In this document: positions 1 through 64,000 of the stretch, in pieces
Numbering within the stretch: the stretch's first letter is position 1
How the letters are laid out: each line of letters starts with the position of its first letter
Source: a virus
DNA length: 64,000 nucleotides
Strand: one strand, 5' to 3'
Virus record (IMG/VR): IMGVR_UViG_3300028837_000875
Span: 1 to 64,000 of that record
Position numbers and translations under genes: made by a program
Notes under the pieces: model-generated
What the model was told of the DNA's origin: nothing
Database searches by the model: none
The model's input: the letters and a program-made list of their open reading frames with translations, nothing else

Positions 1-87
1 AAGTTCCGCAAGGGGAAACGGCATACCGCCTGCGCCCTGCGCTCAAGAAGGTGTTGGGGGAATCGAGATGAGAGATAGAATTGATGA

Positions 88-396
88 ATGGATTGCCATG
101 AAGGGGAAATGGTATTTTCATTTCAGGCGACTTGCCCGCTTGTGGCGACATATCGAGAATACTTTATGGAAGCTACTGACTTCTTTGGCTATGGACGCCA
201 GTTCTTGTGGGATGCAGAATCATTCCGTGGAGTCAGTGTTCATATTGGAATGGAACTTTGCAAGCTTGCAGAAGATTGCCTAAAGAGAGCAAGAAGCGGA
301 GCAAAGATAGCTAAGGACGGAGGAGTTGAATCTGCAATATATCTTCTAAGAAAGATTGAAGAACAAGAGCAGAAACTCAAGGAGATAAGAGGCTAA
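88..396 (+). CDS. hypothetical protein
   Basis: 102-aa ORF, stop overlaps next ATG (TAATG). Confidence 0.55.
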   Translation: MDCHEGEMVFSFQATCPLVATYREYFMEATDFFGYGRQFLWDAESFRGVSVHIGMELCKLAEDCLKRARSGAKIAKDGGVESAIYLLRKIEEQEQKLKEIRG

Positions 397-641
397 TGAG
401 TTCAGCTTGCAACACATGTTCTATAAGCGCAGTACATAAGCAGAAGATTTGCCGTCCATGCGAATGTCATTTGTTTGAAGTAGAAAAGAGATTCTACTGG
501 CATGGCTTAGATGCAACATTCAAGTTTATAGAGAATACAAAAATAAGCAATGAGTTCAAAGTTGGTCTTGAAGAAAAGGAACTCAAGACACTTGAAGAAT
601 TAGATGAATATTTTGGTCACTATGAGGAGGAGGAAGAATAG
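396..641 (+). CDS. hypothetical Cys-rich protein
   Basis: 81 aa, CxxC motifs, coupled to neighbours. Confidence 0.6.
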   Translation: MSSACNTCSISAVHKQKICRPCECHLFEVEKRFYWHGLDATFKFIENTKISNEFKVGLEEKELKTLEELDEYFGHYEEEEE

Positions 642-1018
642 TGGCGCGAGTTATCAAGCGCAAAGGTCATAGCTTAAAAGTCACTGGTGATAAATCAATT
701 GTCATTGAGGGCTGGTGGTCTGGCGAATTAAAAGAGATGCATGAGTTTCCTTCTGATAATGACACAAGAGAAATCAATTGTGATGAAGTTTCACTTTGTG
801 CAGATTGCAGACATGACGCATGTATCAGAAAAGGTCAGTGTGACATCATGCACAACGCGGCTTGGCGGTGGGGCACCAACGGAGCAAGAAGTTTTCTTAA
901 ACTAAAAGGACATGGAGATATAACTCCAAAAATGCTCAAGCGAATAAAACGCAAATGTGCTAAGCCGCTCAAAAAGTGCAGACGAATCAAAATTATTGTT
1001 TCTGAGAATGGGAGGTAG
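641..1018 (+). CDS. hypothetical protein
   Basis: 125 aa, GTG start after GAGGAGG. Confidence 0.65.
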   Translation: MARVIKRKGHSLKVTGDKSIVIEGWWSGELKEMHEFPSDNDTREINCDEVSLCADCRHDACIRKGQCDIMHNAAWRWGTNGARSFLKLKGHGDITPKMLKRIKRKCAKPLKKCRRIKIIVSENGR

Positions 1019-1020
1019 GA

Positions 1021-1254
1021 ATGAGAAACGGTCCGCATGATGTTGTGAAGAATGACTGGGACCATCTTACTCAGCGAGAGATTGATTTGGTCTACAAGTT
1101 AGATGACATGGATAAGACTGTAGATTCTCACGAAGCTGAATTTCTCAATCAAGCAATTACTAAGCTGAAAGAGCAAGGCGAAGATGGAGCTAAGTTTTCT
1201 GCTAAGCAAAGAAACTGGATTCATCAAATGGCAGAAAAATATCTTGGAGGTTAG
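1021..1254 (+). CDS. hypothetical protein
   Basis: 77 aa, GGAGGT RBS. Confidence 0.7.
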   Translation: MRNGPHDVVKNDWDHLTQREIDLVYKLDDMDKTVDSHEAEFLNQAITKLKEQGEDGAKFSAKQRNWIHQMAEKYLGG

Positions 1255-1255
1255 T

Positions 1256-1465
1256 ATGGGATTTATGCAGGAAATATTCAGAGAAGTTTTATCAGGTGCA
1301 GTAGGCAATTTACAGAAGTCTTATCTGCAAAGAGTAAAGCCTGCTGAGAAATTCAGTAAAGATTTTAAGGATGGATTTATCTCTGCTGTTGAAACTCTTA
1401 AGTTAATACAAAACGAAATGATTGAGAAAGCAAAGAAGATTGACGAAGAGGAAAAATATCCGTGA
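1256..1465 (+). CDS. hypothetical protein
   Basis: ATG 1256 after GGAGGT; start trimmed relative to ORF track. Confidence 0.65.
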   Translation: MGFMQEIFREVLSGAVGNLQKSYLQRVKPAEKFSKDFKDGFISAVETLKLIQNEMIEKAKKIDEEEKYP

Positions 1466-1668
1466 TAAAGCAGATAGGTCAAAAGAATGAATCTTCTAAG
1501 GTTCGCTGTGATTGCGGCCATGTGTTTTGGTGTGACCCTTTGAGTGAGGATAACTTAGTTAGAATAAAAAGAGAGCAGCATATTATTCTTGTTCCGTGCT
1601 GTCCTAATTGTACTCACATAGATTATGAATGGGCTAAGGCAACTTATGAGAAAGAGAAGCATCAATGA
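1462..1668 (+). CDS. small Zn-ribbon-like protein
   Basis: CDCG...CPNC motifs; GTGA overlap. Confidence 0.6.
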   Translation: MIKQIGQKNESSKVRCDCGHVFWCDPLSEDNLVRIKREQHIILVPCCPNCTHIDYEWAKATYEKEKHQ

Positions 1669-2057
1669 AAATACATGTAGCTTCATTTTTTGAGCCGCAA
1701 AATCATCGAGGCAGGCCGCTCTCGATTGCAATGTGTCAGCCCAAAAAATTCCAGGACATCAAAATCATAACTTGCCTTTTACCAACCTGGAGCTTAGTCA
1801 GCAGATATAGAACCGGAAAGATAACTAAAGAAGAGTACGAACAAATCTACGAGGATAAAATCCTTAAACATCTGACGCCATATATTCTCATATCTCAGAT
1901 ACTTGATGCTGTAGGCAAAAGAATAAAAGAAGCAACATTGCTTTGCTGGGAAAAAGAAGGCGAGTTCTGTCATAGAACTTTAGTATATAAATGGCTCGAA
2001 AAACAGAAAAAAGAAAGGCCAGGTATTTGGGAAGTTGAACTCGGAGAAATGCACTAA
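1665..2057 (+). CDS. DUF488-like protein
   Basis: LLPTWSLV..Y and TLLCWEKEGEFCHR motifs typical of phage DUF488 proteins. Confidence 0.7.
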   Translation: MKIHVASFFEPQNHRGRPLSIAMCQPKKFQDIKIITCLLPTWSLVSRYRTGKITKEEYEQIYEDKILKHLTPYILISQILDAVGKRIKEATLLCWEKEGEFCHRTLVYKWLEKQKKERPGIWEVELGEMH

Positions 2058-2155
2058 TGTTCAAGTATAAACGAAAGATATTGAGAAAAGGCGAGAAGGC
2101 AAAGCGCAAACCGATAGAAAAAAGTTATAGTGAATTGCTTGTTCTTGCAGCATAA
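2057..2155 (+). CDS. small basic peptide (32 aa)
   Basis: TAATG coupling, GGAGA upstream, fills the gap; below ORF-track cutoff. Confidence 0.4.
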   Translation: MFKYKRKILRKGEKAKRKPIEKSYSELLVLAA

Positions 2156-2168
2156 GGAGAGAGATAAC

Positions 2169-2417
2169 ATGGAGCGAAAAGATTATCATTACGTAATTGT
2201 GTACAATCGTTCTGATGCTACTATGTTTCGGCTTAAGTCACTTGGGGCGCTTGGAGAATTTGTCAGAACAAAAGCGGATAACAAAACTGTTAGCATTGTT
2301 CAACCAAATGATAATGTAGTCGAGCTTGCTTATGCAAGAGCCGAAGCAAGAGGATTGAACTGGGATTTAGGAATAAACTTGACAGCTGAGGAAGGATTGA
2401 GAGCTAATGCAGATTAG
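2169..2417 (+). CDS. hypothetical protein
   Basis: AAGGAGA RBS before ATG 2169. Confidence 0.65.
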   Translation: MERKDYHYVIVYNRSDATMFRLKSLGALGEFVRTKADNKTVSIVQPNDNVVELAYARAEARGLNWDLGINLTAEEGLRANAD

Positions 2418-2928
2418 AACTTGTGACATTTGGGATTTGAAAGAGACGCATGCGATTTGTATACCAACAAACTTGGGATGGAAAAATGATGGCTCAAATG
2501 TCATGGGTAGAGGATTGGCTAAGCAAGCAGCAAGAAGATTCCGTAAGCTTCCAAAATTTATTGGCAATTCTTATCGGCAGATACAAACCAAATTTCATAC
2601 TGGAGTTTCTGAAATCTCAATCAATCAATTAGCTCCTATCATTTCTACAATAATGAATGGAACTGAACTCATAATGATTCCATCAAAGAAGTTAGTTAAG
2701 CCCCCATATCTCTCATGGAAACAGAAGTCAGATGCTCGTTTGATTTCAAGAGCGTTGTGGCATCTTCGAGAGGATATACTTGGCGATAAATTTCATCGCA
2801 TGTTTTTTGCCGTGCCTCTAATTGGTGCTGGCAATGGACAGCTTAGCGATGAATTATCTCAGAGCATTGTTGAGTCTGTTCTTGGTAATGTTCCTGGTGT
2901 TGAACTTATAAAATGGAACGGGGGTTAG
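2407..2928 (+). CDS. macrodomain (ADP-ribose binding/hydrolase) protein
   Basis: CDIW..ICIPTN..NVMGRGLAKQAARRF and PLIGAGNGQL motifs. Confidence 0.8.
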   Translation: MQIRTCDIWDLKETHAICIPTNLGWKNDGSNVMGRGLAKQAARRFRKLPKFIGNSYRQIQTKFHTGVSEISINQLAPIISTIMNGTELIMIPSKKLVKPPYLSWKQKSDARLISRALWHLREDILGDKFHRMFFAVPLIGAGNGQLSDELSQSIVESVLGNVPGVELIKWNGG

Positions 2929-2929
2929 A

Positions 2930-3184
2930 GTGAGAATAAAGTTACTTGAAGCATCAGACAAAATGTTGCTGGCTTTGAAGGTAAAAAACATTCCTGATTT
3001 GAAAGAAAGACTTGAAGAATTTGAACTTGCAATCGTTGAAGAGAAAATACATCTTGCTGAGTCCAAACGAGCTGGCTGTAACTCAGAACTTAATAATTTA
3101 GGTAAACGAAAAGTTGAGTTATGCAATATCATTGATGTTCGGCGAACAGAGCAAGAAAAGATTAGAGGTCGAAGTAAAAAATGA
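2930..3184 (+). CDS. hypothetical coiled-coil protein
   Basis: 84-aa ORF in tight operon. Confidence 0.6.
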   Translation: MRIKLLEASDKMLLALKVKNIPDLKERLEEFELAIVEEKIHLAESKRAGCNSELNNLGKRKVELCNIIDVRRTEQEKIRGRSKK

Positions 3185-3600
3185 CAGAGTTCAAATGCAA
3201 CAAATGTCATGGCACAAGTTTTTCTGTCTTGGCAAATCAAGGAGAAATGATTTGCAGGGGTTGTGGAAAGCATTTTGATATTTTCGTAACTCAACTTAAG
3301 ATGCCAGCTGTGACAAAAAAAGAGATACGAGAAAGGCTGGCTGCACTTGAGCACGAACAATGGATACACTGGACTAAGTACATGATAGAAAACTTGACTA
3401 CTGAAAATATTCTTTTGTGGCGTAAAGAGATTGAAGCTGTATACGAAGAATTATCAGAGAAACAAAAAGATTCTGATAGAGAATGGGCAGATAAAGTATT
3501 ATCTATAATTGCTCAATATGTAATTGAACCTGGAGGTGCTGAATGTCATTTGCCAAAGCGCAAGAGCGAAAGCAAAAGCAGATTCAAGCGGAGACGTTGA
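3181..3600 (+). CDS. Zn-ribbon + RyR-domain-like protein
   Basis: N-terminal CxxC..CxxC; LAALEHEQW...YEELSEKQKDSDR resembles RyR domain signature. Confidence 0.55.
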   Translation: MTEFKCNKCHGTSFSVLANQGEMICRGCGKHFDIFVTQLKMPAVTKKEIRERLAALEHEQWIHWTKYMIENLTTENILLWRKEIEAVYEELSEKQKDSDREWADKVLSIIAQYVIEPGGAECHLPKRKSESKSRFKRRR

Positions 3601-3872
3601 AGAGTCTTAAACAGCAAGTAGCAGATTTGAAAGATGAAATTAAAAAGAACAAAACTCCTCTTCGCTTGAAGGCAGAACAGCTCCAAGCAAGAATATTAGA
3701 ACTTGAGAAAGAGAAGCTACACGTTGAATTAAAATTAGGTTCTGTACAGCGTGAGAATGCTGGACTCAAGAAAGAAGTAGAAAAGCAGTGCATGGGATTT
3801 GCAGATATTGAAAGAAAACGTGAAATGCTTAAGGAGAGTAAGGATGCAAGTGACAAACATTCAAGCATCTAA
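3543..3872 (+). CDS. hypothetical coiled-coil protein
   Basis: GGAGGT RBS before ATG 3543. Confidence 0.6.
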   Translation: MSFAKAQERKQKQIQAETLKSLKQQVADLKDEIKKNKTPLRLKAEQLQARILELEKEKLHVELKLGSVQRENAGLKKEVEKQCMGFADIERKREMLKESKDASDKHSSI

Positions 3873-4551
3873 TCTGAGTGATATTTGGTTCAAGCTACTT
3901 GATAAAGTAGTTGATAGCGGAAGAGTCTACGAAGTTGGAGATGGACCATACGCAGGAAAGAAAAGACTTGAACTTGAGTTTGCCGTACTCAATGTCCACT
4001 GTCCATGGCAAAAGCTTTGGCCTGACTTAGAGCCACCACTTTTTTCTATAGAAGATTTTGAAGAATATATTGATTGGCTTTTATCAGGAATGAAGAAAGA
4101 ATTCAAAAGCTATCGGCCAACAAAGGATTACGAGTTGCTGTTTGAATCTATTCCTGAATTCAGTGTAGTAAAAAATTTAGATATAGATTTTTCTCCAATT
4201 GGTTTGCTTATTGCCAAGTATAAACGCGATGGATTCAAAACAAATCGTGCTTGCATTGAGCTTGCAGACAAGTCGGATATTGCCAGGGCATTTCCTATTT
4301 GCATTAGATTGATTGATACAAAGGTATTGTATAACAGACTCCATTTCTTTGTATACTTTCGCTCTTGGGATTTGTGGAATGAATTCTCTTTTGATTTAGC
4401 GGTCCTTGAGCGTATTAAGCTTTACGTAGCTGAGCGTATAGGTGTTGAAAGCGGAGAACTTGTGGCTTGTTCGAAGGGCATCCACTTATACGAAAAGAGT
4501 TGGAAGAAAGCCGAAGAGATAGTTGGACGAGAGATTCAATTCAAACTCTGA
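3844..4551 (+). CDS. thymidylate synthase-family paralog (possible dCMP methylase/hydroxymethylase)
   Basis: PICIRLIDT, LHFFVYFRSWDLW and KGIHLY motifs; colinear with 5281..5991; Asp at the specificity position. Confidence 0.75.
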   Translation: MQVTNIQASNLSDIWFKLLDKVVDSGRVYEVGDGPYAGKKRLELEFAVLNVHCPWQKLWPDLEPPLFSIEDFEEYIDWLLSGMKKEFKSYRPTKDYELLFESIPEFSVVKNLDIDFSPIGLLIAKYKRDGFKTNRACIELADKSDIARAFPICIRLIDTKVLYNRLHFFVYFRSWDLWNEFSFDLAVLERIKLYVAERIGVESGELVACSKGIHLYEKSWKKAEEIVGREIQFKL

Positions 4552-4588
4552 TAGATGGTATGCAAAGCAAGTTCAGGAGGAATTAGAA

Positions 4589-5284
4589 TTGAAATTATAT
4601 CATGGGACAAGTGCCAAGCGAGTTTGGCAAATTACAAAAAAGGGTATACGTCCAAGAAGTCTAACTGGTAAATCTAACTGGAATGAAGTTCCAGAATTCA
4701 AATCAAGAAACGATATGGTATATTTGACTTCTTGCTATCCGCTTTATTTTGCTGTGTGCTGTACAGAAGGAAATAGAATAGGTATAGTTGAAATAGATAC
4801 AGACAAACTTGATGTCAATAAGCTGTTTCCTGACGAAGATGTTATTGCTCAAATTCTTTCGGAGCAAACGGGTGTTTCGTTAAAAGAAACACACTCAAAA
4901 GTTAAAGCAAAACTCTTGTATATGCACGACCAGTGGGAAACTTCGCTGCAAGCCATGGGCACTTGTTGTTATCACGGACTCATTCTTCCTGAAGCATTGA
5001 CGCGCTATGCGTTGATTGACTTGAAAGGCAGAGGACAATTGATGCTCAGCATGTTAGACCCTGCCATTGCTATTCGCAATTATCAAATTAAAGGAGAGTA
5101 TTATAAAGCTTTTGTTGCTTGGGTTTTTGGAGATAGAGAAATTCTGCCTCAGTATGAAGAAACGAAAATGTTTATTGATGCAGGTATTCCAGGATTGGAA
5201 AGGCAATTCAAGTTCTGGGAAGAACAGCAGTCAAATCGTAATGGAATTGTTGTCGTTGAACTCTCGAAAGGAAAGAAGAAATGA
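4589..5284 (+). CDS. ADP-ribosyltransferase-fold (PARP/Tpt1-like) protein
   Basis: LYHGTS...I...GI.P and VYLT....YFA motifs; TTG start after CAGGAGG. Confidence 0.6.
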   Translation: MKLYHGTSAKRVWQITKKGIRPRSLTGKSNWNEVPEFKSRNDMVYLTSCYPLYFAVCCTEGNRIGIVEIDTDKLDVNKLFPDEDVIAQILSEQTGVSLKETHSKVKAKLLYMHDQWETSLQAMGTCCYHGLILPEALTRYALIDLKGRGQLMLSMLDPAIAIRNYQIKGEYYKAFVAWVFGDREILPQYEETKMFIDAGIPGLERQFKFWEEQQSNRNGIVVVELSKGKKK

Positions 5285-5991
5285 AAGTTGTTTCAATCAA
5301 TGCATTCGATTTAGATGACCTTTGGTTTAAGCTGCTTTGCGCTGTCATTGATTTTGGCCACATCTATACAATCACAAGAGGTTCATATGAAGGCCAGAAG
5401 CGACTTGAGTTTGATATGGTATACTTGCAAGTTGAAAAGCCAAGTAGTCAGATTATTCCTATTATTCCAGAAGGTATGAACATTCCGCCGCCGACTGATA
5501 TGGCATACGTAGAAAGATATATGAGTTATATTTTAAGTGGAAAGGAAGTAGAAGGTGAAGATTATACTTATGGAGAACGTTTGACAGAAGCGACTGAAGG
5601 TTCGGATGAAACGTTGAATCAAATACTTGAAGTAATTAGAATGTATAAAGAAGATGGTTTTGGTACAAATCAGGCGTGCATGGAAGTTGCTATGCCTTGG
5701 GATTTAATGATGGAATCTCCTCCTTGTTTGCGCTTGATTGATACTCGAATCAGATATGGCAAACTTCACTTCTTTGTATATTTTCGTTCTTGGGATTTGT
5801 GGGGAGGCCTGCCACCCAATCTTGCTGGCATTCAAAAGCTCAAGGAATTTATGGCCGAAGAAATTGGAGTAGAGGATGGCCAACTCTTTGCAGCATCAAA
5901 AGGATTGCATCTCTATGATTATAATTGGCCTCATGCTGAGCTAAGAACTGGAAAGAAGATTTCACTTGAAGGTAGGACAGAGGTTTCGTGA
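5281..5991 (+). CDS. thyA: thymidylate synthase (ThyA family)
   Basis: YTYGERL, PPCLR (catalytic Cys), FRSWDLWGGLPPN, GLHLY. Confidence 0.85.
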   Translation: MKVVSINAFDLDDLWFKLLCAVIDFGHIYTITRGSYEGQKRLEFDMVYLQVEKPSSQIIPIIPEGMNIPPPTDMAYVERYMSYILSGKEVEGEDYTYGERLTEATEGSDETLNQILEVIRMYKEDGFGTNQACMEVAMPWDLMMESPPCLRLIDTRIRYGKLHFFVYFRSWDLWGGLPPNLAGIQKLKEFMAEEIGVEDGQLFAASKGLHLYDYNWPHAELRTGKKISLEGRTEVS

Positions 5992-6548
5992 TAGAAGCAA
6001 TCAAAACAAAAGAGCAAAGCGTAGAGCTTTTCAGAGCAGGCTACTTTGGCAATCGTGTGCGACAATGGAATACTCTCGAAGAGTTGGATGCGGACCCCTT
6101 TGATGGCTTAGTTGTATTACGGCAAAGAAGCCGCCCTGCTGGCGGTAGAGGCATAACTATCTATGATATTGAGAAGAAACACGCATCAAAGGTCCTAAGC
6201 TCTCAGGCGTGTATAGGACAGCCTATCAGTTCTTTCTATTTCAATGAAGCAATCATTCCATCTGACGTTTTATTTCAAGGCGAGATTTGCAGAACAATCA
6301 AAGGTTTGTACTTGCTTTATTCTACACTTCCAATGCACATGCACGATGCTTTGCTGAAAGAGCCAAAGCACGCCTTTGGATTGAAAGCCAGGTTGTTGAT
6401 GGAGTACTTCCTCGATTCTTCTGGCTTGATTTGTATTTATGAATTTCTTGAGCGATTTGATGACCATGTAGTGGAGTTTACTTGTTGCTCAAAATCGTTT
6501 GGTGATTTGGGCTGGAGAACTATCATTTGGGAATGTAGAGGATTTTGA
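5988..6548 (+). CDS. hypothetical phage protein
   Basis: 186 aa; C-terminal VVEF...IIWECR. Confidence 0.65.
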   Translation: MIEAIKTKEQSVELFRAGYFGNRVRQWNTLEELDADPFDGLVVLRQRSRPAGGRGITIYDIEKKHASKVLSSQACIGQPISSFYFNEAIIPSDVLFQGEICRTIKGLYLLYSTLPMHMHDALLKEPKHAFGLKARLLMEYFLDSSGLICIYEFLERFDDHVVEFTCCSKSFGDLGWRTIIWECRGF

Positions 6549-6549
6549 A

Positions 6550-6783
6550 ATGTTAAAAATCAAAACGCTGAAAAAGAAATTGAAGCCAAAGACGCTCAAG
6601 ATAAAAGAGCTAAAGAAGAAAGAATTGAAAGTCAAGCAGATTGCTGGCACTAAAATATATGCTGGTAAGGGACTCAAAATAATATCTTGCTCAGATTGTG
6701 GCAAAAACATGGAAGTAGGAAGAGAAGCAAAAGCTGGACGTTGCAAAACATGTACTCAGAAAATGCTTTCAGGAGAAGGCTAA
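6550..6783 (+). CDS. Lys-rich Zn-finger protein
   Basis: K-rich N-terminus, CSDC...CKTC. Confidence 0.6.
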   Translation: MLKIKTLKKKLKPKTLKIKELKKKELKVKQIAGTKIYAGKGLKIISCSDCGKNMEVGREAKAGRCKTCTQKMLSGEG

Positions 6784-7007
6784 TGAATGAAAAACTGGAG
6801 TTGCAGATAGCAAAAGGTAAGAGAGTCCTCAAAGATATGAAGGACTCTCTTGAGTTTCTTAAACATCCAGCTCAACTATTAGATGTAGTAGAAGAGCTTG
6901 ACGTTGTGAGAGCTTTTCTAACTTCAACTATTTCTGGTATGGAATTCTGGGTTCAAATGAAAATAGATGAATGGGAGGCTAAGACAGATGAAAAGTGGAG
7001 TGAATGA
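6783..7007 (+). CDS. hypothetical protein
   Basis: TAATG coupling, AGGAGA RBS. Confidence 0.6.
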   Translation: MNEKLELQIAKGKRVLKDMKDSLEFLKHPAQLLDVVEELDVVRAFLTSTISGMEFWVQMKIDEWEAKTDEKWSE

Positions 7008-7518
7008 TATAACGTCAGAAAACTATGTTGAGAATGTTGTTAGAAGTGAGTCAGTTGATTTCCCGAAAATCAGAGAAAGACTGAAAGAGAAAAGACTTAT
7101 TCGATTGCTTCATTGTGCCATGGGACTCTGCACAGAAGCTGGTGAGTTCATGGACCATTTGAAGAAACATATTTTTTATGGAGCAGAATTAGACCCAGTA
7201 AACATGATAGAAGAACTGGGCGACAATCAATGGTATGTTGGTGTTGGCGTTGATGAACTTGAAGCTAAGTTCAATGAAATGTTGCAAAAGAATATTGATA
7301 AGCTTCGAGCAAGGTATCCTGAAAAGTTCGAGCCAGAGCAAGCAATCAATCGTGACTTAAAAAAAGAAAGAAGCATTCTTGAAAAGAGCAAATCAAAGAA
7401 AGGAATTCCATGTCCAGCTTGCGGCTCTCTGATAGCTGAGGATGCTGCTCAATGTTGGAAGTGCAAGATTGAATTTACGGAGGATAATAAAGATGAATCA
7501 GGTAGAGACAAAAACTAA
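6988..7518 (+). CDS. MazG-like nucleotide pyrophosphohydrolase with C-terminal Zn ribbon
   Basis: GLCTEAGEFMDHLKK...EELGD..WY and NIDKLRARYP motifs; CPAC..CWKC. Confidence 0.85.
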   Translation: MKSGVNDITSENYVENVVRSESVDFPKIRERLKEKRLIRLLHCAMGLCTEAGEFMDHLKKHIFYGAELDPVNMIEELGDNQWYVGVGVDELEAKFNEMLQKNIDKLRARYPEKFEPEQAINRDLKKERSILEKSKSKKGIPCPACGSLIAEDAAQCWKCKIEFTEDNKDESGRDKN

Positions 7519-7843
7519 GTTTACGGATAAACTCAAGAAAGTATTCAAACGGTTATATGGAAAGCCTATGGATATTTATGAGGAATGTCTGCTTGATGCT
7601 CTGCCTGATGAATTGACTGAATTCATTTCTCACTCGGCTGATGCTGCCGATAAGATTTGTGACTTGCTTGATTTATTCAGGCAGCGAATGGCTCCGGATA
7701 TTACTCAAAGTGAAGTAGCAGACTTGTCAGACTGGTTGCAAACCCAAGGAACAAAATATTCTGCTCGACTTATGTTATTGATTCGTGGTGTAAATATCAT
7801 TATGGCCGCAATTGCAGATTTAAGATTAAAACTATTGCCTTAG
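7493..7843 (+). CDS. hypothetical protein
   Basis: GGAGG RBS before ATG 7493. Confidence 0.6.
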   Translation: MNQVETKTKFTDKLKKVFKRLYGKPMDIYEECLLDALPDELTEFISHSADAADKICDLLDLFRQRMAPDITQSEVADLSDWLQTQGTKYSARLMLLIRGVNIIMAAIADLRLKLLP

Positions 7844-7913
7844 TCCAAACAATTCTTTTTATCTATTCCTTAAAGAGAAAAGTCTATCAAGACGCTCTTT
7901 AAGAAAATGAACA

Positions 7914-7941
7914 TTGAACTCTATTGAATCGAGCGTATAAT
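7914..7941 (+). promoter_or_regulatory. sigma70-like promoter
   Basis: TTGAAC-N16-TATAAT in intergenic gap upstream of packaging operon. Confidence 0.5.
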
Positions 7942-7959
7942 TCTGCATTGCTTTGAAAC

Positions 7960-8029
7960 AGGAGGACTCATGCGGACTGACTCCGAAAACCATCTCTCGA
8001 ATCGAGGTCTACACGCAATCAGTCCTCCT
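7960..8029 (+). ncRNA. putative structured leader RNA
   Basis: AGGAGGACT (7960-7968) / AGTCCTCCT (8021-8029) closing stem enclosing small internal hairpins. Confidence 0.35.
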
Positions 8030-8068
8030 AAAAAAGAATCCGCTTTTTTGCGGGAAAGGAGAACAGTA

Positions 8069-8386
8069 GTGAAGTCGATGTTGAAGATGGTAGCGATTCT
8101 ACTTTTTGTTATTTTAGCAATCAGCACGTCTGGTTGCTTTTTGACAATCACTCAGAATTTGAAGGACGGCTCCACGCTTCTCGTCTCTTCGTATGATTCG
8201 TTAACTGAGGATTATGACAAGCTAAAATCCACAGTAGACATTTACGTTGCTGAGCCAACGGAAGATAATCTGAAGAAATACAAAGACACAGAGAAAATTT
8301 TTCGTGAAGGTTTCGATGCTGTTGGCATAGCAATAAAAGCAGAGGATGAAGTTATTCAATCGCTTAAATCTAAGAAGGAGAAATAG
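8069..8386 (+). CDS. predicted lipoprotein
   Basis: GTG 8069 after AAAGGAGA; basic N-terminus, hydrophobic stretch, lipobox-like TSG-C. Confidence 0.7.
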   Translation: MKSMLKMVAILLFVILAISTSGCFLTITQNLKDGSTLLVSSYDSLTEDYDKLKSTVDIYVAEPTEDNLKKYKDTEKIFREGFDAVGIAIKAEDEVIQSLKSKKEK

Positions 8387-8388
8387 CC

Positions 8389-8712
8389 ATGGGGCTTGAC
8401 ACACTAAAAGAAGATTTAGCTGACATGGTTAAAAAAGCAGTAGATGAAATTCAGGCAGAGGCTGGAGCAGATTTTGAACTTATCCAGACTGAGACAAAAG
8501 CAACATTGACTCAAATTGCTCAGGAGATTGCAAGCGGCAAATCCATCCAGGAAGTAATCGAGCACTATGATACAAAGACAAAAGCTCTTGCGGCCGCTGC
8601 ATTATTCAAGCTTGCAAAAAATCAGCAGTCGGCGTTGACTCATCTTGAGTCAGTATTGAAAGGAATTACTGGTATTATTTTAAGGACGGTGCTTTTGAAG
8701 CTCACCGGATAG
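8389..8712 (+). CDS. hypothetical helical protein
   Basis: AAGGAGA RBS; 107 aa. Confidence 0.7.
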   Translation: MGLDTLKEDLADMVKKAVDEIQAEAGADFELIQTETKATLTQIAQEIASGKSIQEVIEHYDTKTKALAAAALFKLAKNQQSALTHLESVLKGITGIILRTVLLKLTG

Positions 8713-8720
8713 GTGGGCCC

Positions 8721-8984
8721 ATGACACACTATGCTCTTTCATCAAACAAGCCATGCAAGCTCTGTGGAAAAACCCACGGATACATCACTCATGCACATCG
8801 TATAATAATTGCCGATGATAATTCTAAGTTTTTTATGGAGCAGTTCTGCAAGAAGCATTCTGCTTCTGAAGTAGTAGAAGTTGATTTGCCATTTCTTATC
8901 AAGAAACGAATTCTTCTGATTGATATTCTAAGTGTGTTGAAGAAAATAGTTCCTTTGGAAAACAAAAATGGTTCAAGTGGCTAA
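8721..8984 (+). CDS. hypothetical protein
   Basis: 87 aa, CKLC..H. Confidence 0.55.
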   Translation: MTHYALSSNKPCKLCGKTHGYITHAHRIIIADDNSKFFMEQFCKKHSASEVVEVDLPFLIKKRILLIDILSVLKKIVPLENKNGSSG

Positions 8985-11037
8985 GAAGAAAAAACTTAAA
9001 CTAAAGAAGCTTAAAAAGAAACAAGCTCCTTGGCTTATTAGAAAGGGACAAAATCTTCGTAAGCACTTGACAGATAAGAATCAATGTCACTGGCATAGTG
9101 ATGATGGCGTGCGTTGTAAGAATTTCGCAAAGAAAGGAAAGCAATACTGTCGGCATCACGAGGGAAAAGAGACTTACACAACATTAGTTGATTTTGATTT
9201 ATGGGAAGAGATTCAGAAAGCTGGAATCAAGAAGAATGAAAAGCTTTTCTCACTCAATGAATATCCTCAGCTTATGGCAATATATAGAGATAGACATCCA
9301 GAAAAAGTGATAATGAAAGCGGCTCAGTGCGGAGTCACAGAATACGGAACTTTGTTTGGTGAGTTCTTTTTGAAGTTACATCGCGGTACATCTGTTATCT
9401 ATACTCTGCCTTCCAGAAGTTTGGCCTCTTCAATTTCTAAGCAGCGTATTGATTCAATGCTTAACGAGAATGAGCGAGTTTTTCTCAACGTAAATAAAAA
9501 GGGAAATGTTCAGGTCAAATATGATTCTATCTTTGAGAAGCAAATCAAAAACGGCTATCTTTTCTTGCAAGGAACTTGGAAGGAAGGACAAGCCATATCT
9601 GTTCCAGGCGATGTCTTGATACATGACGAAATAGACTTTTGTAAAGGTGATATTCTCAAGAAGTTTAGAAGCAGAATAGGAAATTCAGATTATAAATGGA
9701 TAGTTCAATTTTCAACTCCTACATATCCTGAGTATGGTATTCACAAAGAATTCCTAATGACTGACCAACATCATTGGTGGTACAAGTGTGAGCACTGTGG
9801 ACATGTATTTATGCTTTGTTGTTCATGGCCTGACATTCTTCATTTTGATGAAGAAACAGGAAAACCGTTTTTCGGTTGCGTAAGTTGTCATAAAGAAATT
9901 GCAAGAAAAGAAGGATGGTGGAAGCCGCAAAATCCTTTAAGTTCTAAGCGTGGTTATCATGTAACTAAACTTGCGTCTCCTCGAGTTAGTGCTTCTCAAT
10001 TAGTTGATGCTCAAGAAGAATACAAAACAGAAAAAGATTTCTGGAATTTTGAATTAGGTCTACCATATGCAGGAAGCGAGGACAGAATAACTATAGCAGA
10101 TTTGGAAGCTTGCGAAGATGGAAGATACCATCTCATGGTTCGTGAGCGTATGACTTGTGCAGGAGTAGACCAAGGTGGCAAAGCGATATACGTTGTAGTA
10201 GTGAAGCCAGGCAGAGACAAAGACAGAATCATTTATGCTGACCACATTACTGGATTAACTTGCTGGGCGGAGTTGGCAGTCATAATAAATCAACTTGGAG
10301 TAATGCGTTGTGTTGTAGACGCTATGCCGGATACATTCAAGGCAGGAGAGTTTCAAAGATTGTTCAAGCGAAAAGTTTATTTGGCTTATTATAATGAACG
10401 TTCAAAGGAAGGTGTGAACTGGCAACCGACCAAAGGAATTGTCACTCTTAATCGAAGTACAACTCTTGATATGACAATGGAAAAAATTCGTAGAAGAAAA
10501 GTTATAATTCCAGTTTCTGATAAATTGATTGCTTTCAAAAAACACATGACGTCTTTTGTCAGAGTGAAAGAAGTTGATGACCAAACAGGTGAAATCAGAT
10601 ATGCTTATAAGAAAGTCAGAGAGGACCATTTCGGCCACGCGTATAACTATGCAAATGTGGCAGCATTGAAAATGGATATATCAAGTTTTCAAGTACACTC
10701 TCCATCAGAAAGAAAAAAGGATGCACGCAGTATAGCTGTTGGAAACTACGGAGATGAAATTATAAATCATCTTGCAGGACTGCTGCTTGATAATATTATC
10801 TCAATAGATATGCTTATGAATTATCGAATGCAAAAGACTAATGGAAAGTTTGTAAGTGAAATGGATTTGAGTTCTGATTTTAAACAGATAATGAGTACAC
10901 TTGAACTTAAGTATACTGTGTCTAATCTTATAACTTCAATTCAGAATCTTGAAATTGTGAAAGATAGAATCAAAATAATTCAGGAAGCAAGACGACAAAA
11001 GGCAATTGAAGGAGAAAGCAATGGAAGGGAAGAATGA
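8968..11037 (+). CDS. terminase large subunit (GpA-like)
   Basis: MKAAQCGVTE Walker A variant, LIHDEID Walker B, STPT, CEHC/CVSC, GVDQG nuclease, DHFGHA. Confidence 0.9.
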   Translation: MVQVAKKKKLKLKKLKKKQAPWLIRKGQNLRKHLTDKNQCHWHSDDGVRCKNFAKKGKQYCRHHEGKETYTTLVDFDLWEEIQKAGIKKNEKLFSLNEYPQLMAIYRDRHPEKVIMKAAQCGVTEYGTLFGEFFLKLHRGTSVIYTLPSRSLASSISKQRIDSMLNENERVFLNVNKKGNVQVKYDSIFEKQIKNGYLFLQGTWKEGQAISVPGDVLIHDEIDFCKGDILKKFRSRIGNSDYKWIVQFSTPTYPEYGIHKEFLMTDQHHWWYKCEHCGHVFMLCCSWPDILHFDEETGKPFFGCVSCHKEIARKEGWWKPQNPLSSKRGYHVTKLASPRVSASQLVDAQEEYKTEKDFWNFELGLPYAGSEDRITIADLEACEDGRYHLMVRERMTCAGVDQGGKAIYVVVVKPGRDKDRIIYADHITGLTCWAELAVIINQLGVMRCVVDAMPDTFKAGEFQRLFKRKVYLAYYNERSKEGVNWQPTKGIVTLNRSTTLDMTMEKIRRRKVIIPVSDKLIAFKKHMTSFVRVKEVDDQTGEIRYAYKKVREDHFGHAYNYANVAALKMDISSFQVHSPSERKKDARSIAVGNYGDEIINHLAGLLLDNIISIDMLMNYRMQKTNGKFVSEMDLSSDFKQIMSTLELKYTVSNLITSIQNLEIVKDRIKIIQEARRQKAIEGESNGREE

Positions 11038-12460
11038 CGCGCCGCGTCAAGCTGGACGGATGGAAATCCAGCTTATATCCCGAGACAGAACTCAACTTCA
11101 GGTGAGTGATTCTCGACGTGAGTATGTAGAGCGGGATTCAAAGAAAGGACTGAGATACCGAAGATACTATTTGGAAACTGAGTGGCAGATTATCCAGACA
11201 AAACTTTTGTTTTACGACATTTGGAAAAAACATCCTTGGATTCGTGCTCTTACAAACAAGATTGCTAATATTGCTATTACTGTTGGATGGTTCATTGACT
11301 ACACTGGAGCTGGCAAAGCTACTCCAGAAGAAAAGAAACGCATTGAAAACTTTTTCATGTATCCAAATTATCAAGAATCATTTTCAGATATACTCTGGAA
11401 AACAATAGTGCAATTGAAAATATTTGCCGAATCGTTTTGGGAAATGGTTAAGAGCCGAAAAGGTTATCCGATAGATTTTTATATTCTTGATGGAGCTGTC
11501 AGAGTTTGTCTTGATGAACACGGCAATCCAGGGAGTCCGGCATACGTTCAGAGAGTATTCAACGACACGGCTGAATTTGAATATGACGAAGTAATTTATT
11601 TTAAGTTTCCTGACCCCATAGGAAAAGTTCATCCATCTTCAGAACTCGAAGCTCTTGAACTTACTGTTCTTACTGACGTTTATGCAATGGCTCTGAACAA
11701 GACTACTTTTACACAAGGTGTCAGAAAAGGGAAAGCGTTTATTTTCCCAGCGGATACTGGCCCTGAACAGATGAAGCGCAACAGGGAGCAAATAGATAAT
11801 CTTCACTCAGGAATAATTGGTTCGTATTCTGCTTTCGTTGCTCTCGAAGGAGAATGTACAGTTCAGGACCTTAAGCTTACTGAAGAGAAAATGGAAGCTA
11901 AAGACCTGCGTGAATATCTCCGCGAAGAAATGGCAGCAGTAGTTGGAACACCACTTTCAAAAGTTGGAGTCAACGCTGTTGATGTAAAGGAATCTCAATA
12001 TGTCGACAAATCATTTTGGCAGGAGGAAGTGCAGCCACTAATTGATTTGGTTGCAAACACAATAAATCGTTATCTTGATTTGCTTGGCATATATGATTAT
12101 AGATTCAAGTTCAAGAAATTTCCGATTAGAGATTTGAAAGAGACGGCAAGATTGATTGACGTGCTCAAGAAGCACGGTGCAATTTCAACGGATGAAGTAA
12201 GAGAAATGGTTGGCTTAGATACTTTGAATACAGCGTCGAGCAAGAAGCCGTTTCTTGTTACGCGTGATGGCACTATTATTTTCATTGATGAAATTGAGAA
12301 AGAGAAAGCAAATATTGATGCTGTAAAGAAAGAAGAAAAAGCAAGTGCGTTTCCATTCCAAATGGGCCGTCGTAGGATTGCACGCAAAGGCGCGACACTT
12401 CCTGCTACTGAAGAGACTGCCGCTGAAGAGGAGGAAGCGGCTCCGGACCCTTTTCTTTAA
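11021..12460 (+). CDS. portal protein
   Basis: follows terminase; ESFWEMV, DEVIYFK, GAISTDEVREMVGL motifs. Confidence 0.9.
   Translation: MEGKNDAPRQAGRMEIQLISRDRTQLQVSDSRREYVERDSKKGLRYRRYYLETEWQIIQTKLLFYDIWKKHPWIRALTNKIANIAITVGWFIDYTGAGKATPEEKKRIENFFMYPNYQESFSDILWKTIVQLKIFAESFWEMVKSRKGYPIDFYILDGAVRVCLDEHGNPGSPAYVQRVFNDTAEFEYDEVIYFKFPDPIGKVHPSSELEALELTVLTDVYAMALNKTTFTQGVRKGKAFIFPADTGPEQMKRNREQIDNLHSGIIGSYSAFVALEGECTVQDLKLTEEKMEAKDLREYLREEMAAVVGTPLSKVGVNAVDVKESQYVDKSFWQEEVQPLIDLVANTINRYLDLLGIYDYRFKFKKFPIRDLKETARLIDVLKKHGAISTDEVREMVGLDTLNTASSKKPFLVTRDGTIIFIDEIEKEKANIDAVKKEEKASAFPFQMGRRRIARKGATLPATEETAAEEEEAAPDPFL
12448..12454 (+). other. candidate -1 ribosomal frameshift site (C CCT TTT) joining portal to MuF frame
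   Basis: X XXY YYZ heptamer in portal frame two codons before its stop; -1 frame is open into 12607..14187. Confidence 0.6.
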
Positions 12461-12606
12461 TCTACTCAATTCTGGCCGAGAGCAGAATTAGTCCTGAGGA
12501 CCTGGCTGATTTTCTCAGTGACGTATACGGCTCAGTCTTAGATGGACAAGCTGCTCTTAAAGATGCTCAATTCAGTTTCACGCGCTCCAACTCTGTAGAT
12601 AAAATA

Positions 12607-14187
12607 ATGATTAAGTCAGATGAAAATCTTGTTGCTGATTTCGATAGAATCAAAAAGAAAACAATCAAGACATGGTTGGAAGTTGCACGAAAGAAGAAAC
12701 TTCAAACTGGTGCGGAGGAAGCTAATATAGTCATTGATACGTCTGTATCTGGAAATGAACTTACAGTTTCGGTTGTCCAAGGACACAAAGCAGGATTTCT
12801 TTATGGCTTTGGTGAAGTAGCATCTGGGCTTGGCTTCAAGCCAGGAGATGAAGGCAGAGTTGGAAAGTTTGATTTTGATTACATGTCTCCTGAGACTTTC
12901 AATCGAGCAAAGCAATCGGCAAGAAGAATTTCAAACAAGACTATTGACGGCATGATGAAAGGCGATGCTAAAAAGTTTGCAAGACGCAATGTGCGTAACA
13001 TTGTCAAGGAAGGAATCAGAACAGGAAAGAGTGATACTGATATTGCAAACGAGATAGGTCAGTTCTTTGATGATTCAAAGTATTGGAAAGCGGCAGAGAT
13101 AACGAGAACTGAAATTCCTCTTGCTTATAACTATGGCCGTATTGATGCTGCTCGAAAAGATGGATTAACTAAAGCACGAATATATCTTGGAGGACGTCCT
13201 TGTAACTGGTGCATTGATAACCATCTTGATGTCAGGACGTTGGACCAAGCCGAAGCATATATGAATGCGCATCATCCAAACAATGATTGCACGGTTGTTC
13301 CACTTATTGACTTTGATTATTATGGCATTGAGCCACCTGAAGGATATTATGAAGGCGATGAAGGTCCGCTTGAGCCTCCAATAGCTAAGCCTGGAAAACC
13401 AAAGGCACCTCCAAAGCTTATACCTCCAGTAATTCCTAAAGTCCCGCCTCCTGCCGTTGCTCCTGCGGTTCCTGCTATGCCTCCTAAAGCTCCACCAGTT
13501 ACTATTGACCCTAAGAAAGTTGGTGACCTTCCAAAAGAAACTTCAGCTAAAAGAGCAGAGCGAAGAATAAAAGAGTTTGAAGAAAAGAGTAAAATTACAG
13601 CTCCTAATAAAAGCTCTCAAGAATTCATCAATGAAACGAAAGAACGTTTTGGGATTCAGTTTAATAGTGGAAAATATTACAAGCAGGATAGAGTTCAAGC
13701 TTTTTTAGATTCGTTGGAAAATTTACACAAAAATCTGGATACGAAAATACGCAAAAGATTGTATAAAGGTAATTTGCTAACAGTACAATCAGCAACACCA
13801 GGCAATGAAATTGGTTCAAGAGTGCTTGGTGATTACTGGGAAAAAGGACGTTTATTAAGAGTCAATGAAAAATGCAGATTGACAAGAGAGATAACTAAAT
13901 GGATGCCTAAAGCTCGTCCAAATCTATTGAGAGAATCTTACGAGTGGGTTTCAACGCATGAATATGGACATCATATTTATCAGACTGGACTAACAAAATC
14001 CATCAAACAAAAATGGTTTGGAATTTGGTCAACTGAACCGAAAAGAATTACTATGTACGCAAGCAAAAATGCGGCAGAAGGATTCTGTGAATCACTTGGA
14101 GCTTATATGCGAAGTCCTAAAGCTCTAAAGCAAACTTCTCCAGAGGCATACGAGTTCATTAAAAAATACATAATGGCAGGAGGATAA
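12607..14187 (+). CDS. MuF/SPP1 gp7 head morphogenesis protein with Pro-rich linker and C-terminal zincin metallopeptidase
   Basis: AAEITRTE..AYNYG, C..C, HHPNNDC (MuF); HEYGHH and YASKNAAEGFCE (zincin); frame open upstream to 12427. Confidence 0.85.
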   Translation: MIKSDENLVADFDRIKKKTIKTWLEVARKKKLQTGAEEANIVIDTSVSGNELTVSVVQGHKAGFLYGFGEVASGLGFKPGDEGRVGKFDFDYMSPETFNRAKQSARRISNKTIDGMMKGDAKKFARRNVRNIVKEGIRTGKSDTDIANEIGQFFDDSKYWKAAEITRTEIPLAYNYGRIDAARKDGLTKARIYLGGRPCNWCIDNHLDVRTLDQAEAYMNAHHPNNDCTVVPLIDFDYYGIEPPEGYYEGDEGPLEPPIAKPGKPKAPPKLIPPVIPKVPPPAVAPAVPAMPPKAPPVTIDPKKVGDLPKETSAKRAERRIKEFEEKSKITAPNKSSQEFINETKERFGIQFNSGKYYKQDRVQAFLDSLENLHKNLDTKIRKRLYKGNLLTVQSATPGNEIGSRVLGDYWEKGRLLRVNEKCRLTREITKWMPKARPNLLRESYEWVSTHEYGHHIYQTGLTKSIKQKWFGIWSTEPKRITMYASKNAAEGFCESLGAYMRSPKALKQTSPEAYEFIKKYIMAGG

Positions 14188-14188
14188 A

Positions 14189-14488
14189 ATGACTCTGTAT
14201 AAAATCAGAGACGTCGAGCAAGAAGATAAGCTTGGAAATAAAGAGGAAGTGATTGCAGCAATTATAGAAGTAGAAGATGAAAAAATTTCGTTGAAGGATG
14301 GATGGCAAGCAATCAAAGATATTCTTGCTGCTCCTGCAATTGCAACGCTTACTGGAGGAGAGCAAGAGGACGGAACATACGAAGAAAGCGGAGAAGTCAA
14401 GCCTGGTGATGAAGGATATTTTCAAGCTTTCAAAGATTTGCTAATAACTCAAGGATTCATTGTTGAAGAAATAAAGAAAGAGGAATGA
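14189..14488 (+). CDS. acidic protein, candidate immunity partner of MuF peptidase
   Basis: AGGAGG RBS, immediately downstream of MuF gene. Confidence 0.6.
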   Translation: MTLYKIRDVEQEDKLGNKEEVIAAIIEVEDEKISLKDGWQAIKDILAAPAIATLTGGEQEDGTYEESGEVKPGDEGYFQAFKDLLITQGFIVEEIKKEE

Positions 14489-14498
14489 GGAGAAAAAC

Positions 14499-14567
14499 AT
14501 GTCCATTTTGCTTGTTAAGGAAACTGAAAAGTATAATCCAGAAAATCTTGATGATGCAAGAGGATAA
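14499..14567 (+). pseudogene. 22-aa ORF, possible displaced N-terminus of the ligase gene
   Basis: GAGGAGA RBS; MSILLVKETEKYNPENLDDARG*. Confidence 0.35.
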
Positions 14568-14572
14568 GTAAT

Positions 14573-15262
14573 ATGCCACCTAAGGGCTATAAACAACATG
14601 AGGAGACAAAAGAAAAAATAGCTGCTTGGAATAGAGGTAAGAAAAGAAGTACTCAGACCAAAGCAAAGCTATCAAAAGCTTTGAAAGAGAAATGGAAGGA
14701 TAAAGTTTATCGAAAGAAGTTGATTAAAAAAGCACAAGGACGGAAGTTGAGTACAGAGCATAAGAAAAAAATTTCTCAGTCTTTGAAAATAACAAGAGCA
14801 GAAAAGAAGTTTAGTTCTGAACGCAACAAGAAAGTTTCTAAAGGCTTGAAGCAATTTTGGGCAAGTCTTACATCTCAAGAAAAAACTGAACGCTTGAAAG
14901 GATTTATACAGGCGGGCGCAAGAGCAAGAGGATTTTTCAATACTAAAATAGAACAAATAACAGAGGCATTTCTTAAACGTATAAAAGTTGAGTATACAAA
15001 GCAGAAGATGTTTTGTTCTGGAAATAGAAGAGCAATTGGTGACTTCTATCTTCCAAAATTCAATTTGGTATTGGAGTGTGATGGAGAATATTGGCATTCA
15101 GTGTTAGAACAAAAACAAAAGGATAAAATGAAAGATAGATTTTATCATAGTCTTGGACTGAAAGTCATAAGACTAAGCGAAAAGGAAATCATTAACAATC
15201 TACGATATTCTTTTTTGAAAAAACTGCGATTGATTCTTGTGAAAAGAAAAGGAGTGGCCTAA
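14573..15262 (+). CDS. homing endonuclease (NUMOD3-like repeats + DUF559/Vsr-like nuclease)
   Basis: HEETKEKI / STEHKKKIS repeats; DFYLP..LVLECDGEYWH...DKMKD. Confidence 0.8.
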   Translation: MPPKGYKQHEETKEKIAAWNRGKKRSTQTKAKLSKALKEKWKDKVYRKKLIKKAQGRKLSTEHKKKISQSLKITRAEKKFSSERNKKVSKGLKQFWASLTSQEKTERLKGFIQAGARARGFFNTKIEQITEAFLKRIKVEYTKQKMFCSGNRRAIGDFYLPKFNLVLECDGEYWHSVLEQKQKDKMKDRFYHSLGLKVIRLSEKEIINNLRYSFLKKLRLILVKRKGVA

Positions 15263-18200
15263 TGGCTGAAGTTCCTAATATTGCTTCAATGGATTTTAAG
15301 AAAGTTGATGATGAAGTTTTATCCAGAAGTTTCAATACTGTCAATGCTTGGTATGCTTCAATCAAGCAAGGTAAAAAACTCAAACATTCTTTAGACACTA
15401 TTATTCGTTTGGGTGTGCAGATAATGACCGAGTTGTTGCGTAGAGGAAAAGTAACTTTTCATCCTGAAGAAATGAAACAGGTATCTCGTGAATTCTCTGC
15501 TAAGGTGCTTGATAAAATAGTAAAGCAGAAAGTAAACGTTGAGCCGCCTTACGGAGATTTGATAGCAGAAGGCAAAGCCAAAGGATTACTTCTTGGCGAG
15601 GATATCCCGCTTGATAAGATATATCTATTTGTGCAAGACGGAAAAGCTTTGGGATATGTTCGCTTTGGTGCAATGCCATCAATCGAGAGCAAGCCAGGTT
15701 CTGGAGCAGCGTTTGGAACTTACCATTATAAAATTGTTGGAGATGATTTTAAGAAGTATCAAAAGATTCATCGCGTATCGGATGAAGAAAAAGAGCAACT
15801 TTGGCCTAAGAATAAAATACTTTGGCTTTATCCGGTACGCGACTTTTTTCCATTAGATAAGCCTATTCAACTTTCAACAAATCTTGATACGACTCTGCCT
15901 GAAGGATTGAAGCCAGAAGATTTGACTCCTGATTATCTAAAGCAAATTAACAGCATGACGCTTGTCAAGATTCACGGCTGGTTGCATTCAGGATTCTTTC
16001 AAGCTCAGAAAAGAAAAGAAGCTATTGAAAGATGGGTAAATGCACATGCGTTTGTAGTAGATGAAATGATAAACAGAAAAATGGAACATCGTCCTTGGTC
16101 AGAGCTTGATGAATTCTCTAAACAATATCAGACTCATAAGTTTGAAAGAGCCATTGATTATCTGCAAGATTTTCTGATTCGTAAGCCTTATGCTTTGGCT
16201 GCTGGCTCTGTCTTTGTCTCAGGTGAAGGAAATGATTTGGATGTGGTAATAAGAGATGAAGAGAATCAGTATTTCAAAGAAGCTGTTCTTCACTTCATGT
16301 CTAAATCTAATCTTAAAGCTGATATGGTTTTTGGTGCTTGGACTTCATCTTTCACAAACAATGTTTCACTATATGATTATGGATTGACTCGAAATCCGAG
16401 AAGTGAAATGTTCCTCTCTAAGATAAAACTTCATGGACTTGATTTACAATTACCTTCGTTTGTAAATTCACAGCCAAGAGTGTTTATCAAACAGCGTGAT
16501 ACAAAGTTGCTTTTCTGGATAAGAGAAGATATAACAAAAGAAAGAGATGGAATTGTAGAGTTTAAAATCAAGCAGATGCTCCCGCTTTATTATGATGCTA
16601 AATTTGATTATGGACTTTATGTTCCATCAGATTATAAGCCGATATACTGGGATGTATATCTTAGAGAGCCAGAGCCTGAGATGATTACTATGTCTATTGT
16701 TCAGAGCAGACATGAAGTTAGACTTGCACGTGGTATAAAGATAATGAGATATTTTCAAACTATGAAGCCTGCAAAAGCAGCAAAGCCAGGAGAGCCGGCT
16801 ACGTTTGATTTCTATCTTGCTGTTTTTAAGTCGAGAGATTTCCCTGTGTTTTTGCAAAAAAAATACGACGGAGCTAATCTTGAAATTCATCGTTCTGGAA
16901 ATGACGTAAAGATATGGACTGAGGACGGAGTTGATGTCACACATCGTTTGCCAGGAACTGTTGAAGAAATAAAGAAACTCAATCATAATAAGTTTGCTGC
17001 TCTTGCTGAGGCAGAATTTTGGAAAGGAAAGTTTCATTATCCGAGAGAAAGAGCCGCTGGTTATCTCATGTCAAAAGATAAGCCAGATGATTCTAATATC
17101 GTTTTGAATTTTTATGATGTAGTTGCTACTGGGTCTCATGGAGACGTATCAGGAAAGAACATGATTGAAAGAGATAAAGTTCTTGATACGTTTGATTTCA
17201 AGCAGTCCACAATTGGTGTGCCTGATTTGAAATATAGATTGAATCGTGCTCCAAGCAAGATGGCAAAGAACGCAAGTGAATTGAAAACAAAATCAGAAGA
17301 GTTGAGATTTGCTGCTGGCTCAGAAGGAATAGTTGCTAAGCCGTTTTGGGGAGTCTATGATTTATCTGGTAGAAGAAAAGAACAAATCAAATTTCATAAC
17401 TCAGTCATCTTTGTTGCAAGAGTGTTGAAGCGAAATCAAACAAAGACGCCCGGAGTGTATACTTATAAATGGGCTATAAAATCTGGACCGCTTAAAGCAC
17501 GAGAGCAACACGCTGTGATGATAAACAATGAAGAATATATTCATGGTGGCAATACTGATTCTACTGATTTCAAATTGAGCAAAGGTGATTTGATTGTCAT
17601 CGAAGCAGAAACATTCAATAAAGTTTATTATGAGAAAGATGATACTGTTAAAGTTTCTGCTTGGGTTCCTCGCGTGCTTGAACAAAAAGCAGATAAGGGA
17701 GTTGATTCAGTAAAGAGTGTGATGAAAGAAGCTCAGAACAATCGTGTATTGACAATCAAGAAAGTTCACAAAGATGGCTCTGAATCTTATCTTCCACAAG
17801 AAGCTTTCAAATTGAATACTGAACATACAGCTTTATTGCGCCTATCTGCTCTTGAGGAAGAACATGGTATATTACCATTGATTGAGAGCTTAGAGGACAT
17901 TAGGACCGAAGAGGAGGCCATTTTACAGAGGTATTCAAGGGATATTCCTGTGCCGTCCGATATCAAAGCAAAAGAGAGCAAGTGGAATTCAATCTCATTA
18001 GATGAACTTGAAAAAATGAATCCAAGTAGTTTGCCGAAAGGATTTTTTGTTATTGTCGACCATTATCGTGGTAAGAGTGTACATGGGGATTTAAGAGGCA
18101 AGGAAAATGGTACGGCAGATGGCTGGACAATATCAAATGCTTGGGCAGGAAAGATAAAAGAGCCAGTTGATTCTTTCAGTGAAGCTCAAGCGATTCAATC

Positions 18201-19269
18201 AGATAAATCTGTTTGGAAATTCAATCCTGATATGCCACCAACTAAACATGTGTTTGCTACTCCAAAGCCTCCGCATCCTTTAGGCTGGTTGACTCAAGTC
18301 AAGAACATTCATAAGGAAGGAGAAGTTGGAGCCACTCGTTTTGAAGAAGGATTGTTTTATGGAAAAGACTGGGGCTTACGCTATCACGGTGCAGGAGGCA
18401 AAGGCTCTCATGGAACTTCAAAGCCTTGGTTCTTTGAGTATTTTCTGCGCGGAAGAAAATTCAATTGCAAGATAGTTTTCAGATTGCTTGAAGCTCCAAA
18501 AGGTGGAGGCAGAAAAGTAGAGAAAGGAATTTTCTGGCAAGCTTGGATTGCTAAAGACCAGTTTCCATATATCCTCACTCGCTCAGCAAGAACAAAAAGA
18601 GATTGGCTACCGCCACATGGGCGTTCTGCTATTCCTCCTGAATTAGAAGTTCTAATTCCAAATGAATTGAAATGGTGGAATCTTCCCAAAGGTCATTCAA
18701 AAGAAAAGATGCTCGACACAATTGACAAAGCTTATAATCACTTAATTGATGAAGGATGGATTGCAGCAAGAAAACTTCCAGTGCGCGAAGAACAAACGCA
18801 ATCTTTGGAAGGAAAGAAAGTTCCTTTCATACTTCAATATGAGTGGTGGAAAGGTCCTGAAGTAATTAGAGGCATGAGGCAGAACAAATTTTTCATCAAG
18901 CTTCAGGACAATTCAAATGTTCAAGCAATATCTTTCCTTGAGAAAAAGCCAGTGTTGACAACAGAAGATGCTGGCATTGCAGCAACAATGCACAAAGTTT
19001 CTCACGGACCAAAACGTGGAATGAAGCCAATAGACTGGATGCGATTTGAAGGAGAGATAGGTCCGGGTGAGCCTGGACATCCTTTAGAAATAAAAAAATT
19101 GCCTCTACATGTAGAAATTATGGACAGAGGTAGTGTTCAAGTTATTGAGGATGGAGAGCTTTTCAAATCACTTCAGTTTGATGGCAAACTCTTAAAGGGA
19201 TATTACGTTATGAGACGTGAAGGTCCAGATTCCAAACTATGGGTTTGGCAGAAGTCAAAGCTTCCATAA
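15262..19269 (+). CDS. 1335-aa multidomain ATP-dependent DNA ligase protein
   Basis: ligase motif I QKKYDG, FYDV, EGIVAK; LigD phosphoesterase-like DHYRGKSVHGDLR and C-terminal MDRG..LKGYYVMRR; NTase-like GS..NDLD. Confidence 0.8.
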   Translation: MAEVPNIASMDFKKVDDEVLSRSFNTVNAWYASIKQGKKLKHSLDTIIRLGVQIMTELLRRGKVTFHPEEMKQVSREFSAKVLDKIVKQKVNVEPPYGDLIAEGKAKGLLLGEDIPLDKIYLFVQDGKALGYVRFGAMPSIESKPGSGAAFGTYHYKIVGDDFKKYQKIHRVSDEEKEQLWPKNKILWLYPVRDFFPLDKPIQLSTNLDTTLPEGLKPEDLTPDYLKQINSMTLVKIHGWLHSGFFQAQKRKEAIERWVNAHAFVVDEMINRKMEHRPWSELDEFSKQYQTHKFERAIDYLQDFLIRKPYALAAGSVFVSGEGNDLDVVIRDEENQYFKEAVLHFMSKSNLKADMVFGAWTSSFTNNVSLYDYGLTRNPRSEMFLSKIKLHGLDLQLPSFVNSQPRVFIKQRDTKLLFWIREDITKERDGIVEFKIKQMLPLYYDAKFDYGLYVPSDYKPIYWDVYLREPEPEMITMSIVQSRHEVRLARGIKIMRYFQTMKPAKAAKPGEPATFDFYLAVFKSRDFPVFLQKKYDGANLEIHRSGNDVKIWTEDGVDVTHRLPGTVEEIKKLNHNKFAALAEAEFWKGKFHYPRERAAGYLMSKDKPDDSNIVLNFYDVVATGSHGDVSGKNMIERDKVLDTFDFKQSTIGVPDLKYRLNRAPSKMAKNASELKTKSEELRFAAGSEGIVAKPFWGVYDLSGRRKEQIKFHNSVIFVARVLKRNQTKTPGVYTYKWAIKSGPLKAREQHAVMINNEEYIHGGNTDSTDFKLSKGDLIVIEAETFNKVYYEKDDTVKVSAWVPRVLEQKADKGVDSVKSVMKEAQNNRVLTIKKVHKDGSESYLPQEAFKLNTEHTALLRLSALEEEHGILPLIESLEDIRTEEEAILQRYSRDIPVPSDIKAKESKWNSISLDELEKMNPSSLPKGFFVIVDHYRGKSVHGDLRGKENGTADGWTISNAWAGKIKEPVDSFSEAQAIQSDKSVWKFNPDMPPTKHVFATPKPPHPLGWLTQVKNIHKEGEVGATRFEEGLFYGKDWGLRYHGAGGKGSHGTSKPWFFEYFLRGRKFNCKIVFRLLEAPKGGGRKVEKGIFWQAWIAKDQFPYILTRSARTKRDWLPPHGRSAIPPELEVLIPNELKWWNLPKGHSKEKMLDTIDKAYNHLIDEGWIAARKLPVREEQTQSLEGKKVPFILQYEWWKGPEVIRGMRQNKFFIKLQDNSNVQAISFLEKKPVLTTEDAGIAATMHKVSHGPKRGMKPIDWMRFEGEIGPGEPGHPLEIKKLPLHVEIMDRGSVQVIEDGELFKSLQFDGKLLKGYYVMRREGPDSKLWVWQKSKLP

Positions 19270-19378
19270 AACCTGCATAAGCCAAAGAGCGGTAGACAAA
19301 TGTGCTGGTAAGAAAAATTTTAATTGCAAAAGCCTTGAAAGGTAGTAATATTCTTAGAGTAGTCAAGAGGAATAAGAG

Positions 19379-19573
19379 TTGACAGAAACAACTAAAGAGA
19401 AAACAGAAATAGAATTTAAAGATGAACAAGGAAAAGTTTGTAAAGTTGAAGTGAAAGAAATTTCAATTCCTGAAAATTTCGATTCTATACTTATCAATTT
19501 TAAGACAAATCAAGGCACTGTGAAGCGTTATCTTCTCAGGCGAACAAAAAGAGACAGATTGGTGCTGACATAA
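19379..19573 (+). CDS. small protein with HemP-like C-terminus
   Basis: ends RYLLRRTKRDRLVLT; TTG start after GAGGA. Confidence 0.5.
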   Translation: MTETTKEKTEIEFKDEQGKVCKVEVKEISIPENFDSILINFKTNQGTVKRYLLRRTKRDRLVLT

Positions 19574-19642
19574 TCTGGTTAGCTCTTTAGCGAATACAAG
19601 TAGTGACGAGCAACCCTAAAGTTTTTGACAAGGAGGTTGCTC

Positions 19643-21034
19643 GTGACCAAGACAGCCGCTAAACCAGCTTTGATTTTAAGACGCAAACTTGCGTTAAAAG
19701 TTGGTGTACACAACGGCATCAATTATTCAGAGGATGAAGTACGCAAGCTTTATCTTCGGTACCAGCAACTCGAGTCCAAGCCTTTTGAGCAACTCTCAAT
19801 GGAGGAAGTACACGCCTTCGATTTATTCAAAGGTGGAGATGAGGACCACAAAGACTCAACTGGGACTTGGGTCGGAAGCGTCAAAGATGTGTACTGGGAT
19901 GATACGTCAAAAGGATTTGGATTTGACAAGTGGAATATCGTAGATGAAGATTTTGCGAGAAAGATTGAATTTCAAAAGTCACGCGGTAAAGCTTCGTTTG
20001 GAGTTTCTCCGCGTTTGAATGTGTTGCGCAAAGGAACAGATGCAACGGATATACTTCCGAAGAATATTGGCATCGTCTTGAATCCAGCAGGAGGCGAGGA
20101 TTTGATGCTGAGCAGAGATTCGGACAATGCTGATTATGAATTAAGGGAAGATATAATTCAAGAGTTGACACTGTCAGAACAAGAGTCCATTCAAAGAGGA
20201 GGAGAATTGAACATGGACGAGAAGCAGATTGCGGAAGCTCTCGGTAAAGTTGGCGAAGCGATTGAAGGAATCAATACTAGGCTTGATAAAGTTGAGAATG
20301 CAAAGAGAGAAGCAGAATTAAAAGCTAAAGAAGATGAAATGAAACTCAAATGCGAGGCTCTTGAAGCCGAAAAAGTAAAGCTTGAAACTGAGCTGGCCAA
20401 GAAGAAAGAGGAAGAGGAAAAGATGCAGGCCGGCAAAGGTAAAGGCAAGGACAAAGAAGATGAAGAAAAAATGAGTGATGAAGAAAAAGCAGCACTCGCC
20501 AAGAAGAAAGAGGAAGAGGAAAAGATGCAGGCAGGTCCAGGCAAAGACAAGAAGTACAAGTATTACGGTGCCGCGTCTGCCAGGGATTCTCTCCTGAAGA
20601 AATTCGCTGTCACTCCGGACCTTCGTCTCATGGACGAGCAGTCCATCAATCGCGTTGCCGAGGACATCGTAAACGCGGCTAAAATTTTCGATGCAACTTT
20701 CACGCTTGAGAAAGCACAGAAAGGCATCGAGGAACTTCAGGCAATTCTTTTGAATCTGCCTTCAAACGCGCAGGAAGAGAAAGCACTCATGGAGCACGTA
20801 GAGGAAACTCTTTCGAGCGTAAGCCAGCAGATTGTAGGCAAACTTGATGATAAATTGAATTCGGGTTCAAGTCAGGGCAGAAGAAAAGGTCTCGTCCTTG
20901 GTGATGAAGAGGGAAGAGCAGACGAAACTCTTTCTGGAAAAGGAAATTCCGGCAATCAGAATCAGCCGGTCACCAAGCAGGATGTATTGAATGACATTTC
21001 TTCGAGCCTTTGCAAAGGACTCGGAATCAAGTAG
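19643..21034 (+). CDS. prohead protease/scaffold protein
   Basis: directly upstream of capsid; N-terminal GVHNG..DH..WVG..GVS protease-like domain, charged coiled-coil C-terminus; AGGAGGT RBS. Confidence 0.75.
   Translation: MTKTAAKPALILRRKLALKVGVHNGINYSEDEVRKLYLRYQQLESKPFEQLSMEEVHAFDLFKGGDEDHKDSTGTWVGSVKDVYWDDTSKGFGFDKWNIVDEDFARKIEFQKSRGKASFGVSPRLNVLRKGTDATDILPKNIGIVLNPAGGEDLMLSRDSDNADYELREDIIQELTLSEQESIQRGGELNMDEKQIAEALGKVGEAIEGINTRLDKVENAKREAELKAKEDEMKLKCEALEAEKVKLETELAKKKEEEEKMQAGKGKGKDKEDEEKMSDEEKAALAKKKEEEEKMQAGPGKDKKYKYYGAASARDSLLKKFAVTPDLRLMDEQSINRVAEDIVNAAKIFDATFTLEKAQKGIEELQAILLNLPSNAQEEKALMEHVEETLSSVSQQIVGKLDDKLNSGSSQGRRKGLVLGDEEGRADETLSGKGNSGNQNQPVTKQDVLNDISSSLCKGLGIK
20213..21034 (+). 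CDS. nested in-frame scaffold protein (internal start)
   Basis: AGAGGAGGAG RBS before in-frame ATG 20213. Confidence 0.6.
   Translation: MDEKQIAEALGKVGEAIEGINTRLDKVENAKREAELKAKEDEMKLKCEALEAEKVKLETELAKKKEEEEKMQAGKGKGKDKEDEEKMSDEEKAALAKKKEEEEKMQAGPGKDKKYKYYGAASARDSLLKKFAVTPDLRLMDEQSINRVAEDIVNAAKIFDATFTLEKAQKGIEELQAILLNLPSNAQEEKALMEHVEETLSSVSQQIVGKLDDKLNSGSSQGRRKGLVLGDEEGRADETLSGKGNSGNQNQPVTKQDVLNDISSSLCKGLGIK
20396..20532 (+). repeat. ~35-bp direct repeat in scaffold gene
   Basis: GCCAAGAAGAAAGAGGAAGAGGAAAAGATGCAGGC twice (AKKKEEEEKMQAG). Confidence 0.8.
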
Positions 21035-21079
21035 GATTAAGGATATTAAGTTTCCAACTTTCAAGAAGGAGAATCAACA

Positions 21080-22414
21080 GTGAACTCGATGTGGGATTTG
21101 ATTCAACAGCGGGCTTCGGCAGAACTTCGCGGAGTTCGGCAGGAGCTTTCACTGGCTCTTGATACGACTACTGGTGGAGCACTTTCGCCAGAGTCTCTTG
21201 AGCCAAAGATTGTTGAGTTAGTCCGCAAGCTATCTCCGCTGGTAGCTGGACTGACAGTTATTCAGGCAGACGGAAAGACTCATGAGTACAATGAGAGAAG
21301 CGCACTTCCGTCCGCTGCATTCGAAGGCGAGAAAGCTGTAACTGGAACTTCGCAGTCTACTTATACACGTAGGCCAACTCCTCTGAAGATAATCAGAGCA
21401 AGGGGTGGAGTCACAGGATTCCAGCAGGCAGCGTCAAGGAAGTTCGTAAATTCTTATGTTAAAGAAATCGCTGGAGCCGCTCAGGCAATGGCGTGGGGAA
21501 TGGAATTTGGCGTAATGTGGGGCAACGCAACTTCGGACCAGTATCAGTACGATGGCCTCGACACGAAGATTATTACAAATAGACTTGAGAGAAATGCAGT
21601 TGTTACTCTCAGGCATCTTGATGAAGTCATTGATGCGATAATTGGAGTGGGTGCTCTCGACCCATCAAATATGGCGTTCTATCTGAGTCCTCAGATGCAC
21701 TCGAAAATTTCCTCGCTTGCTACTGAAGTGAGAAAAAATCTGCCAAGAATCAAGTACCCTGGCGGTCTGGAAATGGAGTCCTATCGAGAGATAGCACTCG
21801 TTGATTCTTCATTCTGCAAGCCCACCTCCCAGATGGGTGTAGTCACTGCTGCGGACGATGCCACGGTGGGTGGCTTAATTGCTGCTACTCAGTATCGTTA
21901 CAAAGTTGCTGCCGTTACTCGCTTCGGTGAACAGTGGGCAGGTGCAGAAGTAACGCACACCACAGGAGGCGGCATCACTTCAATCAAGCTTTCATTTACA
22001 GCTGTAGCCGATGCACAGTTGTACAAAGTGTACAGGACAATCGGAGGTGGCGGAGTAGGAACGGAAGTTCTTGCTGGAATATATGCTGCAAAGACGTACG
22101 ATGGTGATGGAACTATCACAGGTTACGTCGCCAGCATAATCGACATTGTTGCGGATGCTGCTCTGGGAACAGACACTCCGCTGGATTATACAAATCGTGA
22201 AGAGACAGTTTTCCTCGTGAATCGTGACCCTGAAATCTCGACAGAGATTGCGGGACTTATGAATGAGCAAGGAGAGAAAGTACAGAATCTGATTCAGATG
22301 CTTCCTCTTGCCAGGGTTAAGGACCAGGAAGAATTCTTGCTCCTGAGCTATCAGGCACTTATTTATAAGGGCGATATATTCAATGGTTTGCTGAGGCGCC
22401 TACGCACAGCGTAA
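21080..22414 (+). CDS. major capsid protein
   Basis: 444 aa; GGALSPESLE, EFGVMWGN..QYDGL; position after scaffold. Confidence 0.9.
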   Translation: MNSMWDLIQQRASAELRGVRQELSLALDTTTGGALSPESLEPKIVELVRKLSPLVAGLTVIQADGKTHEYNERSALPSAAFEGEKAVTGTSQSTYTRRPTPLKIIRARGGVTGFQQAASRKFVNSYVKEIAGAAQAMAWGMEFGVMWGNATSDQYQYDGLDTKIITNRLERNAVVTLRHLDEVIDAIIGVGALDPSNMAFYLSPQMHSKISSLATEVRKNLPRIKYPGGLEMESYREIALVDSSFCKPTSQMGVVTAADDATVGGLIAATQYRYKVAAVTRFGEQWAGAEVTHTTGGGITSIKLSFTAVADAQLYKVYRTIGGGGVGTEVLAGIYAAKTYDGDGTITGYVASIIDIVADAALGTDTPLDYTNREETVFLVNRDPEISTEIAGLMNEQGEKVQNLIQMLPLARVKDQEEFLLLSYQALIYKGDIFNGLLRRLRTA

Positions 22415-22460
22415 TTTGTTCTTTGAAATTTTTGAAAACTTCAAATTGAAGGAGAAACCT

Positions 22461-22772
22461 ATGGCTCTCTTTTTTGTGAAGGACATCAGGGCTGGTTCTG
22501 TCTTTGGGTATGTGATTAAAAATTACATAGTTGAAGTCAAAGACGAAGAGCACTTGAAAGCACTTAGGAAAGAGCCGGACAGGTTTCAAGAAGTAGTAGA
22601 CAAAAAGGAGGCGGCTAAAATGGCCGCCTCCTTATCTACTTCTGAAGCTGATATAGAGCCGGCAGAAGAAACTGAAGAACTTAAAGATGAAGATAAAGAG
22701 AAAGATGAGGAAGAGGAAGCAACCAAGAAAATTGCTGCTTCAAAGAAGCAAAAGAAGATTAAGAAAAGGTAG
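22461..22772 (+). CDS. charged small head-associated protein
   Basis: AAGGAGA RBS before ATG 22461. Confidence 0.65.
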   Translation: MALFFVKDIRAGSVFGYVIKNYIVEVKDEEHLKALRKEPDRFQEVVDKKEAAKMAASLSTSEADIEPAEETEELKDEDKEKDEEEEATKKIAASKKQKKIKKR

Positions 22773-22796
22773 CTTTAATACAAGTGAGCTGGCATC

Positions 22797-23447
22797 ATGC
22801 TAATATGGATAAGTCACGACTTGTTAGTAGAAGAACTCGAGGATTTGGGTTTAGATACTACTGCATGGACAGATAACAATTATGCCAAGCTCGATGCTGA
22901 AATCCTCAAACAACAAAGAGTATTTGAGCGACTTACAAGAAGGAAGTTTGAGCAAGCCACAATAGTGGAAAAGCTGAACGGGACTGGGAAAGAATCTATA
23001 GTTCTTAGATACTTTCCCATTATCTCTATAAGCTCTATTATTATTGAAGATGTTCCTGGCTACCCATATCTGTTGACACTAAGCGAATTTAGAGTAGATA
23101 AAGAAACTGGAATTGTAGTTCTTGTATCCACATATCCAAAGTTGACATCTTACTTTATCAAAGGAAAGCAGAATGTAACTGCTACATATGTTTATGGATA
23201 TGCAACAGGAACGATTCCAGAAGATATTCAGGACACAATTCTTTACATGACCCTTATTGGAGTTATCATGCGGACTCCAGGAGATTGGGAAAAGCTTGGA
23301 TTAAAAAGCATCCGCATAGCTCAGTATGCTGAGTCATTCGGTAGTAGCAAAAGTAAGTCAGGTGGAATTTATGCTCCACAAAAAGATTACTGGGCAGATA
23401 CAATTAAGTCAACAATTGCAAGATACAAAAGAATGCCGGTGCTCTAA
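22797..23447 (+). CDS. head-tail adaptor/connector
   Basis: NVTATYVYGY..IPEDIQ motif, position. Confidence 0.8.
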   Translation: MLIWISHDLLVEELEDLGLDTTAWTDNNYAKLDAEILKQQRVFERLTRRKFEQATIVEKLNGTGKESIVLRYFPIISISSIIIEDVPGYPYLLTLSEFRVDKETGIVVLVSTYPKLTSYFIKGKQNVTATYVYGYATGTIPEDIQDTILYMTLIGVIMRTPGDWEKLGLKSIRIAQYAESFGSSKSKSGGIYAPQKDYWADTIKSTIARYKRMPVL

Positions 23448-23449
23448 AT

Positions 23450-23800
23450 ATGGCCTGGGAAATTCCATTAAGGTTGCTGCCATTAAGAGCCGCAGTCAAG
23501 CGATTCAATAACGCGACTGGGGAATACGATAATACTGTTTATACAAGTCTGCCTTGCAGAATAGGACTTCACAGAGACAATTATCATACAGACCAAGCGC
23601 ACATTTCTTCTGAAGCTGAATATACAATTCTTATTTTCAATTATCTATTCAAGGCGGCAGTTGTAGACTTGAGATTTGAGGACCAGATTCATATAGGTAC
23701 ACACGTATATAGAGTGCTCAAAGTTTCAAACGCTGAATCTGCTAACCATCATTTTGAGTGCACGGTTGAGCAGACAAAGACTCCAAAGACGCAGGCTTAA
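23450..23800 (+). CDS. head closure protein
   Basis: LPCRI, D.I...YRVLKV, HHFEC motifs. Confidence 0.7.
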   Translation: MAWEIPLRLLPLRAAVKRFNNATGEYDNTVYTSLPCRIGLHRDNYHTDQAHISSEAEYTILIFNYLFKAAVVDLRFEDQIHIGTHVYRVLKVSNAESANHHFECTVEQTKTPKTQA

Positions 23801-23802
23801 TT

Positions 23803-24321
23803 ATGCAAATGACAATAACAATTCCAACAAGAGCTTTGAGAAACATTCAAAGACGTTTTGGTTCTGTTGCCAATCTGCGTTGGTTAAAAAGGCCAATACG
23901 TGATTCGTATTATTTTATGCTGCATTCAGTAGAAAAGAACTTCAGAAGCGAAGGACGTCCTCACAGATGGCGTGAGTGGAGTCCAGCCTATAAAGAAAGA
24001 GTTAGAGACAAGATAGGACCGCCACACCAAATATTACAGCTTTCAGGAAAGATAGATGCAAAGAACGCAGGAGGAACAAGCGAGAGAAGAACATTTGCGT
24101 TAAAGCTCAAGCGTTCAGTTCAAGTTGGAAAAGTAGTTAGAAGAGGATGGATAATTGGTACAAACGTAGTGTATGCAAGACTTCAACAGAAAGGTGGTAC
24201 AGTTGGCAAGTATGGACAGGCTCAAGTTCCAGCCAGACCTTTCTTGGTATTTCAACTTCAGGATATTGTAATTATTCGCGCTATGTTTCAAGCGCATATT
24301 CAAAAGATGCTTTTGATTTAA
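23803..24321 (+). CDS. virion morphogenesis protein (Mu gpG-like)
   Basis: NFRSEGRP..W, IGTNVVYARLQQKGG, VPARPFL. Confidence 0.85.
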   Translation: MQMTITIPTRALRNIQRRFGSVANLRWLKRPIRDSYYFMLHSVEKNFRSEGRPHRWREWSPAYKERVRDKIGPPHQILQLSGKIDAKNAGGTSERRTFALKLKRSVQVGKVVRRGWIIGTNVVYARLQQKGGTVGKYGQAQVPARPFLVFQLQDIVIIRAMFQAHIQKMLLI

Positions 24322-24331
24322 GGATGTTCTA

Positions 24332-24841
24332 ATGGCAGTACAGAAATATGATTATGAAGAAATGATAGATGCTCTCAAGCAATTGCTTGAGGCAAATCTT
24401 CCTGCTGCTATTGTAGAGATAAATACGGCTAAGGGCAATTATCCAATGAACAATCCTTTAGCTTATCATTTTGGTTTTCGTCACGTAGATACTCAGAAAG
24501 ACATTGGCAATGCTGTAGTAGTATTAAACGCTAACAACGTCGAAGGAATGGAATTCAATCCTGGAGTAACTGAAGAGGATTTCAGTATAGATGTGTATGT
24601 TGTTTACTGGGATAGAAAAGCAGAAATAGTAGAACGTAAAGTTCTTCGATATACAAAAGCAATAAGAAAAGTTCTTGATGCTCAATCAATCTTTAAGGAA
24701 GTAACGCCAAGGCCATCTAATGTAGGAGATTCTGTTGTCTCCATGCTTAATTGGGACCCAACGGATTTTGAAGGAGAAGTTTATTTTAAGTCAGGTTTCG
24801 TTAGAGTAAAAATTCGTGACATCTACACTTACGAGGATTAG
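24332..24841 (+). CDS. tail terminator-like protein
   Basis: position and size in neck module. Confidence 0.6.
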   Translation: MAVQKYDYEEMIDALKQLLEANLPAAIVEINTAKGNYPMNNPLAYHFGFRHVDTQKDIGNAVVVLNANNVEGMEFNPGVTEEDFSIDVYVVYWDRKAEIVERKVLRYTKAIRKVLDAQSIFKEVTPRPSNVGDSVVSMLNWDPTDFEGEVYFKSGFVRVKIRDIYTYED

Positions 24842-24849
24842 GAGGAAAA

Positions 24850-25119
24850 GTGGGTAAGATAATTTTTAAAGGTTGTGTTGGTTCCAAAGCTGTTATTGGT
24901 GGAACTGTATTGCAACCAGGAGAAGAAATGAATTTGCCAATTGCAGCTATTCCTGAAGGCTGTATCAATTCGAAGGACTATGAGGTCTTTGATGATGCTG
25001 GTGAACCAGTAAAATGGAAATCAAAATTAAGTAAACCAAAAGTAGGTGAAGCCAGAATCGGAAGTAAAGAGAAAGGCAAAGAAGAGAACAAGAAAGAGAA
25101 GAAAGCTAAGGAAGATTAG
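24850..25119 (+). CDS. hypothetical protein
   Basis: GGAGG RBS, K-rich tail. Confidence 0.6.
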   Translation: MGKIIFKGCVGSKAVIGGTVLQPGEEMNLPIAAIPEGCINSKDYEVFDDAGEPVKWKSKLSKPKVGEARIGSKEKGKEENKKEKKAKED

Positions 25120-25148
25120 GTTAAGAAAGATTGACAGGAGGACAAGGC

Positions 25149-25880
25149 ATGACGATTCTTAAAGCAGACTTCCTGAAGATAGCGGATTCGATGGCCGCTC
25201 AATCTCAGGAGCTTGCGAAAGAGATGGGTACTGGAGTAGAAGCGGGCACGGCTTCACTCGGTGCACAAAATAACATTGGTATAATTATGAGTCCTCTCGC
25301 AGAGGATGTTGTTGAAGATTTACTGGAAGCATTTCGCGACCAGCTCGGAAAAATGACTACGTATCCGAATGCTTATTCAGAACATGAAGTAGGAATGAAG
25401 GCACTTAATCGTCACACTGGGGGCATCAATACTTATTTGACAGCACAGGCTGCGCGAGTAGCTCCTGAGTTCAAATGGGCAATTGAAATGCTGGCAATAG
25501 AATCTTTAGACCCTGCAAATACTTTCTCGCCTGTTGTAGACCCAATGGATACAGTTGAGATAACTGGTCTTGACGCTGCAACTTGGGTTGATATTACAGA
25601 TATTGACTCAGATAATTATTATCAATCGCCTCTTGAATTAGTAAAGACTACTGCGGCTGGAGCAGCGGACCCAATAAACTTTACAATTCGATATACATTT
25701 TTTGATGGAACTACCTCTGACCAAATTACTACAGTTGATGCAAGTGATGCGATTGACACTGTAGATTTGCTTCCTCAGGAAGCTATCGCTGTCACTTTAG
25801 TTTCTGTAACTTGTGGAGCTGGGTCTGCTGGCCAAGCATGGAAAGTTCGTTCAAAACTTGAAAGAGTTGTTGTTCTTTAA
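25149..25880 (+). CDS. putative virion structural protein
   Basis: AGGAGG RBS; acidic, beta-rich C-half; just upstream of tail tube gene. Confidence 0.6.
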   Translation: MTILKADFLKIADSMAAQSQELAKEMGTGVEAGTASLGAQNNIGIIMSPLAEDVVEDLLEAFRDQLGKMTTYPNAYSEHEVGMKALNRHTGGINTYLTAQAARVAPEFKWAIEMLAIESLDPANTFSPVVDPMDTVEITGLDAATWVDITDIDSDNYYQSPLELVKTTAAGAADPINFTIRYTFFDGTTSDQITTVDASDAIDTVDLLPQEAIAVTLVSVTCGAGSAGQAWKVRSKLERVVVL

Positions 25881-25906
25881 TCAAACAACTAAGAGGAGAA
25901 AGTCGT

Positions 25907-26416
25907 ATGAAAGAGTGCAAGAATATCCTTCATGGCATCGCGTCGGTATTCCTTGACGGAGCCGATATAGGATATACCGAAGGCGGTGTTGAAGTTGAAA
26001 AAGGAATGGACACATTTGATAAGCTTGTGGACCAGGAGCTTGATGCTTGCGATATAGCAGTCACACAGTACACGATGATTGTGCGCACATCATTAGCTGA
26101 GACCACGCTTGAGAATATTAAGAGAGCTTGGAATGAAGCTGCTGTAATTACTACAACTCCAGGCCCGCCAAAGTATAGAACATTGACGTTTGGAATTCAG
26201 CAAGAAATTCCTGAGCATACATTGAAGTTTGTAGGATATTCTCCTGAGAAACTTAATCGTGAATATAATTTCAGAAGAGCAAAGCAAATTTCATCTTCGG
26301 CTCACACACTTCAGAAAGGTGACAAGGTTGTAGTGCCGGTAGAATTTCGCTGCTTGCCAGATTTTACCAAGCCCCGTGAAGAGCAGTATGGCTGGGTTGA
26401 CGATTTTGAAAGCTAA
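25907..26416 (+). CDS. major tail (tube) protein
   Basis: NILHG...DIGYTEGGVE, TSLAETTLENIK motifs typical of siphovirus tube proteins. Confidence 0.85.
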   Translation: MKECKNILHGIASVFLDGADIGYTEGGVEVEKGMDTFDKLVDQELDACDIAVTQYTMIVRTSLAETTLENIKRAWNEAAVITTTPGPPKYRTLTFGIQQEIPEHTLKFVGYSPEKLNREYNFRRAKQISSSAHTLQKGDKVVVPVEFRCLPDFTKPREEQYGWVDDFES

Positions 26417-26444
26417 ATAGCTGACTTGCTTTAGGAGGTAAGAG

Positions 26445-26969
26445 ATGTCAGTAGAGGGTGTAGGTACCGATAAAGAAGTTAATGCTGATAAAGCGGAAGA
26501 AATAAAAGAAAAGGTATTGGAAGTCAAAGACGCTTTTTCAGACATTGAAGTTCTTGCAGGACCTTGTAGGGAATACACCATCGGTGATAAGAAGTTTTCA
26601 CAGAAGCCTCTCGTTATGCGTGATTTCGGGAGGCTGTTTGAACATCTTATCGAGATGCTAAGCATAGCTGTAGCAGTGAATCCTGATTTATTAAAGTCAG
26701 GAAAATTTGAAGTTGATACGGATAATCTTTCGCCAGCCTTTTTAATTGGAATGGCTCAAGGCAGTAAAGAAATGATGGAGAAAGTATATGACATCATTAC
26801 TTTGTTGCTAAATGCTGATAGAGATTTCCTGCTTGATAATCTGAACATTTCTCAATTCACTCGAATTTTGGCTGATGTAATAGAGCTTAATGACTTAAGG
26901 GAAATTATCGCAAATTTTTCAAGGATGGGACGTCAGGTACGGGAATATCTTCAGAAGAGCAAGACATAA
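26445..26969 (+). CDS. tail assembly chaperone (G)
   Basis: between tube and tape measure; slippery A AAT TTT at 26912-26918. Confidence 0.8.
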   Translation: MSVEGVGTDKEVNADKAEEIKEKVLEVKDAFSDIEVLAGPCREYTIGDKKFSQKPLVMRDFGRLFEHLIEMLSIAVAVNPDLLKSGKFEVDTDNLSPAFLIGMAQGSKEMMEKVYDIITLLLNADRDFLLDNLNISQFTRILADVIELNDLREIIANFSRMGRQVREYLQKSKT

Positions 26970-27244
26970 CTTGGGGTTCCATTTTTGAATTTTTTGCAGC
27001 GTGCTATACGTGGAAAAAAGAATATATCCTCGATAGCATGACGTTCCCACAAGTGAAGCTTTACTTAAATCGCAATCTTGCAAGGCGAGAAATGGAAGCC
27101 AAAGAAATAGAAAAAATTACAAATGTGACTGGAGCAATGTTTGATAGCAATAGAAGTAAGGAAGTTACTCCAATGACTAATGCTGATTTGCCTTCTTTTG
27201 GTCTTGGACTTAGGAAGAAAAAGAAAGAATCAGAGGCAGAATAA
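26912..27244 (+). CDS. tail assembly chaperone -1 frameshift extension (GT)
   Basis: -1 frame after A AAT TTT is open through 27038..27244. Confidence 0.75.
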   Translation, partial: KFFKDGTSGTGISSEEQDITWGSIFEFFAACYTWKKEYILDSMTFPQVKLYLNRNLARREMEAKEIEKITNVTGAMFDSNRSKEVTPMTNADLPSFGLGLRKKKKESEAE

Positions 27245-30200
27245 ATGGCGTTACTCAGCATAGGACTTGGCGTTATCACTGCTCCTTTTACTGCTGGCCT
27301 TGGATTAGCAGGCACCGCTGTCAAAGGATTTACGAGTATTCTTAGCGGTGCTTACGGTCTACTCAAAAGCTTCTGGATGAAAATCAAAAAGTGGGCGCTA
27401 ATCGCAACAGCAGCACTTGCTGGTACAATTTATATGGCCGCCAAATTCCAGAAGCAAATGGCGTTTGTTGCTACAATGGTGAAGGACACAGACAAGTGGA
27501 TGGGCAAATTTACTGAAAGCGTCAAACAAATGTCTGTTGCTTTCGGTCAATCTACGAACGGCATGACTCAAGCTCTCTATGATATTCTTTCTGCAAGCGT
27601 TCCTCCACAAAAAGCATTGAAGATGTTGGAGACAGCGGCAAAGGCCGCTGTTGCTGGTTTTACTGATGTAGAGCAAGTAGGAAAAACTCTAACTTCAGTG
27701 ATGAATGGAATGGGTATTTCTTTCGAGCAGTCTGGAAAAGTTGCAGACGTGATGTTCAGAATTGTAGAGAAAGGACAATTAACATTTAATCAACTTCAAG
27801 GAAACATGGCTCGTGCCATGGTTGCTGCTCGTGCTGCACGAGTTCCATTTGAACAGCTTGCTGCTTCTTATGCCTTCTTGACTCGTAAAGGTTTTAGTGT
27901 TGCAATGGCTGAGACAGCTATTGCAAGAGCACTTACATCTACGCTTACTCCAAGAAAAGAAGCGAGAAAAGCGGCTGAAAAATACGGAGTTGAACTTGGT
28001 GAAACTGCGCTTGCTACAAAAGGTTTGTTAGGAGTTATAAAGGATTTAGCAAAAGCAGGATTGACTGAAGCTCAACTTCAAGAATTGTTCCCAGCAATCA
28101 GGGCACGTAATGCTATCAGTGCAATGATAAAAGATGTAAAGGGATTTGAAGGCGACGTCATTGCTATGTATCAGGCAGGAGGAGCACAGGGCAGGGCTTT
28201 CGCAAAAGCAACAGAAACGCTTGCGTTCCAATTTTCTAAATTCATTCAAGGCATGAAAGTATTCTTGATTGACTTAGTCACTCCAATGTTGCCAGCTCTG
28301 CAAAAGCTATTCAAGCGACTTTCAATGATTGCAGAATACTTAAGGACAACTTTTGCGGTAGATATTGCTGGAGATATGGCCGCGCTTGCAGACAACATTG
28401 TTAAGAAAATAGAGAGTGTAATTTTTTGGATTATGCAAGAAGTTCCTTATATCTTCCAGAAGATTTGGGGCTATCTTAAGTTTACTATGAAAATCATTTC
28501 TACTGTTCTTGATGTTGGAATTCTCAAGACACTGGTTGGAGCTTATTGGACTTATCTTACAAATTTCTTTGAGAATATAATCAGAGTTGTAACTGGATTA
28601 GCTCGGGCAGTTGGCGAAAGACTTTATCAAATAGCTCGTAAAACCTGGTGGGAAATAAAAAGTTTTATTACTGGTGAAGCGATTCCGGATTACATAAATG
28701 AATTTACTGGTATGCTTGATTACATAGAACTCCAATTGACTAACAGGATGCCAGATGCATTCAAAGAAGGATGGCAAAAGGCAAGTAAATGGTATGAGGA
28801 TTATACAAAAGGAATTGATGCTAAATATGAAGCACGAGCTAAAAAGCTTGCGGCGTTACGAGATAAGATGAATCAAGAAGAACTCAAAGGCGCACAAGAC
28901 AATGCTGAATCTGCAAGCAAGATAGACCATGCTTTTGAAAACGAGAAAATGAATGTAGCAAAAAAAGCTATTAAGGAAATAATAGAGGAAGAGGAAAAGA
29001 AGATAGCACATCTTAAAGCTCTCGGTCAGCTTTCTTTGGATGAGGAAATCAAACGCTATAAGAAACTTCTTTCTATTGCAAAAGCTGATACAGAAGAAAG
29101 AATGAAGCTTGAACAGAAAGTATATGAGCTTGAGAAATCATTACGAGAAAGAAGGAAGAGCGAGGCTTTTGAGCACTTTGGTTATATGGAAAAAACTGAA
29201 CGTGAAGTAACTCAAGCTAAGGTAGGTTATCTTGAAAAGTTTCTCAAGGAAGAAAAAGGAAGTTATCAAGAAAGACGAGCGGCTGCAATAGAACTATTCA
29301 AGCTACGTCAAGAGTTGCGCAAGATGGATATGGAAGAACAAAAGAAACTCAATGAATTTTATATGGATGAAGATTGGAAGCGACTCAAAGCTCAAGAAGA
29401 GATACTTAAGAAACGCAAGTTCATGTTTGCTCGTGATAAATTTGCACATCAGAAAATAGATGCAGCATTGCAAAAAAATCTAAGAAGGCAAGCTGAACAA
29501 AGAGCAGAGTTTATCCGCAAGCTTACAGTTAAGCAGACAAAGACTTGGGACCTTGAAGGACTTAGAAGGCTCAAGATTGCAGAGCGTCACGCAGAGGAAG
29601 CAGTAAAGAAGGACAAGCTCTCGGCAAAAGAGAAGGCAGCTTATGAGAAAGAGCTTGAGAAAATACGAGAGCAGATAACACAAGCTCGTGGCGACGTGAT
29701 GAAAAAAGAGGGAATGAAAACTGAGGACCTGTTAAAGAAAGAACAAGAGTGGCATAAGGCACTTGAAAAAGAAATAGCAAAAGCAACTGGCAAGAGAGTA
29801 GACGAAGTTGCAGATAAAGAAAAATCAACACAAGAAAAACGAGTCCAGCAGGCAGAAGAGACAAAGCAGAAAGTTGGAGAGATAGGAGACAAAGCAAAAG
29901 GAAAGATAAAAGAAATCTCAGAAGCTATGCAAGATTCTATGACAAGTGCAATCAAAGCAATACTTGAAGCATTGAAAAAACTTGAACAACAATTGATAGC
30001 TATCTTCGATAGAATCAGACAGATATGTGCAGCGGCTCAATGTGGCGGTGCTTTGCCGGTACCAGGCTTCGGCAAGGCGGCCGCTGGCAGATTGCTCAAT
30101 GGAAAGAGAGCAGGAGCAGGGACGGCTATTACTAAGCGAGACGTTAAAGTGGGACCAATATACATTGGCAAGATTGATTCAATGGTTGATGTTATTCGAG

Positions 30201-30265
30201 CCGGCGAGAAGATAGGCGAAGAACTTGCAAGCTCGGCAGGAAGAGATTTCAGGGCAGTGCTATAA
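27245..30265 (+). CDS. tape measure protein (TP901-type)
   Basis: 1006 aa, FQKQMAFV, ALYDILSA, AAKAAVAG, KGQLTF; helical. Confidence 0.9.
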   Translation: MALLSIGLGVITAPFTAGLGLAGTAVKGFTSILSGAYGLLKSFWMKIKKWALIATAALAGTIYMAAKFQKQMAFVATMVKDTDKWMGKFTESVKQMSVAFGQSTNGMTQALYDILSASVPPQKALKMLETAAKAAVAGFTDVEQVGKTLTSVMNGMGISFEQSGKVADVMFRIVEKGQLTFNQLQGNMARAMVAARAARVPFEQLAASYAFLTRKGFSVAMAETAIARALTSTLTPRKEARKAAEKYGVELGETALATKGLLGVIKDLAKAGLTEAQLQELFPAIRARNAISAMIKDVKGFEGDVIAMYQAGGAQGRAFAKATETLAFQFSKFIQGMKVFLIDLVTPMLPALQKLFKRLSMIAEYLRTTFAVDIAGDMAALADNIVKKIESVIFWIMQEVPYIFQKIWGYLKFTMKIISTVLDVGILKTLVGAYWTYLTNFFENIIRVVTGLARAVGERLYQIARKTWWEIKSFITGEAIPDYINEFTGMLDYIELQLTNRMPDAFKEGWQKASKWYEDYTKGIDAKYEARAKKLAALRDKMNQEELKGAQDNAESASKIDHAFENEKMNVAKKAIKEIIEEEEKKIAHLKALGQLSLDEEIKRYKKLLSIAKADTEERMKLEQKVYELEKSLRERRKSEAFEHFGYMEKTEREVTQAKVGYLEKFLKEEKGSYQERRAAAIELFKLRQELRKMDMEEQKKLNEFYMDEDWKRLKAQEEILKKRKFMFARDKFAHQKIDAALQKNLRRQAEQRAEFIRKLTVKQTKTWDLEGLRRLKIAERHAEEAVKKDKLSAKEKAAYEKELEKIREQITQARGDVMKKEGMKTEDLLKKEQEWHKALEKEIAKATGKRVDEVADKEKSTQEKRVQQAEETKQKVGEIGDKAKGKIKEISEAMQDSMTSAIKAILEALKKLEQQLIAIFDRIRQICAAAQCGGALPVPGFGKAAAGRLLNGKRAGAGTAITKRDVKVGPIYIGKIDSMVDVIRAGEKIGEELASSAGRDFRAVL

Positions 30266-32137
30266 ATGGGAACACATAGACAATTTGAAGGTGGAGGGGA
30301 CCCACCGCAAAAGCCGATACCTCTTCCTCCAAAGGGAGGCAGAATCGGTGACTCTTGCGATGGCACAAGTAAACTTGCTCTTCAATTTATACTCACGCCA
30401 TCACTGACGCCATCAGGTCCATTTGACTGGGAAGGCAAAAGTCTGGACCAGGAAATTCTTAATAGAATGGTTCCAGGCTTCACCGTCACTGCATATACTT
30501 TTAATGTTTGGGAAGGTAGACCAGTTCTTGCAAATAGAATGAGTCCAGAAGATTTCAGAGAAGCAACAGAGAATCCACCTAAAGGTATAGATGAAACGCC
30601 TAACAAACCAAGAACAACTGGAACCGATAAAGATGAAGAATGGAAAAAGAATCCGCGTACAGTTCCATCTGACCCAGTTAGAAAATTGCAGAAGAGAGAA
30701 GAATACGAAGTAAAGAAAGTCAAGCAGATGCCTGACGGACCGAACAAAATAAAGCTTGAAGTAGAAGCTCAAAACAAGAAAGAAAAACTGCTTGAGAAAA
30801 AGATAAACAAACGCTTTGGGCCAGAATATGGAACGCCAAAAGTCAGCGATGTGGTTAAGTACGTTGCAGAGCAATGTGGCTTTAGTGATGCCCGTGTAGA
30901 TGAAGTTGATATTGTTATGCCTACGTTTGACTGCCGTGAATATTACGCAAGAGAAGTTCTTGATATTTGCTCGAAGATTTCAGGAGGAGCATATACAATC
31001 CTTGAAAATACACTTCATTTCTTTACGCCTGGCTCAAGGCCAAATCCAGTTCCTGCAACTACTGACCCTAACAAAAAGAATTGGGGCACTACTGTAAGAG
31101 ATGATGATGTAATACCAAACGGAATCAGAAAAGGGACTCTTGAGGTTGAAAAGAACTCAGAGAATTTAGTCAACAAAGTGCAAGAAGCAAATTCAGGAGA
31201 GAAAGCAAAGCGCAAAGAAAAGTTAGTCGGTGATGGACAAAAGGATGAATTGCATTGCTCTTATGAGCCGGAAGAAACGTTTGTATTCACGATGCATTCT
31301 GATGGCGAAGGCGAGTCTCTTCCGCGCTTCATTAGACAGGACTGGGGTGATAGAGAAATTGTTCAGCACTATCTTGATGCTGGAGTTGCTTACCCTTCTC
31401 CTGATTATGAAGGAGCAGTAGAGCCATCGAGTATTTGGGGCGTTTATGTAAATACAAAAGAGAAGGCAATTCGTCTTGTCTACGCCGATACAGGCCAACC
31501 ATTTGTCATGCCAGATAACTCTTTGAACCCAGATTACTTTCTTGAGTTTGAATATTATTATCGAGCACCAGTATTCAGAATTCTCAGTGCTGATGCTTCT
31601 GTTGGAAGATGGGGCGAAAGAGAAACAATAATCGTATCTCCTGAGCGTCAGTATGATGAGCTTTATAGACGCCTTGCGGAAGCTGAACTTGCAGACTGGT
31701 GTGAACCAGTAACACAAGTGCGCTGTGAAGTATTTGATGACGTGTATCAGGTAGGAGATACGGTCAGATTCATAGCTCCTGAAATCGGACTTGATAAAGA
31801 GTTTACTATCTTTGAGATAACAAGAGACTTCGATGCAGAAGTAAGACAGCATTATCCTCAAAAAGATTATGGTCAATCAGTACAAATCAAAGCAGGAAAT
31901 AAGCTGCCGCGTGAACTTAGACATATACTTGCTTTTCTGAACAGGAATATCAATAATCTGAATAGAGCTTTTAATCTATCTGACTTGAATTCTGAATCTG
32001 GTAGTTCAGTACCCGTTCAATGGGAAAGATATTATCCAGAAGGAATTGAAGTAAGAGAAACTGTCACATGTGAACTTGGAGTTATGCCATTGGATAGAAA
32101 AGGCGGACGCATAGGACATACGCGGATACAAAGTTAA
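30266..32137 (+). CDS. tail tip/hub protein
   Basis: follows TMP; LHFF, LVNKV, RWGERE, YQVGDTV motifs. Confidence 0.7.
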   Translation: MGTHRQFEGGGDPPQKPIPLPPKGGRIGDSCDGTSKLALQFILTPSLTPSGPFDWEGKSLDQEILNRMVPGFTVTAYTFNVWEGRPVLANRMSPEDFREATENPPKGIDETPNKPRTTGTDKDEEWKKNPRTVPSDPVRKLQKREEYEVKKVKQMPDGPNKIKLEVEAQNKKEKLLEKKINKRFGPEYGTPKVSDVVKYVAEQCGFSDARVDEVDIVMPTFDCREYYAREVLDICSKISGGAYTILENTLHFFTPGSRPNPVPATTDPNKKNWGTTVRDDDVIPNGIRKGTLEVEKNSENLVNKVQEANSGEKAKRKEKLVGDGQKDELHCSYEPEETFVFTMHSDGEGESLPRFIRQDWGDREIVQHYLDAGVAYPSPDYEGAVEPSSIWGVYVNTKEKAIRLVYADTGQPFVMPDNSLNPDYFLEFEYYYRAPVFRILSADASVGRWGERETIIVSPERQYDELYRRLAEAELADWCEPVTQVRCEVFDDVYQVGDTVRFIAPEIGLDKEFTIFEITRDFDAEVRQHYPQKDYGQSVQIKAGNKLPRELRHILAFLNRNINNLNRAFNLSDLNSESGSSVPVQWERYYPEGIEVRETVTCELGVMPLDRKGGRIGHTRIQS

Positions 32138-32149
32138 GCTGAGGAAATA

Positions 32150-32671
32150 ATGGAACTTGAAATAAAAGGCCGAGCAGAAATAACCTTGCTGAGAGATGGC
32201 AAGATTATAGAAATCAGACGGATTGATAACCTCATAACAAATAACGGACTCAATACTATTGCCAAAGCTATCCTTGCTGCGGGCGGATATGCAGGTGCAT
32301 TAGGTGTTCCATATATTGCGGTAGGAGATAATGATGGCGTACCACTTGTTCCTGCACCTTCACCAACTGATACTGTGCTTGCTCACGAGTTACCAGATAT
32401 TGATGTTCCAAGAAAACAAGTGCAAGCTTTGGGCGGCTTAAATCTGGAAAACAATGTAGCAATCTTTGAAGTTATATTTATGCCAGATGAAGCTAATCAC
32501 GCAGTAGGAAAGCAGCTTGTAGACGCTGGGCTTTTTTGGGACGGAGCTACAGTGTTGAGGAATACTGGAGTTCTTGTTTCAAGAGTTTTGATTCTACCGC
32601 CTATGACTAAAAGTCCTGTGTTTAATACTCTGAGAATTAAATGGACGTATGAAATAAATCGCAAAGAATAG
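32150..32671 (+). CDS. tail/baseplate protein
   Basis: NLITNNGL..YIAVGD..DTVLAHE..AGLF motifs. Confidence 0.7.
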   Translation: MELEIKGRAEITLLRDGKIIEIRRIDNLITNNGLNTIAKAILAAGGYAGALGVPYIAVGDNDGVPLVPAPSPTDTVLAHELPDIDVPRKQVQALGGLNLENNVAIFEVIFMPDEANHAVGKQLVDAGLFWDGATVLRNTGVLVSRVLILPPMTKSPVFNTLRIKWTYEINRKE

Positions 32672-32683
32672 AAAGGTTAAAGA

Positions 32684-34381
32684 ATGTCTAATCCAGATGT
32701 ACCGAGAACAAAAGACTGGGAACCGTGGGGTCCTGATGACCTTATATCAGAATGGAGAGAGAACGGGGTTGATGAAGAGGTTCTAAACAACGTGGTTCAA
32801 GGACTTCAGTTCCGTCCTAACGGCAATGGATTGCTCGGGCATAGAATCACCCCAGGCATAGCGTACATAGACGGCTATCGTGTCAAATATGATATAGATG
32901 AAGTATTTGATTTTGTAGCTTCGACTTATTATACTTTCTGGGCTATCTTGAAGTTTACTGCTGACCCTTCAGGAGGAGTGTCAGATGCTTGGATTGAGAT
33001 TAGAGTTCAGAGTAATGCCGGTAGTATTTATGACGGAGACCCACCTACGTTCCCAAAAATACTTCTTGGTTACATTGTTGTTGGCGGTGCTGGTCCGTTT
33101 CTTACAGCAGGTTCGGTAATTTGGAAAGATAACTTAGCCATGTCTCCTGAAGAAATTGACGGCAATTCTGTATCGCTTCTTAACATGTGGTTTTGGGATA
33201 GAACGCCAATAGCTCCTGGAGGTGTAGGAACATTTCTTTCTACTGTTTGGAGTCCTCAGTTCTATTATAAAATGAGCGAGGGAATAACTGCTTCTTTGAA
33301 GAGCGAGACATCCGCGTTGGATGTAATAAATCCTAAAGCAGTGCTGCCGTTTGTTAGACCTGTTAGAGCCAGAAGAGGAAAAGGTCAATTGTTTGATGCA
33401 TATATGGGTGGAGTCAATTCATATCGTTTCTCAACTAATCCTACATATATTAAAGCGGAAGGCTTGCTTCCACTTTATTATACTTACTTTTTCTCAATTT
33501 GGGCTTATCCATTCCGTGATGATGTTGATATGTTTTTGCTCTTCAAGGACCAGGACTTTTATCTCAAATGGAATGCAGCTTCAAAGAAACTTGAGTTTTA
33601 TATAGGAAACGGGGCAGGAGGATTCACTCGCTTTGTTGAGTCTCTTGCAATCACTTCTTTCAAAAATACTTGGTTCCATATTTCTTTTGGCTTCAATAAT
33701 GCTACTAACAAGCATTGGATTGTAGTAAACGATGGAGCAATTCAAATAGAAATTGGAACTGGTGCAAGAGGAGTTGCGGCAACTGATTTTTATATGGGCA
33801 ACAATGATACGCCTGATACTCCATTTTATGGTATTCTTGATGAGTTTTGCAAGTTTACTGTTAATGATTTTTATCACAGATTGTTTATACACGAGCTTTA
33901 TAATCATGGAGTAGGGTTGAGATATATAAGTGAGGGAGAAGGAAATCGAAAATCACTTATCCAATTTGCAACGTATATGAATGCTCCAATAGCAATCGGA
34001 GCTAATGCCGGAATTGTTGCACCATTCAACACTGGGGAAGCTGACCCATATGCTTGGATAAACAAATATTACAATGCAGCTTTGTATAGATTCAACGTAC
34101 CCAGAGCAGGAATATTTGAAGTCCATGCAAGAGTAACTCTGGATAACCCGATAGCTGGAGGTCATTATTATATTGCTACTCGTACAAACATCGGATTAGA
34201 TGATTCAGCGGATTTTCATGCAGTTGATGCGGATGATTTGACGTTACAAATAACAGCAGTAATTTCGTTTCTTGCAGCGGCTGATTTTATTGAAGTTTAT
34301 GTTTACAATGATACTGGTGTTATTGTGAATCTTAAAGGCGGGGCAAGCAACTCGTCATTTATCATAGAACAGATGGCTTAA
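32684..34381 (+). CDS. tail fibre/receptor-binding protein with LamG-like and C1q-like domains
   Basis: PGIAYIDGYRV; WFHI..FYGILDEF..ELYN (LamG); FNVPRAGIFEV..DFIEVYV (C1q-like). Confidence 0.7.
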   Translation: MSNPDVPRTKDWEPWGPDDLISEWRENGVDEEVLNNVVQGLQFRPNGNGLLGHRITPGIAYIDGYRVKYDIDEVFDFVASTYYTFWAILKFTADPSGGVSDAWIEIRVQSNAGSIYDGDPPTFPKILLGYIVVGGAGPFLTAGSVIWKDNLAMSPEEIDGNSVSLLNMWFWDRTPIAPGGVGTFLSTVWSPQFYYKMSEGITASLKSETSALDVINPKAVLPFVRPVRARRGKGQLFDAYMGGVNSYRFSTNPTYIKAEGLLPLYYTYFFSIWAYPFRDDVDMFLLFKDQDFYLKWNAASKKLEFYIGNGAGGFTRFVESLAITSFKNTWFHISFGFNNATNKHWIVVNDGAIQIEIGTGARGVAATDFYMGNNDTPDTPFYGILDEFCKFTVNDFYHRLFIHELYNHGVGLRYISEGEGNRKSLIQFATYMNAPIAIGANAGIVAPFNTGEADPYAWINKYYNAALYRFNVPRAGIFEVHARVTLDNPIAGGHYYIATRTNIGLDDSADFHAVDADDLTLQITAVISFLAAADFIEVYVYNDTGVIVNLKGGASNSSFIIEQMA

Positions 34382-34400
34382 CTTTTCAAAGGAGAAAAAA

Positions 34401-34778
34401 ATGGGACAAGAGAAAGGCTTATACGGCAAGCAAAAATGGTGGAATGAAAAGCCGCTCATACTGCACGGAGCCGCAGCGGAGCCGAATCAGAATCCAATGG
34501 TATTTCCTGAAGGCGAATTCATGCGTGTCGTCGGAGAGATAAAAGGAAATCTTGTTGGATGCGTAGGCAATTTTACAATCACGATTAAAGGCAAGCTTTA
34601 CGGCGAGGAAGTTGTGATTGATACGCTCGTAGTTGTTGCTGCTGGCCTCGCTAAAGTTCTTGGAACTAAGCTTGTAGATATTCGCGGCTTCGATGAAATA
34701 ACTGGTTCAGTAGTTTATGTGGATGGAGCTGGCCTTGGCGTCACGTATCAAGTTTATGTTGGAGTTCCTTACAAATAA
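34401..34778 (+). CDS. putative tail protein
   Basis: AAGGAGA RBS; beta-rich. Confidence 0.6.
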   Translation: MGQEKGLYGKQKWWNEKPLILHGAAAEPNQNPMVFPEGEFMRVVGEIKGNLVGCVGNFTITIKGKLYGEEVVIDTLVVVAAGLAKVLGTKLVDIRGFDEITGSVVYVDGAGLGVTYQVYVGVPYK

Positions 34779-34793
34779 GTAGAGTGAAACAGA

Positions 34794-35393
34794 ATGGGTT
34801 GGCCAGAACTTATTCCAGAAAATTTACGAACCGTCCTCGACACATTGATGTACGAGGCTAATTCTAATACGCTTAGACTTACAGTATATCCTTCCAGTGA
34901 TACAGTTAATTGGTCTCCTCCTCCTCTTGTGTATGTTCCTAATTCTTCAATGCAAGCTTTTGATTTTGGAACAGTAGGAAAGAATGAAGGAATGTCAGGT
35001 CATTGTCAAATTTTTGATTATGACTTTCCTTTTGATAACAAATCAGCATACGGCTTAGGATTTAGAATCAAGTACTCCGCTGAAGGTGATGTTGCAGTAG
35101 ACCAAAATGCTTATATAGATTTGGAATATAAAGTTATAAATCATTTGGGTGATAAGTCAACAGATATTATTACAGCTGCGGATTTTCTGATTCCAGTTCC
35201 GACAGGTTCTGTTGAGCAGACTGAGAGATATTTAGATTATGGGTTTATACCCAGCACAGAGCTTTCGGTAGGAGCCATGGTTATAATGAAAATCTTTGGC
35301 AGAGATGCTACGCACGTAGATGATACTCTGGCAAGTCGTCTATTGATTGAAGAAATAATACCAAAGTTAATGGACGTAGTTATTCCACCATAA
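34794..35393 (+). CDS. putative tail protein
   Basis: 199 aa; GRDATHVDDT motif. Confidence 0.6.
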   Translation: MGWPELIPENLRTVLDTLMYEANSNTLRLTVYPSSDTVNWSPPPLVYVPNSSMQAFDFGTVGKNEGMSGHCQIFDYDFPFDNKSAYGLGFRIKYSAEGDVAVDQNAYIDLEYKVINHLGDKSTDIITAADFLIPVPTGSVEQTERYLDYGFIPSTELSVGAMVIMKIFGRDATHVDDTLASRLLIEEIIPKLMDVVIPP

Positions 35394-35411
35394 TATTGGA
35401 GGTAAATAAAA

Positions 35412-36356
35412 ATGTTTTATGGATGTCCAGATTGTACTTCTGGATATTTTTCGCACGTAAAAGGTTTGGGTGGAGAAGAAGGCAAGGCAGTAGTTTTTTC
35501 TGACAAATATGATGGCGTAGATATGGTAGCAAAGATTATCAATGCTATCACTTCTGTATATGAAGGATATGGCTGTGGATTGGTGGTTGTGCCGCCTGGC
35601 CAGCACTACTCTGCTACTATTTTAACCCCAGTACAAGCCGTTCCAAAAGTCACAGTAATGGGGCTTGGATATTATCTTGGTCAGTATAGTTTACCACCTA
35701 CTCAACTTCTCCAAACAACAGACACATATGTAGTCAGACTTCTCACCCGAGGCAGTATATCTTTTTGTGGTTTAACTTTTATGTATGAACATCCACATAA
35801 AGGTATTGTAATGCATGGATACAATAGCGGTGCTGTCTATCTGCATCAATGTGGTCTGTATGGAGGATACAACGGGCCTGAGACGTTAAGAGTTGAACAA
35901 AATGCTTCTGGTTGGGATATACGAGATTGTCAAATTGGCAGATATAATAATGGCGTAAATGGACATGCTATTGTTTTTGATAATGCATACAATTGTCATT
36001 TGAAACGAGTTCGCGGCACTGTCAACGGGCATGGAGTAAAGATTTCTGGCAATGGTAGTGTGAGCAAGTATAACAAAGACTTCAGTTTTGAAGAGTGCAT
36101 GTTTGGCCCAGCCACGTATCAGGCAAATCAAAGAGACGCATACTACATTGATGCAGTGAATGTTGGACGGGTAGAGTGGCGTGATTGTACTCAGCTATCT
36201 TCACACGCTAACAACGGAGCCAACGCTCGTCATGCAATAAACTTGGTTTCAACTCCAGTTGACAGTCTGAAAATCTTTCATGGTAAGTTCTACGGGCAGA
36301 CGGCGGCATTCAACGACAAGAGCAAGTTTGTGATGGATATGATTGAAATAGAATAG
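35412..36356 (+). CDS. pectin-lyase-like beta-helix protein (tailspike/depolymerase candidate)
   Basis: IINAI..G.VVVPPG.Y start motif; G/N/C-rich repeats. Confidence 0.6.
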   Translation: MFYGCPDCTSGYFSHVKGLGGEEGKAVVFSDKYDGVDMVAKIINAITSVYEGYGCGLVVVPPGQHYSATILTPVQAVPKVTVMGLGYYLGQYSLPPTQLLQTTDTYVVRLLTRGSISFCGLTFMYEHPHKGIVMHGYNSGAVYLHQCGLYGGYNGPETLRVEQNASGWDIRDCQIGRYNNGVNGHAIVFDNAYNCHLKRVRGTVNGHGVKISGNGSVSKYNKDFSFEECMFGPATYQANQRDAYYIDAVNVGRVEWRDCTQLSSHANNGANARHAINLVSTPVDSLKIFHGKFYGQTAAFNDKSKFVMDMIEIE

Positions 36357-36366
36357 GAGAAAAACT

Positions 36367-36600
36367 ATGGGCATGAAATTGGAAACACAGGTAACAGAGA
36401 CGCGGCAGATTGAGGCAGTTACTATTCGGATACTGGAACCTGAGAAGGATGTAACTGTTGAAGTATATTACAGAAACAGAAGCGACATGACGCCATTCTT
36501 TGTAATGAAAGATAGTAAATCTGAAATAGGATTTGAGGCAGTCGAGCAGGCAACAAAAGCAATTCTTAATGCTATAGGAATTACTGTTACGGAGAAGTAG
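36367..36600 (+). CDS. hypothetical protein
   Basis: AGGAGA RBS. Confidence 0.6.
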   Translation: MGMKLETQVTETRQIEAVTIRILEPEKDVTVEVYYRNRSDMTPFFVMKDSKSEIGFEAVEQATKAILNAIGITVTEK

Positions 36601-36601
36601 C

Positions 36602-37129
36602 ATGACGATAGAATCACGAAACTTAGATGTGCTACATTTTGCAGATATAGGAGCAGACCCTACAATTGCTGGTGAAGAAGTTCGGAATGGAGCCAGAAAG
36701 AAATTTCACGATGGTGCGATAGTACAGACAATTGCTTTCTTGAGCGACATTGGCGGTGGCGGTAGCCCAACACGTTTTGTGACGTTCAAAGTAGATGGCG
36801 GGGAAGCCCCACTTCTTCCGGGTTTTCAAGATTTCATTTTTGTCGGTTTTGCAGGTACTATCTCGGCTTGGGTCATTCTCGCAGATGCTCCAGGAGATAT
36901 TAAGATAGACATTTGGAAGTGCGTCTATGCCGATTATCCGCCAAGTGATGAGGACTCTATTTGTGGTGGGCATGAACCAGAGATTGCTGCGGCAGATAAG
37001 GACTTTGATGATGACCTGGAAGATTGGGATGACACTGCCTTAGCAATCGGAGACATCTTGAAATTTAATATTGTTTCCAGCGACTTGATTAAGAAAGTAA
37101 CATTGATGCTCATTTGTGAGCCAACTTAG
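36602..37129 (+). CDS. putative tail fibre-associated protein
   Basis: GTISAW.ILAD..GDIKIDIWK..GDILKFN motif. Confidence 0.6.
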   Translation: MTIESRNLDVLHFADIGADPTIAGEEVRNGARKKFHDGAIVQTIAFLSDIGGGGSPTRFVTFKVDGGEAPLLPGFQDFIFVGFAGTISAWVILADAPGDIKIDIWKCVYADYPPSDEDSICGGHEPEIAAADKDFDDDLEDWDDTALAIGDILKFNIVSSDLIKKVTLMLICEPT

Positions 37130-37140
37130 AGGAGATTCAA

Positions 37141-37920
37141 ATGGGATTTGTCGCCGGTTCTATTGGAGCTACTGCAAGGAATAGTTTTGGTGAAGCAATA
37201 GCGGCATGGTTGATTGCTAACGCTGGTTGGACAAGATGTGAAGTGGGCTACACTGGCGTAGAAAGTCCAGACGGAAACTGGGTTTTACAATATGTAATAA
37301 CAGGAAGCAGTAGCATTGACGAATTGCGTTTCAGCAAAACATGGGACGCAGTTGCACATACACCAACGAGTTATGCTTGTATACAAATTAAATTTTGCTC
37401 TTCGTCATCTTCAAACATGTATGCTCTTCTGATTGCAGCAAGAGATTCGGACTACATTACGTTAAGATTGACGAGTTCTTCTTCTCCATACTATCCAATT
37501 ATCTATGCGTTCAGAAAGAATGGTTACATTGGGGCTGCAACAAATTCGCTGGTTGGTGGTACTTCGTACATAGCAGTGCCAGTTTACACGGCTGCGATTT
37601 GGAGAGAGCTTGATGATGCTAAGCCACGAGGCTATTTCCCGGTGTTAATGCAGCCATGTGCTCTCGGAACAACGTATGGTTATATTTCACATTTCTCGAT
37701 TGTGACTGCTCCGAGTACAAAGACATTGCTCTTTCCGATATACTGTTCTGCAAATGACGGGGTTGAATTATTTGCGCTGGACGACATTTACGGGCCTGGT
37801 GCTGATTTGATTGACGGGGATACTATTCAATATGATGGAAAGACATTCACCGTCTACACTCCTACCAATGTAGCTTGTCAGTCACAACTTTTGAAATGTC
37901 TTGCGTTGAGGACAGCATAA
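37141..37920 (+). CDS. putative virion structural protein
   Basis: GAGGAG RBS; GDTIQYDGKTF near C-terminus. Confidence 0.6.
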   Translation: MGFVAGSIGATARNSFGEAIAAWLIANAGWTRCEVGYTGVESPDGNWVLQYVITGSSSIDELRFSKTWDAVAHTPTSYACIQIKFCSSSSSNMYALLIAARDSDYITLRLTSSSSPYYPIIYAFRKNGYIGAATNSLVGGTSYIAVPVYTAAIWRELDDAKPRGYFPVLMQPCALGTTYGYISHFSIVTAPSTKTLLFPIYCSANDGVELFALDDIYGPGADLIDGDTIQYDGKTFTVYTPTNVACQSQLLKCLALRTA

Positions 37921-38252
37921 TGGCAAACTATCCTGATGGCGAACCATTCGCAGGTGGCAAGACAGATGTTGCTTGGTCTGAAGCATACTATGACCAAGAC
38001 AATGGAGCTAATCCTGCTGACTGGGTTTTAAGAAGTTCACTCGCACTCAGAGGCAGAGGAGTAGAAGGAGCCTTGAAACTTTGTACAGCAACCCCAACAA
38101 ATTTTCTCTTTTGGGGCGCTGGTGAAACAACTCCTGTTGGTGCTAAGATGAAAGGATTGTTTGTTGGTTCTTTCCCGGCAGGAATTTACATGGGGACTCC
38201 TGTCAGTCATAGCTTCCCTTCTTGCATAAGGACTTCAGCAGGAGTAGGATAA
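37920..38252 (+). CDS. hypothetical protein
   Basis: TAATG coupling. Confidence 0.55.
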   Translation: MANYPDGEPFAGGKTDVAWSEAYYDQDNGANPADWVLRSSLALRGRGVEGALKLCTATPTNFLFWGAGETTPVGAKMKGLFVGSFPAGIYMGTPVSHSFPSCIRTSAGVG

Positions 38253-38461
38253 TGAAGATAACTTTCAAAGTCACAGCAACATTCAAGGTTGATGAAGTGG
38301 AGCTGGACGAAACAGAAAATATCAACTTGATTGGTGACACAATCGGTGATGGTATTTCGGAGAGACTCAAAGAAGCATTTGATATTGACATCAACGATGG
38401 GCGGACAGTTCAGGCAAAACTTTTTGAGATGGAAGTTGCTTCAGACGGAATAAATGAATAG
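38252..38461 (+). CDS. hypothetical acidic protein
   Basis: TAATG coupling, AGGAG RBS. Confidence 0.55.
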   Translation: MKITFKVTATFKVDEVELDETENINLIGDTIGDGISERLKEAFDIDINDGRTVQAKLFEMEVASDGINE

Positions 38462-38470
38462 GAAGTTTCG

Positions 38471-39622
38471 ATGATAGAGTATATTGCAGATAAGTTCAAC
38501 GAGACTCCGGCTGACATTGACAACAACAAGAAAGTTGTTGGGGGAGCGCTTCAGCTTTGGCAGGACTTCTTTGGGGTTGCTCTTGACGGCCATTGGGCGA
38601 TAGGAACTCATCCATATTGGACTAACCCAGCAGGAACAAATATCATAGAGATTGGGGGCGACCTTCATTGTGAAACTTATTCTGCGGCGATGGTAGGCAG
38701 AGCTATTTATTCTCCTGCTGTTTTCAATGACTTGACATGCGTGATTGATTGGAATAACTTTGCGTGGGGAAATGCTGACCATGACGCGAGCATGTTCATA
38801 TTCAAAGACATCAACAATTATGTGTGGTTGCGGAGGTATGCCAATCCTTACTGGGCCAGTCTACATTTGATAGTGTGTAACAAATGTGTTGCTGGGGTGC
38901 TAAGCGAAATAGCGCGTATCAACTTCTTCCCCACTGCTCCAAGAAACGGAAAGTTCAAGATTGTACGAGTCGCGGATATATTTGAGTTCTGGTATGATGT
39001 TGGCGCCGGCTGGGTGTTGTTAGCTACTTCTTCCGCTGCCATTGGTGCTGACTGCCAGTTGGTTCTGGCTATTGCTGGAAGCGGATACCCTGCAAACAAC
39101 TGGACTGAGATTGACTACGCATCGTGTGAGCTTTTCGATTCAAATTATTTTTGGGATGACCTGCCTTGGATATATGTCATCGCTTCTGAAGGAGTAGAGC
39201 ATGCGTTTGATGCTGGTGTTGGAGAGACGTGGAAACTTACAGGAGCATCTTGCGTATCTGGGCCGTTAAGCTCCTCTCTCCTCTTTGAACTTGGGGTCTC
39301 AGATTCAGGACTATTCATTGATGTTGATTGGAAAGATATTATCTTCAAACCGATAGCACAGATTGCTGCTAATGCGGCAGCAGGATTGTATGACGACCAC
39401 AGATATATACATGTCAAGGCTCAGTATGTTTCTGACGGAACAGTTCAATCCTTTCTTACAAGTTTTAGTATTTCAGAACTTAGTCCTCCTTCAGTCACTA
39501 TAAAGAGACAGTTGATTGTTCCGTTGATTGATAAACAAATAACAATAGCGAGAGAGAGTAAAAGAATAACTATTCCAAAGAAGCCAAAGAAACAGCTTAC
39601 GTTTCAAGTGCCTATAAACTAA
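38471..39622 (+). CDS. putative lectin-fold tail protein
   Basis: 383 aa, aromatic/beta-rich, KFKIVR..FEFWYD..GWVLL. Confidence 0.6.
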   Translation: MIEYIADKFNETPADIDNNKKVVGGALQLWQDFFGVALDGHWAIGTHPYWTNPAGTNIIEIGGDLHCETYSAAMVGRAIYSPAVFNDLTCVIDWNNFAWGNADHDASMFIFKDINNYVWLRRYANPYWASLHLIVCNKCVAGVLSEIARINFFPTAPRNGKFKIVRVADIFEFWYDVGAGWVLLATSSAAIGADCQLVLAIAGSGYPANNWTEIDYASCELFDSNYFWDDLPWIYVIASEGVEHAFDAGVGETWKLTGASCVSGPLSSSLLFELGVSDSGLFIDVDWKDIIFKPIAQIAANAAAGLYDDHRYIHVKAQYVSDGTVQSFLTSFSISELSPPSVTIKRQLIVPLIDKQITIARESKRITIPKKPKKQLTFQVPIN

Positions 39623-39641
39623 TAGATTTGGAGGAACAACA

Positions 39642-40010
39642 ATGACTGCTGAAGTTGAGCTACAAGAAACTATATTCAAGCAAAAGGAAGCAGGCCCGCT
39701 TGAATTTCTTTACGTTGATGAAAATGGAAGTCCGATTGATGTTTCTACTGGCACTTTCAATTTGTTAGTAAAGGAAAATAAAAGTAAAGATGATGCAGAT
39801 GCTATCATTACCAAAGCCGATGCAGACTTAGATAAAACTCAAGCTGACGTTGGAAAAATAATAGCAACTATTTTAGAAGCTGATACTGACCAGCTTGCAA
39901 AAAAATGGCTTGGTGAAATGAGAGCAGTCTTTGGTCCTGATGATATTGAAAAGAGCGATGACTTTTGGTTTACAATAAGAGAAGCAATTCACAAAGACGA
40001 TGCTCCTTAG
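39642..40010 (+). CDS. BppU-N-like baseplate protein
   Basis: DENGSPIDVS.GTFNLLVK motif; GGAGG RBS. Confidence 0.55.
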   Translation: MTAEVELQETIFKQKEAGPLEFLYVDENGSPIDVSTGTFNLLVKENKSKDDADAIITKADADLDKTQADVGKIIATILEADTDQLAKKWLGEMRAVFGPDDIEKSDDFWFTIREAIHKDDAP

Positions 40011-40018
40011 GAGAAACC

Positions 40019-40222
40019 GTGCAGGATAATTGTCAAGAAGGAATAAAAGCAGCTAACTTTAGAATTGCGTTGAAACATTTGAAGATAGCTTGGGATGCTC
40101 TAATAAAAACTGACAGAGCAGATTTAGGAAAGAGACTCAAGAAGATTGGAAGGCAAATCATAAGTGATGCTTTCAAAACATTGCCAGAAGATTTGGCAAG
40201 AAGGCTTGCAAATTCAGAATAA
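40019..40222 (+). CDS. hypothetical protein
   Basis: GTG after AGGAGA. Confidence 0.55.
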   Translation: MQDNCQEGIKAANFRIALKHLKIAWDALIKTDRADLGKRLKKIGRQIISDAFKTLPEDLARRLANSE

Positions 40223-40271
40223 GAAAAAAGGTACTTTAAATTGAAAGAACAAGCAGCAAAACAAGTCATTC

Positions 40272-40365
40272 ATAAACGCGCCTCTGAGGCTCTCAAATCA
40301 TCTATCTGGTATGAATCATTGTGTTTCTCAACACAATGGCTTAGGCAAGGTCCTAGGACGTCCTA
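40272..40365. repeat. intergenic element related to 58684-58825
   Basis: shares TCTGAGGC..TATCT.GGTATGA and inverted CAATGGC..GTCCTAGGACG; hairpin CATTGTGTT/AACACAATG. Confidence 0.55.
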
Positions 40366-40448
40366 CAGAGTTAATATTCAGCAAAGCGTAGAGAGGATTT
40401 AGACGTGTCAGTTTATCGTATAAGAGCAAAGAGGATAGGAGGTGCTTC

Positions 40449-40658
40449 ATGGATACAGCAATAGTAATAAGCCTCATAGGTATTATCCTAACGCCATTGC
40501 TTACTGCTGCGTTTGTTTTCGGAGTGATGCGCGGAACAATAAACGGATTGAAAGAAAAAGTTGATAAGCTCTGCGGAGCCATCAATATAACGCACAAGCG
40601 TATAGATAATCACTTAGAAGGACATTGTAAATCTTGTCCAGGTACTCGCAAGAAGTAA
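40449..40658 (+). CDS. holin-like membrane protein
   Basis: N-terminal TM helix plus coiled coil; AGGAGGT RBS. Confidence 0.55.
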   Translation: MDTAIVISLIGIILTPLLTAAFVFGVMRGTINGLKEKVDKLCGAINITHKRIDNHLEGHCKSCPGTRKK

Positions 40659-40668
40659 GGAGGAAGAA

Positions 40669-40986
40669 ATGGATATTGGTTTGAATGTCGAGACAATAGC
40701 AATTGTAATTACGCTTGTGAGTATAATTATTACTTTCATCCAAGTCAAGAAAAGAAAAGGCTGGAAGGCCGCTCTGCTTGCAGTGATGAGGACAATTCAA
40801 GGCGCCAAGGTTGATGAAGAAACAAAAGAGAAAGTTGAAGCTGCATTGAAAATTGCAGAAGAAATCAAAAAGCAATGGGACAAAAATTCAAAAGTCAAAG
40901 CCATTGCCAATATTGGCTCATTCATTGATACTGTTTATGATGCTCAAGTTAAAGACATCGAGAAGTGGAAGAATAAAATTCAATAA
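40669..40986 (+). CDS. holin-like membrane protein
   Basis: N-terminal TM helix followed by KKRKGWK; end of late operon. Confidence 0.55.
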   Translation: MDIGLNVETIAIVITLVSIIITFIQVKKRKGWKAALLAVMRTIQGAKVDEETKEKVEAALKIAEEIKKQWDKNSKVKAIANIGSFIDTVYDAQVKDIEKWKNKIQ

Positions 40987-41038
40987 GAGACTTGGTGAAA
41001 TGGCAGTCGGCTAATTGCTGGCTACATTTCTTACCTCC

Positions 41039-41083
41039 AGAGGGGCCGATGGATTCTTATTCCTCGGCCTTCTCTCTTTCTCT
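41039..41083 (+). terminator. putative intrinsic terminator
   Basis: GGGGCCGA/TCGGCCTT stem followed by pyrimidine tract. Confidence 0.5.
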
Positions 41084-41087
41084 AAAG

Positions 41088-41109
41088 AGTCAACCTTACT
41101 CGGATAGAT
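41088..41109 (+). promoter_or_regulatory. conserved motif, candidate phage-specific promoter (copy 1)
   Basis: AGTCAA-N3-TACTCGGATAGAT, 19/22 identical to 56393-56414. Confidence 0.6.
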
Positions 41110-41134
41110 GATGATTGTATGAAGGATTATATCT

Positions 41135-42559
41135 GTGACAAAGCTAATAGTACATTTGAGCGATTCGTATATTATCAAACTGAATCGGCTCTCGAAAGCC
41201 GAACAGCTCAATCTTCGTAACAGTTTTTCTAAGAAGAATCCTCAATATTATAAGCTCAGAGCATTAGGTTATTCAACTCAAGGCATCAAAGCGCACATAA
41301 ATCTTTTCGATATTCGTGGCGACAAAATCTGTCTACCTCGAGGAAATCGAGAGTTAATGGAAAATTTGCTGCCTGGCAAGGAGCTTGAATTTGTTGATGA
41401 ACGAATCACTATTCCTCTTAGTAAAGACATCAAATTTAGAAAAGGATTCAAGTTTTGGACAGAACAAGAGAAAGCAATTGAAAGCGCCATCATTCAAGAA
41501 CAAGGATTGATTCAAGGCGAGTGCGGTTCAGGCAAGACAGAAATATTACTAGGCATATTTGCTGAGCTTGGACAGCGCACGTTGGTGGTTGTTGATAAGC
41601 TTGAACTAATGAAGCAATGGGTAAAGAGAGTCAAGGCAAGATTCGAGAACGTCGAAGTAAAAACAATTGGTGCTGGAAAGTGGGGCGTTGGTGATTTGAC
41701 TATTGGCTCTCAGAAAACACTGTATAAGCACGCAAGCAAATTGCAGAACAAATTCGGAGCTATACTGTGTGATGAAGTACATCACTTTGCCGCGCCCACT
41801 TTCCAGGACCTCATTTCCAAGATGCCGGCAAGATATAGAATTGGAGCTACAGCGACTCTTGCAAGAAAGGACCGAAAGGAATTTTTAGTATACGCTGCAT
41901 TTGGAAATGTTCTGCACACCATAACAGATGCTGATTTGAAAGAAGAGGGAAAGATATTTGAAATTGAAATGATAGTTGTTCCAACTGATTTTGAGTGCTG
42001 TTCTTATATTGAAACTTATACTAACAAGATGACTAACGAAGAAGAAATTGTAAATTACAATTATCATGCTTTGCTTACTGAAATGAAAGTAGATGAACTC
42101 CGTAATCAACTACTTTTAGAGTTCATTGAAAAAGAGGTAAACAAAGGACATAAGTGTCTTGTGATGGCTGACCGCATAGCCCATTGCATTTATATTAGGA
42201 GACTCTTGCAAAAGCGCAATATTTCAACTGGGCTAATGGTTGGAGAAAAAGAATTCGAGCAAGAGCGAGAGCAAGCACCAGAGCAACTCAAAAACGGTAA
42301 GATTTCTTGCATCGTAGTTTCTCCTCTTGTCCAAGAAGGATTTGACTTGCCAGAACTCGATAGAGGATTCATCATAAATCCTTCAGCTAATAATGAAGGC
42401 AAGCTCAAGCAGCAAGCCGGAAGAATCAAGAGGATAGCTAAGGGAAAGAAGTCTGCAAAGGTTTATTATTTCTGGGATAAGAAAGTGCACGGCTTTCAAG
42501 CACACTTGAGGAAGATTCAAAAGCTCTTCCCGAAAACAAAGGTCTATGTTAAGCGATAA
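41135..42559 (+). CDS. superfamily 2 DEAD/DEAH-box helicase
   Basis: GECGSGKT, DEVHH, GATAT, EGFDLPELD, QQAGRI.R. Confidence 0.9.
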   Translation: MTKLIVHLSDSYIIKLNRLSKAEQLNLRNSFSKKNPQYYKLRALGYSTQGIKAHINLFDIRGDKICLPRGNRELMENLLPGKELEFVDERITIPLSKDIKFRKGFKFWTEQEKAIESAIIQEQGLIQGECGSGKTEILLGIFAELGQRTLVVVDKLELMKQWVKRVKARFENVEVKTIGAGKWGVGDLTIGSQKTLYKHASKLQNKFGAILCDEVHHFAAPTFQDLISKMPARYRIGATATLARKDRKEFLVYAAFGNVLHTITDADLKEEGKIFEIEMIVVPTDFECCSYIETYTNKMTNEEEIVNYNYHALLTEMKVDELRNQLLLEFIEKEVNKGHKCLVMADRIAHCIYIRRLLQKRNISTGLMVGEKEFEQEREQAPEQLKNGKISCIVVSPLVQEGFDLPELDRGFIINPSANNEGKLKQQAGRIKRIAKGKKSAKVYYFWDKKVHGFQAHLRKIQKLFPKTKVYVKR

Positions 42560-43619
42560 AGAAAAATCAAGAATAAAAGCGATAGAGGAAATCCTCTACA
42601 GAAATAAAACTGGGAACTATGCTGTAGCTCCTCTGCGGCTTATCGCTTATATCATTGTAGTTTTTGGTGACCAGCGTATAATTCATCTAAGCTACAAAGA
42701 TGAATGGATTAAGTTAAATTTCACACGCATAAGTTATATGCGTAGCGTTTCTTTTCTCAAGCTTAAAGATATACTTCAAAGAAAAGTTTCTGGCAAAGAT
42801 GTCTATAAGGTTAATTTCAAATATCTCAAAAATATAATTGTAGATGCACTTGATATTGAGGCTCTTTTAGAGATTGATAGTTTCTTTAAGTTCAGGAAGA
42901 AAAAGCTTAAAGTCAAACGTCTAAAAGAAAAAAGTAGTCAAACAGATAGTTCGGCTAATTTTAGTCTATATAGATACAATAGGCCAGATGGCACAAAAAG
43001 AAACACATCTAAGTTAGATGTAGATGTAGATGTTAGGAAAGTAGATGTTAAGAAAAAAGAGTCTTTAGACTCTATGATAAAAACAAATGTGCAATCTAAA
43101 TCTGCTTCAATAAAATCTTTGTCTAAATTAAAGTCTCTTATCAGGCAACGTTCTGGAAAGCCTCGCAAATCTCTTCGGAAAGACTCAACAGAACTCTATG
43201 GGCAATTCAAATTCAACCCTTCAGAGAATCCAAAGCTTTGTTCTTGGAAAAGCAGAGAAATTGAAAAGTGGCGTTCTATAGATTTCCTTGGCTATTATAT
43301 CTGTCTTTATAAAGAGGAGACTGAATTAGAAAACATCTCTTTGCAGAATGACCAAGCTTACAGTAAAGTCAAACACATGATTCGTGATATGCTTAAACGT
43401 TGGTTCAATGGCAACAAGAAAATGATGTATGACTATCTCAAATGGTCTGTTCATTATTTCACACATGAAATGGATGGAAGATATTCACCATCAATTGGAA
43501 CACTGCTCAATCCATACAAGCAAACTCATTGGGTGTATGATTTATTTGTGAAGAATAAAAGCAAAAAAGGAAAGAGAAGTAAGGATAACAAGTGGGCATC
43601 AGAAAAAACATGGAGGTAG
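42546..43619 (+). CDS. putative replication initiator
   Basis: upstream of DnaC-like and DnaB genes; central repeat-rich segment. Confidence 0.55.
   Translation: MLSDKEKSRIKAIEEILYRNKTGNYAVAPLRLIAYIIVVFGDQRIIHLSYKDEWIKLNFTRISYMRSVSFLKLKDILQRKVSGKDVYKVNFKYLKNIIVDALDIEALLEIDSFFKFRKKKLKVKRLKEKSSQTDSSANFSLYRYNRPDGTKRNTSKLDVDVDVRKVDVKKKESLDSMIKTNVQSKSASIKSLSKLKSLIRQRSGKPRKSLRKDSTELYGQFKFNPSENPKLCSWKSREIEKWRSIDFLGYYICLYKEETELENISLQNDQAYSKVKHMIRDMLKRWFNGNKKMMYDYLKWSVHYFTHEMDGRYSPSIGTLLNPYKQTHWVYDLFVKNKSKKGKRSKDNKWASEKTWR
43005..43072. repeat. iteron-like repeats, candidate origin
   Basis: TAGATGT x4 plus inverted ACATCTA and GAGTCT-TT-AGACTC palindrome. Confidence 0.5.
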
Positions 43620-43622
43620 AAG

Positions 43623-44300
43623 ATGGCAAAAGATTCATGGCATGAGCGAAGAAAAGTTTTAATGCCGGCGATTGTTGATAGGTTGCAAGAAGGACTTCAT
43701 CCGGATGATATTCTATATCTTGCAGAAAGAGGACTGCCGAGAAAATTCATTAAGTACAATCTTGAGGACTATCTCAGATTTATTAAGAATGAATCTTGGG
43801 AACTAATGAGCTGTTACGTTAGAGAATTTTGGGAGCGATTGAATCAGGGTAAAGGATTGATGTTTGTCGGTCCAGTTGGAACTGGCAAAACTTCAGCGGC
43901 TACAGCTATGCTCAAATATACTTTTGCATTTCTAAAGAACGATGAATTCTTTCAAGCGTTCGCTGATAATTTTCCAGGACGATTGAGTCCAGAATTCATA
44001 GTTTACTTTTGGCCGTCAGCACAAATATTGATGGACTACTTCAGATGCAAGGATGAATTTCAAGGCAAAGTTAATTCAATTGTGTTAGTTATTGATGACG
44101 TTACAAAAGTCTCTCAAGATATTTATAAAGAGGTTCTTGATTATATTGTGCGTTATCGAGACCATAGCGGACTGCCGACAATTATAACTTCTCAATGTCC
44201 ATTGAAGGAACTATTCGATTTATTTGGATTAGCAATTCACGATATACTTAGAGGCAATAACGAGGAGATTAAGCTTATAGGAGAATCTAAGAGGGGATAG
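43623..44300 (+). CDS. DnaC/IstB-like helicase loader ATPase
   Basis: GLMFVGPVGTGKT, LVIDDV, RYR...LPTIITS. Confidence 0.85.
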   Translation: MAKDSWHERRKVLMPAIVDRLQEGLHPDDILYLAERGLPRKFIKYNLEDYLRFIKNESWELMSCYVREFWERLNQGKGLMFVGPVGTGKTSAATAMLKYTFAFLKNDEFFQAFADNFPGRLSPEFIVYFWPSAQILMDYFRCKDEFQGKVNSIVLVIDDVTKVSQDIYKEVLDYIVRYRDHSGLPTIITSQCPLKELFDLFGLAIHDILRGNNEEIKLIGESKRG

Positions 44301-44301
44301 A

Positions 44302-45630
44302 GTGAGCAAAGAACGAAATGTATTTGAGGACTTTGAAATCAACATACACAATGAGCAGTTGATTCTTGCTTCTCTTATACAATCTAAAAAAATGAGAGAA
44401 AGAATCCTGACTCAAGTTGAAGCTTCAGAGTTCATTGGTACAAGGCATCGGAATATTTTTAAAGTGCTGCTCAAAATGGAAAAAGAGCAGTTGGATTTTA
44501 ATGAGGATTCATTTATACAAGTTGCTGGAGAGTCAGATGTTGGAGGCATCAAATATCTACGGAAGCTTCTCCAGGCGTTTGAGAAAAATGCAAACGTTGA
44601 TTATCATATCAAGCAGCTAAAGACGGACCGCTTGAAGTTCTTGCTGTTCAGTGGCCCAGTAAAACAATTGATTGAAGCTCTCACAAGTAAAGATGTGGAA
44701 CGCAGAGAATTGCTTCAGCTGACTAATCGAATCAACGATGAAGTACTAAAGAAAACAGAAGCTGAAAGAATTCACACTGGAGAAGAAACAAGTAGACTAT
44801 ACTTAGAGGATTTCAGCGATAGAATGAGCACGGCTTTTACTGGAACTGGATTGCCAGAGCTTGACGAAAAACTCACTGATGGTTTTCGTCCTGGCACAAT
44901 CTCTGTAATATCCGGAAGGCCACAAATGGGCAAGACACTTTTTATGATAAATGTCGTATCTCACTTAATGAGAAAAAAGAAGATGCTCATTTGTGAAATA
45001 GAGCAAGGAACAATGATGCTAATTGATATGCTTGTTGCTCTGCATACTGGGATTAACCTTAGCAAATTAGTAAAGTTTCCTGAACGGCTAAGTGAGAATG
45101 AACAGAAGCGTATCAAACTCAAAGTTCGACAACTTTTGAGTAATGAAAATCTTTCTTTCCATGATGACCCTGAATTGACTCTTGATAGATTGGAAATGGA
45201 GTTAAAGAATAGACGTTATGATATTTGCTTCATAGATTTGTTTGGCAGATTAGCAGACGTTCAGCCAACTCCAGAAGGATTTACCAAGAAGCTTTATCAA
45301 GTCAAACGTATAGCTCGAATGACAGAAACTCATTTGTGTCTTGTGCATCAAATAAAAAGAGGCAGAGAAAAAGATAAGAAGATGCGGCCAACTCTTGAAG
45401 GACTTAAGGATTCTGGAACTTGGGAGGAAGCCGGAGATTTGATTATCGGATTACATAGAGAAAAATATTACGCTCCAAAACTTACAAGAGATGTGGCAGA
45501 GGTATCTATTCTCAAGCAGAAGCGTGGAGTTTCAAATATAGTACTACCATATTTGTTTGATGGAAGCATCTGCGAGTTTGGAGAATATGTTAGAGATTAT
45601 GTGCATGGGCGAGATTTAAGTTCGTTCTAA
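44302..45630 (+). CDS. dnaB: replicative DNA helicase
   Basis: TGLPELD..GF, SGRPQMGKT, RPTLEGLKDSGTWEEAGD, KQKRG. Confidence 0.9.
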   Translation: MSKERNVFEDFEINIHNEQLILASLIQSKKMRERILTQVEASEFIGTRHRNIFKVLLKMEKEQLDFNEDSFIQVAGESDVGGIKYLRKLLQAFEKNANVDYHIKQLKTDRLKFLLFSGPVKQLIEALTSKDVERRELLQLTNRINDEVLKKTEAERIHTGEETSRLYLEDFSDRMSTAFTGTGLPELDEKLTDGFRPGTISVISGRPQMGKTLFMINVVSHLMRKKKMLICEIEQGTMMLIDMLVALHTGINLSKLVKFPERLSENEQKRIKLKVRQLLSNENLSFHDDPELTLDRLEMELKNRRYDICFIDLFGRLADVQPTPEGFTKKLYQVKRIARMTETHLCLVHQIKRGREKDKKMRPTLEGLKDSGTWEEAGDLIIGLHREKYYAPKLTRDVAEVSILKQKRGVSNIVLPYLFDGSICEFGEYVRDYVHGRDLSSF

Positions 45631-45675
45631 ATTAAAATAGTTTGGAAGTGTAAAAAATGATAGATAGGCTTTAGT

Positions 45676-46272
45676 ATGGATAAGAAGTATTGGTACAATA
45701 CGCCTACAGAGAAGTGGCATACTAAGATTTGTGAATTTTGTGGCAAAGAATTTCAATGTTATGATAAGCGAAGAAAGTTTTGCTCTCACAGATGTAGTGG
45801 TAAGAATTCAGGAAGAAAAAGAATGCTTCCAATTGTAGTTAAGAAATGTCCTGTGTGCGGCAAAAAATTTAGAACTTCAAAGAAAGAAAAGAGGCACGGT
45901 CACAATGCAGAGAAGCGTTGTTGTTCTATTTCATGCGGCACTGTTTTTGGAGCAAGAACGAGAGCACTAAGAAAGGCTAAAAGGAATGGCTGTGAACCAA
46001 AGTTGCCTATTCGTTCTTTTGGCAGAGCAGTTCTTGAACACACTGCTGTTGCTGAAAAGAAATTAGAGCGTAAGCTGAAGCGTTATGAAACAGTGCATCA
46101 TATCAATCATAATCCAAAGGATAATAGCCCTGAAAATTTATGGGTGTATTCAAGTCAGCGTGCGCATCTTAGAAATGGACATTGGAACTTTCAAGCATTG
46201 ATAGCTTCTTGTGTCGGAAAGAAAATTAAGATTGATTTTGTTGATGGCAAGTATATTGTGAAGGAATTCTAA
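45676..46272 (+). CDS. HNH homing endonuclease
   Basis: CEFCGKEF/CPVCGKKF repeats; VHHINHNPKDNSPENL. Confidence 0.85.
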   Translation: MDKKYWYNTPTEKWHTKICEFCGKEFQCYDKRRKFCSHRCSGKNSGRKRMLPIVVKKCPVCGKKFRTSKKEKRHGHNAEKRCCSISCGTVFGARTRALRKAKRNGCEPKLPIRSFGRAVLEHTAVAEKKLERKLKRYETVHHINHNPKDNSPENLWVYSSQRAHLRNGHWNFQALIASCVGKKIKIDFVDGKYIVKEF

Positions 46273-47285
46273 TGCTCGATGAAATAAGATACAAGCGTGC
46301 AGTCAAGAGAGTAGATATACGAGATGTGCTACGGCATCTTGAATTGGATTTTGAGGAGATAGGTTCTGAGCTTCGCTTTCTCTGCATCAATCCTGAGCAC
46401 AAAGAGTCCGTTGCTTCAAGCACGATAAACTTTAATCCTCTCTCGGATAAGTACACTTGGTTTTCATGCTTTGGCTGTGATTATTCTGGGACCTTGCCGA
46501 AGCTTGTCTCAATTGTGGCAGGCATCACTATTGCAGAAGCAAAGAAATTTATCATGGAGTTTGATTCTGGAAAAGTTCCGTTCAAGAAAAAGAATCAATA
46601 TCATATTGAAGGCAAGAAACGAATTATCAGGCGCGTAAAAATAAAGCTGCCAGAAGAATTCAGGCTGATAGATTTGAATGTACACAATTCCTATCTTCGC
46701 TATTTGCAAAGCCGTGGAGTTATTGAAGCTGATATAATCAAATATGGATGGGGCTTTTGCGCCAAAGGTCATTATGCAAAGCGAGTCATCTTGCCAGTAT
46801 ACATGAAAGACAAGCTCGTCAATTTTTTTGCTCGACACATCTCGACAGAGAATAAAAAGCGCAAACATTTTAATGCTTGGTGCGCAGAAGTTGAGCGTGT
46901 GGTTTTTCCTTATGATGAAATTGATTTTGATTTGAAATACATCTGGGTTGTAGAGTCTGCTTTCAATTTGTTCAAAGCTAAAAGACTGAAGCTAAAGAAT
47001 CTGGTATGCACATTTGGAAACAAGTTGACTGAATGGAAAGAGGAATTGTTCAGAAAATTTGAAGAGGTCAGATTTATTCCTGACGGCGATAAGGGTGGCA
47101 GAGAATTTGTGAGGAAAACACGACGGCGATTGCCTGAAGAGATAAGAGTAAAATCAGTACACATGTATGATGGTGAGGACGTAGCTTCAATTTCTTTGAG
47201 GCAATTGAAATTTGTTTTGAGAACGTTGCACGAAGTAAAGCGATTCGGCACATCTGTTCAAGTCGACTACTCAATTAAGAAGTAA
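46272..47285 (+). CDS. dnaG: DNA primase (CHC2 Zn finger + TOPRIM)
   Basis: C.NPEH..CFGC; YLQSRG; VVES; PDGDKGG. Confidence 0.85.
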   Translation: MLDEIRYKRAVKRVDIRDVLRHLELDFEEIGSELRFLCINPEHKESVASSTINFNPLSDKYTWFSCFGCDYSGTLPKLVSIVAGITIAEAKKFIMEFDSGKVPFKKKNQYHIEGKKRIIRRVKIKLPEEFRLIDLNVHNSYLRYLQSRGVIEADIIKYGWGFCAKGHYAKRVILPVYMKDKLVNFFARHISTENKKRKHFNAWCAEVERVVFPYDEIDFDLKYIWVVESAFNLFKAKRLKLKNLVCTFGNKLTEWKEELFRKFEEVRFIPDGDKGGREFVRKTRRRLPEEIRVKSVHMYDGEDVASISLRQLKFVLRTLHEVKRFGTSVQVDYSIKK

Positions 47286-47555
47286 ACAGCACTCAAACTA
47301 TATCAGCACATTCATATTTGTAACATGTACTCAAATGCACCGTCGCTCAAAGTAACGCTACAAAACTGACACTTTGGCTATGCCAAAATGACATATCGTT
47401 TTCGAGTTCAAAACACCCTTCCTGGTAGCCAAACGTGGTTTTCAGCTTTTTTTGCTGATTTTGACTTGAAACAATCTTGAAAATAAATGAAGTTTTTTAA
47501 GTTCAAGTATTATAAGAACTTAGGATAAGTAAGTGATACGCTTGTGCTGCACTTC

Positions 47556-47607
47556 ACTTGAAAAAATAAAAGTTCAAGTTGACGGCCGCATCTTATTGAT
47601 GTATCAT
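47556..47607 (+). promoter_or_regulatory. strong sigma70-type early promoter with UP-like A-tract and inverted repeat
   Basis: TTGACG (47579)-N17-TATCAT (47602); ACTTGAA-N10-TTCAAGT upstream. Confidence 0.75.
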
Positions 47608-47659
47608 TCACTTGGAATGAGAAAGCAAGCGCAAAACTTGGAACAGAAGGAGGTCAGAA

Positions 47660-47734
47660 ATGAAGCTGGTCTTTGTGTTGACTTGGGTGGTTCTGATTAT
47701 CGGAGTGCTGATTCTCGACGGACACATTTTTTGA
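47660..47734 (+). CDS. 24-aa membrane peptide
   Basis: AAGGAGGT RBS; MKLVFVLTWVVLIIGVLILDGHIF. Confidence 0.55.
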   Translation: MKLVFVLTWVVLIIGVLILDGHIF

Positions 47735-47811
47735 AGGAGGACGCTACTGCATCTATTTATATGGAGTCAGGAGTTTTGAAGTCGTATCAATCTATTTTGA
47801 GGAGGTGTACT

Positions 47812-48114
47812 GTGGCCAGAAGTGAGAAGCATTTTTATTGCAAGATTTGGGCGACGGAAGATGATTTTCTTCAGAGCAAGTTTGTGCTCAGAAGTTTTTA
47901 TGCTGAATCTCTCCGCGACATTCGTCAGCGTTTGATTTTTCTGAAAGCCGAGTGTCCATACGTGACGGACGTGAGTACAATTCTCATTCGAGATAGAAAG
48001 AGTACGACCACTCTTCGCGGTGGTACCGTTCAAGCTAATGTTGAAACAATGATGCGGGCAATCAAGACCGGCCAGCTGGCAGTTGCAATCAATCAGCTTG
48101 CACAGCTTGCATAA
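47812..48114 (+). CDS. early hypothetical protein
   Basis: GAGGAGGT RBS before GTG 47812. Confidence 0.65.
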   Translation: MARSEKHFYCKIWATEDDFLQSKFVLRSFYAESLRDIRQRLIFLKAECPYVTDVSTILIRDRKSTTTLRGGTVQANVETMMRAIKTGQLAVAINQLAQLA

Positions 48115-48142
48115 CCCATCTATTATTATCTGGAGGTGAATC

Positions 48143-48628
48143 ATGGAGAGAACAGCAATGGAAGCGAGAGCACAAGCGAAATATCAAGCAAGCGTCAAGA
48201 GAGCAAGAGCATCATACGAAAAAGCTTGCGGCAAAATTCTTTTCAAGAATGCTTCTGATAGTGAGAAACGAAAAGCTTATGACAAAGCACAGGCAAGACT
48301 TGAAAGAGCATACAGTCTTGCTCGTGAAAGATTTGAAAAAGATTCATTTTTGGGAACGTTTGTTTGCAAAGCAGAGAAAAAAGAAAAAAGAGTCGAGCGA
48401 AGATTTCATGCGTGGGTTCAAGCGGACAGAATGTATCGCAGAAGATTCCACGGCAAACACGCTTCCTCAAATGCAAAGAAATGGATGCGAAATAAAACTG
48501 CTCAACTCCAGCGAGACGGAAAGCATCCGAACGATGCTAAGGTATGTTGGGACCGCTACGAAGATGGTGTGTTCATTTGCACAGAAGTTTACACTCGCTT
48601 GGGTGCAGACTTTGATTGGGCTGAATAG
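48143..48628 (+). CDS. early hypothetical protein
   Basis: GGAGGTGA RBS. Confidence 0.7.
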   Translation: MERTAMEARAQAKYQASVKRARASYEKACGKILFKNASDSEKRKAYDKAQARLERAYSLARERFEKDSFLGTFVCKAEKKEKRVERRFHAWVQADRMYRRRFHGKHASSNAKKWMRNKTAQLQRDGKHPNDAKVCWDRYEDGVFICTEVYTRLGADFDWAE

Positions 48629-48645
48629 ATAAAAGAGGTGCTCAA

Positions 48646-48906
48646 ATGAGATGTAAAGAATTTGAAGAACGAGCCAAGCTATCAAGAGCGCTCAAACTTT
48701 CTAATGACGTATGGTCAAGGCCGGCACAGGATATGCTGAGAATTTATGCCTTTGCAGGCTTTGATACAAAGAAGATTGTTCGGAAAGCAGTAGTGCTGGC
48801 ATCGCCGAATGCGCTTAAAATAAATCTGCCTACAGTCGAGAAAGCTTGGGGCAAGTGTTACAGAAATGCTGGTGATGGAAATTACGCAGATATTTCCGAG
48901 TTTTAA
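48646..48906 (+). CDS. early hypothetical protein
   Basis: GAGGTG RBS. Confidence 0.65.
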   Translation: MRCKEFEERAKLSRALKLSNDVWSRPAQDMLRIYAFAGFDTKKIVRKAVVLASPNALKINLPTVEKAWGKCYRNAGDGNYADISEF

Positions 48907-48924
48907 TTTTGAGGAGGTGCTCGA

Positions 48925-49185
48925 ATGTTGAGACCAGAATTTACAGATTGCTATACAACGCCTCCGGGATACCACGAGTACTGCGAGTTGTGTCAGCAGG
49001 CAGTTGAATGGTTCAAGGTACATCTTTATTTTTATTCGAGAGTCACGACGATTGGCTATCTCGTTAAGCTTTTTGGCATTGAGAAGGACGATGCTGCACA
49101 AGTGTATGAAAATGTCTGGAGCATCTTCGGTCCTGAAGGGGAGTTCAGCATCGAAGATGAAAACGAAAACGTAGCGGCCGCTTAA
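48925..49185 (+). CDS. early hypothetical protein
   Basis: GAGGAGGTG RBS. Confidence 0.7.
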   Translation: MLRPEFTDCYTTPPGYHEYCELCQQAVEWFKVHLYFYSRVTTIGYLVKLFGIEKDDAAQVYENVWSIFGPEGEFSIEDENENVAAA

Positions 49186-49204
49186 TTTTTTAAGGAGGTT
49201 TGAT

Positions 49205-49435
49205 ATGGCTGAGAAGAAAGCGAAAAGAGATAAGTGGACTTGCAGAACTTGTGGACACAAGTTCACTGCAAAAGACAAGAGAGATTTTAGTGATGGAATG
49301 AATGGAAGCTATTGCACACTTTGCGATACACTTGTATGTCAAGACTGCCTCGATAAATATCTTGAGTCTTGTGGCGAAGGCAAAGAGGAGCTTTGCGAAT
49401 ATTGCGGCAAGGATGGTTTTCATTCTCCTTGCTAA
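49205..49435 (+). CDS. Cys-rich Zn-finger protein
   Basis: four CxxC motifs; AAGGAGGT RBS. Confidence 0.7.
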   Translation: MAEKKAKRDKWTCRTCGHKFTAKDKRDFSDGMNGSYCTLCDTLVCQDCLDKYLESCGEGKEELCEYCGKDGFHSPC

Positions 49436-49459
49436 TCTTAATTTGAATGGAGGTAAGAA

Positions 49460-49564
49460 ATGAGTGCAGCGGAAAGAAAGCAGAAAGCATTGAACGCATA
49501 CATCGCAGTTCAAGTTGAGAGAATGAGAAAGACAAACGGCAAGAGCAAAAAGGAAGCGAGGTAA
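49460..49564 (+). CDS. small basic peptide (34 aa)
   Basis: GGAGGT RBS; below ORF-track cutoff. Confidence 0.55.
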   Translation: MSAAERKQKALNAYIAVQVERMRKTNGKSKKEAR

Positions 49565-49567
49565 AAT

Positions 49568-49846
49568 TTGAGAAAGTTCAAAACAATTGATGAAGCAAGA
49601 GCCGCAACATTCCTTGAGATAATTGAGGAAGCGCGGGAAGAAATCATCAAGCTCAATGACGAAAAGTTTTATCTTCATGCTGAGCAAATGAAATCTCGGT
49701 ACTTCGTCGTAGAATTGATGCTGGCAAAAATCGAGAAGCTGTTTTCAAAGAAAGAGGAGGAGAGCATAGAAGAAAGTTTTCACAGAGCTGTTATGATTCG
49801 AGACGAGCTGGATAAAATCGTACCAGCTTGCGGTCGTTTGAATTAA
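49568..49846 (+). CDS. hypothetical protein
   Basis: TTG after GAGGT. Confidence 0.6.
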   Translation: MRKFKTIDEARAATFLEIIEEAREEIIKLNDEKFYLHAEQMKSRYFVVELMLAKIEKLFSKKEEESIEESFHRAVMIRDELDKIVPACGRLN

Positions 49847-49858
49847 GGAGGTGCAGGA

Positions 49859-50065
49859 ATGTTGTTCACGACTTTTGCAGAAATGAAGAGCGGACTAATA
49901 AAGAGGGAGCTTCTTTCACTCAAGCGGAATAAGCTTCGTTCGGTTATGCTCAGAGCAACAGGCAAGAGACGCCACAACGAAACGAAGGAGGATATGGCAG
50001 CAATCATATTGAAGAACACAAACGCGCAGACTGTACGCCAGATACTCGCGCACACGACGATATAA
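49859..50065 (+). CDS. hypothetical protein
   Basis: AAGGAGGTG RBS. Confidence 0.65.
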   Translation: MLFTTFAEMKSGLIKRELLSLKRNKLRSVMLRATGKRRHNETKEDMAAIILKNTNAQTVRQILAHTTI

Positions 50066-50130
50066 GAAAAGAGATTCAGAATGTCTGGACCAAATACTTT
50101 GATAGATAGATTAGAAAGGAGGTTTGCATA

Positions 50131-50541
50131 TTGCGTTATGGAATTGCTACATGGCACTACACAAGCAAGCACTGGTACTGCCGCAGCTATACCAAGCGTG
50201 CAACTTGGAAGTTTGAATATTCAAAGCAAAGAGTTCAAGCTCCAGATGGAAAGATGCGCTTCAAAGCAACTCGCTGGAAAGAAACTAATACGCGAGGAAA
50301 TAGAGTTGTGCAAGAACGTTTCTTTCAAGTCAAGTGGCGTGCAAGGGACTGGTGCTATAAGCAGTGGTGCAAGTATGAAGGGGAAACATTTGAGTCCCTT
50401 CATGTTGTTTCAGAAGGAAGGAGAAAAGCAGGACACAAACTTCTCAAAGTCAAGAAGCTTCGTACCGAAGGAATCAAAGCTGGCCTCAAGCCAGTTCGGA
50501 GACGCAAAATTCTCCGCAAGAAAAATCTCAAGGAGGAATAA
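50131..50541 (+). CDS. basic hypothetical protein
   Basis: AAAGGAGGT RBS before TTG 50131; ends just before next ATG. Confidence 0.6.
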   Translation: MRYGIATWHYTSKHWYCRSYTKRATWKFEYSKQRVQAPDGKMRFKATRWKETNTRGNRVVQERFFQVKWRARDWCYKQWCKYEGETFESLHVVSEGRRKAGHKLLKVKKLRTEGIKAGLKPVRRRKILRKKNLKEE

Positions 50542-50543
50542 TA

Positions 50544-51593
50544 ATGGTTAAGTTGAATGCAGCATTGATTGATGAAGTCAATGAGCTTTTTGAAAGAGGC
50601 GTCATCATTGACTTGGATATTTCCTGGTGGTCAGGACAGGCGAAATTGAGAGCAGAAGATTTGGGCATCCCGAAAGATGACATCAATCTTGATTTATTCT
50701 CGCTCGGTAGGAAGCGGTTCATATCTAAGAATTGGATTGGCCGCTTTCGCAAGTATGAGCAGAAGGGACGCGCCCTTGTTGACGAATATTCTTTCAGATT
50801 CAAGAGAGGTGCAAATTCATTTGTCCCGCTCGATGCTCTTCCGGCAATGCTTGAGAGATTGAATGACTGCAAAGAGAATTTCCTCAAGGTCGTCCAAGGC
50901 TTTGCTGAGCAGTATCCAATGATAAAGAGAAAGATGATTGTGGCCTGGGGCGAAGAGGTTCCGAAAATATACAAGCGTCTGAAATCTTTCGGAGCAAAGG
51001 TCCCGAGTGTAGAAACATTCGAGAAACGTTTCATGGAAGCAGTCAAGAACTGGTATCCGAAGGACCCAACTATTTTCTTCAGATACACTTGGTCGTTTCA
51101 TGAACTGACTTTGCCTCGGCAGTTCAAAGAGAAAGAAGTCAAGCTGAAAAGAAAGCTCAAGAAAGCGGACCTTGAAAGAGCAAAGCAAAGAGCATTGATT
51201 CAGAAATATAATGATGGCTTGCAGAATCAAGTCAGCGATTTTCTTGAGTCAGTTGTTCGCCAGCTAAGAAGCTCAACTGTTGAGCTTGCAGAAAGAGTAC
51301 GCAAGCAGATAACAGACGGAAGCGTTACTGATAACAGACTTGATAGGCTCCGTGAGTTCATCGACAAATTCACGAAGCTCAACTTTATGAATGACCGCGA
51401 GGTTGAAGTTTCTCTTCAGGACCTTAAGAAAAATCTTGAGCATACAGCAGAGGAATACAAATCTAATGAGGAGCTTGAGTCTGCTCTTCGCGGTTCGCTC
51501 GGAAAAGTAATCAAGATTGCATCGAAGAATGGCGCGGCTGTTCTTGCTTCTGCTTTCAGCAGGAAGCGCAAAGTCGTCCGTCGCAAAAAGTAA
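50544..51593 (+). CDS. DUF3150-like protein
   Basis: IDLDISWWSGQAKLRAEDLGI..SLGRKR..FVP N-terminal motif. Confidence 0.6.
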   Translation: MVKLNAALIDEVNELFERGVIIDLDISWWSGQAKLRAEDLGIPKDDINLDLFSLGRKRFISKNWIGRFRKYEQKGRALVDEYSFRFKRGANSFVPLDALPAMLERLNDCKENFLKVVQGFAEQYPMIKRKMIVAWGEEVPKIYKRLKSFGAKVPSVETFEKRFMEAVKNWYPKDPTIFFRYTWSFHELTLPRQFKEKEVKLKRKLKKADLERAKQRALIQKYNDGLQNQVSDFLESVVRQLRSSTVELAERVRKQITDGSVTDNRLDRLREFIDKFTKLNFMNDREVEVSLQDLKKNLEHTAEEYKSNEELESALRGSLGKVIKIASKNGAAVLASAFSRKRKVVRRKK

Positions 51594-51616
51594 TAAGAAT
51601 TGAAAGGAGAATAGAG

Positions 51617-53164
51617 ATGGGATTTAAGACAGAAATTACCAGCCACATAGCAGCTGGCTACTCGATTCTATATGTGCAGAGCTATGAAGAACTCAGAGCA
51701 CGCATCGTCCTTCGCGACGTTGCTGAAAAGCTCGAAAAGAAATTCTATCTTTGGTCGTCAACCATCGGCCTTTGCGCTGTAGAAGGCGACGAGCTTACAA
51801 AGATAGAAGAGACGCAAAGCCCAGAAGAATTGCTGAGTCATCTTTTCGAGAGCTTCACTGAAGAGATGGCAGTTATCGTGCTTTGCGATTTCCACGAGTT
51901 CATGGACGACCCAATGGCAAAGAGAGTCATTCGTGAACTTGGCTCTCGCTTCAAAGAGAAAGGAAACAACTTAATTTTTCTCTCGCCAATTATGAAGCTT
52001 CCTCAGGAGTTGAAGAAAGACGTGACGCTCGTTGAGTTTGACTTGCCAAACAAGGAAGAGCTTGCGAAAGTTGTTGAGGAAGTTGGCGAAGAAAACGAAG
52101 TTGAAATAAATAATGGACAGCTTGATAAAGTTCTTGAAGCTGTTCTTGGTTTGACTACGATAGAAGCGGAAAACGCTCTTGCTCTTTCAGTGTACAACCA
52201 TAATGAATTCTCTCCTGCTGAGCTAATGAAAACCAAAGCAGCAACAATCAAGAAGTCAGGAATACTCGAGTACTTCGAGTCTGATTTCACATTGGAAGAT
52301 GTTGGCGGCTTTCCAGTGCTCAAGGAATGGCTGAGACTCAGAGAGCTTGCATTCACAAAGGAAGCAAGAGAATACGGAATAGACCCGCCGAAAGGTGCGT
52401 TGCTTCTTGGCGTACCAGGCTGCGGCAAAACGCTGTTAGCGCGTGCGGTTGCCAATGCCTGGGGTATGCCATTGCTCAAGCTCGACCTTGGCCGTGTATT
52501 CGGTTCGCTGGTAGGTCAGTCAGAAGAAAACATGAGAGCAGCGATTCAACTTGCGGAAGCAGTAGCCCCTTGCATTCTCTTTGTAGACGAAATCGAGAAA
52601 GGACTTGCAGGAGCCGGAGGCGGTGGCAAGCATGATTCAGGAGTCACGGATAGAGTGTTCGGCACATGGCTGTCCTGGATGCAAGATAAGAAGTCTCAAG
52701 TATTCGTCATTGCTACAGCGAATAATATTGAGGCTCTTCCTGCACCGCTGCTCAGAAAAGGAAGATTCGATGAAATGTTTTTCGTCGACCTTCCAACAGA
52801 GGAAGAAAGAAAAGAGATATTCAATATTCATCTGAGCAAGCGCAACCGCAAGCCGAAAAACTTTGACTTAAACGAGCTTGTCAGACAGACGGATAATTTC
52901 ACTGGCTCTGAAATTGAGGAAGCAGTCAAGTCTGGGCTGTTCCATTCTTTCTCGGAAAATCGAGAGCTTGAGACAAAGGATATTGTTCGAGTCATTAGAG
53001 GAACGGTACCGCTAAGCAAAACAATGTCACTTCAGCTTGATGCTATTCGCAAGTGGGCTAAGGACAGAACGGTTAACGTCTCTTGCTCTGGTTCCGAAAA
53101 GAAGCTCTTGAAGAAAAAAGTTATTCGCAAAATCAAAGGCCGCGGTAACAGCTCACTCAATTAA
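51617..53164 (+). CDS. Ycf46-like AAA+ ATPase
   Basis: SYEE.R, DFHEF, DVGG...LKEWL, GVPGCGKT, DEIEKG, LLRKGRFDE, IRKWAK.R. Confidence 0.9.
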   Translation: MGFKTEITSHIAAGYSILYVQSYEELRARIVLRDVAEKLEKKFYLWSSTIGLCAVEGDELTKIEETQSPEELLSHLFESFTEEMAVIVLCDFHEFMDDPMAKRVIRELGSRFKEKGNNLIFLSPIMKLPQELKKDVTLVEFDLPNKEELAKVVEEVGEENEVEINNGQLDKVLEAVLGLTTIEAENALALSVYNHNEFSPAELMKTKAATIKKSGILEYFESDFTLEDVGGFPVLKEWLRLRELAFTKEAREYGIDPPKGALLLGVPGCGKTLLARAVANAWGMPLLKLDLGRVFGSLVGQSEENMRAAIQLAEAVAPCILFVDEIEKGLAGAGGGGKHDSGVTDRVFGTWLSWMQDKKSQVFVIATANNIEALPAPLLRKGRFDEMFFVDLPTEEERKEIFNIHLSKRNRKPKNFDLNELVRQTDNFTGSEIEEAVKSGLFHSFSENRELETKDIVRVIRGTVPLSKTMSLQLDAIRKWAKDRTVNVSCSGSEKKLLKKKVIRKIKGRGNSSLN

Positions 53165-53187
53165 GATAATAGAAAGAGAGGTGACAA

Positions 53188-53583
53188 ATGTCACATTGGT
53201 CAACAGTTGAAACTGAATTCACAAATGAGCAAGGATTGATTGATGCTCTTAAGGAGATGCATCCAGAACATGAAGTAGTCAAAGGTGGCAACGTGCGCGG
53301 CTACCAAGGGACGCAGAAAGCTGATATCGTCCTGAAGGGAAAGAACATGACGCGCAGTTCTGGATTTGATATCGGATTCAAGAAGAATGCCAATGGAATG
53401 TACTCAGAAATTTCCGATTGGTATGGACTTGATTGGCTTGGAGATAAGTCAACGTTCCAAGATAGATTGAAACAGAGCTATGCCAAGGCAGTCGTCAAAA
53501 GGCGTGCGAAGAAATTCGGCTGGACCATCAAAGAAAAGCAGCAAGAAGATGGAACAGTCAAACTCTCTCTGACAAAATTCTAA
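53188..53583 (+). CDS. DUF1257 (Ycf35-like) protein, copy 1
   Basis: MSHWSTVET, VRGYQG, DIGF, LKQSYA. Confidence 0.8.
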   Translation: MSHWSTVETEFTNEQGLIDALKEMHPEHEVVKGGNVRGYQGTQKADIVLKGKNMTRSSGFDIGFKKNANGMYSEISDWYGLDWLGDKSTFQDRLKQSYAKAVVKRRAKKFGWTIKEKQQEDGTVKLSLTKF

Positions 53584-53598
53584 GAAAGGAAGTGAGCT

Positions 53599-53790
53599 GT
53601 GAGAATAAGAAAAGAAATCATCGTCACGATAGGAACAAAAGGCGAGACAAAGATTGAAGCCAAAGGTTTCAAAAACCGAGAGTGCTTGAGAGCGACTCAG
53701 CCGTTTGAGGAAGCTCTCGGTAAAATCTCCAACAGAAAAATGAAGAGACCAGTTGAGACTCAGAAGGAGACGCAGAGCCTTGGAAACTAA
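53599..53790 (+). CDS. DUF2997-like protein
   Basis: I.VTIG.KGE.KIEAKGF...CLRATQPFEEALG. Confidence 0.75.
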   Translation: MRIRKEIIVTIGTKGETKIEAKGFKNRECLRATQPFEEALGKISNRKMKRPVETQKETQSLGN

Positions 53791-53950
53791 AATAGAAATC
53801 ATCATTGAATCAGACGGCAAAATTAAATCTTGGTGGTCACCAGAGTTCGAGGAACTCGTATCAGAAGTGGCTACTGAAAAAATAGAGAATAGAGAAGGGG
53901 GTCCCCAGCCAATCGGGGACCTGCCCTTCCATCCTGAATTTTGCGGATGA
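53780..53950 (+). CDS. small protein with DUF2997-like N-terminus
   Basis: TTG after AAGGAG; IEIIIESDGKI. Confidence 0.5.
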   Translation: METKIEIIIESDGKIKSWWSPEFEELVSEVATEKIENREGGPQPIGDLPFHPEFCG

Positions 53951-54069
53951 AAGCTGGATATAGATAAATGAAGCTTCAAAAGCATTCAAGACACCGCCTC
54001 ATACCCTGTAGGAGGCCGTCTAACGAAGCACCTAATGGTTCTATATGCTGGCTTTCAGGGAGGGAATAG

Positions 54070-54468
54070 ATGTCTCATTATTCAGAAGTAGATACGGCGT
54101 TCAGAGATAGAGACTGTCTCGTTGAATCTCTGCAAGAGATGGGTTATCAAGTAGAGATTCACGAAGGTGAAGGCTCTAATCTTTTTGGTTATCAAGGAGA
54201 CAAGCGAGAGCAGAAAGCAAACGTAATTGTTAGGCGTCAATTTGTTGGACGCTCTTCAAATGATTTGGGCTGGAAGTGGAACGCGAATAGCGGATGCTTC
54301 ACTCAGATTATTTCTGAGTTCGACCAATACACAAGCAAGCTTGACGAAGGCAAGCTAAAACAAATGTATGCTGAGAAGAAAGTGACTAAGAAAGCACGTA
54401 AGCTTGGTTACAGAATCAAGCGCAATGTTGAGGACGGAGCTGTTCAGCTTACGTTGGTGAAATACTAA
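54070..54468 (+). CDS. DUF1257 (Ycf35-like) protein, copy 2
   Basis: MSHYSEVDT, LFGYQGD.R, SSNDLGW, LKQMYA. Confidence 0.85.
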   Translation: MSHYSEVDTAFRDRDCLVESLQEMGYQVEIHEGEGSNLFGYQGDKREQKANVIVRRQFVGRSSNDLGWKWNANSGCFTQIISEFDQYTSKLDEGKLKQMYAEKKVTKKARKLGYRIKRNVEDGAVQLTLVKY

Positions 54469-54686
54469 TGAACAAAAGAGCAGAAAAAGAAAGACGACGA
54501 GAGCGAAAACAAGAACGCAAGTTCAAGCAAGAAGGAAGGAGACGTGAGCGTAGAAAAGAAGAAAGAAAAATTGAAGAGGAATTTGTTAGCAAGCTGACCC
54601 CACAAGAGAAGGCAAGATACAAAGCACGTAAATTTGCCAAAGCTCTTGGCTGGAATGAAGAAGCTCTTGATTCTTTGGACGTTTAG
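54468..54686 (+). CDS. highly charged small protein
   Basis: TAATG coupling. Confidence 0.6.
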   Translation: MNKRAEKERRRERKQERKFKQEGRRRERRKEERKIEEEFVSKLTPQEKARYKARKFAKALGWNEEALDSLDV

Positions 54687-54687
54687 A

Positions 54688-55428
54688 ATGTATCTAACAA
54701 AAGAATTTTCTCAAAGAGAAAAGACATTGAAGAGAGCGAAGCCAAAGAATAGAATGAGCAGCGACACATCACGAGAGAGATGGTTGTTCATAGAAAGGAG
54801 TCGGCTATTGTCAAATCGTTATTCGTATACCTTTGAGGAGGGAATGGAGAGATTAAAATCTTACGTTAGTTTTCATGCCTTCAGGTTTGGTACAATTTCA
54901 AGATTGAATGACAAGGAGGATTTTGAGTCAATCGCACATTCGGTCATCTGGAAATGCATCACAAAATACAAACCTCAATGTCCGCTGTGTAGAAAGAAGT
55001 TCATTTCGTTTAGTGCGTATAAGAAGCACTCGCACAATCGTAGAAGAATACTCAAGCCAGTCTACAGTCTTGATTCATATATCAAGCTCAGAGTTCTTTC
55101 TGCATTTCAGTTGACAATTAAAAAGGAAATAGCTCAGAAAAGACTTCCTGAAGGTGGTGTTGGATTGCTTGAATCCGAACCGGCAAAATTGTATCAGGAG
55201 TTTGATGGCATTGAGTTGAGTGATGCGATTGATGTCATGTTGCGGGAATTTACATCAGTTGAAAGAGCTATTGTCAGAATGCTCTGTGAGAGGTATCAAG
55301 TATCAGATATTATTACCATGCTTGAACCGCATGGAATCAATATGAGTTTTGTCAGACAGACGATTGTAAAGTTCAGGCAATACTTAACTAGTCAAAACTT
55401 TTCAAAAAATATGAGGCATACTGCTTGA
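54688..55428 (+). CDS. sigma-factor-like protein with inserted C2H2-like Zn finger
   Basis: EDFESIA...IWKCITKY (region 2-like), CPLC..HSH, C-terminal HTH-like segment. Confidence 0.55.
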   Translation: MYLTKEFSQREKTLKRAKPKNRMSSDTSRERWLFIERSRLLSNRYSYTFEEGMERLKSYVSFHAFRFGTISRLNDKEDFESIAHSVIWKCITKYKPQCPLCRKKFISFSAYKKHSHNRRRILKPVYSLDSYIKLRVLSAFQLTIKKEIAQKRLPEGGVGLLESEPAKLYQEFDGIELSDAIDVMLREFTSVERAIVRMLCERYQVSDIITMLEPHGINMSFVRQTIVKFRQYLTSQNFSKNMRHTA

Positions 55429-55508
55429 GTTTGGATAGAAAGCTAATGAGAGTCGAAGTAATGTGCTTCAACAATTTGGAAATGCTCGGAAGAGCAAGGA
55501 GGTAAGGA

Positions 55509-56336
55509 ATGAAGTTAGAGGCGATGAAGTCGTTCGCAAAGGACAACGGAATCAAGGTCAGCAAGAAGGAGACGGAGAAATCGCTGGAACTGAAGATACG
55601 CGAGAAGTGGGAAGAGGACGGCATTGAAAACGAATGCCTCTGCCCGTCTTGCAGTGCAGAAATTCCTGACTTGAATAGCTGTCCGTTCTGCGGTTCGGTA
55701 TTTGAGGAAGAGGAGAAAGAGGAGCCTCAGCCTGAGAAGGAAGAGAAGAAAGAAAGCAAAAAGAAAGCAAAGTCAAAAGGTAAAGGGAAGAAAGACAAGC
55801 CCGCAAAGAAAGAGAAGCCGGCCAAGAAAGAGAAGGCGAAGAAAGAAAAGAAGGGACCCAAGGCAGGTGGCTTGAACTTCAAAGACTGCGTCGAGCACAT
55901 TTCTTCTTACGTCGAGAAAGAGGGCTACGAAGTCAGGGTAAGAGGCAACTTTACTTCTTACTTCATCGACGGCCTCCGCGTTTTCCACATCTCAAAAGCT
56001 ACCAGAGCTTACTCGATGGAAATCGGTGCTCCTGGTTTCTCAATGAAGATGAAGCACGGAGAAGTCAAGACTTTCTCTGACGAAGAAAGAGCACGCAAGC
56101 ACATGGCTGGCATGTTCGGCACTCTCAAGACAACCAATCTTGACGAAGCTCTTGCAGCGGTCAAGGAAATGACCAAGTGTGCGAGAGCATATCTGGCGAA
56201 GAACAAGAAAGAGAAGCCGACAAAGAAAGAGAAGGCAGCGAAGAAAGTCAAGAAGCCTGCGAAGAAAGCGGCCAAGAAGCCCGCAAAGAAAGTGCTCAAG
56301 AAGAAAGTCAAGAGCAGCAAGAAGAAAAAGAAGTAA
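55509..56336 (+). CDS. histone H1-like Lys/Ala-rich DNA-binding protein with Zn ribbon
   Basis: CPSC..CPFC; PAKK repeats; AGGAGGT RBS. Confidence 0.7.
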   Translation: MKLEAMKSFAKDNGIKVSKKETEKSLELKIREKWEEDGIENECLCPSCSAEIPDLNSCPFCGSVFEEEEKEEPQPEKEEKKESKKKAKSKGKGKKDKPAKKEKPAKKEKAKKEKKGPKAGGLNFKDCVEHISSYVEKEGYEVRVRGNFTSYFIDGLRVFHISKATRAYSMEIGAPGFSMKMKHGEVKTFSDEERARKHMAGMFGTLKTTNLDEALAAVKEMTKCARAYLAKNKKEKPTKKEKAAKKVKKPAKKAAKKPAKKVLKKKVKSSKKKKK

Positions 56337-56357
56337 CAACCATCTCTCTATTCTCTC

Positions 56358-56386
56358 GGGGAAGCTCTGCGGAGCTTCCTTTTTTT
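56358..56386 (+). terminator. intrinsic terminator
   Basis: GGAAGCTC-TGCG-GAGCTTCC followed by T7. Confidence 0.85.
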
Positions 56387-56392
56387 ATGTTT

Positions 56393-56414
56393 AGTCAATG
56401 CTACTCGGATAGAT
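56393..56414 (+). promoter_or_regulatory. conserved motif, candidate phage-specific promoter (copy 2)
   Basis: AGTCAA-N3-TACTCGGATAGAT. Confidence 0.6.
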
Positions 56415-56450
56415 AGATATAAAGAGAATTCAATTAAGCAGTAGGAGCAG

Positions 56451-57758
56451 TTGATGAAGGACAATCTGGTTATCGGTGGAGGCATATCAGGCCTCATTTT
56501 TTGCTATTACAATCCTGAGTTTTATTTGATTACAGATTCTCTTGGAGGCTTGCTCAAACAAGAGGGTAAATTTGGAGTAATGACTTTATGGGATACTCCA
56601 GAAACTCGAAAGCTCTTAAAAGATTTAGATATTGAAGTCAAGCCGTACAAGGCAGAGATTAGATATTTCTTCAATGGTAAAATTTATGAAGTGGCTCCTG
56701 ACGTTTTGCGTCGTGAATACATTCAAAAAAAGATGGGGCAGCTTGCACACAAAATTGACTTTGCAGATTTGGCTTTGTCTACTGACGAGACGAATTATAT
56801 TCCTGCTCTCAAAGTTGACTTTGATGTGCTCATGGAAAAGTTGCTGCACGAAGTTGAGAGCCGAAAGAATTATATGATAGCTACAATTTCAGAAATTCGA
56901 GATGATTCAATTACTCTTTATGATATGAAGAGTCCTTCAAGAATAATGAAATATAAAACGCTTGTCTCTACTATCCCAGCATTTCTATTTTGGTTGATGT
57001 GGAAAGGACGAGAGTGCAGAGAAGTTTGTGTTCCAGGAGAATTTGCTTTCAGTCCAACTACTACAGTTTCTATGAAAGCTCCTCATAAAAATTTGATTTC
57101 ACTCTTTGATGAAATGAACGGAATGATTCCAGCGTATATCTATTATCTTGATAACTCAAGATTTCATAGATTCTCGCACAGCTCTCAAGGCTGTTACGCT
57201 TTTCAGTTTGCAGGAGAGATTTCAAAGGAAGAGATTGCAATATATCTTGAAGTAGATGAATCTGATTTAGAATATCGAGTCGAGAAGATAGGGCAGTTCG
57301 TTACGCACAAGGGTAACATTCCTCCACGCAATATTATGTTTCTTGGAAGGCATGCGCAATGGGATTATAAAGTTAAGGTCCAGGACATTGTGCGTGTCTC
57401 TCGATTCTCTAAGTTCATGCTTGCTGATATGAGGAGCAGGCAATCAAGATTCAATAAGAACTTTATGGACTTCAATTCGCTGAGCTTTGAAGATAGACAG
57501 CGATTGACTGAGAAGTGGATTCTGTATGTGCAGGCAGAGTTGACCGAACTCTTGGACGAAACAAACTGGAAGTTGCATCGGCCTGGAAAGGAGATTGAAA
57601 AGAGCAAGATATTAAATGAGTGGATTGATTCTTTGAAGTTTTTATTAGGTATTGCAGATATTTGGGGCTTTGACAATGCGGAGATATTCAAGGCGTTCCA
57701 CGATAAGAGCGACTTTGTTGAGAAACGTTTTCAGGAGGAAGAGAAGAATGGGAAATGA
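56451..57758 (+). CDS. FAD-dependent oxidoreductase fused to dimeric dUTPase/MazG-like domain
   Basis: IGGGISG, LVSTIP, FLGRHAQWDY; C-terminal ELTELLDETNWK.H..EWID.LKF. Confidence 0.75.
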   Translation: MMKDNLVIGGGISGLIFCYYNPEFYLITDSLGGLLKQEGKFGVMTLWDTPETRKLLKDLDIEVKPYKAEIRYFFNGKIYEVAPDVLRREYIQKKMGQLAHKIDFADLALSTDETNYIPALKVDFDVLMEKLLHEVESRKNYMIATISEIRDDSITLYDMKSPSRIMKYKTLVSTIPAFLFWLMWKGRECREVCVPGEFAFSPTTTVSMKAPHKNLISLFDEMNGMIPAYIYYLDNSRFHRFSHSSQGCYAFQFAGEISKEEIAIYLEVDESDLEYRVEKIGQFVTHKGNIPPRNIMFLGRHAQWDYKVKVQDIVRVSRFSKFMLADMRSRQSRFNKNFMDFNSLSFEDRQRLTEKWILYVQAELTELLDETNWKLHRPGKEIEKSKILNEWIDSLKFLLGIADIWGFDNAEIFKAFHDKSDFVEKRFQEEEKNGK

Positions 57759-58683
57759 GTTTGAGTCAATCACAGAGTTCCATGGCAAGAAAATGTTGAA
57801 TGCATTTCATAAAGGAGAGAAGCCGAAAACAGATTTCAAAGATTCTTCGGATTCTGTTAGAGTTGCTTTGCTTAATTATTCTCCAAGTGTATACGAGGAC
57901 ATGTTCTGGTTCATCATGGGCTCGTATGGAAACGAAGCCAACAAGAGAAAGCAGTTCACTCCTTCAGAGGAAGATATTGAAAAGGTTATTGAAGCTTGCT
58001 TGAATCGTGAAGCAATGCCGTTAGCTCTTGAAATTCCGAAGTTTACTTTCGTAATATGGGGCATTGATAGAATCATCACTCACCAGATAGTCAGAAACAG
58101 AATTGGTGTTGTGTATTCTCAACACTGTACGGGAGACAATGACATACGTCATGTAGATTTTCTCCTGCCACATCGAATGATAGGAGCAAACACAGAGGAC
58201 GAAGTAGATTTCAGGATGCGAGTGAAGGAATGGCATAGAGTTGGCAAGGCACTCTACGCAGAAGGCATTGACGTCCATGGATATTCCATGCAGGACATGA
58301 GGCACATGATGCCGCAGGACGTGGATACGTACGTAATGATGAGTTGTAATTACATGATGCTTCAGAACTTTGTCGGCCGGCGTCTCTGCTCAAATGAGAC
58401 GATGCAGATTCAGCGAGTAGCAGAATTGATTAAAGAGGAAGTGACAAAGGTCTATCCGTTTCTTGGTCGTCATCTAATGAGCAATTGCGATAGAGCAAAG
58501 AGATGTCACTTCAAGAAGAATGGAACAATCTTTGGAGGTTCTGTTTATTATCCTTGCGGCAAGTATCCATGGAGCAGCAAAGAAGCTCCTGACCCGGAGG
58601 CATTCATTCACCCTATGACTTCAGAAGAAATCAGACAGGTAGAGAATCCGGCTTACAGACATTTAGAATCTGAGCAGGATTAG
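57748..58683 (+). CDS. divergent ThyX-like flavin-dependent enzyme
   Basis: FTFVIWGIDRIITHQIVRNRIG..YSQ, QDMRHMMP, FVGRRLC. Confidence 0.75.
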   Translation: MGNEFESITEFHGKKMLNAFHKGEKPKTDFKDSSDSVRVALLNYSPSVYEDMFWFIMGSYGNEANKRKQFTPSEEDIEKVIEACLNREAMPLALEIPKFTFVIWGIDRIITHQIVRNRIGVVYSQHCTGDNDIRHVDFLLPHRMIGANTEDEVDFRMRVKEWHRVGKALYAEGIDVHGYSMQDMRHMMPQDVDTYVMMSCNYMMLQNFVGRRLCSNETMQIQRVAELIKEEVTKVYPFLGRHLMSNCDRAKRCHFKKNGTIFGGSVYYPCGKYPWSSKEAPDPEAFIHPMTSEEIRQVENPAYRHLESEQD

Positions 58684-58825
58684 CTCTATCAGAATCAGAG
58701 CCTCAAATAGGGCAAGAAGCGTCCTAGGACCCTGTCTGAGGCCATTGAATAGATTATCTTAGGTATGATATAGCTGAGGCATATAGTTCTGAAGGACAGC
58801 GTATTATCAAAAGGCTCTGATAGAG
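58684..58825. repeat. intergenic element with terminal inverted repeats
   Basis: CTCTATCAGA..TCAGAGCCT / AGGCTCTGATAGAG; GTCCTAGGAC palindrome. Confidence 0.55.
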
Positions 58826-58835
58826 GATTCAATCC

Positions 58836-59375
58836 ATGATAATTTCAGTAGAAGGACCTGACGGATGTGGAAAGACAAGCTTTGCAAAAGAGCTTGAAAA
58901 GAAAACAGGCTTGCCAATAATCGAGTACAACTTTCAGATTGTTGGAGGCAATAGAAAAGAAGAACTTGCATATATTCAAATGCTTTCGTTTGTTGCCATC
59001 TCTTTTCATTTTAATTTCATCCGTGATAGGCATCTAATGTCTAATATGGTTTATGCATCTATATTTTCTGATGATTGTTATTGGCGTAAATATCTTGAGC
59101 TAATAGAAAGGACTCAAATACTCATTGCATATATTCACGTTCCAGCAGAAGAATTGATTAAGAGAATCAAGCAGCGTGAAGCAAGTGATGGAATTAAAGA
59201 GCCTGAAGATATACTTCTAAACTTGTTGGTGGCACATGAAAGTTTTGAAACTGCTTATTTTGAAATCAAGAAAAGATTTCCAGAGAAGATAATCAAACTT
59301 GATGGCTTGCTGACAATTGAGGATATGGTCAGTGATTATTTCAAGAAAAGACTCCAGCAAGAAAGGCAAACATGA
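58836..59375 (+). CDS. deoxynucleoside monophosphate (thymidylate-type) kinase
   Basis: ISVEGPDGCGKTS, DRHLMSNMVY, RIKQR. Confidence 0.85.
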   Translation: MIISVEGPDGCGKTSFAKELEKKTGLPIIEYNFQIVGGNRKEELAYIQMLSFVAISFHFNFIRDRHLMSNMVYASIFSDDCYWRKYLELIERTQILIAYIHVPAEELIKRIKQREASDGIKEPEDILLNLLVAHESFETAYFEIKKRFPEKIIKLDGLLTIEDMVSDYFKKRLQQERQT

Positions 59376-60427
59376 AACCTTATACTGAAAAGAAATTCGA
59401 GAAAATCTTTCCTTGGTTTGAAGCAATCAATCTTGATTTGCTGAAGGCACCAGTTGCAGTAAGACTTTTGGTGACAGATAAGTGCGCTTGCAAATGTCAC
59501 ATGTGTACGCACTGGAAGATGAAAAAGTTTTACTCGCTCGATTATAAAACGTTCAGTTCAATTGTGCTTGCTTGTCAGAACAATGGAACTCAATCTATGT
59601 TTCTTTCAGGAGGAGATGTCTTTTCTTGGGAGTGCTGGGAAAGATTTTTGAAAGATGAAGAAATTACAATTGCTGCTCTGACTGTTACGCCATTGATAAT
59701 TCCAAAAAGCTTTGACAAAGATTTGCTCAAGAGACTCAAATGGCTACGAGTTTCTTTTGATGCAATCAAGAGTGAAACGTTCAAAAAAATCAGAGGCGTA
59801 AACGCGTTGTCATCTGTAAAGCATGACTTGTCTTATATCCTCGCTAACAAATTGGTAGAGGATATCGGCATGACAACTGTTTTGCAGAAGGATAATTTTT
59901 CAGAGATTATAGAGATGGGTGAATACTTCGTTAACTTGGGCATCAAGAGATGGATAGTTCAGCCAGTCAATTATAATCCAAGGCTCAGCTTAACTCCTGA
60001 AGCAATACAAATGCTTGGCTATCAGTTGAGCAAGAAGTTTGGTGAAGCCATACCAACAAACAATTTCGATGTCCTTCAAAGCGATTTCAGTCTTTGGAAT
60101 TCTACTCACAATCTGCCTTGCATAATTCCGCGCATGGAAGCATTCATTGATACAAGACTCAGGGTATGGCCTTGCTGCAATCTTGCTCAAGATGCGCACG
60201 GAGATGAAGAAAGAGCAGAGAGATTGAAAATGGGTACGTTTATACAAGGCGCAAGTGCCGGTGAATATTTCCTTGAGCTTTGGCGTGAACGTAGAAATCT
60301 GCTCGATAAATTTACTGACTTCAAAGACATTCATCCTTTATGCAAGCAGACATGTAAGTTCAAATACTTCTACTATAATCTTGGCTTTGATTGGTGCAGA
60401 AAAAACAGAGAAGCTATTTATATTTGA
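59372..60427 (+). CDS. radical SAM protein with SPASM/Twitch-like C-terminus
   Basis: CACKCHMC, LSGGD, VSFDA, PC..WPCC..CKQTC. Confidence 0.9.
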   Translation: MKPYTEKKFEKIFPWFEAINLDLLKAPVAVRLLVTDKCACKCHMCTHWKMKKFYSLDYKTFSSIVLACQNNGTQSMFLSGGDVFSWECWERFLKDEEITIAALTVTPLIIPKSFDKDLLKRLKWLRVSFDAIKSETFKKIRGVNALSSVKHDLSYILANKLVEDIGMTTVLQKDNFSEIIEMGEYFVNLGIKRWIVQPVNYNPRLSLTPEAIQMLGYQLSKKFGEAIPTNNFDVLQSDFSLWNSTHNLPCIIPRMEAFIDTRLRVWPCCNLAQDAHGDEERAERLKMGTFIQGASAGEYFLELWRERRNLLDKFTDFKDIHPLCKQTCKFKYFYYNLGFDWCRKNREAIYI

Positions 60428-60438
60428 TAGGATGTAAT

Positions 60439-61053
60439 GTGCCTCAAATTTCAGAAAGAATGCTGATTAGGAAACACCGATTTCATTTGGAGCGTTCTAT
60501 TCAAGAATGTTCAGAGTGCAGCATACATAGAAACGAAGAGAATATACAATCCAAATCTATGGGTAATGGCAATTGCTATGACCCTGATATTTTTTTCATA
60601 GGCTTAGCTCCTTCTCAGAATAGACGGCCGCTCAAGCAAGATAAGCATGGCAACAAAATTCCTCTAAGAACATTTGAGTATTTAGTAGGTGGAAGATTTA
60701 GAAGATTGCTCAAGAGCTTAGGACTATATGAGAGAAGCTATCTAACAAATCTACTCAAGTGCAGCACTCCTGATAATAGAAAACCAAAACACACAGAAAT
60801 AAAAAATTGCTCAGTATGGTTTCACAAGGAATTCAATATGCTATCTCCCAGAGCCATTGTCCCTTTGGGCAATGTTGCAAGACGTGCTCTCGAAAGAACG
60901 ATGCAAATGACAGATGACAACAGAGGATTTTTATTTGGCGTAGAGGTAATCGTCATCAATTGCTTTCATCCGAATTATTGTTATAGCTATGGTGGAATAA
61001 CTGAGGAACGTTATGCCGAGCTATTATTAAAAGTAGAGAAAGAGTTAGAGTGA
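60439..61053 (+). CDS. uracil-DNA glycosylase superfamily protein (family 4/5, Fe-S type)
   Basis: CSEC, IGLAP, YLTNLLKC..NRKP..EIKNC, LGNVA, HPNY. Confidence 0.85.
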   Translation: MPQISERMLIRKHRFHLERSIQECSECSIHRNEENIQSKSMGNGNCYDPDIFFIGLAPSQNRRPLKQDKHGNKIPLRTFEYLVGGRFRRLLKSLGLYERSYLTNLLKCSTPDNRKPKHTEIKNCSVWFHKEFNMLSPRAIVPLGNVARRALERTMQMTDDNRGFLFGVEVIVINCFHPNYCYSYGGITEERYAELLLKVEKELE

Positions 61054-64000
61054 AAAGATTTCCTAAAAAGTTAGACATGACCATTCCGGAATATGAAGAG
61101 GATAAACATCTGTATACACCCATTCATGTTCATTCTTCGTATTCTCTTTTTGATTCAGTCAGCACAATCATGGAGATTCCAGAAGTTGCCAAGAAGCTTG
61201 GAATGAAAGCTGTCTCTTTATCTGACCATGGAACAATGAGCGGTACGTTTTCTTTTGTCGAGCATTGCAAAAGTAGTGGAGTTAAACCAATTGTAGGCTG
61301 TGAGTTCTATGTCAATCCAAGAAGATTAAAAAAAGATAAAGATGCAAACAACCAACACTTGTGTTTGTTTGCAATGAACATGGAAGGATGGAAGAATCTA
61401 CTCAAGATAACTTATGACGCAGTTACTAATGGATTCTACTTCAGGCCAAGAACAGATTTGGATTTTATAGCTGAGCATTCGGAAGGACTCATTTGCACTA
61501 CTGCTTGCATGGCCTCGCCAATCATCAAGCCGTTTCTCGATGATAATAAAAAGCAAGCTCTAAACAACTTGAAAAAGTTGAAAGAAGTTTTTGGAGATAG
61601 GCTGTACATAGAATTTCAATTCAACGAATTGGATATTCAAAAAAAGATTGTAGACTGGCTTGAATTTATTACCAAACGCTTTGGTCTCAAATCTTTGTAT
61701 GGACTTGATTCTCATTACACGTATCCGAATGATGTGTATCTGCAAGATATTATAAAACTCAATAGAAGAAAGATGACTGTATATGATGCCAATTGGCAGG
61801 AGGCGATTTTTGATATACGTAGACTTTTTATTAAGCCGTTTCAAGTGGCTCTCGACGAACCTGAGGAACTGGGATTCAAAGTAACCAAACAACGAGTTCG
61901 GTCACTTTTAGAAACAACTAATGAGCTTGCAGGTAGAATTCATTTTGAGTTTGAATTAGGATTGCACGCACCTGTTTATGAGCATCGTGGCAAAGCGGTA
62001 GACCAAGCCAAGTTTTTGAAGCTTCAAATTCAACGCGGCTTCTTGAAGAAAATCAAACAAGGTATGATTCCAAAAGGACAAGAGGAAGCTTATAGAAAAA
62101 GAACATGGTATGAATATGAGCAGATACTTAAATGCGGTTATCCAAATTATTTCTTAATGATTTGGGATATGGTTCGCGTTGCTGTAAGGCGTGGAATACA
62201 AAAGGGCATAGGCAGAGGCAGTGCTTCTGGTTCGCTTGTGTCTTTTGTTCTTGATATAAGCGGAGTGGACCCCATCAAACATGGCTTGCTCTTCGAGAGA
62301 TTTCTTGACGTAGAAAGAAAAGACCCACCAGATATAGATTTAGACTGGGAATCAGAACGCAGAAATGAGATTGAAGATTATCTTGTCGAGAAGTATGGAA
62401 AAGAAAAAGTAGCTCATGTTGCAACGTTCAGTTATTGGGGAACAAAGTCTGCTCTCAGTGAAGTATTCAAAACGCTTGGAGAAGATGGAAGTCCTATCTT
62501 CGAGATGTCAAAATGGATTCGTTCTGATGAAAAAGACATTCGATATGCAAAGCATGTTGATGATGCTATTGAATGGCTGAGAAAATATTGTCCGAAAAAT
62601 GAAGTGATAGATTTAGTTGATAGACAAATGGAACTGGGCGTACCGCTTGCAAAGCGGCTGGTTGATAATGTGCGTCATGTAGGTTTGCACGCCGGAGGAA
62701 TTGTCGTCTCTCCTAAGCCGATATGGGAATACATTCCAGTGATTCAGCATAAAGGAAAAATTGTAACTGGTTTTCCTCAGAGTTCAGAAATACGAAGAGG
62801 AGAATGGGGAACGCTTGAGAAAATAGGATTGATAAAGATTGATAATCTTGGAGTCAATTCAGTCTCTACAATTAAAGCAACACTTCTCTTGATAAAAGAG
62901 AGGCATGACTTAGATTTGTTTGAGCATATATGGAAAGTTGAGTTAGATGATTCTGAGGTATATCGTTTTTATGCTGAGTGTTTTACGGAAGGTGTATTTC
63001 AAGTAGAGTCAGATAGCATAAACAATTTTATCAGAAGATTGAAGCCAAGCAATTTCAGTGACATCTGTGCTCTTATGGCTTTGTATAGACCAGGTAGTTT
63101 GCAATCAGGAGAATCAGAACGCTTTATAAAGCGCAAGGCTGGAAAAGAGAAGATTGAATATGTACATCCAAAGCTCAAGAAATATCTTGAGGATACGTAT
63201 GGGTGTTTTGTTTATCAAGAGCAGCTAATGTTTATCATGCAAGAGCTGGCTGGCTTTGGAAAAGGAGAAGTTCTACGCAAGATGAAACTTCTCAAGCAAG
63301 CATATGATGTCAACAATGTAGATGTGCTTGCAATGGTAAAGCGATTGAGAGAGGAATTGATAAGGCTTTCTAACTTTACAGAAAAGCAAGCAGATGAATT
63401 AACTGAAATGATGCGCAAGTGTTATGCGTATATCTTCAACAAATCTCACGCGACTTCTTATGCGTTCTTCTCATACCAAATGATGTGGCTTAAAGTACAT
63501 TATCCTATTGAGTTCTTTTGTGGATTGCTTTCTCGCACGGAGAATCAAATCACAGAATTGAAAGGTGGTGCAATCAAGTTAAAAATTAAGAAGTATATCT
63601 CCGCAGCAAAAAAGCTTGGCATCACAGTTCTTCCTCCAAAGTTTGGAGTATCTGGAAGTGAATTCAAAATTATAGATGACAGCACAATTGTTGCTGGTAC
63701 TCGCATCATAGTTGGCATCGGCAAATCAGCGGCAGAGCTTGACAAGACTGTGGATGATTCCTGCTTTGAGGATTTTGTCTGCAATGAAAATATACAGTGG
63801 CAGAAACTCAACAAAAGTAAAGTTGAGAAGCTAATAAAAATTGGCTACTTTGATGATTCAGTAAAGACAAGAAAGAGCATCACCAAAAAACAATTAGTAC
63901 ATGCATGGAAGCTTTACAACGAGAGAAAGAAAAAGAAATGTGAAAGAGATACGATAGTAGAAGCAATCAAAGAATCAGTCAAGATAGTTGAAGGAGAATA
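61050..64000 (+). CDS. dnaE: DNA polymerase III alpha subunit (3' end beyond window)
   Basis: GTG 61050; PHP HVHSSYSLFDS, SDHG; GRGSASGSLV, FERFL, PPDIDLD, FNKSHA; absent from ORF track, consistent with no stop inside the window. Confidence 0.92.
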   Translation, partial: MKRFPKKLDMTIPEYEEDKHLYTPIHVHSSYSLFDSVSTIMEIPEVAKKLGMKAVSLSDHGTMSGTFSFVEHCKSSGVKPIVGCEFYVNPRRLKKDKDANNQHLCLFAMNMEGWKNLLKITYDAVTNGFYFRPRTDLDFIAEHSEGLICTTACMASPIIKPFLDDNKKQALNNLKKLKEVFGDRLYIEFQFNELDIQKKIVDWLEFITKRFGLKSLYGLDSHYTYPNDVYLQDIIKLNRRKMTVYDANWQEAIFDIRRLFIKPFQVALDEPEELGFKVTKQRVRSLLETTNELAGRIHFEFELGLHAPVYEHRGKAVDQAKFLKLQIQRGFLKKIKQGMIPKGQEEAYRKRTWYEYEQILKCGYPNYFLMIWDMVRVAVRRGIQKGIGRGSASGSLVSFVLDISGVDPIKHGLLFERFLDVERKDPPDIDLDWESERRNEIEDYLVEKYGKEKVAHVATFSYWGTKSALSEVFKTLGEDGSPIFEMSKWIRSDEKDIRYAKHVDDAIEWLRKYCPKNEVIDLVDRQMELGVPLAKRLVDNVRHVGLHAGGIVVSPKPIWEYIPVIQHKGKIVTGFPQSSEIRRGEWGTLEKIGLIKIDNLGVNSVSTIKATLLLIKERHDLDLFEHIWKVELDDSEVYRFYAECFTEGVFQVESDSINNFIRRLKPSNFSDICALMALYRPGSLQSGESERFIKRKAGKEKIEYVHPKLKKYLEDTYGCFVYQEQLMFIMQELAGFGKGEVLRKMKLLKQAYDVNNVDVLAMVKRLREELIRLSNFTEKQADELTEMMRKCYAYIFNKSHATSYAFFSYQMMWLKVHYPIEFFCGLLSRTENQITELKGGAIKLKIKKYISAAKKLGITVLPPKFGVSGSEFKIIDDSTIVAGTRIIVGIGKSAAELDKTVDDSCFEDFVCNENIQWQKLNKSKVEKLIKIGYFDDSVKTRKSITKKQLVHAWKLYNERKKKKCERDTIVEAIKESVKIVEGE

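Follow-up and report, generated by a model that had tools for sequence, protein, structure and literature searches.

Does an uncultured marine-sediment phage that encodes two ThyA-family genes, P0001 (3844-4551) and P0002 (5281-5991), use one of them to modify cytosine? Base modifications of phage DNA defeat restriction and CRISPR defences and are a source of enzymes for epigenome sequencing, and replacement of Asn177 (numbering of Escherichia coli ThyA) by Asp is the standard, well-known marker of cytosine-directed ThyA homologues in phages. P0001 carries this replacement. The Asn177Asp change switches the substrate of ThyA to dCMP, phage contigs with modified cytosine are associated with Asp at this site, and of seven Asp-type phage homologues tested, five make 5mdCMP (PMC8670742; PMC13326640; bioRxiv 10.1101/2024.12.05.627091). 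Here, we analyze the two genes within a window comprising positions 1 to 64,000 (64,000 nucleotides) of the IMG/VR record IMGVR_UViG_3300028837_000875.

Two ThyA-family genes in one phage

Both genes are on the plus strand. P0001 (3844..4551) encodes a 235-aa Asp-type paralog of a short ThyA family, assigned from its PF00303 match, its AF2 model and its membership in the Asp clade delineated below, and P0002 (5281..5991) encodes a 236-aa canonical Asn-type short thymidylate synthase that matches PF00303 and possesses all motifs of the family. An AAGGAG ribosome-binding site lies 5' of the P0001 ATG at 3844, and the gene is intact and identical across fragments from other marine-sediment studies, leaving no variation for dN/dS. 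The two proteins are colinear, with 41% identity across 239 columns (BLASTP, E 4e-60), and both score above the PF00303 gathering score of 24.3 bits (31.4 bits for P0001 and 44 bits for P0002), in agreement with the initial annotation, which had called two colinear ThyA paralogs here and had quoted their motifs, RSWDLWNEFSFD in P0001 and RSWDLWGGLPPN in P0002, exactly.

Among methanogen-type synthases, modeled by TIGR03283, P0001 finds its length class, the same lack of a C-terminal segment and an end-to-end alignment (model positions 3-200 of 201); P0001 and P0002 score 62.7 and 96.8 bits, below an equivalog cut-off (174.55) that the bacterial and phage members of the short family miss as well. 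The AF2 model of P0001 (pLDDT 93.4) adopts the thymidylate synthase fold and aligns with L. casei and E. coli ThyA at Z 18-19 over about 205 residues, with MilA at Z 20, and with AfhB of phage HY126 (PDB 9iqu/9iqc), its best structural match, at Z 22.3 (rmsd 2.5 A, 204 residues). P0002, with a model of comparable quality (pLDDT 94.1), is 67% identical to an enzyme from a Planctomycetota metagenome-assembled genome (MAG) and 73% identical to P0041.

The two genes belong to a tightly packed block of four, P0001-P0004, with 4-nt overlaps. Between them lies P0003 (4523..5284, plus strand), a protein of the ADP-ribosyltransferase fold that matches DarT/PARP-like viral clusters in the ESM Atlas (score 0.96, TM 0.63-0.74) and might start at a TTG near 4595, behind AGGAGG. 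The fourth gene is P0004 (5988..6548, plus strand; 186 aa), whose GTG start overlaps the P0002 stop, and which produced no match in Pfam, PHROG or NCBIfam and no informative one in the ESM Atlas.

Active-site residues

The residue 11 after the Arg of RSxD, previously singled out as the determinant of base specificity, is Asp184 in P0001 (codon 4393..4395, plus strand) and Asn180 in P0002 (codon 5818..5820, plus strand). Four alignment methods with L. casei, E. faecalis and E. coli ThyA as references place both at the position of E. coli Asn177 (L. casei Asn229), and the codons were checked. The catalytic Cys and the HLY motif, noted earlier in both paralogs, are indeed present: Cys153 of P0001 (codon 4300..4302, plus strand, checked) is equivalent to E. 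coli Cys146 by alignment, and its counterpart in P0002 is Cys149. Arg173-Ser174-Trp175-Asp176 (4360..4371, plus strand) aligns with E. coli Arg166-Ser167-x-Asp169, so that Asp169 is kept, and the full set of conserved nucleotide-handling residues in P0001 comprises Cys153, Arg41, Arg173, Ser174, Asp176, Lys211 and the H-x-Y deoxyribose contacts His214 and Tyr216.

Other parts of the site are rebuilt. The reported loss of YTYGERL and of a conserved Gly from P0001 was borne out, Glu180 occupying the Gly173 position. In the clade alignment, Lys94-Asp95 (4123..4128, plus strand) replaces the Tyr-Gly of YTYG (E. coli Tyr94-Gly95); the corresponding helix begins at K94 in the model of P0001 and at Y97 in that of P0002. 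All characterized enzymes of the family that were aligned retain Tyr94, as seen in E. coli ThyA, SP18 td, SPO1 gp29, the Acj9 gp42 homologue, RB69 gp48 and the canonical short family. The loop that in E. coli ThyA (residues 172-176) lines the cofactor (folate) site reads G-G-F/L-P-x in the canonical family; by alignment it is Asn179-Glu180-Phe181-Ser182-Phe183 in P0001 (4378..4392, plus strand), with Gly173 changed to Glu and Pro175 to Ser (Ser182), and P0002 retains both the Gly173/Pro175 loop and YTYG. Because the Tyr94 equivalent is absent and this loop is rebuilt, folate use and catalysis by P0001 are only putative.

The most likely equivalent of E. coli Leu143 is Phe150 (4291..4293, plus strand) according to phmmer and MAFFT; hhalign places Arg148 there, which we judge to be an artefact of an insertion in the gp42-like references. 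The canonical short family has Asp at this position, and P0002 has Ser146. Sequence alignments conflict over the N-terminal half and give no confident equivalents of E. coli Glu58 and Arg21.

The short, methanogen-like ThyA family

In the phylogenetic tree, P0001 and P0002 are both members of a short, methanogen-like ThyA family that is split from E. coli ThyA and SP18 td at 100/100 support and from five classical references, including SPO1 gp29, the Acj9 gp42 homologue and a dCH-like phage ORF, at 99. Its members, to which P0001 is 38-41% identical, are about 215-250 aa long and lack the C-terminal segment of classical ThyA; compared with the classical active site, theirs has Asn-Gln for Arg126/127 and Asp at 143. 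A thymidine-kinase-like domain is fused to one further Asp-type protein of this family, P0108/P0188.

In Omnitrophota, Planctomycetota and Dehalococcoidia, this family supplies the housekeeping synthase. All five bacterial MAGs tested lack ThyX and yield a single PF00303 match, which falls within the short-form locus in the four compared by coordinates (G001, G002, G003 and G005); since it is the sole recognizable synthase in 5/5, the canonical short form is a real thymidylate synthase. Position 177 is Asn in each of the other loci inspected, 80 from phages and 80 from bacteria, which also carry YTYG, T/NNQ, DPPCLR and G-F/L-P-x-N, and in 134 sequences of a wider set of 152 (149 representative matches plus P0001, P0002 and P0005). 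P0001 departs from the near-invariant YTYG, TNQ, DPPCLR and GxPxN motifs of its family.

These data bear on the reading in which Asp184 is tolerated with no switch and P0001 still uses dUMP, whether to make thymidylate as a second synthase or to hydroxymethylate it, or else acts on a ribonucleotide or polynucleotide. The short-family active site differs from that of classical ThyA, so the E. coli rules may not transfer to P0001, and the phage has a separate thymine-directed cassette consisting of a flavoprotein and a divergent ThyX-like protein (57652..58683, plus strand; PF02511, 74.7 bits; TIGR02170, 44.7 bits, below the cut-off of 87.9). We nevertheless consider this reading very improbable: Asn is so widely kept (160/160 loci, 134/152 sequences) that position 177 is under strong dUMP constraint, the deoxyribose-contact His and Tyr are retained in P0001, and in two classical enzymes the Asn177Asp mutation shifts activity to dCMP, as cited in PMC8670742 and PMC13326640.

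The Asp clade and its origin

P0001 forms a clade with three other proteins that carry Asp at 177, P0005, P0039 and P0040 (65%, 44% and 40% identical to P0001, respectively), at 100/99 support. Changes common to the clade are the replacement of Tyr94 by Lys or Phe (Lys in P0001, Phe in P0039 and P0040), an invariant Asp95, the rebuilt 172-176 loop and TNQ to TNR; the catalytic Cys, RS(W)D and HxY are retained, and the 143-equivalent residues are F, F, L and P in the favored alignment. P0039 shows RSWN...D, that is, Asp169Asn together with Asn177Asp. At 78 family-conserved columns, P0001 and P0005 both keep 48, share the same change at 17 and differ from the family in only one of the two proteins at 8. 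This pattern indicates a conserved shift of function and not decay, in line with the earlier proposal of neofunctionalization, the changes being conserved across all four members.

The proposed origin separate from T4-type dCMP enzymes likewise agrees with the phylogeny that included synthases and dCH-like sequences: the Asp clade branches within the short family, and common descent with gp42-like enzymes was not found, the Acj9 gp42 homologue and the dCH-like ORF falling outside it (99). The term "duplicated" in the initial annotation stands insofar as P0001 and P0002 are paralogs of one family; a recent tandem duplication is rejected, given that the careful tree puts the genes in separate clades, with P0002 nested among Planctomycetota and Omnitrophota enzymes (bacterial relatives 67-73% identical). 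A clade of P0001, P0005 and P0002 was not rejected by the AU test on a quick tree (p 0.76), which makes the placement of the Asp clade within the family provisional. Scanning of viral contigs and metagenome contigs revealed no Asp-clade loci; P0001 had no tblastn match (E 1e-3) among 50,697 phage records, and P0002, searched against cultured-phage records, matched classical phage synthases only in part (25-35%).

The missing Tyr94 equivalent and the rebuilt Gly173/Pro175 loop would also be expected of a catalytically impaired P0001, the caveat of the initial annotation. Such a protein might simply bind nucleotide or have a regulatory or otherwise non-catalytic role as a subunit, such as in a heterodimer in which it contacts P0002 across the conserved sheet interface and lends it Arg135. 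ThyA is an obligate dimer, and Arg127 of the E. coli enzyme reaches into the active site of the partner subunit; by alignment, Arg135 of P0001 (4246..4248, plus strand), the Arg of TNR, is at the position of this Arg127 of the partner-subunit phosphate-binding pair. Furthermore, the strands of the interface hardly differ between P0001 and P0002, which have the stretch LHFFVYFRSWDLW in common, and the tightly packed genes are predicted to be co-transcribed. Against this, Cys153 and all nucleotide-contact residues are conserved among clade members only 40-65% identical, the specificity residue became exactly the cytosine-pairing Asp and is invariant in the clade, and bacterial enzymes 67-73% identical to P0002 work without such a partner; we regard an impaired P0001 as rather unlikely.

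Other genes of nucleotide metabolism

Several other genes on the plus strand of the window could serve a pathway acting on nucleotides. A MazG-like NTP pyrophosphatase (6967..7518; PF03819; phrog_229, E 8e-40) is a candidate hydrolase of canonical dNTPs, a dNMP kinase (58836..59375; PF02223/PF01712; phrog_761) is a candidate for phosphorylation of a modified dNMP, and a phage DnaE-type DNA polymerase (61050..63998; PF07733, PF02811, PF17657) runs off the window end; the phage genome also encodes RNR. A dCMP deaminase, a glycosyltransferase and a recognizable dCTPase were searched for in this phage and not found. The gene packing, MazG, dNMP kinase, RNR and DnaE are consistent with a nucleotide-level pathway.

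Proposed function of P0001

The analysis establishes the paralogy of the two genes, their fold, the identity of key residues, and how the clade is structured and conserved; the substrate and product of P0001, along with any modified base in virion DNA, are inferred. Our preferred reading, to which we assign an even chance, is that P0001 is an active dCMP C5-modifying enzyme, with 5-methyl- or 5-hydroxymethyl-dCMP as the product, that feeds modified cytosine into DNA. Re-specified from dUMP to dCMP, P0001 would pair Asp184 with the N3/N4 face of cytosine, attack C6 through Cys153 and add the one-carbon unit of methylene-tetrahydrofolate at C5, yielding 5-methyl-dCMP or 5-hydroxymethyl-dCMP. For the modified dCMP to enter DNA, the dNMP kinase of the phage and the NDP kinase of the host would add phosphates and the DnaE polymerase of the phage would insert the nucleotide, and the MazG-like pyrophosphatase may convert dCTP back to dCMP. 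P0002, as the putative ordinary dUMP-to-dTMP synthase of the phage, would cover dTMP synthesis and thus free P0001 for another role. With P0001 as the modifier and P0002 as the ordinary synthase, the pair would parallel td and gene 42 of phage T4.

Comparison with known systems

Like T4 with td and gene 42, this phage has two ThyA-fold paralogs, one Asn-type and one Asp-type at position 177; like T4 with the gp56 dCTPase and gp1 dNMP kinase, it has an all-alpha NTP pyrophosphatase, a dNMP kinase and its own polymerase, and the modification is predicted to occur at the mononucleotide level, as in T4. Asp184 and Cys153 match Asp179 and the catalytic Cys of the T4-type dCMP hydroxymethylase. However, P0001 is only about 15-17% identical to classical ThyA-fold enzymes, which form a different subfamily, has neither a Tyr96 equivalent nor the insertion ahead of the catalytic Cys, both present in the Acj9 gp42 homologue and RB69 gp48, and no glucosyltransferase was found in this phage. 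At the Leu143 equivalent, T4-type dCMP hydroxymethylase has an acidic residue where P0001 has Phe150 (phmmer, MAFFT; Arg148 in hhalign).

An acidic residue at this position is the rule for dCMP hydroxymethylase (PMC13326640), and the methyl product is slightly favored for P0001 because its Leu143-equivalent residue became hydrophobic. As a predictor of methyl versus hydroxymethyl products in the short family, the Leu143 rule was ruled out, as bacterial sole synthases carry Asp there, and caution is warranted because the rule does not transfer to this subfamily. With Xp12-type dCMP methyltransferase and MetaGPA homologues, P0001 shares Asp at 177 and a hydrophobic Leu143 equivalent, by the favored alignment. 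The MazG-like gene near P0001 is a further likeness to the MetaGPA homologues, MazG/PRA-PH-type genes being typical neighbors in cytosine-modified contigs (bioRxiv 10.1101/2024.12.05.627091). The Xp12-type systems differ in that this phage has no 5mC-selective deaminase and keeps a separate Asn-type synthase.

The short ThyA-fold architecture and Asp at 177 are also found in AfhB and RB69 gp48. In another reading, P0001 would act on a cytosine nucleotide with other chemistry or another cofactor, such as the flavin-dependent C5 hydroxylation of these two enzymes, or add a different group. The ThyA fold is known to have gone from folate to flavin in the AfhB/RB69 gp48 branch, and in P0001 the cofactor-lining loop and Tyr94 motif are rebuilt, with a new invariant Asp95. 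RB69 gp48 and the Acj9 gp42 homologue show RSQN...D, and the clade member P0039 combines Asp169Asn with Asn177Asp, the signature of 5-hydroxy-dCMP synthases (PMC13326640). P0001 itself is without this signature because Asp176, the Asp169 equivalent, is kept, and it lacks the Tyr94 that RB69 gp48 retains. AfhB appears not to be a specific relative of P0001, since its match is shared with the paralog: the model of canonical P0002, used as a control, also has AfhB as top match, with a higher score (Z 24.1 vs 22.3). Other chemistry is, in our assessment, improbable.

A broader interpretation, which we put forward tentatively and consider rather doubtful, is that the Asp clade is an independent cytosine-directed lineage that dispensed with Tyr94, perhaps using Asp95 as the base in a rebuilt pocket, and makes an undescribed modification or uses an undescribed cofactor. 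The phage would then modify cytosine via P0001 and thymine via the flavoprotein-ThyX cassette.

Implications

P0001 is a new, independently derived variant of the known Asp switch and not a new kind of switch. The Asn177-to-Asp replacement now appears in a different ThyA subfamily, together with the loss of the catalytic Tyr. If P0001 is active, cytosine specificity evolved at least twice in the ThyA fold, and the accepted proton-abstraction machinery is dispensable or replaceable; if our reading is true, modified cytosine in this phage would come by a route that arose separately from that of phage T4.

Phage genome and distribution

The IMG/VR virus record spans 88,571 bp (estimated completeness 78%), the window is its first 64 kb, and all genes lie on the + strand. 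The gene set of the window includes terminase, portal, DnaB, helicase loader, primase and DnaE; past it, the record encodes RecA, SbcCD, FEN, RuvC, an intein-containing class II ribonucleotide reductase (RNR) and two DNA methyltransferases. Searches with window positions 3500–6600 recovered identical or near-identical phage fragments, including pieces of the ThyA-family gene P0001, from marine-sediment metagenomes of 2016 and 2024 that belong to separate studies (runs X1–X5). In the metagenome runs, the conserved HFFVYFRSWDLW stretch of the second ThyA-family protein, P0002, draws in contigs from many other organisms.

Two ThyA paralogs of the short, methanogen-like family

P0001 (3844–4551, + strand, 235 aa) and P0002 (5281–5991, + strand, 236 aa) both pass the PF00303 gathering score and are colinear paralogs with 41% identity (E 4e-60). 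They are closely packed in the order P0001, P0003 (4523–5284), P0002 and P0004 (5988–6548), with 4-nt stop/start overlaps at 5281 and 5988 and a good ribosome-binding site upstream of the 3844 start. Alignments to the Lactobacillus casei, Enterococcus faecalis and Escherichia coli ThyA place Asp184 of P0001 and Asn180 of P0002 on Asn229/Asn177, and Cys153 and Cys149, respectively, at the catalytic Cys position. These placements agree with the initial annotation, which had assigned Asp to one paralog and the catalytic Cys to both, and whose quoted motifs and caveats proved correct when the ORFs and alignments were checked.

In end-to-end alignments, P0001 and P0002 score far under the cut-off of NCBIfam TIGR03283 (methanogen-type thymidylate synthase); they represent a short form of about 215–250 aa without the C-terminal segment. 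Short-form ThyA occurs at no fewer than 209 loci in IMG/VR and at least 555 in bacterial genomes, mainly Omnitrophota, Planctomycetota and Dehalococcoidia MAGs; tblastn against cultured-phage records found no close homologue of either protein. All five bacterial MAGs tested (Omnitrophota, Planctomycetota, Desulfobacterales) had no ThyX and a single PF00303 match, located inside the short-form locus in the four for which coordinates were compared. Because this match is the sole one and ThyX is missing, we infer that the canonical short form is a genuine dTMP synthase.

Intein-like insertions interrupt the short family at the catalytic Cys (DPP/C...HN/CLR) and at the Ser167 equivalent (YFR/C...HN/SWDLW); proteins with such features (P0046, P0048, P0055, P0060, P0064, P0065, P0068, P0071 and P0082) are 544–682 aa long. 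In P0048, P0064 and P0071, YCYS stands where YTYG is expected, which suggests a candidate third insertion site. Insertion exactly at these sites marks the motifs as critical for function.

Phylogeny of the Asp-type clade

Only three lineages close to P0001 came out of a profile search covering 1.84 billion representatives: P0005 (a 65% relative), P0039 and P0040. In the careful tree these three and P0001 form one clade (support 100/99, stem 0.93) within the short family, where the tree does not fix its attachment point. The short family is split from E. coli ThyA/td at 100/100 and from SPO1 gp29, the Acj9 gp42 homologue and a dCH-like ORF at 99, which upholds the proposed origin of the Asp-type paralog separate from dCMP hydroxymethylases. 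P0002 joins P0041 and a Planctomycetota MAG enzyme at 100/99 (67–73% identity) within a bacterial clade, nesting among Planctomycetota/Omnitrophota enzymes; the MAG enzyme, a thymidylate synthase (L083, 3001–3708), is the one with 67% identity to it. Since the two phage proteins fall in these different clades, they are, judging by the tree, old paralogs, and a fresh tandem duplication is rejected; "duplicated" in the initial annotation is better taken as this older paralogy. P0002 looks host-derived, its kinship hinting either at the host group of the phage (Planctomycetota/Omnitrophota) or at a host-derived gene.

Other Asp-type members of the short family were also seen: P0108/P0188 (422 aa; YTHG, TNQ, NPPC, GLPFD), in which the ThyA part is joined to a P-loop-containing, thymidine-kinase-like domain, and P0057. 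P0160 has the Asp and lacks the catalytic Cys.

Derived residues and predicted activity

Asn177Asp redirects ThyA toward dCMP and is a marker of phage contigs with modified cytosine (PMC8670742; PMC13326640), and five of seven Asp-type phage homologues assayed produced 5mdCMP (bioRxiv 10.1101/2024.12.05.627091). The concept of Asp-type, cytosine-directed ThyA is already well known, and P0001 would be a new variant of it. In the Asp clade (E. coli numbering), canonical Asn177 is invariably Asp and Gly95 invariably Asp, Tyr94 is Lys or Phe, the family's Gln of TNQ at the E. coli Arg127 position is Arg (TNR), Gly173 is a charged residue, and Pro175 is Ser in P0001 and P0005; at Leu143, where the canonical short family has Asp, the favoured alignment gives Phe, Phe, Leu and Pro. 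Every other member among 80 phage and 80 bacterial loci keeps YTYG, T/NNQ, DPPCLR and G-F/L-P-x-N. The clade retains Cys153, Arg41, Arg173, Ser174, Lys211, His214 and Tyr216 (P0001 numbering), and P0001 retains Asp176.

The likeliest reading, to which we give an even chance, has P0001 as a dCMP C5-modifying enzyme and P0002 as the ordinary synthase. Continued action of P0001 on dUMP, against which Asn177Asp speaks, or action on another substrate, appears very improbable. Loss of Tyr94, which is present in all characterised enzymes aligned, weighs most heavily against activity, or else in favour of an altered chemistry; the helix register of AF2 models (pLDDT 93.4 and 94.1) places Lys94 of P0001 on Tyr97 of P0002. 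An impaired enzyme or heterodimer partner is unlikely. P0001 and P0005 both retain 48 of 78 family-conserved columns, 17 carry the same replacement in both and just 8 are altered in one only; such a pattern points away from decay and indicates that function shifted and purifying selection then set in. A cytosine-directed P0001 with other chemistry or another cofactor is somewhat less likely still. Asp169Asn, the mark of flavin-dependent 5-hydroxy-dCMP synthases (PMC13326640), is absent from P0001 and present in P0039. The published Leu143 rule (hydrophobic, methyl; acidic, hydroxymethyl; PMC13326640) would favour methyl for P0001, but it is not transferable to the short family because genuine bacterial synthases there carry Asp at this position. 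The top PDB match of P0001, AfhB (Z 22.3), appears to be a family trait, since canonical P0002 scores higher against it (Z 24.1).

Among the reference loci, the td annotated in Shigella phage SP18 (L166, 498–1358) has LPFDIG, in which Asp takes the place of Asn177. The annotated dCMP hydroxymethylase gp42 of Acinetobacter phage Acj9 (L164, 280–984) has RSQN...D and so bears the Asp169Asn change typical of 5-hydroxy-dCMP synthases.

Genomic context

P0003, between the paralogs, has an ADP-ribosyltransferase fold with an LYHGTS motif, and in the Atlas it matches viral clusters that are DarT/PARP-like; its true start is possibly a TTG near 4595, preceded by AGGAGG. Genes for a macrodomain-like protein and a DUF488-N3a protein lie upstream of it (2407–2928 and 1665–2057). 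Six further phage loci (L017, L025, L045–L047, L049) likewise have a macro-like gene adjoining their short ThyA gene.

A MazG-like pyrophosphatase is encoded about 1 kb downstream of the ThyA genes, and dNMP kinase, RNR and DnaE are located elsewhere; searches of the phage genome found no dCMP deaminase or glycosyltransferase. The predicted pairing of an ordinary synthase with a dCMP-modifying enzyme parallels td and gene 42 of T4, but the pair described here is independently derived. Beside DnaE, a separate, second nucleotide cassette (56451–61053, + strand) encodes a flavoprotein-dimeric-dUTPase fusion, a divergent ThyX under the TIGR02170 cut-off, dNMP kinase, a radical-SAM-like protein and a UDG-family protein; base alteration in this phage may therefore extend beyond a single base.

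Follow-up and report, generated by a model that had tools for sequence, protein, structure and literature searches.

Comparative evidence for a probable programmed -1 frameshift joining the portal protein to MuF and a zincin domain in a marine sediment phage

Introduction

In the stretch of viral DNA analysed here (64,000 nt, hereafter the window), a portal gene is followed by an ORF for a MuF domain and a C-terminal metallopeptidase domain that lies in another reading frame. The locus raises the question of how this second ORF is translated, as a gene of its own or as an extension of the portal. The original prediction proposed a -1 frameshift that fuses portal, MuF and peptidase, and claimed that no such event had been described at a portal-MuF junction; in line with the latter, literature searches found no paper on a frameshift at that junction. 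In-frame portal-MuF fusions and -1 frameshifts in phages are each already known.

Results

The portal gene occupies positions 11021-12460 on the + strand (0 frame) and encodes a protein of 479 aa (55 kDa). Its ATG at 11021 follows an AAGGAG that ends 6 nt upstream, and the record's own portal protein (P0136) begins at the same codon. The two marks of the portal family were both found, a match to PF04860 (E=1e-27; 97.6 bits vs a curated cut-off of 39.1) and TerL (PF05876) directly upstream, and the ORF also matches the portal families phrog_2662 and phrog_12. The 3' end reads GAC CCT TTT CTT TAA, as the original prediction had it, and contains, in frame with the portal, the slippery heptamer C_CCT_TTT (12448-12454, + strand), one sense codon ahead of the 0-frame stop TAA (12458-12460, + strand) that terminates the plain portal. 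The heptamer has the X_XXY_YYZ form, which lets the two tRNAs pair again after a shift to the -1 frame. It falls in the H_HH.U_UU.Y heptamers, which are among the most efficient -1 classes in E. coli (PMC4066793). The window, with about 17,900 codons, has CCCTTTT in frame at this place only, and its codon usage predicts NNC-CCT-TTT for ~7% of Asp/Asn-Pro-Phe tripeptides. The genome also has the canonical tail-chaperone -1 site, A_AAT_TTT at 26912, in which the A site is likewise UUU.

The -1 frame is open for 586 codons (12427-14187, + strand), bounded by a TGA at 12424-12426, 8 codons before the heptamer, and by a stop at 14185-14187, and it is indeed the MuF frame; a shift at the heptamer would add 577 of these codons to the portal. 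Portal and MuF do not form a single uninterrupted frame in the window, as the stop at 12458-12460 and the change of frame intervene. The first ATG, GTG or TTG in the -1 frame is the ATG at 12607, and the gap in front of it measures 146 nt (12461-12606), the length originally given. In the -1 frame, the linker that corresponds to this gap (12454-12606, + strand) provides ~50 conserved residues joining the portal to the MuF domain, and its structure model consists of two helices of low confidence.

The probable MuF (SPP1 gp7-like) head-morphogenesis domain was located at 12604-13326 (+ strand) through PF04233 and PHROG profiles. For the window protein itself the PF04233 match is weak (17-18.5 bits; curated cut-off 29.6); four of six family members match the profile, at best with E=3.4e-7. 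The MuF ORF also matches phrog_2468 (head morphogenesis, E=4.8e-8) and positions 521-679 of phrog_2662, and its model has a pLDDT of 85-95 over residues 60-300. A location next to the portal gene is the context criterion for MuF (PMC5576092), and the ORF is found directly 3' of that gene. The domain is followed by a Pro/Ala/Lys-rich linker (13375-13560, + strand), apparent from the sequence and from a pLDDT <50, and by a C-terminal zincin domain (13564-14184, + strand) that appears M34-like, of the lethal factor / Pro-Pro endopeptidase type. This assignment draws on motifs (HEYGH at 13957-13971 and an EGFCES glutamate motif from 14077), on Pfam ATLF (E=8.8e-5; 22.7 bits, under the curated cut-off of 27.4) and on Foldseek, where the best rows were lethal factor and PPEP-1/2/3 (E 0.05-0.6, probability 0.9-0.99). 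The Foldseek search against the PDB returned nothing at E <= 0.001, and its top rows held no solved MuF-like fold. Among the relatives, HExxH is retained in P0004, P0005, P0007 and P0009, and other C-terminal domains take the place of the zincin in P0003 and P0006.

Conservation was assessed on DNA for the window, for three further loci (L001, L002, L003) and for one ~85%-identical strain, and on protein ends for the remaining relatives. In all four loci, C_CCT_TTT is in frame and is followed by one sense codon and TAA, TAG or TGA, at identities of L001-L003 to the window of 42-52% for MuF and 49-55% for the portal. Across these loci only 33% of the third codon positions near the heptamer are identical; the conservation of the heptamer itself is at the level of codons and includes the wobble bases. 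The ~85%-identical strain, a fifth lineage taken from an independent run, differs from the window by 38 substitutions in 262 nt, none of which fall in 12428-12455, and aligns without gaps. All relatives read as DNA keep both the heptamer and an open -1 frame. At the protein level, ten of the 11 further split portal homologues (50-82% identical) have a C-terminus of the form D/N/H-P-F, with 0-2 residues after it; the portal homologue P0145 ends in NPT, not PF.

The view that the gap encodes protein, part of the original prediction, is borne out by its substitution pattern. From the heptamer onward, the -1 frame of the linker is free of stops in all four loci and the other two frames are stop-rich, and nucleotide identity at codon positions 1, 2 and 3 of this frame is 0.58, 0.65 and 0.33.

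Relatives with portal and MuF fused in frame occur within the clade, and all outgroups are of this kind. Within the clade, P0010 is an in-frame portal-MuF fusion of 750 aa with the junction ...NDPF-SMIG..., to which the predicted junction in the window, ...PDPF-SLIY..., corresponds. The outgroup portals (P0013, P0015-18, P0020, P0022 and P0024) are all in-frame portal+MuF fusions, in which the DPF motif is not kept at the junction position. The family phrog_2662 is itself fused (717 positions) and is matched colinearly by the two ORFs of the window; likewise, the linker is colinear in the alignment with the in-frame fusions P0010, P0017 and P0018.

In phage records there was no near DNA match, tblastn with the MuF ORF gave no match, and the portal query matched only mycobacteriophage portals of 22% identity. 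No relatives were found in the genome contigs scanned, and the scan of viral contigs yielded one relative contig only (L001, identical to L004 and L007) and no match with P0143.

Elements that could stimulate a slip were sought on both sides of the heptamer. Upstream, an internal SD-like AGGAGG (12429-12434, + strand), 13 nt 5' of the heptamer, is a candidate stimulator of the dnaX type. GAGGAGG or GGAGGAGG is located 7 nt (L001) and 10 nt (L002) 5' of the heptamer and such an element is absent from L003, which makes three of the four loci. The window contains an internal GGAGG roughly every kb, and the element sits within the Glu-rich tail of the portal, where GAG-GAG runs are not unlikely. 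Downstream, a hairpin of 7+3 bp with an 8-nt loop (12464-12492, + strand), 9 nt 3' of the heptamer, may be a weak stimulator; at -8 kcal/mol (z = -1.1) it is no better than shuffled sequence, and a weak consensus helix occurs at the homologous position. A strong downstream stem was found in L003 only (12 bp, z = -4.4, 7 nt past the heptamer), with z values of -0.7 to -1.3, not significant, in the three other loci. The GTCC-TGA-GGAC hairpin of the original prediction is present (12491-12501), but with an unconserved stem of 4 bp at a distance of 37 nt downstream it was rejected as a stimulator. An Rfam search around the frameshift site gave no match. The AGGAGG upstream (window, L001, L002) or the hairpin downstream (L003) may stimulate the slip.

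Discussion

Our comparison supports the reading that ribosomes undergo a programmed -1 frameshift at the 3' end of the portal gene to make a portal-MuF-zincin protein, to which we assign a probability of about 85%. At the level of sequence, the comparison shows the signal, the protein-coding character of the gap and the colinearity with natural fusions, and it strongly supports the proposal of the original prediction. In the proposed mechanism, tRNA-Pro on CCU and tRNA-Phe on UUU would in some ribosomes slip back by one base, to CCC and UUU. Ribosomes that do not slip would read one more codon and stop, giving the 479-aa portal, and those that slip would read 577 further codons to give a portal-linker-MuF-zincin protein of 1055 aa. 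These sizes agree with those predicted, the computed mass of the shifted product is 120 kDa, and conceptual translation yields the anticipated junction peptide ...APDPF-SLIYS.... The shifted form is probably the minor one.

Several other explanations of the locus have to be weighed against a ribosomal frameshift. Portal and MuF-peptidase could be two separate genes, the latter translated from ATG 12607 or from some non-canonical codon within the gap, with the heptamer kept only for the Asp-Pro-Phe at the C-terminus of the portal. The ATG at 12607 exists, every split relative has the two proteins called separately, and independent initiation of MuF may occur in some lineages, since the called start of P0003 lies early in the gap, ~16 codons past the heptamer. 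However, the first canonical start takes a differing, non-homologous position in each relative, and none of the four called MuF starts that can be read has an SD. This includes ATG 12607, which is not conserved and, in agreement with the original prediction, has no Shine-Dalgarno-like motif in the 20 nt upstream; in the window, 36 of the 63 long ORFs have such a motif, typically AGGAGG. Moreover, ~50 conserved codons without a start codon precede the called starts, the -1 frame has a stop 8 codons ahead of the heptamer, the heptamer is conserved codon by codon with its wobble bases, and P0010 crosses the same junction in frame. The ATC overlapping the portal stop was discarded as a reinitiation codon; it is ATC in two loci, and GTC and ATA in the others. 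Altogether we consider separate genes unlikely.

Transcriptional slippage on the C3T4 run would yield the same -1 product, and a comparison by itself cannot tell the two mechanisms apart. Yet in the known cases of productive transcriptional slippage the homopolymer run is at least about 8-9 long, and the longest run in the heptamer is four T; what is conserved is X_XXY_YYZ in a fixed frame, which is relevant to the re-pairing of tRNAs only, and we regard this mechanism as very improbable. An artefact or decay, through an indel in the assembly or a frameshift that recently inactivated a once-fused gene, could be suspected as homopolymer runs are indel-prone and the ancestors were in-frame fusions. 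Against this, four independent assemblies, 11 protein records and gapless contigs of three studies all share the frame structure; a check of contigs from four runs and these three studies revealed no indel at the junction, and the downstream frame is intact and coding-constrained over about 50% protein divergence. At the level of sequence data, this explanation is already refuted.

The programmed frameshift can be compared to several known systems. In lambda and most long-tailed phages, the tail assembly chaperones are made by the G/GT -1 frameshift (Xu, Hendrix and Duda 2004, as cited in PMC7302621 and PMC7911831). Similar to G/GT, the structural gene upstream has an X_XXY_YYZ heptamer within a few codons of its stop, the downstream ORF lacks a start of its own, the two products would have a common N-terminus (at a fixed ratio in G/GT), and the signal is conserved across diverged phages. 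In contrast to G/GT, the gene pair is portal/MuF, the extension is 577 aa long and bears an enzyme, and the stop lies one codon past the heptamer. In-frame portal-MuF fusion genes are found in Microbacterium phages of clusters EA3/EA5/EA8 and EB (PMC7302621). Like these and the phrog_2662 fusions, the window encodes a portal domain and then a MuF domain, and the colinearity extends across the junction; unlike in-frame fusions, which place MuF on every portal subunit, the differing frames of the window would make both plain portal and fusion possible. E. coli dnaX (tau/gamma) likewise has an X_XXY_YYZ heptamer with an SD-like element upstream and a hairpin downstream, both of which are only candidate stimulators here. 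In dnaX the SD-like element lies 10 nt upstream of the heptamer, compared to 13 nt in the window, 7 nt in L001 and 10 nt in L002. Where the shifted product of dnaX is shorter and its 3' hairpin strong, here the shifted product would be the long one, and the hairpin is weak except in L003.

As all outgroup portals are in-frame fusions, the fusion is, on comparative grounds, the older state. The direction of evolution is clear: fused ancestors gave rise to a split that is maintained by the slippery site, with one apparent reversion to an in-frame fusion.

MuF polymorphic toxins, of which 20% carry a metallopeptidase (Jamet et al. 2017, PMC5576092), have muf directly after the portal gene and a variable C-terminal domain, as is the case here with the zincin; the word 'frameshift' is absent from that paper. 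These toxins and SPP1 gp7, which binds the portal at 1-2 copies per capsid, are separate polypeptides held non-covalently on the portal, whereas a covalent fusion is predicted here. Having no usable start of its own, MuF would be made solely as part of some portal subunits, extending them at the C-terminus. This end of the portal points into the capsid, and the extended subunits should therefore hold MuF and the peptidase inside the head at the portal vertex, which is the role in the virion that we infer for the fused protein. The original prediction called this effector ejectable, and it may leave the capsid; an effector covalently fused to the portal cannot exit without cleavage. It is conceivable, though we think it doubtful, that the frameshift doses a portal-tethered, self-freeing enzyme on a few portal subunits per head, the Pro-Pro-endopeptidase-like zincin cutting either the Pro-rich linker that carries it or a target in the host and leaving with the DNA at infection, and that this is a general, unannotated way of loading a fixed number of effectors in phages.

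The source phage is from marine sediment, and its site, which has an SD-like element upstream, would read C_CCU_UUU in RNA. Thousands of phage genomes have portal and MuF annotated as separate genes. If the frameshift is real, a true virion protein of 120 kDa that ends in an enzyme is missing from annotations, and the efficiency of the shift, rather than binding as in SPP1 gp7, would determine how many copies of an effector are packaged. The portal-MuF junction would then be a second widely conserved recoding site in the structural modules of tailed phages, beside that of the tail chaperones.

Conservation of the portal-MuF junction

The window holds a head-to-tail module of an uncultured tailed phage, whose parent IMG/VR record (88,571 bases) derives from marine sediment. 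The large terminase (8968-11037) is followed by the portal gene (11021-12460; PF04860, E = 1e-27), a gene-free stretch of 146 nt, and an ORF (ATG 12607 to 14187) that combines a MuF-like domain with an HExxH domain at its C-terminus. The portal gene ends GAC CCT TTT CTT TAA and contains the slippery heptamer C_CCT_TTT (12448-12454) in frame, the single in-frame CCCTTTT among the window's ~17,900 codons. In the -1 frame, a stop at 12424-12426 is followed by an open stretch that continues through MuF as far as 14187. The original prediction, that a -1 frameshift at the portal end yields a portal-MuF-metallopeptidase fusion, started from these features, including the gap ahead of ATG 12607, and every detail of that observation holds on direct reading. 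The predicted products are a 479-aa, 55-kDa portal and a 1055-aa, 120-kDa slip protein.

Three diverged relatives have readable DNA at the junction, L001 from IMG/VR and L002 and L003 from JGI metagenomes (42-52% identity to the window in the MuF parts, 49-55% in the portals). In all three, the identical heptamer lies in frame with the portal, and a single sense codon separates it from the stop (GAC CCT TTT ACG TAA, AAC CCT TTT CGG TAG and TCC CCT TTT GTC TGA). In the 150 nt past the heptamer, the -1 frame is stop-free in all loci and the other two frames are stop-rich, and nucleotide identity at -1-frame codon positions 1, 2 and 3 is 0.58, 0.65 and 0.33. Because only the -1 frame is open and identity follows its codon positions, the comparison indicates that the gap evolves as protein, with silent sites near saturation. 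Despite this, the seven bases of the heptamer, three wobble positions among them, are invariant; from the codon usage of the window, NNC-CCT-TTT is expected for ~7% of Asp/Asn-Pro-Phe tripeptides and TCC-CCT-TTT for <1% of Ser-Pro-Phe.

A further 11 portal homologues are on record as proteins only (50-82% identical), and 10 of them end in D/N/H-P-F plus 0-2 residues. The C-termini are DPFR, DPFS, DPFY, DPFH, DPFL, NPFLK, NPF, NPFR and HPFQ, beside the window's own DPFL. The lone exception, P0145, ends in NPT and may have a different slip site or lack one.

Alternative explanations

The split could be an artifact if an indel had entered the assembly. We compared contigs from four runs of three studies with 11800-13200, and the junction is crossed without difference or gap in both runs of the probable source sample, as well as in short contigs of two independent studies. 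A strain ~85% identical, in a further contig of one of those studies, differs by 38 substitutions over 262 nt without a gap; no substitution falls within 12428-12455, the codon past the heptamer changes from CTT to CAC, and a G-C pair of the hairpin stem becomes G-U. These contigs argue that the frame change is not an assembly error. MuF might instead be translated from its own start. As originally noted for ATG 12607, no Shine-Dalgarno motif precedes the first -1-frame start in any of the four readable loci, and the first ATG, GTG or TTG of that frame lies at a differing, non-homologous place in every relative; AGGAGG-type sites precede most genes of this phage. MuF thus appears, from sequence comparison, to be without a usable start of its own. 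Reinitiation at a conserved codon was also considered: an ATC overlaps the portal stop in the window and L001, but L002 has GTC and L003 has ATA at that place, which rules this out.

Short contigs of three runs contain a stretch of 36 nt that matches the portal gene (11928-11963) with five differences. The same unrelated sequence lies on both flanks in each contig, and the probable source is a more distant relative in which this portal segment is conserved. In L001, the MuF frame is broken again within the domain, at about 4570-4956 (the tblastn match reaches 4956, the ORF ends at 4705), by a further shift of frame, by inserted sequence or by an error in the contig.

In-frame fusions and evolutionary history

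When the gap and the MuF domain together served as query in an exhaustive HMMER search, many matches carried this region behind a portal domain in a single frame. In P0010 (750 aa), residues 456-744 match query 6-295, and P0017, P0018, P0013, P0015, P0016, P0020, P0022 and P0024 are likewise in-frame fusions, all with PF04860. The fused family phrog_2662 (717 positions) matches the portal at 58-467 and the MuF ORF at 521-679. The P0010 portal part is 49% identical to that of the window, and its junction (NDPF-SMIG) aligns without gaps to the predicted -1 product (PDPF-SLIY) through the following helix motif, which is also common to the remote fusions P0017 and P0018.

A maximum-likelihood tree built from the portal parts groups the 13 split forms with P0010 in a single clade (support 97/99), and the outgroups are all in-frame fusions. 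The tree suggests that a fused ancestor likely underwent a one-base frame change at the junction, which the slippery site rescued and maintained. P0010 is placed within the split clade beside L001 (94/75), and likely represents one return to in-frame fusion, though as it is known only as protein its state may reflect an assembly error in its contig.

Taken together, heptamer conservation, the coding gap, the lack of a usable MuF start, the in-frame fusions and the indel-free contigs support the original interpretation, and we put the probability that a programmed -1 frameshift makes the portal-MuF-peptidase fusion at about 85%.

Slippery site and candidate stimulators

The heptamer C_CC.U_UU.U belongs to the class H_HH.U_UU.Y, among the most efficient in E. 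coli (PMC4066793). AGGAGG lies 13 nt upstream of it in the window, GGAGGAGG 7 nt upstream in L001 and GAGGAGG 10 nt upstream in L002; no SD-like element was found there in L003. GGAGG is present internally about once per kb, and the copies upstream of the heptamer fall in Glu-rich portal tails, where GAG-GAG is not unlikely. A hairpin is possible at the homologous downstream place in all four loci. Those of the window, L001 and L002 are no better than shuffles, and the sole strong one (12 bp, 7 nt past the heptamer, z = -4.4) is in L003, the locus without the upstream element. Across only four loci, this complementarity is suggestive.

The genome also has a canonical tail assembly chaperone pair (26445-27244), with a G-like ORF (26445-26969), an in-frame A_AAT_TTT (26912-26918) and a -1 frame open to just short of the tape-measure ATG at 27245. 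The phage thus probably uses a second -1 frameshift, and slipping on a UUU A-site codon would then already be in its repertoire.

The predicted long product and its neighbors

A structure model of the -1 ORF (15 aligned sequences, mean pLDDT 66) is confident for the MuF domain (residues 60-300, pLDDT 85-95). The N-terminal 50 residues are modeled as two helices of low confidence, which fits a linker that might pack against the portal. A disordered Pro/Ala/Lys linker takes up residues 315-378, and the last 80 residues, with HEYGH and a downstream Glu, are modeled with moderate confidence. The C-terminal domain matches Pfam ATLF under the cut-off (E = 8.8e-5), and its top Foldseek rows are lethal factor and the Pro-Pro endopeptidases PPEP-1/2/3 (E 0.05-0.6); these point to, but do not establish, an M34-like zincin. 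MuF toxins have a polymorphic architecture, with a metallopeptidase in 20% (PMC5576092), and the close homologues P0003 and P0006 similarly carry C-terminal domains different from the predicted zincin of the window.

The long Pro-rich linker ahead of the zincin domain (13375-14184) is found in most HExxH homologues (P0004, P0007 and P0009 were compared) and is absent from P0003 and P0006, with their other C-terminal domains. As the weak fold matches include Pro-Pro endopeptidases, the predicted peptidase may cut its own linker.

A 99-aa ORF (14189-14488) starts 2 nt past the MuF-zincin stop; it has no Pfam or PHROG match, and its position makes it a candidate for an immunity or inhibitor gene. 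A homing-endonuclease-type ORF (NUMOD3 plus DUF559/endonuclease-like, 14573-15262) also lies within the head module, with the MuF gene on one side and a 1335-aa ORF without PHROG match on the other.

Proposed role of the probable frameshift

Among phages, -1 frameshifting is well documented for tail chaperone and capsid genes. In-frame portal-MuF fusions have been described for Microbacterium phages (PMC7302621), and the MuF-toxin paper (PMC5576092) does not mention frameshifting. As the original prediction had supposed, the literature search found no paper on a frameshift at this junction.

We propose that most ribosomes would terminate to give the portal, and that a fraction would slip to give portal-MuF-zincin. 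Since portal C-termini sit in the crown and point into the capsid, subunits of the fused kind would carry their MuF and enzyme domains within the head, at the portal vertex. Being covalently fused, the protein could not be ejected without cleavage. SPP1 gp7 comes to lie at this vertex through its binding to the portal, at 1-2 copies per capsid, whereas here MuF would be part of the portal chain itself; in this inferred scheme, the efficiency of frameshifting could set a similarly low number.

Follow-up and report, generated by a model that had tools for sequence, protein, structure and literature searches.

Some phage proteins enter the cell with the genome and serve to protect or express it (P1 Dar, T4 gp2/IPI and N4 vRNAP are examples), and the anti-restriction proteins of the P1 DarB type are capsid-borne. 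The polyvalent proteins described by Iyer et al. (2017, PMC5512222) are very large, combine disparate enzymatic domains and are encoded beside portal and MuF genes; conflict-type partner domains and a zincin neighbour are hallmarks of these injected proteins. Neither LigD nor ASCH is mentioned in the text of PMC5512222, where 'ligase' refers to RNA ligases only. Virions of African swine fever virus carry the ligase NP419L, Pol X (O174L) and the AP endonuclease E296R (PMC12172490); for phages, a literature search turned up no ligase or end-repair enzyme described as capsid-borne. In enzyme architecture, the proteins to compare are bacterial LigD (an NHEJ ligase made up of phosphoesterase (PE), LIG and POL), the free-standing PE and ligase proteins of archaea (3p43, 3p4h, 5dmp) and a predicted ligase of the uncultured archaeal virus ANMV-1.

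The 64,000 nt window analysed here (IMGVR_UViG_3300028837_000875:1-64000) belongs to an 88.5 kb record of a marine-sediment phage that is about 78% complete. As described in the initial annotation, it carries a giant ligase/phosphoesterase gene, P0001 (nt 15262–19269), on the plus strand, as are all features given below with start and end coordinates, with an open reading frame of 1335 aa that is intact as given. The encoded domains are arranged in the order N-terminal helices, ASCH, His-rich helical, NTase-like, ligase plus OB, PE-1 and PE-2. The enzymology predicted from profiles and the structural model (ligase plus PE) is well supported, and from synteny and fusions we infer that the protein would be delivered in the capsid. 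To the overall reading, that P0001 is a polyvalent, capsid-associated DNA end-healing and sealing enzyme of the phage head module, we assign about an even chance.

The ATP-dependent ligase adenylation domain (aa 500–715, nt 16759–17406) matches Pfam PF01068 over aa 521–711 (E = 1.5e-8, 35 bits against a cut-off of 26.2). The isolated segment scored 38.1 bits, and this was the only accepted match when isolated segments of P0001 were searched against Pfam and NCBIfam. Motifs I (K534-x-D536-G537), III (E583/E585), IIIa (F617-Y618-D619), IV (E688-G689..K693) and V (K710, with H712 as the second basic residue) are conserved in 111–122 of 122 relatives. P0001 has Asn in place of the Arg of KxDGxR, a position that is R in 56 and N in 25 of the 122 relatives. 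The OB-fold domain (aa 716–860, nt 17407–17841) has a motif VI-like W801-x-P803-R804...D811-K812, of which W801, P803 and R804 are conserved (P803 in 112/122 relatives) and the D-K pair is variable. Family profiles align with archaeal ligases, including their C-terminal OB domain, at E values of 1e-26 to 5e-29. No second ligase was found in the 88.5 kb record (about 78% complete), nor was an NAD-dependent ligase; the missing part could still hold another ligase gene or one for Ku.

The C-terminal part was read from an AF2 model (pLDDT 89), with structural comparison by VIA and Foldseek, and comprises LigD-PE folds to which Foldseek assigned a probability of 1.0. PE-1, a LigD-type 3'-phosphoesterase fold (aa 924–1099, nt 18031–18558), superimposes on 5dmp with a VIA Z of 12.3 (130 aligned residues, rmsd 2.9). 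A helical linker seen in the AF2 secondary structure (aa 1100–1185, nt 18559–18816) leads to a second LigD-type phosphoesterase fold, PE-2 (aa 1186–1335, nt 18817–19266), with Z values of 15.2 to 3p43 (122 aligned residues, rmsd 2.3), 14.6 to 3p4h and 13.2 to 3n9d. The family profile reached 3p43 at E = 5.4e-9, hhalign related PE-1 to PE-2 (probability 97%, E = 1e-10), and an ESM Atlas search with aa 915–1335 returned viral LigD-PE clusters, agreeing with the fold result. Pfam LigD_N (PF13298) matched neither P0001 nor its segments, and in relatives it scored 14–20 bits, under its cut-off of 31.1.

The two folds differ in their active sites. The site residues of PE-1 are H934, H941, D943, R945, H1005 and W1009, and in a HMMER alignment the first four pair with H..HYDFR of CkoPE (3p43) across a one-residue insertion. 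They are at least 90% conserved in alignment A1 and invariant in alignment A4, and PE-1 is predicted to be catalytically active. At the LigD HPL position P0001 has H1005-P-L-G-W1009; in LigD PE the His-Pro-Leu..Tyr residues belong to the second shell. Across the family the W is invariant, and the His is found in 7 sequences only, against Q in 46 and E in 40. Since most relatives have Q or E there, the chemistry of PE-1 may differ from that of LigD PE. The metal site of PE-2 is degenerate in P0001, with E1194, K1209, F1211 and K1213 and no catalytic His/Asp; H-H-D is kept at these positions by about 20 of 95 relatives.

The N-terminal half begins with a helical region (aa 1–85, nt 15262–15516; AF2 pLDDT above 90) that together with ASCH forms a module, N1, present in 48 of 152 family proteins. 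A PSTK-like match at aa 8–90 (E = 0.003) was discounted as far below the cut-off. The ASCH (PUA-like) fold (aa 86–205, nt 15517–15876) gave VIA Z values of 12.1 (2dp9), 10.2 (ZmASCH, 5guq) and 9.8 (YqfB, 9kyf), and profile A2 reached 1wk2/2dp9 at E = 2.6e-5; Pfam gave no match on the isolated segment. A conserved His/Glu-rich helical domain (aa 217–300, nt 15910–16161) has the family consensus H..LH...NAH..V..E...R..EHR. This H..LH..H domain is thus present and conserved as first described, and its structural matches are generic helical hairpins only (Z 6–7); neither structure nor profile searches supported it as a HEPN-like partner of the NTase. The minimal Pol-beta-type NTase-like domain (aa 303–375, nt 16168–16386) is a weak assignment. 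The motif hG[GS]-x9-13-DxD is matched by G315-S316...D325-L-D327, with G315, D325 and D327 invariant across 30 sequences, and the fold weakly matches MNT/HI0073 (Z 5.5–5.8, 21% identity over 68 residues) in a region with pLDDT of about 70–77. Pfam NTP_transf_2 reached E = 0.025, in the relative P0112 only. The connector that follows (aa 376–499, nt 16387–16758) was modelled with low confidence (AF2 pLDDT below 50), and an ESM Atlas search with aa 206–500 gave no usable match. A complex prediction with the portal and aa 1–210 of P0001 scored 0.00, which gives no verdict in either direction. By structure prediction and profiles, the originally annotated ASCH, ligase plus OB and two LigD-PE regions are therefore borne out, and the NTase-like domain is weakly supported.

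P0001 resembles LigD and the archaeal PE and ligase proteins in having a minimal ligase (adenylation plus OB, with no N-terminal DNA-binding domain), and it shares with LigD the family 3'-phosphoesterase fold with an H..HxDxR site, joined to a putative nucleotidyltransferase-type domain in the same polypeptide. The AEP primase-polymerase domain of LigD is missing, however, and a Pol-beta-type minimal NTase, itself weakly supported, would take its place: no AEP POL domain was matched in P0001 by Pfam or NCBIfam, and the N-terminal half folds as ASCH, helical and MNT-like. Unlike LigD, P0001 has two tandem PE copies on the C-terminal side of the ligase, the second of them degenerate; the PE-1 motif is one residue longer between its two His, and the protein carries ASCH and helical additions and is encoded in a phage head module. 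Ku (PF02735) is absent from the 88.5 kb record (about 78% complete). With no AEP polymerase domain in the protein and no Ku in the record, P0001 is not regarded as a LigD orthologue.

The gene lies among the head genes, in the order TerL, portal, MuF-like, small ORF, homing endonuclease, P0001, XkdF-like protease/scaffold and major capsid protein (MCP). The portal protein (nt 11006–12460) matches Pfam PF04860 (E = 1e-27). The MuF-like minor head protein (nt 12607–14187) matches a PHROG head-morphogenesis family (E = 5e-8), has the zincin motif HEYGH in its C-terminal part (aa 451), and scores below cut-off with Pfam Phage_Mu_F (E = 0.006) and ATLF (E = 2e-4). Between the MuF-like gene and P0001 lie an ORF of 99 aa and a gene for a homing endonuclease (NUMOD3 plus DUF559/Vsr-like, nt 14573–15262), a correction to the initial annotation, which places P0001 between MuF and the prohead protease. 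Downstream is a putative XkdF-like prohead protease domain with a coiled-coil, scaffold-like tail (nt 19625–21034), assigned from family alignment A5, for which a GTG at nt 19643 is the likely true start. The protein itself has no direct Pfam match; in A5, two of 14 members match Peptidase_S78_2 (E = 1.5e-17), H75 is invariant and S128 is at least 90% conserved. The profile of the downstream p469 family matched only coiled-coil proteins in the PDB. The MCP gene follows (nt 21080–22414; phrog_212, E = 8e-17).

The stop codon of the homing endonuclease gene overlaps the start of P0001 as TAATG, an AAGGAG ribosome-binding site lies 5' of this start, and translation of P0001 appears to be coupled to that of the upstream gene. 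No plus-strand terminator-like site was predicted from TerL through the end of the MCP gene, and with the start/stop overlap this fits expression together with the head genes; a search for RNA sequencing runs carrying the locus listed none, and the DNA runs that shared most of its words were marine-sediment metagenomes, one of which may be the source sample. The replication genes begin at nt 41135, in keeping with the distance of about 22 kb noted earlier, and specify DnaB, a DnaG-type primase and Pol III alpha, all of bacterial type. An archaeal host, considered because of ANMV-1, was ruled out by these three genes.

An exhaustive search returned about 1060 representative homologues at E ≤ 1e-3 and 292 at E ≤ 1e-30. 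No cultured phage carrying the family was found, megablast of deposited phages gave no match to the locus, and PHROGs hold no family for P0001. A search of viral contigs with P0001 alone gave no related locus. A search of genome contigs with a single C-terminal module returned no relative, so that neither a prophage nor a host could be assigned. Of the 50,697 phage records deposited, the ligase plus PE architecture was present only in the uncultured archaeal virus ANMV-1, where a protein annotated as 'ATP-dependent DNA ligase' (AJP62006, 866 aa; KP703175) has the same NTase-like, ligase and PE-PE core. ANMV-1 is also of marine sediment origin but is an archaeal virus, and AJP62006 is 25% identical to P0001 and lacks its N-terminal helical, ASCH and His-rich modules; HMMs recognised no portal or protease neighbour of the ANMV-1 core protein. 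Inteins or LAGLIDADG domains occur within the proteins of eight of 28 P0001 relatives. Conserved positions in genes that cannot be dispensed with are where inteins are usually found, a point in favour of the proposed enzymology.

The proposed survey of synteny covered 62 related IMG/VR viral contigs, to which all synteny counts refer, and it agreed with the arrangement seen in P0001: the gene typically follows the portal and precedes the XkdF-like protease/scaffold. It lies 0–2 genes past the portal in 24 of the 33 loci with a recognisable portal and immediately 5' of the XkdF-like/scaffold gene in 16/21 loci. Fusions point in the same direction. Pfam Peptidase_S78_2 is found in eight of 28 relatives and Mu-like_Pro (Mu gpI) in one, the N-domain HMM of the downstream protease/scaffold family matches the C-termini of 18 giant-family proteins, and in three loci a single ORF encodes both the giant protein and the protease/scaffold. 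At eight loci the portal protein carries a C-terminal ASCH module homologous to aa 86–205 (family HMM E of about 1e-43 to 1e-53, direct BLASTP 3e-6). P0001 itself is not fused to XkdF, Mu gpI or portal, and no signal for capsid targeting is recognisable in it. Virion packaging is suggested by the placement between portal and protease/scaffold together with the XkdF/Mu gpI and ASCH-portal fusions.

Across 28 relatives 21 Pfam families were found. Among conflict-type partner domains, Dam methylase is present in 18 and C5 methylase in two, a Tad3 anti-Thoeris domain occurs in a relative that is 40% identical, and others include pyrimidine-dimer glycosylase, metallo-beta-lactamase and 2H phosphoesterase. 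As in the polyvalent proteins (PMC5512222), P0001 is very large, unites disparate enzymatic domains and is encoded near portal and MuF genes; DNA methylases and anti-defence domains occur in its relatives, and a predicted zincin peptidase is nearby. Unrelated enzymatic domains are shuffled among the relatives, and the family is linked or fused to virion genes. In contrast to the described polyvalent proteins, the core of P0001 (NTase-like, ligase, PE-PE) would serve in repair and not in modification or toxicity, and the fusions of its family are to the XkdF-like protease/scaffold and portal, not to MuF. By analogy, P0001 would share with the polyvalent and P1 DarB-type proteins the implied logic of delivery with DNA. 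The particle of African swine fever virus carries an ATP-dependent ligase along with a minimal enzyme of the Pol-beta family, and P0001, with its ligase and putative NTase, would be comparable if packaged, as its gene context suggests; that virus differs in having a eukaryotic host, separate small proteins, a base-excision repair logic and no PE, and its gene organisation is not homologous.

In the proposed mechanism, P0001 would become part of the procapsid, close to portal and scaffold, and exit with the DNA. PE-1, an Mn-type LigD-family 3'-phosphoesterase, would convert blocked 3' ends (3'-phosphate, 3'-ribonucleotide) to 3'-OH, and the two-domain minimal ATP-dependent ligase (active-site K534) would join the 3'-OH to a 5'-phosphate at nicks or between annealed ends. 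The degenerate PE-2 and ASCH are probably nucleic-acid-binding modules; for the Pol-beta-like NTase, nucleotide addition or transfer is a possible role. On entry, cohesive ends or nicks would be closed by the protein, and damage by nucleases mended, ahead of phage gene expression. The TerL of this phage is of the lambda gpA type, which in lambda-like phages goes with cohesive ends that require a ligase at entry.

The strongest competitor is that P0001 is an ordinary intracellular ligase or repair enzyme (Okazaki joining, recombination, concatemer nick repair) that is encoded in a late head operon and never enters particles. It is the sole ligase found in the 88.5 kb record, with no NAD-dependent enzyme beside it, and a phage that itself encodes DnaB, primase and Pol III alpha would need one. 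P0001 lacks a capsid-protein fusion, its ANMV-1 homologue is not visibly beside a portal or protease gene, and a replicative or recombination role would equally account for the strong conservation. The portal-to-protease/scaffold position, however, is kept across divergent viral loci, fusions of family modules to XkdF, Mu gpI and portal recur, and the methylases and Tad3 of the relatives are typical of first-wave counter-defence proteins; we consider this explanation unlikely, while giving it real weight. The same synteny and fusion evidence would also place in the head an enzyme that acts during assembly or packaging, at the portal or in the procapsid, mending nicks or processing genome ends without being ejected. 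The ASCH module fused to the portal C-terminus is consistent with this, as is the known problem that nicked DNA poses for packaging motors, but the Dam/C5 methylases and Tad3 of the relatives make most sense in a newly infected cell. The present evidence fits retention in the capsid and ejection alike, and we consider such a role decidedly improbable.

Least probable, and only a slight chance in our view, is that P0001 repairs RNA, healing and sealing tRNA or mRNA that the host's defensive ribonucleases have cleaved, as T4 Pnkp/Rnl do. Every PE match is to an NHEJ-type DNA enzyme, the ligase core is far closer to DNA-ligase than to RNA-ligase families and has an OB of the DNA-ligase type, and the partner domains are mostly DNA-directed (DNA methylases, pyrimidine-dimer glycosylase). 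Several solved ASCH proteins do act on RNA, including ZmASCH and the ac4C amidohydrolase YqfB, both among the top structural matches, two of 28 relatives have a 2H phosphoesterase domain, and the ligase domain of one relative also scores with Pfam RNA_ligase.

Returning to capsid delivery, its extension to the family is a possibility that we place somewhat short of even: a widespread family of uncultivated tailed viruses (~1000 sequence clusters) may package a LigD-like end-healing and ligation machine, anchored through the portal or the protease/scaffold and injected with the genome, that would circularise and repair the incoming DNA before expression. Even if unpackaged, the family represents a new compact architecture of ligase and tandem PE for DNA-repair enzymology, and possibly a reagent, and the recurrent portal and XkdF-like fusions offer testable handles on the targeting of cargo into capsids. 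If delivered with the DNA, these proteins would form a new class of counter-defence, repairing rather than preventing the damage done by restriction enzymes, RecBCD and other nucleases, and would make circularisation of the viral genome independent of the host ligase.

The giant protein (P0001, 1335 aa) is encoded by a single open frame of 4,008 nt (15262-19269, plus strand), which is preceded by an AAGGAG ribosome-binding site and whose ATG shares TAATG with the stop codon of the upstream gene. The record, a viral contig from IMG/VR, is 88,571 bp long (CheckV completeness ~78%), and the runs holding its sequence are marine-sediment metagenomes. Gene order around P0001 begins with a gpA-type TerL (8968-11037), the portal (11006-12460) and a MuF-like minor head protein (12607-14187, plus strand), followed by a 99-aa ORF and, directly 5' of P0001, a homing endonuclease with NUMOD3 and DUF559/Vsr-like nuclease domains (14573-15262, plus strand) that is inserted between the MuF-like and P0001 genes and supplies the stop codon of the overlap. 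The next head gene on the 3' side specifies an XkdF-like protein of 469 aa (19625-21034, plus strand), after which come the MCP (21080-22414), a head-tail adaptor and the tape measure protein. The initial annotation had placed P0001 between MuF and the prohead protease; the order holds, but the 99-aa ORF and the homing endonuclease intervene after MuF. No plus-strand terminator-like site was predicted from TerL to the end of the MCP gene. The 355-nt gap after P0001 contains a 64-aa ORF (19379-19573). The replication genes (SF2 helicase, DnaB, DnaG-type primase and Pol III alpha) do begin ~22 kb 3' of P0001, as first described, in a replication and nucleotide module (41135-63998, plus strand) that also encodes DUF3150, an AAA ATPase, a dUTPase_2-domain protein and ThyX. 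This gene set is that of a bacteriophage, not of an archaeal virus. The module also includes a weak radical-SAM match, and Pol III alpha continues past the window end; tRNA genes were not found in the window.

Pfam PF01068 matches P0001 at 35 bits (threshold 26.2), and family profiles match archaeal DNA ligases (E 1e-26 to 5e-29) over the adenylation and OB domains. The profiles skip the N-terminal DNA-binding domain of those enzymes, so the P0001 ligase is a minimal enzyme of two domains and in this resembles the LigD ligase domain. When 122 ligase segments of the family are aligned, the residues of motifs I (K534, D536, G537), III (E583, E585), IV (E688, G689, K693) and V (K710) are each conserved in 111-122 members, as speaks for an enzyme that is active and subject to purifying selection.

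The C-terminal region (AF2 model of aa 915-1335, pLDDT 89) folds into a pair of beta-barrels with a helical linker between them, and the best seven Foldseek matches are all LigD phosphoesterase (PE) structures (probability 1.0). By VIA, PE-1 (aa 924-1099) is closest to Methanocella PE (5dmp, Z 12.3) and PE-2 (aa 1186-1335) to CkoPE (3p43, Z 15.2), followed by MbaPE (3p4h, Z 14.6) and the Pseudomonas LigD PE (3n9d, Z 13.2); the family profile also reaches 3p43 by sequence (E 5.4e-9). The two folds are homologous (hhalign probability 97%, E 1e-10) and hence products of a tandem duplication. PE-1 retains H934, H941, D943 and R945, aligning with H..HYDFR of CkoPE; their conservation is at least 90% in one family alignment and complete in another. 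P0001 also keeps H1005-P-L, in which Q or E replaces the histidine in most relatives. PE-2 carries E/K/F/K at the corresponding metal-site positions and is probably a non-catalytic nucleic-acid-binding module in P0001, while H-H-D is retained in about 20 of 95 relatives. P0001 is thus very probably a 3'-end-healing phosphoesterase combined with an ATP-dependent sealing ligase, the initial assignment being backed by the PF01068 match, the conserved motifs, the PE folds and the PE-1 residues.

The N-terminal half was modelled with AF2 as aa 1-520 (input alignment of 30 sequences), with pLDDT around 90 for residues 1-290. A helical region (aa 1-85) precedes an ASCH fold (aa 86-205), for which VIA returned TTHA0113 (2dp9, Z 12.1), a Zymomonas ASCH protein (10.2) and YqfB (9.8), and the family profile matched 1wk2/2dp9 (E 2.6e-5). 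A conserved His/Glu-rich helical domain (aa 217-300) gave generic structural matches only. Residues 303-375 include an invariant G315...D325-x-D327 and bear a weak likeness to minimal nucleotidyltransferases (HI0073/MNT, Z 5.5-5.8); an NTase is plausible but unproven. Prediction for aa 376-499 is of low confidence. The AF2 models back the N-terminal helices, ASCH and both PE folds, and the domain list proposed earlier stands in full, qualified by the weak NTase likeness and the degenerate PE-2.

A word-index search with P0001 returned two relatives only; an exhaustive phmmer search using aa 136-1335 brought up 1060 representatives at E<=1e-3, 292 of them at E<=1e-30, and these proteins are 350 to 2240 aa long. 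The family, which is large, uncharacterised and without a cultured member, shares a core of (NTase-like)-ligase-PE-PE with variable additions. Pfam scans of relatives detected D12 N6-adenine methylase (18/28), XkdF-type Peptidase_S78_2 (8/28), LAGLIDADG domains (eight relatives), metallo-beta-lactamase (five), inteins (four), C5 methylase and 2H phosphoesterase (two each), a Mu gpI-like domain (one), a Tad3 Thoeris inhibitor domain at the N-terminus of the 40%-identical P0013, and also pyrimidine-dimer glycosylase, PAPS reductase and DUF6884. Inteins or LAGLIDADG endonucleases interrupt P0013, P0139, P0005, P0011 and P0049; in P0139 the insertion falls within the ligase domain, and in P0013, P0005 and P0011 it comes before or after that domain. 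In several related loci (L019-L022, L029, L036 and others) the protein is split into adjacent ORFs of ~590 and ~730 aa, suggesting that the halves may work as separate subunits. Among 50,697 deposited phage records, the ligase-plus-PE architecture occurs only in the uncultured archaeal virus ANMV-1 (866 aa, annotated plainly as ATP-dependent DNA ligase); other matches covered the ligase domain alone.

Synteny, a check proposed with the initial annotation, was surveyed in 62 IMG/VR loci retrieved by pattern search with a family alignment, calling ORFs and recognising head genes by iterated HMMs derived from the head proteins of the window itself. A portal is recognisable in 33 loci, and in 24 of these the giant gene is 0-2 genes 3' of it; the giant gene stands directly 5' of the 469-aa-protein homologue in 16/21, an MCP-sized ORF then following. 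Neither Pfam nor PHROG matches the 469-aa protein directly; in its family H75 is invariant, S128 reaches at least 90% conservation and XkdF is matched by two of the 14 members (E 1.5e-17). Its C-terminal half is a Glu/Lys-rich stretch, and the PDB matches to the family profile of this stretch are all coiled-coil proteins. We read it as a putative XkdF-like protease plus coiled-coil scaffold protein, whose start is probably not TTG 19625 but GTG 19643, which follows an AAGGAGG site. The HMM of its N-domain matches the final ~120 residues of 18 giant-family proteins, and in three loci both are encoded by one ORF. The portal proteins of eight loci have at their C-terminus a module that is homologous to the P0001 ASCH, or to ASCH plus the His-rich helical region, within aa 86-300 (L021:4087-6405, L029:2997-5309, L023:4203-5861, L024:829-2418, L025:6062-7876, L026:2659-4251, L035:5222-6838 and L013:500-2152; family HMM E 1e-43 to 1e-53, direct BLASTP to L026 3e-6). 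No description of portal-ASCH fusions was found. A 942-aa ORF (L046:8441-11266) joins PAPS-reductase, LigD-PE-like and XkdF-like protease-family N-domains, and would be another kind of cargo attached to this head-linked scaffold.

Judging from the synteny and fusions in relatives, P0001, a healing and sealing core with putative accessory binding and NTase modules, would be carried in the capsid and act on the incoming genome. The gpA-type TerL suggests cohesive ends, and a ligase carried in the virion would then have a clear task on entry. We give this full model of capsid-delivered repair about an even chance. A conventional intracellular ligase is a serious rival, since P0001 is the sole ligase in the record (~78% complete), and P0001 itself is without a portal or protease/scaffold fusion. 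Action at the packaging stage and a role in RNA repair are lesser rivals.

P0001 would work like LigD, coupling 3'-end healing to ATP-dependent sealing. Membership of LigD was rejected: there is no AEP polymerase, no Ku gene in the ~78% complete record and no Pfam LigD_N match in P0001, the domain order differs and the PE is duplicated. Portal and prohead protease/scaffold fusions are the type of evidence from which capsid-internal, injected "polyvalent" proteins have been inferred (PMC5512222); searching its text turned up neither LigD nor ASCH, and 'ligase' for RNA ligases only. A zincin is a hallmark of polyvalent systems, and the neighbouring MuF-like protein has a HEYGH motif of zincin type towards its C-terminus (aa 451), as well as a Pfam match below threshold to ATLF (anthrax lethal-factor-like metallopeptidase); it may process head cargo proteins. 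African swine fever virus, whose virions contain ligase, Pol X and AP endonuclease (PMC12172490), is a eukaryotic-virus precedent for packaged repair enzymes, ligase included. We regard P0001 as a polyvalent protein, probably associated with the virion, that has a LigD-like repair unit at its core.
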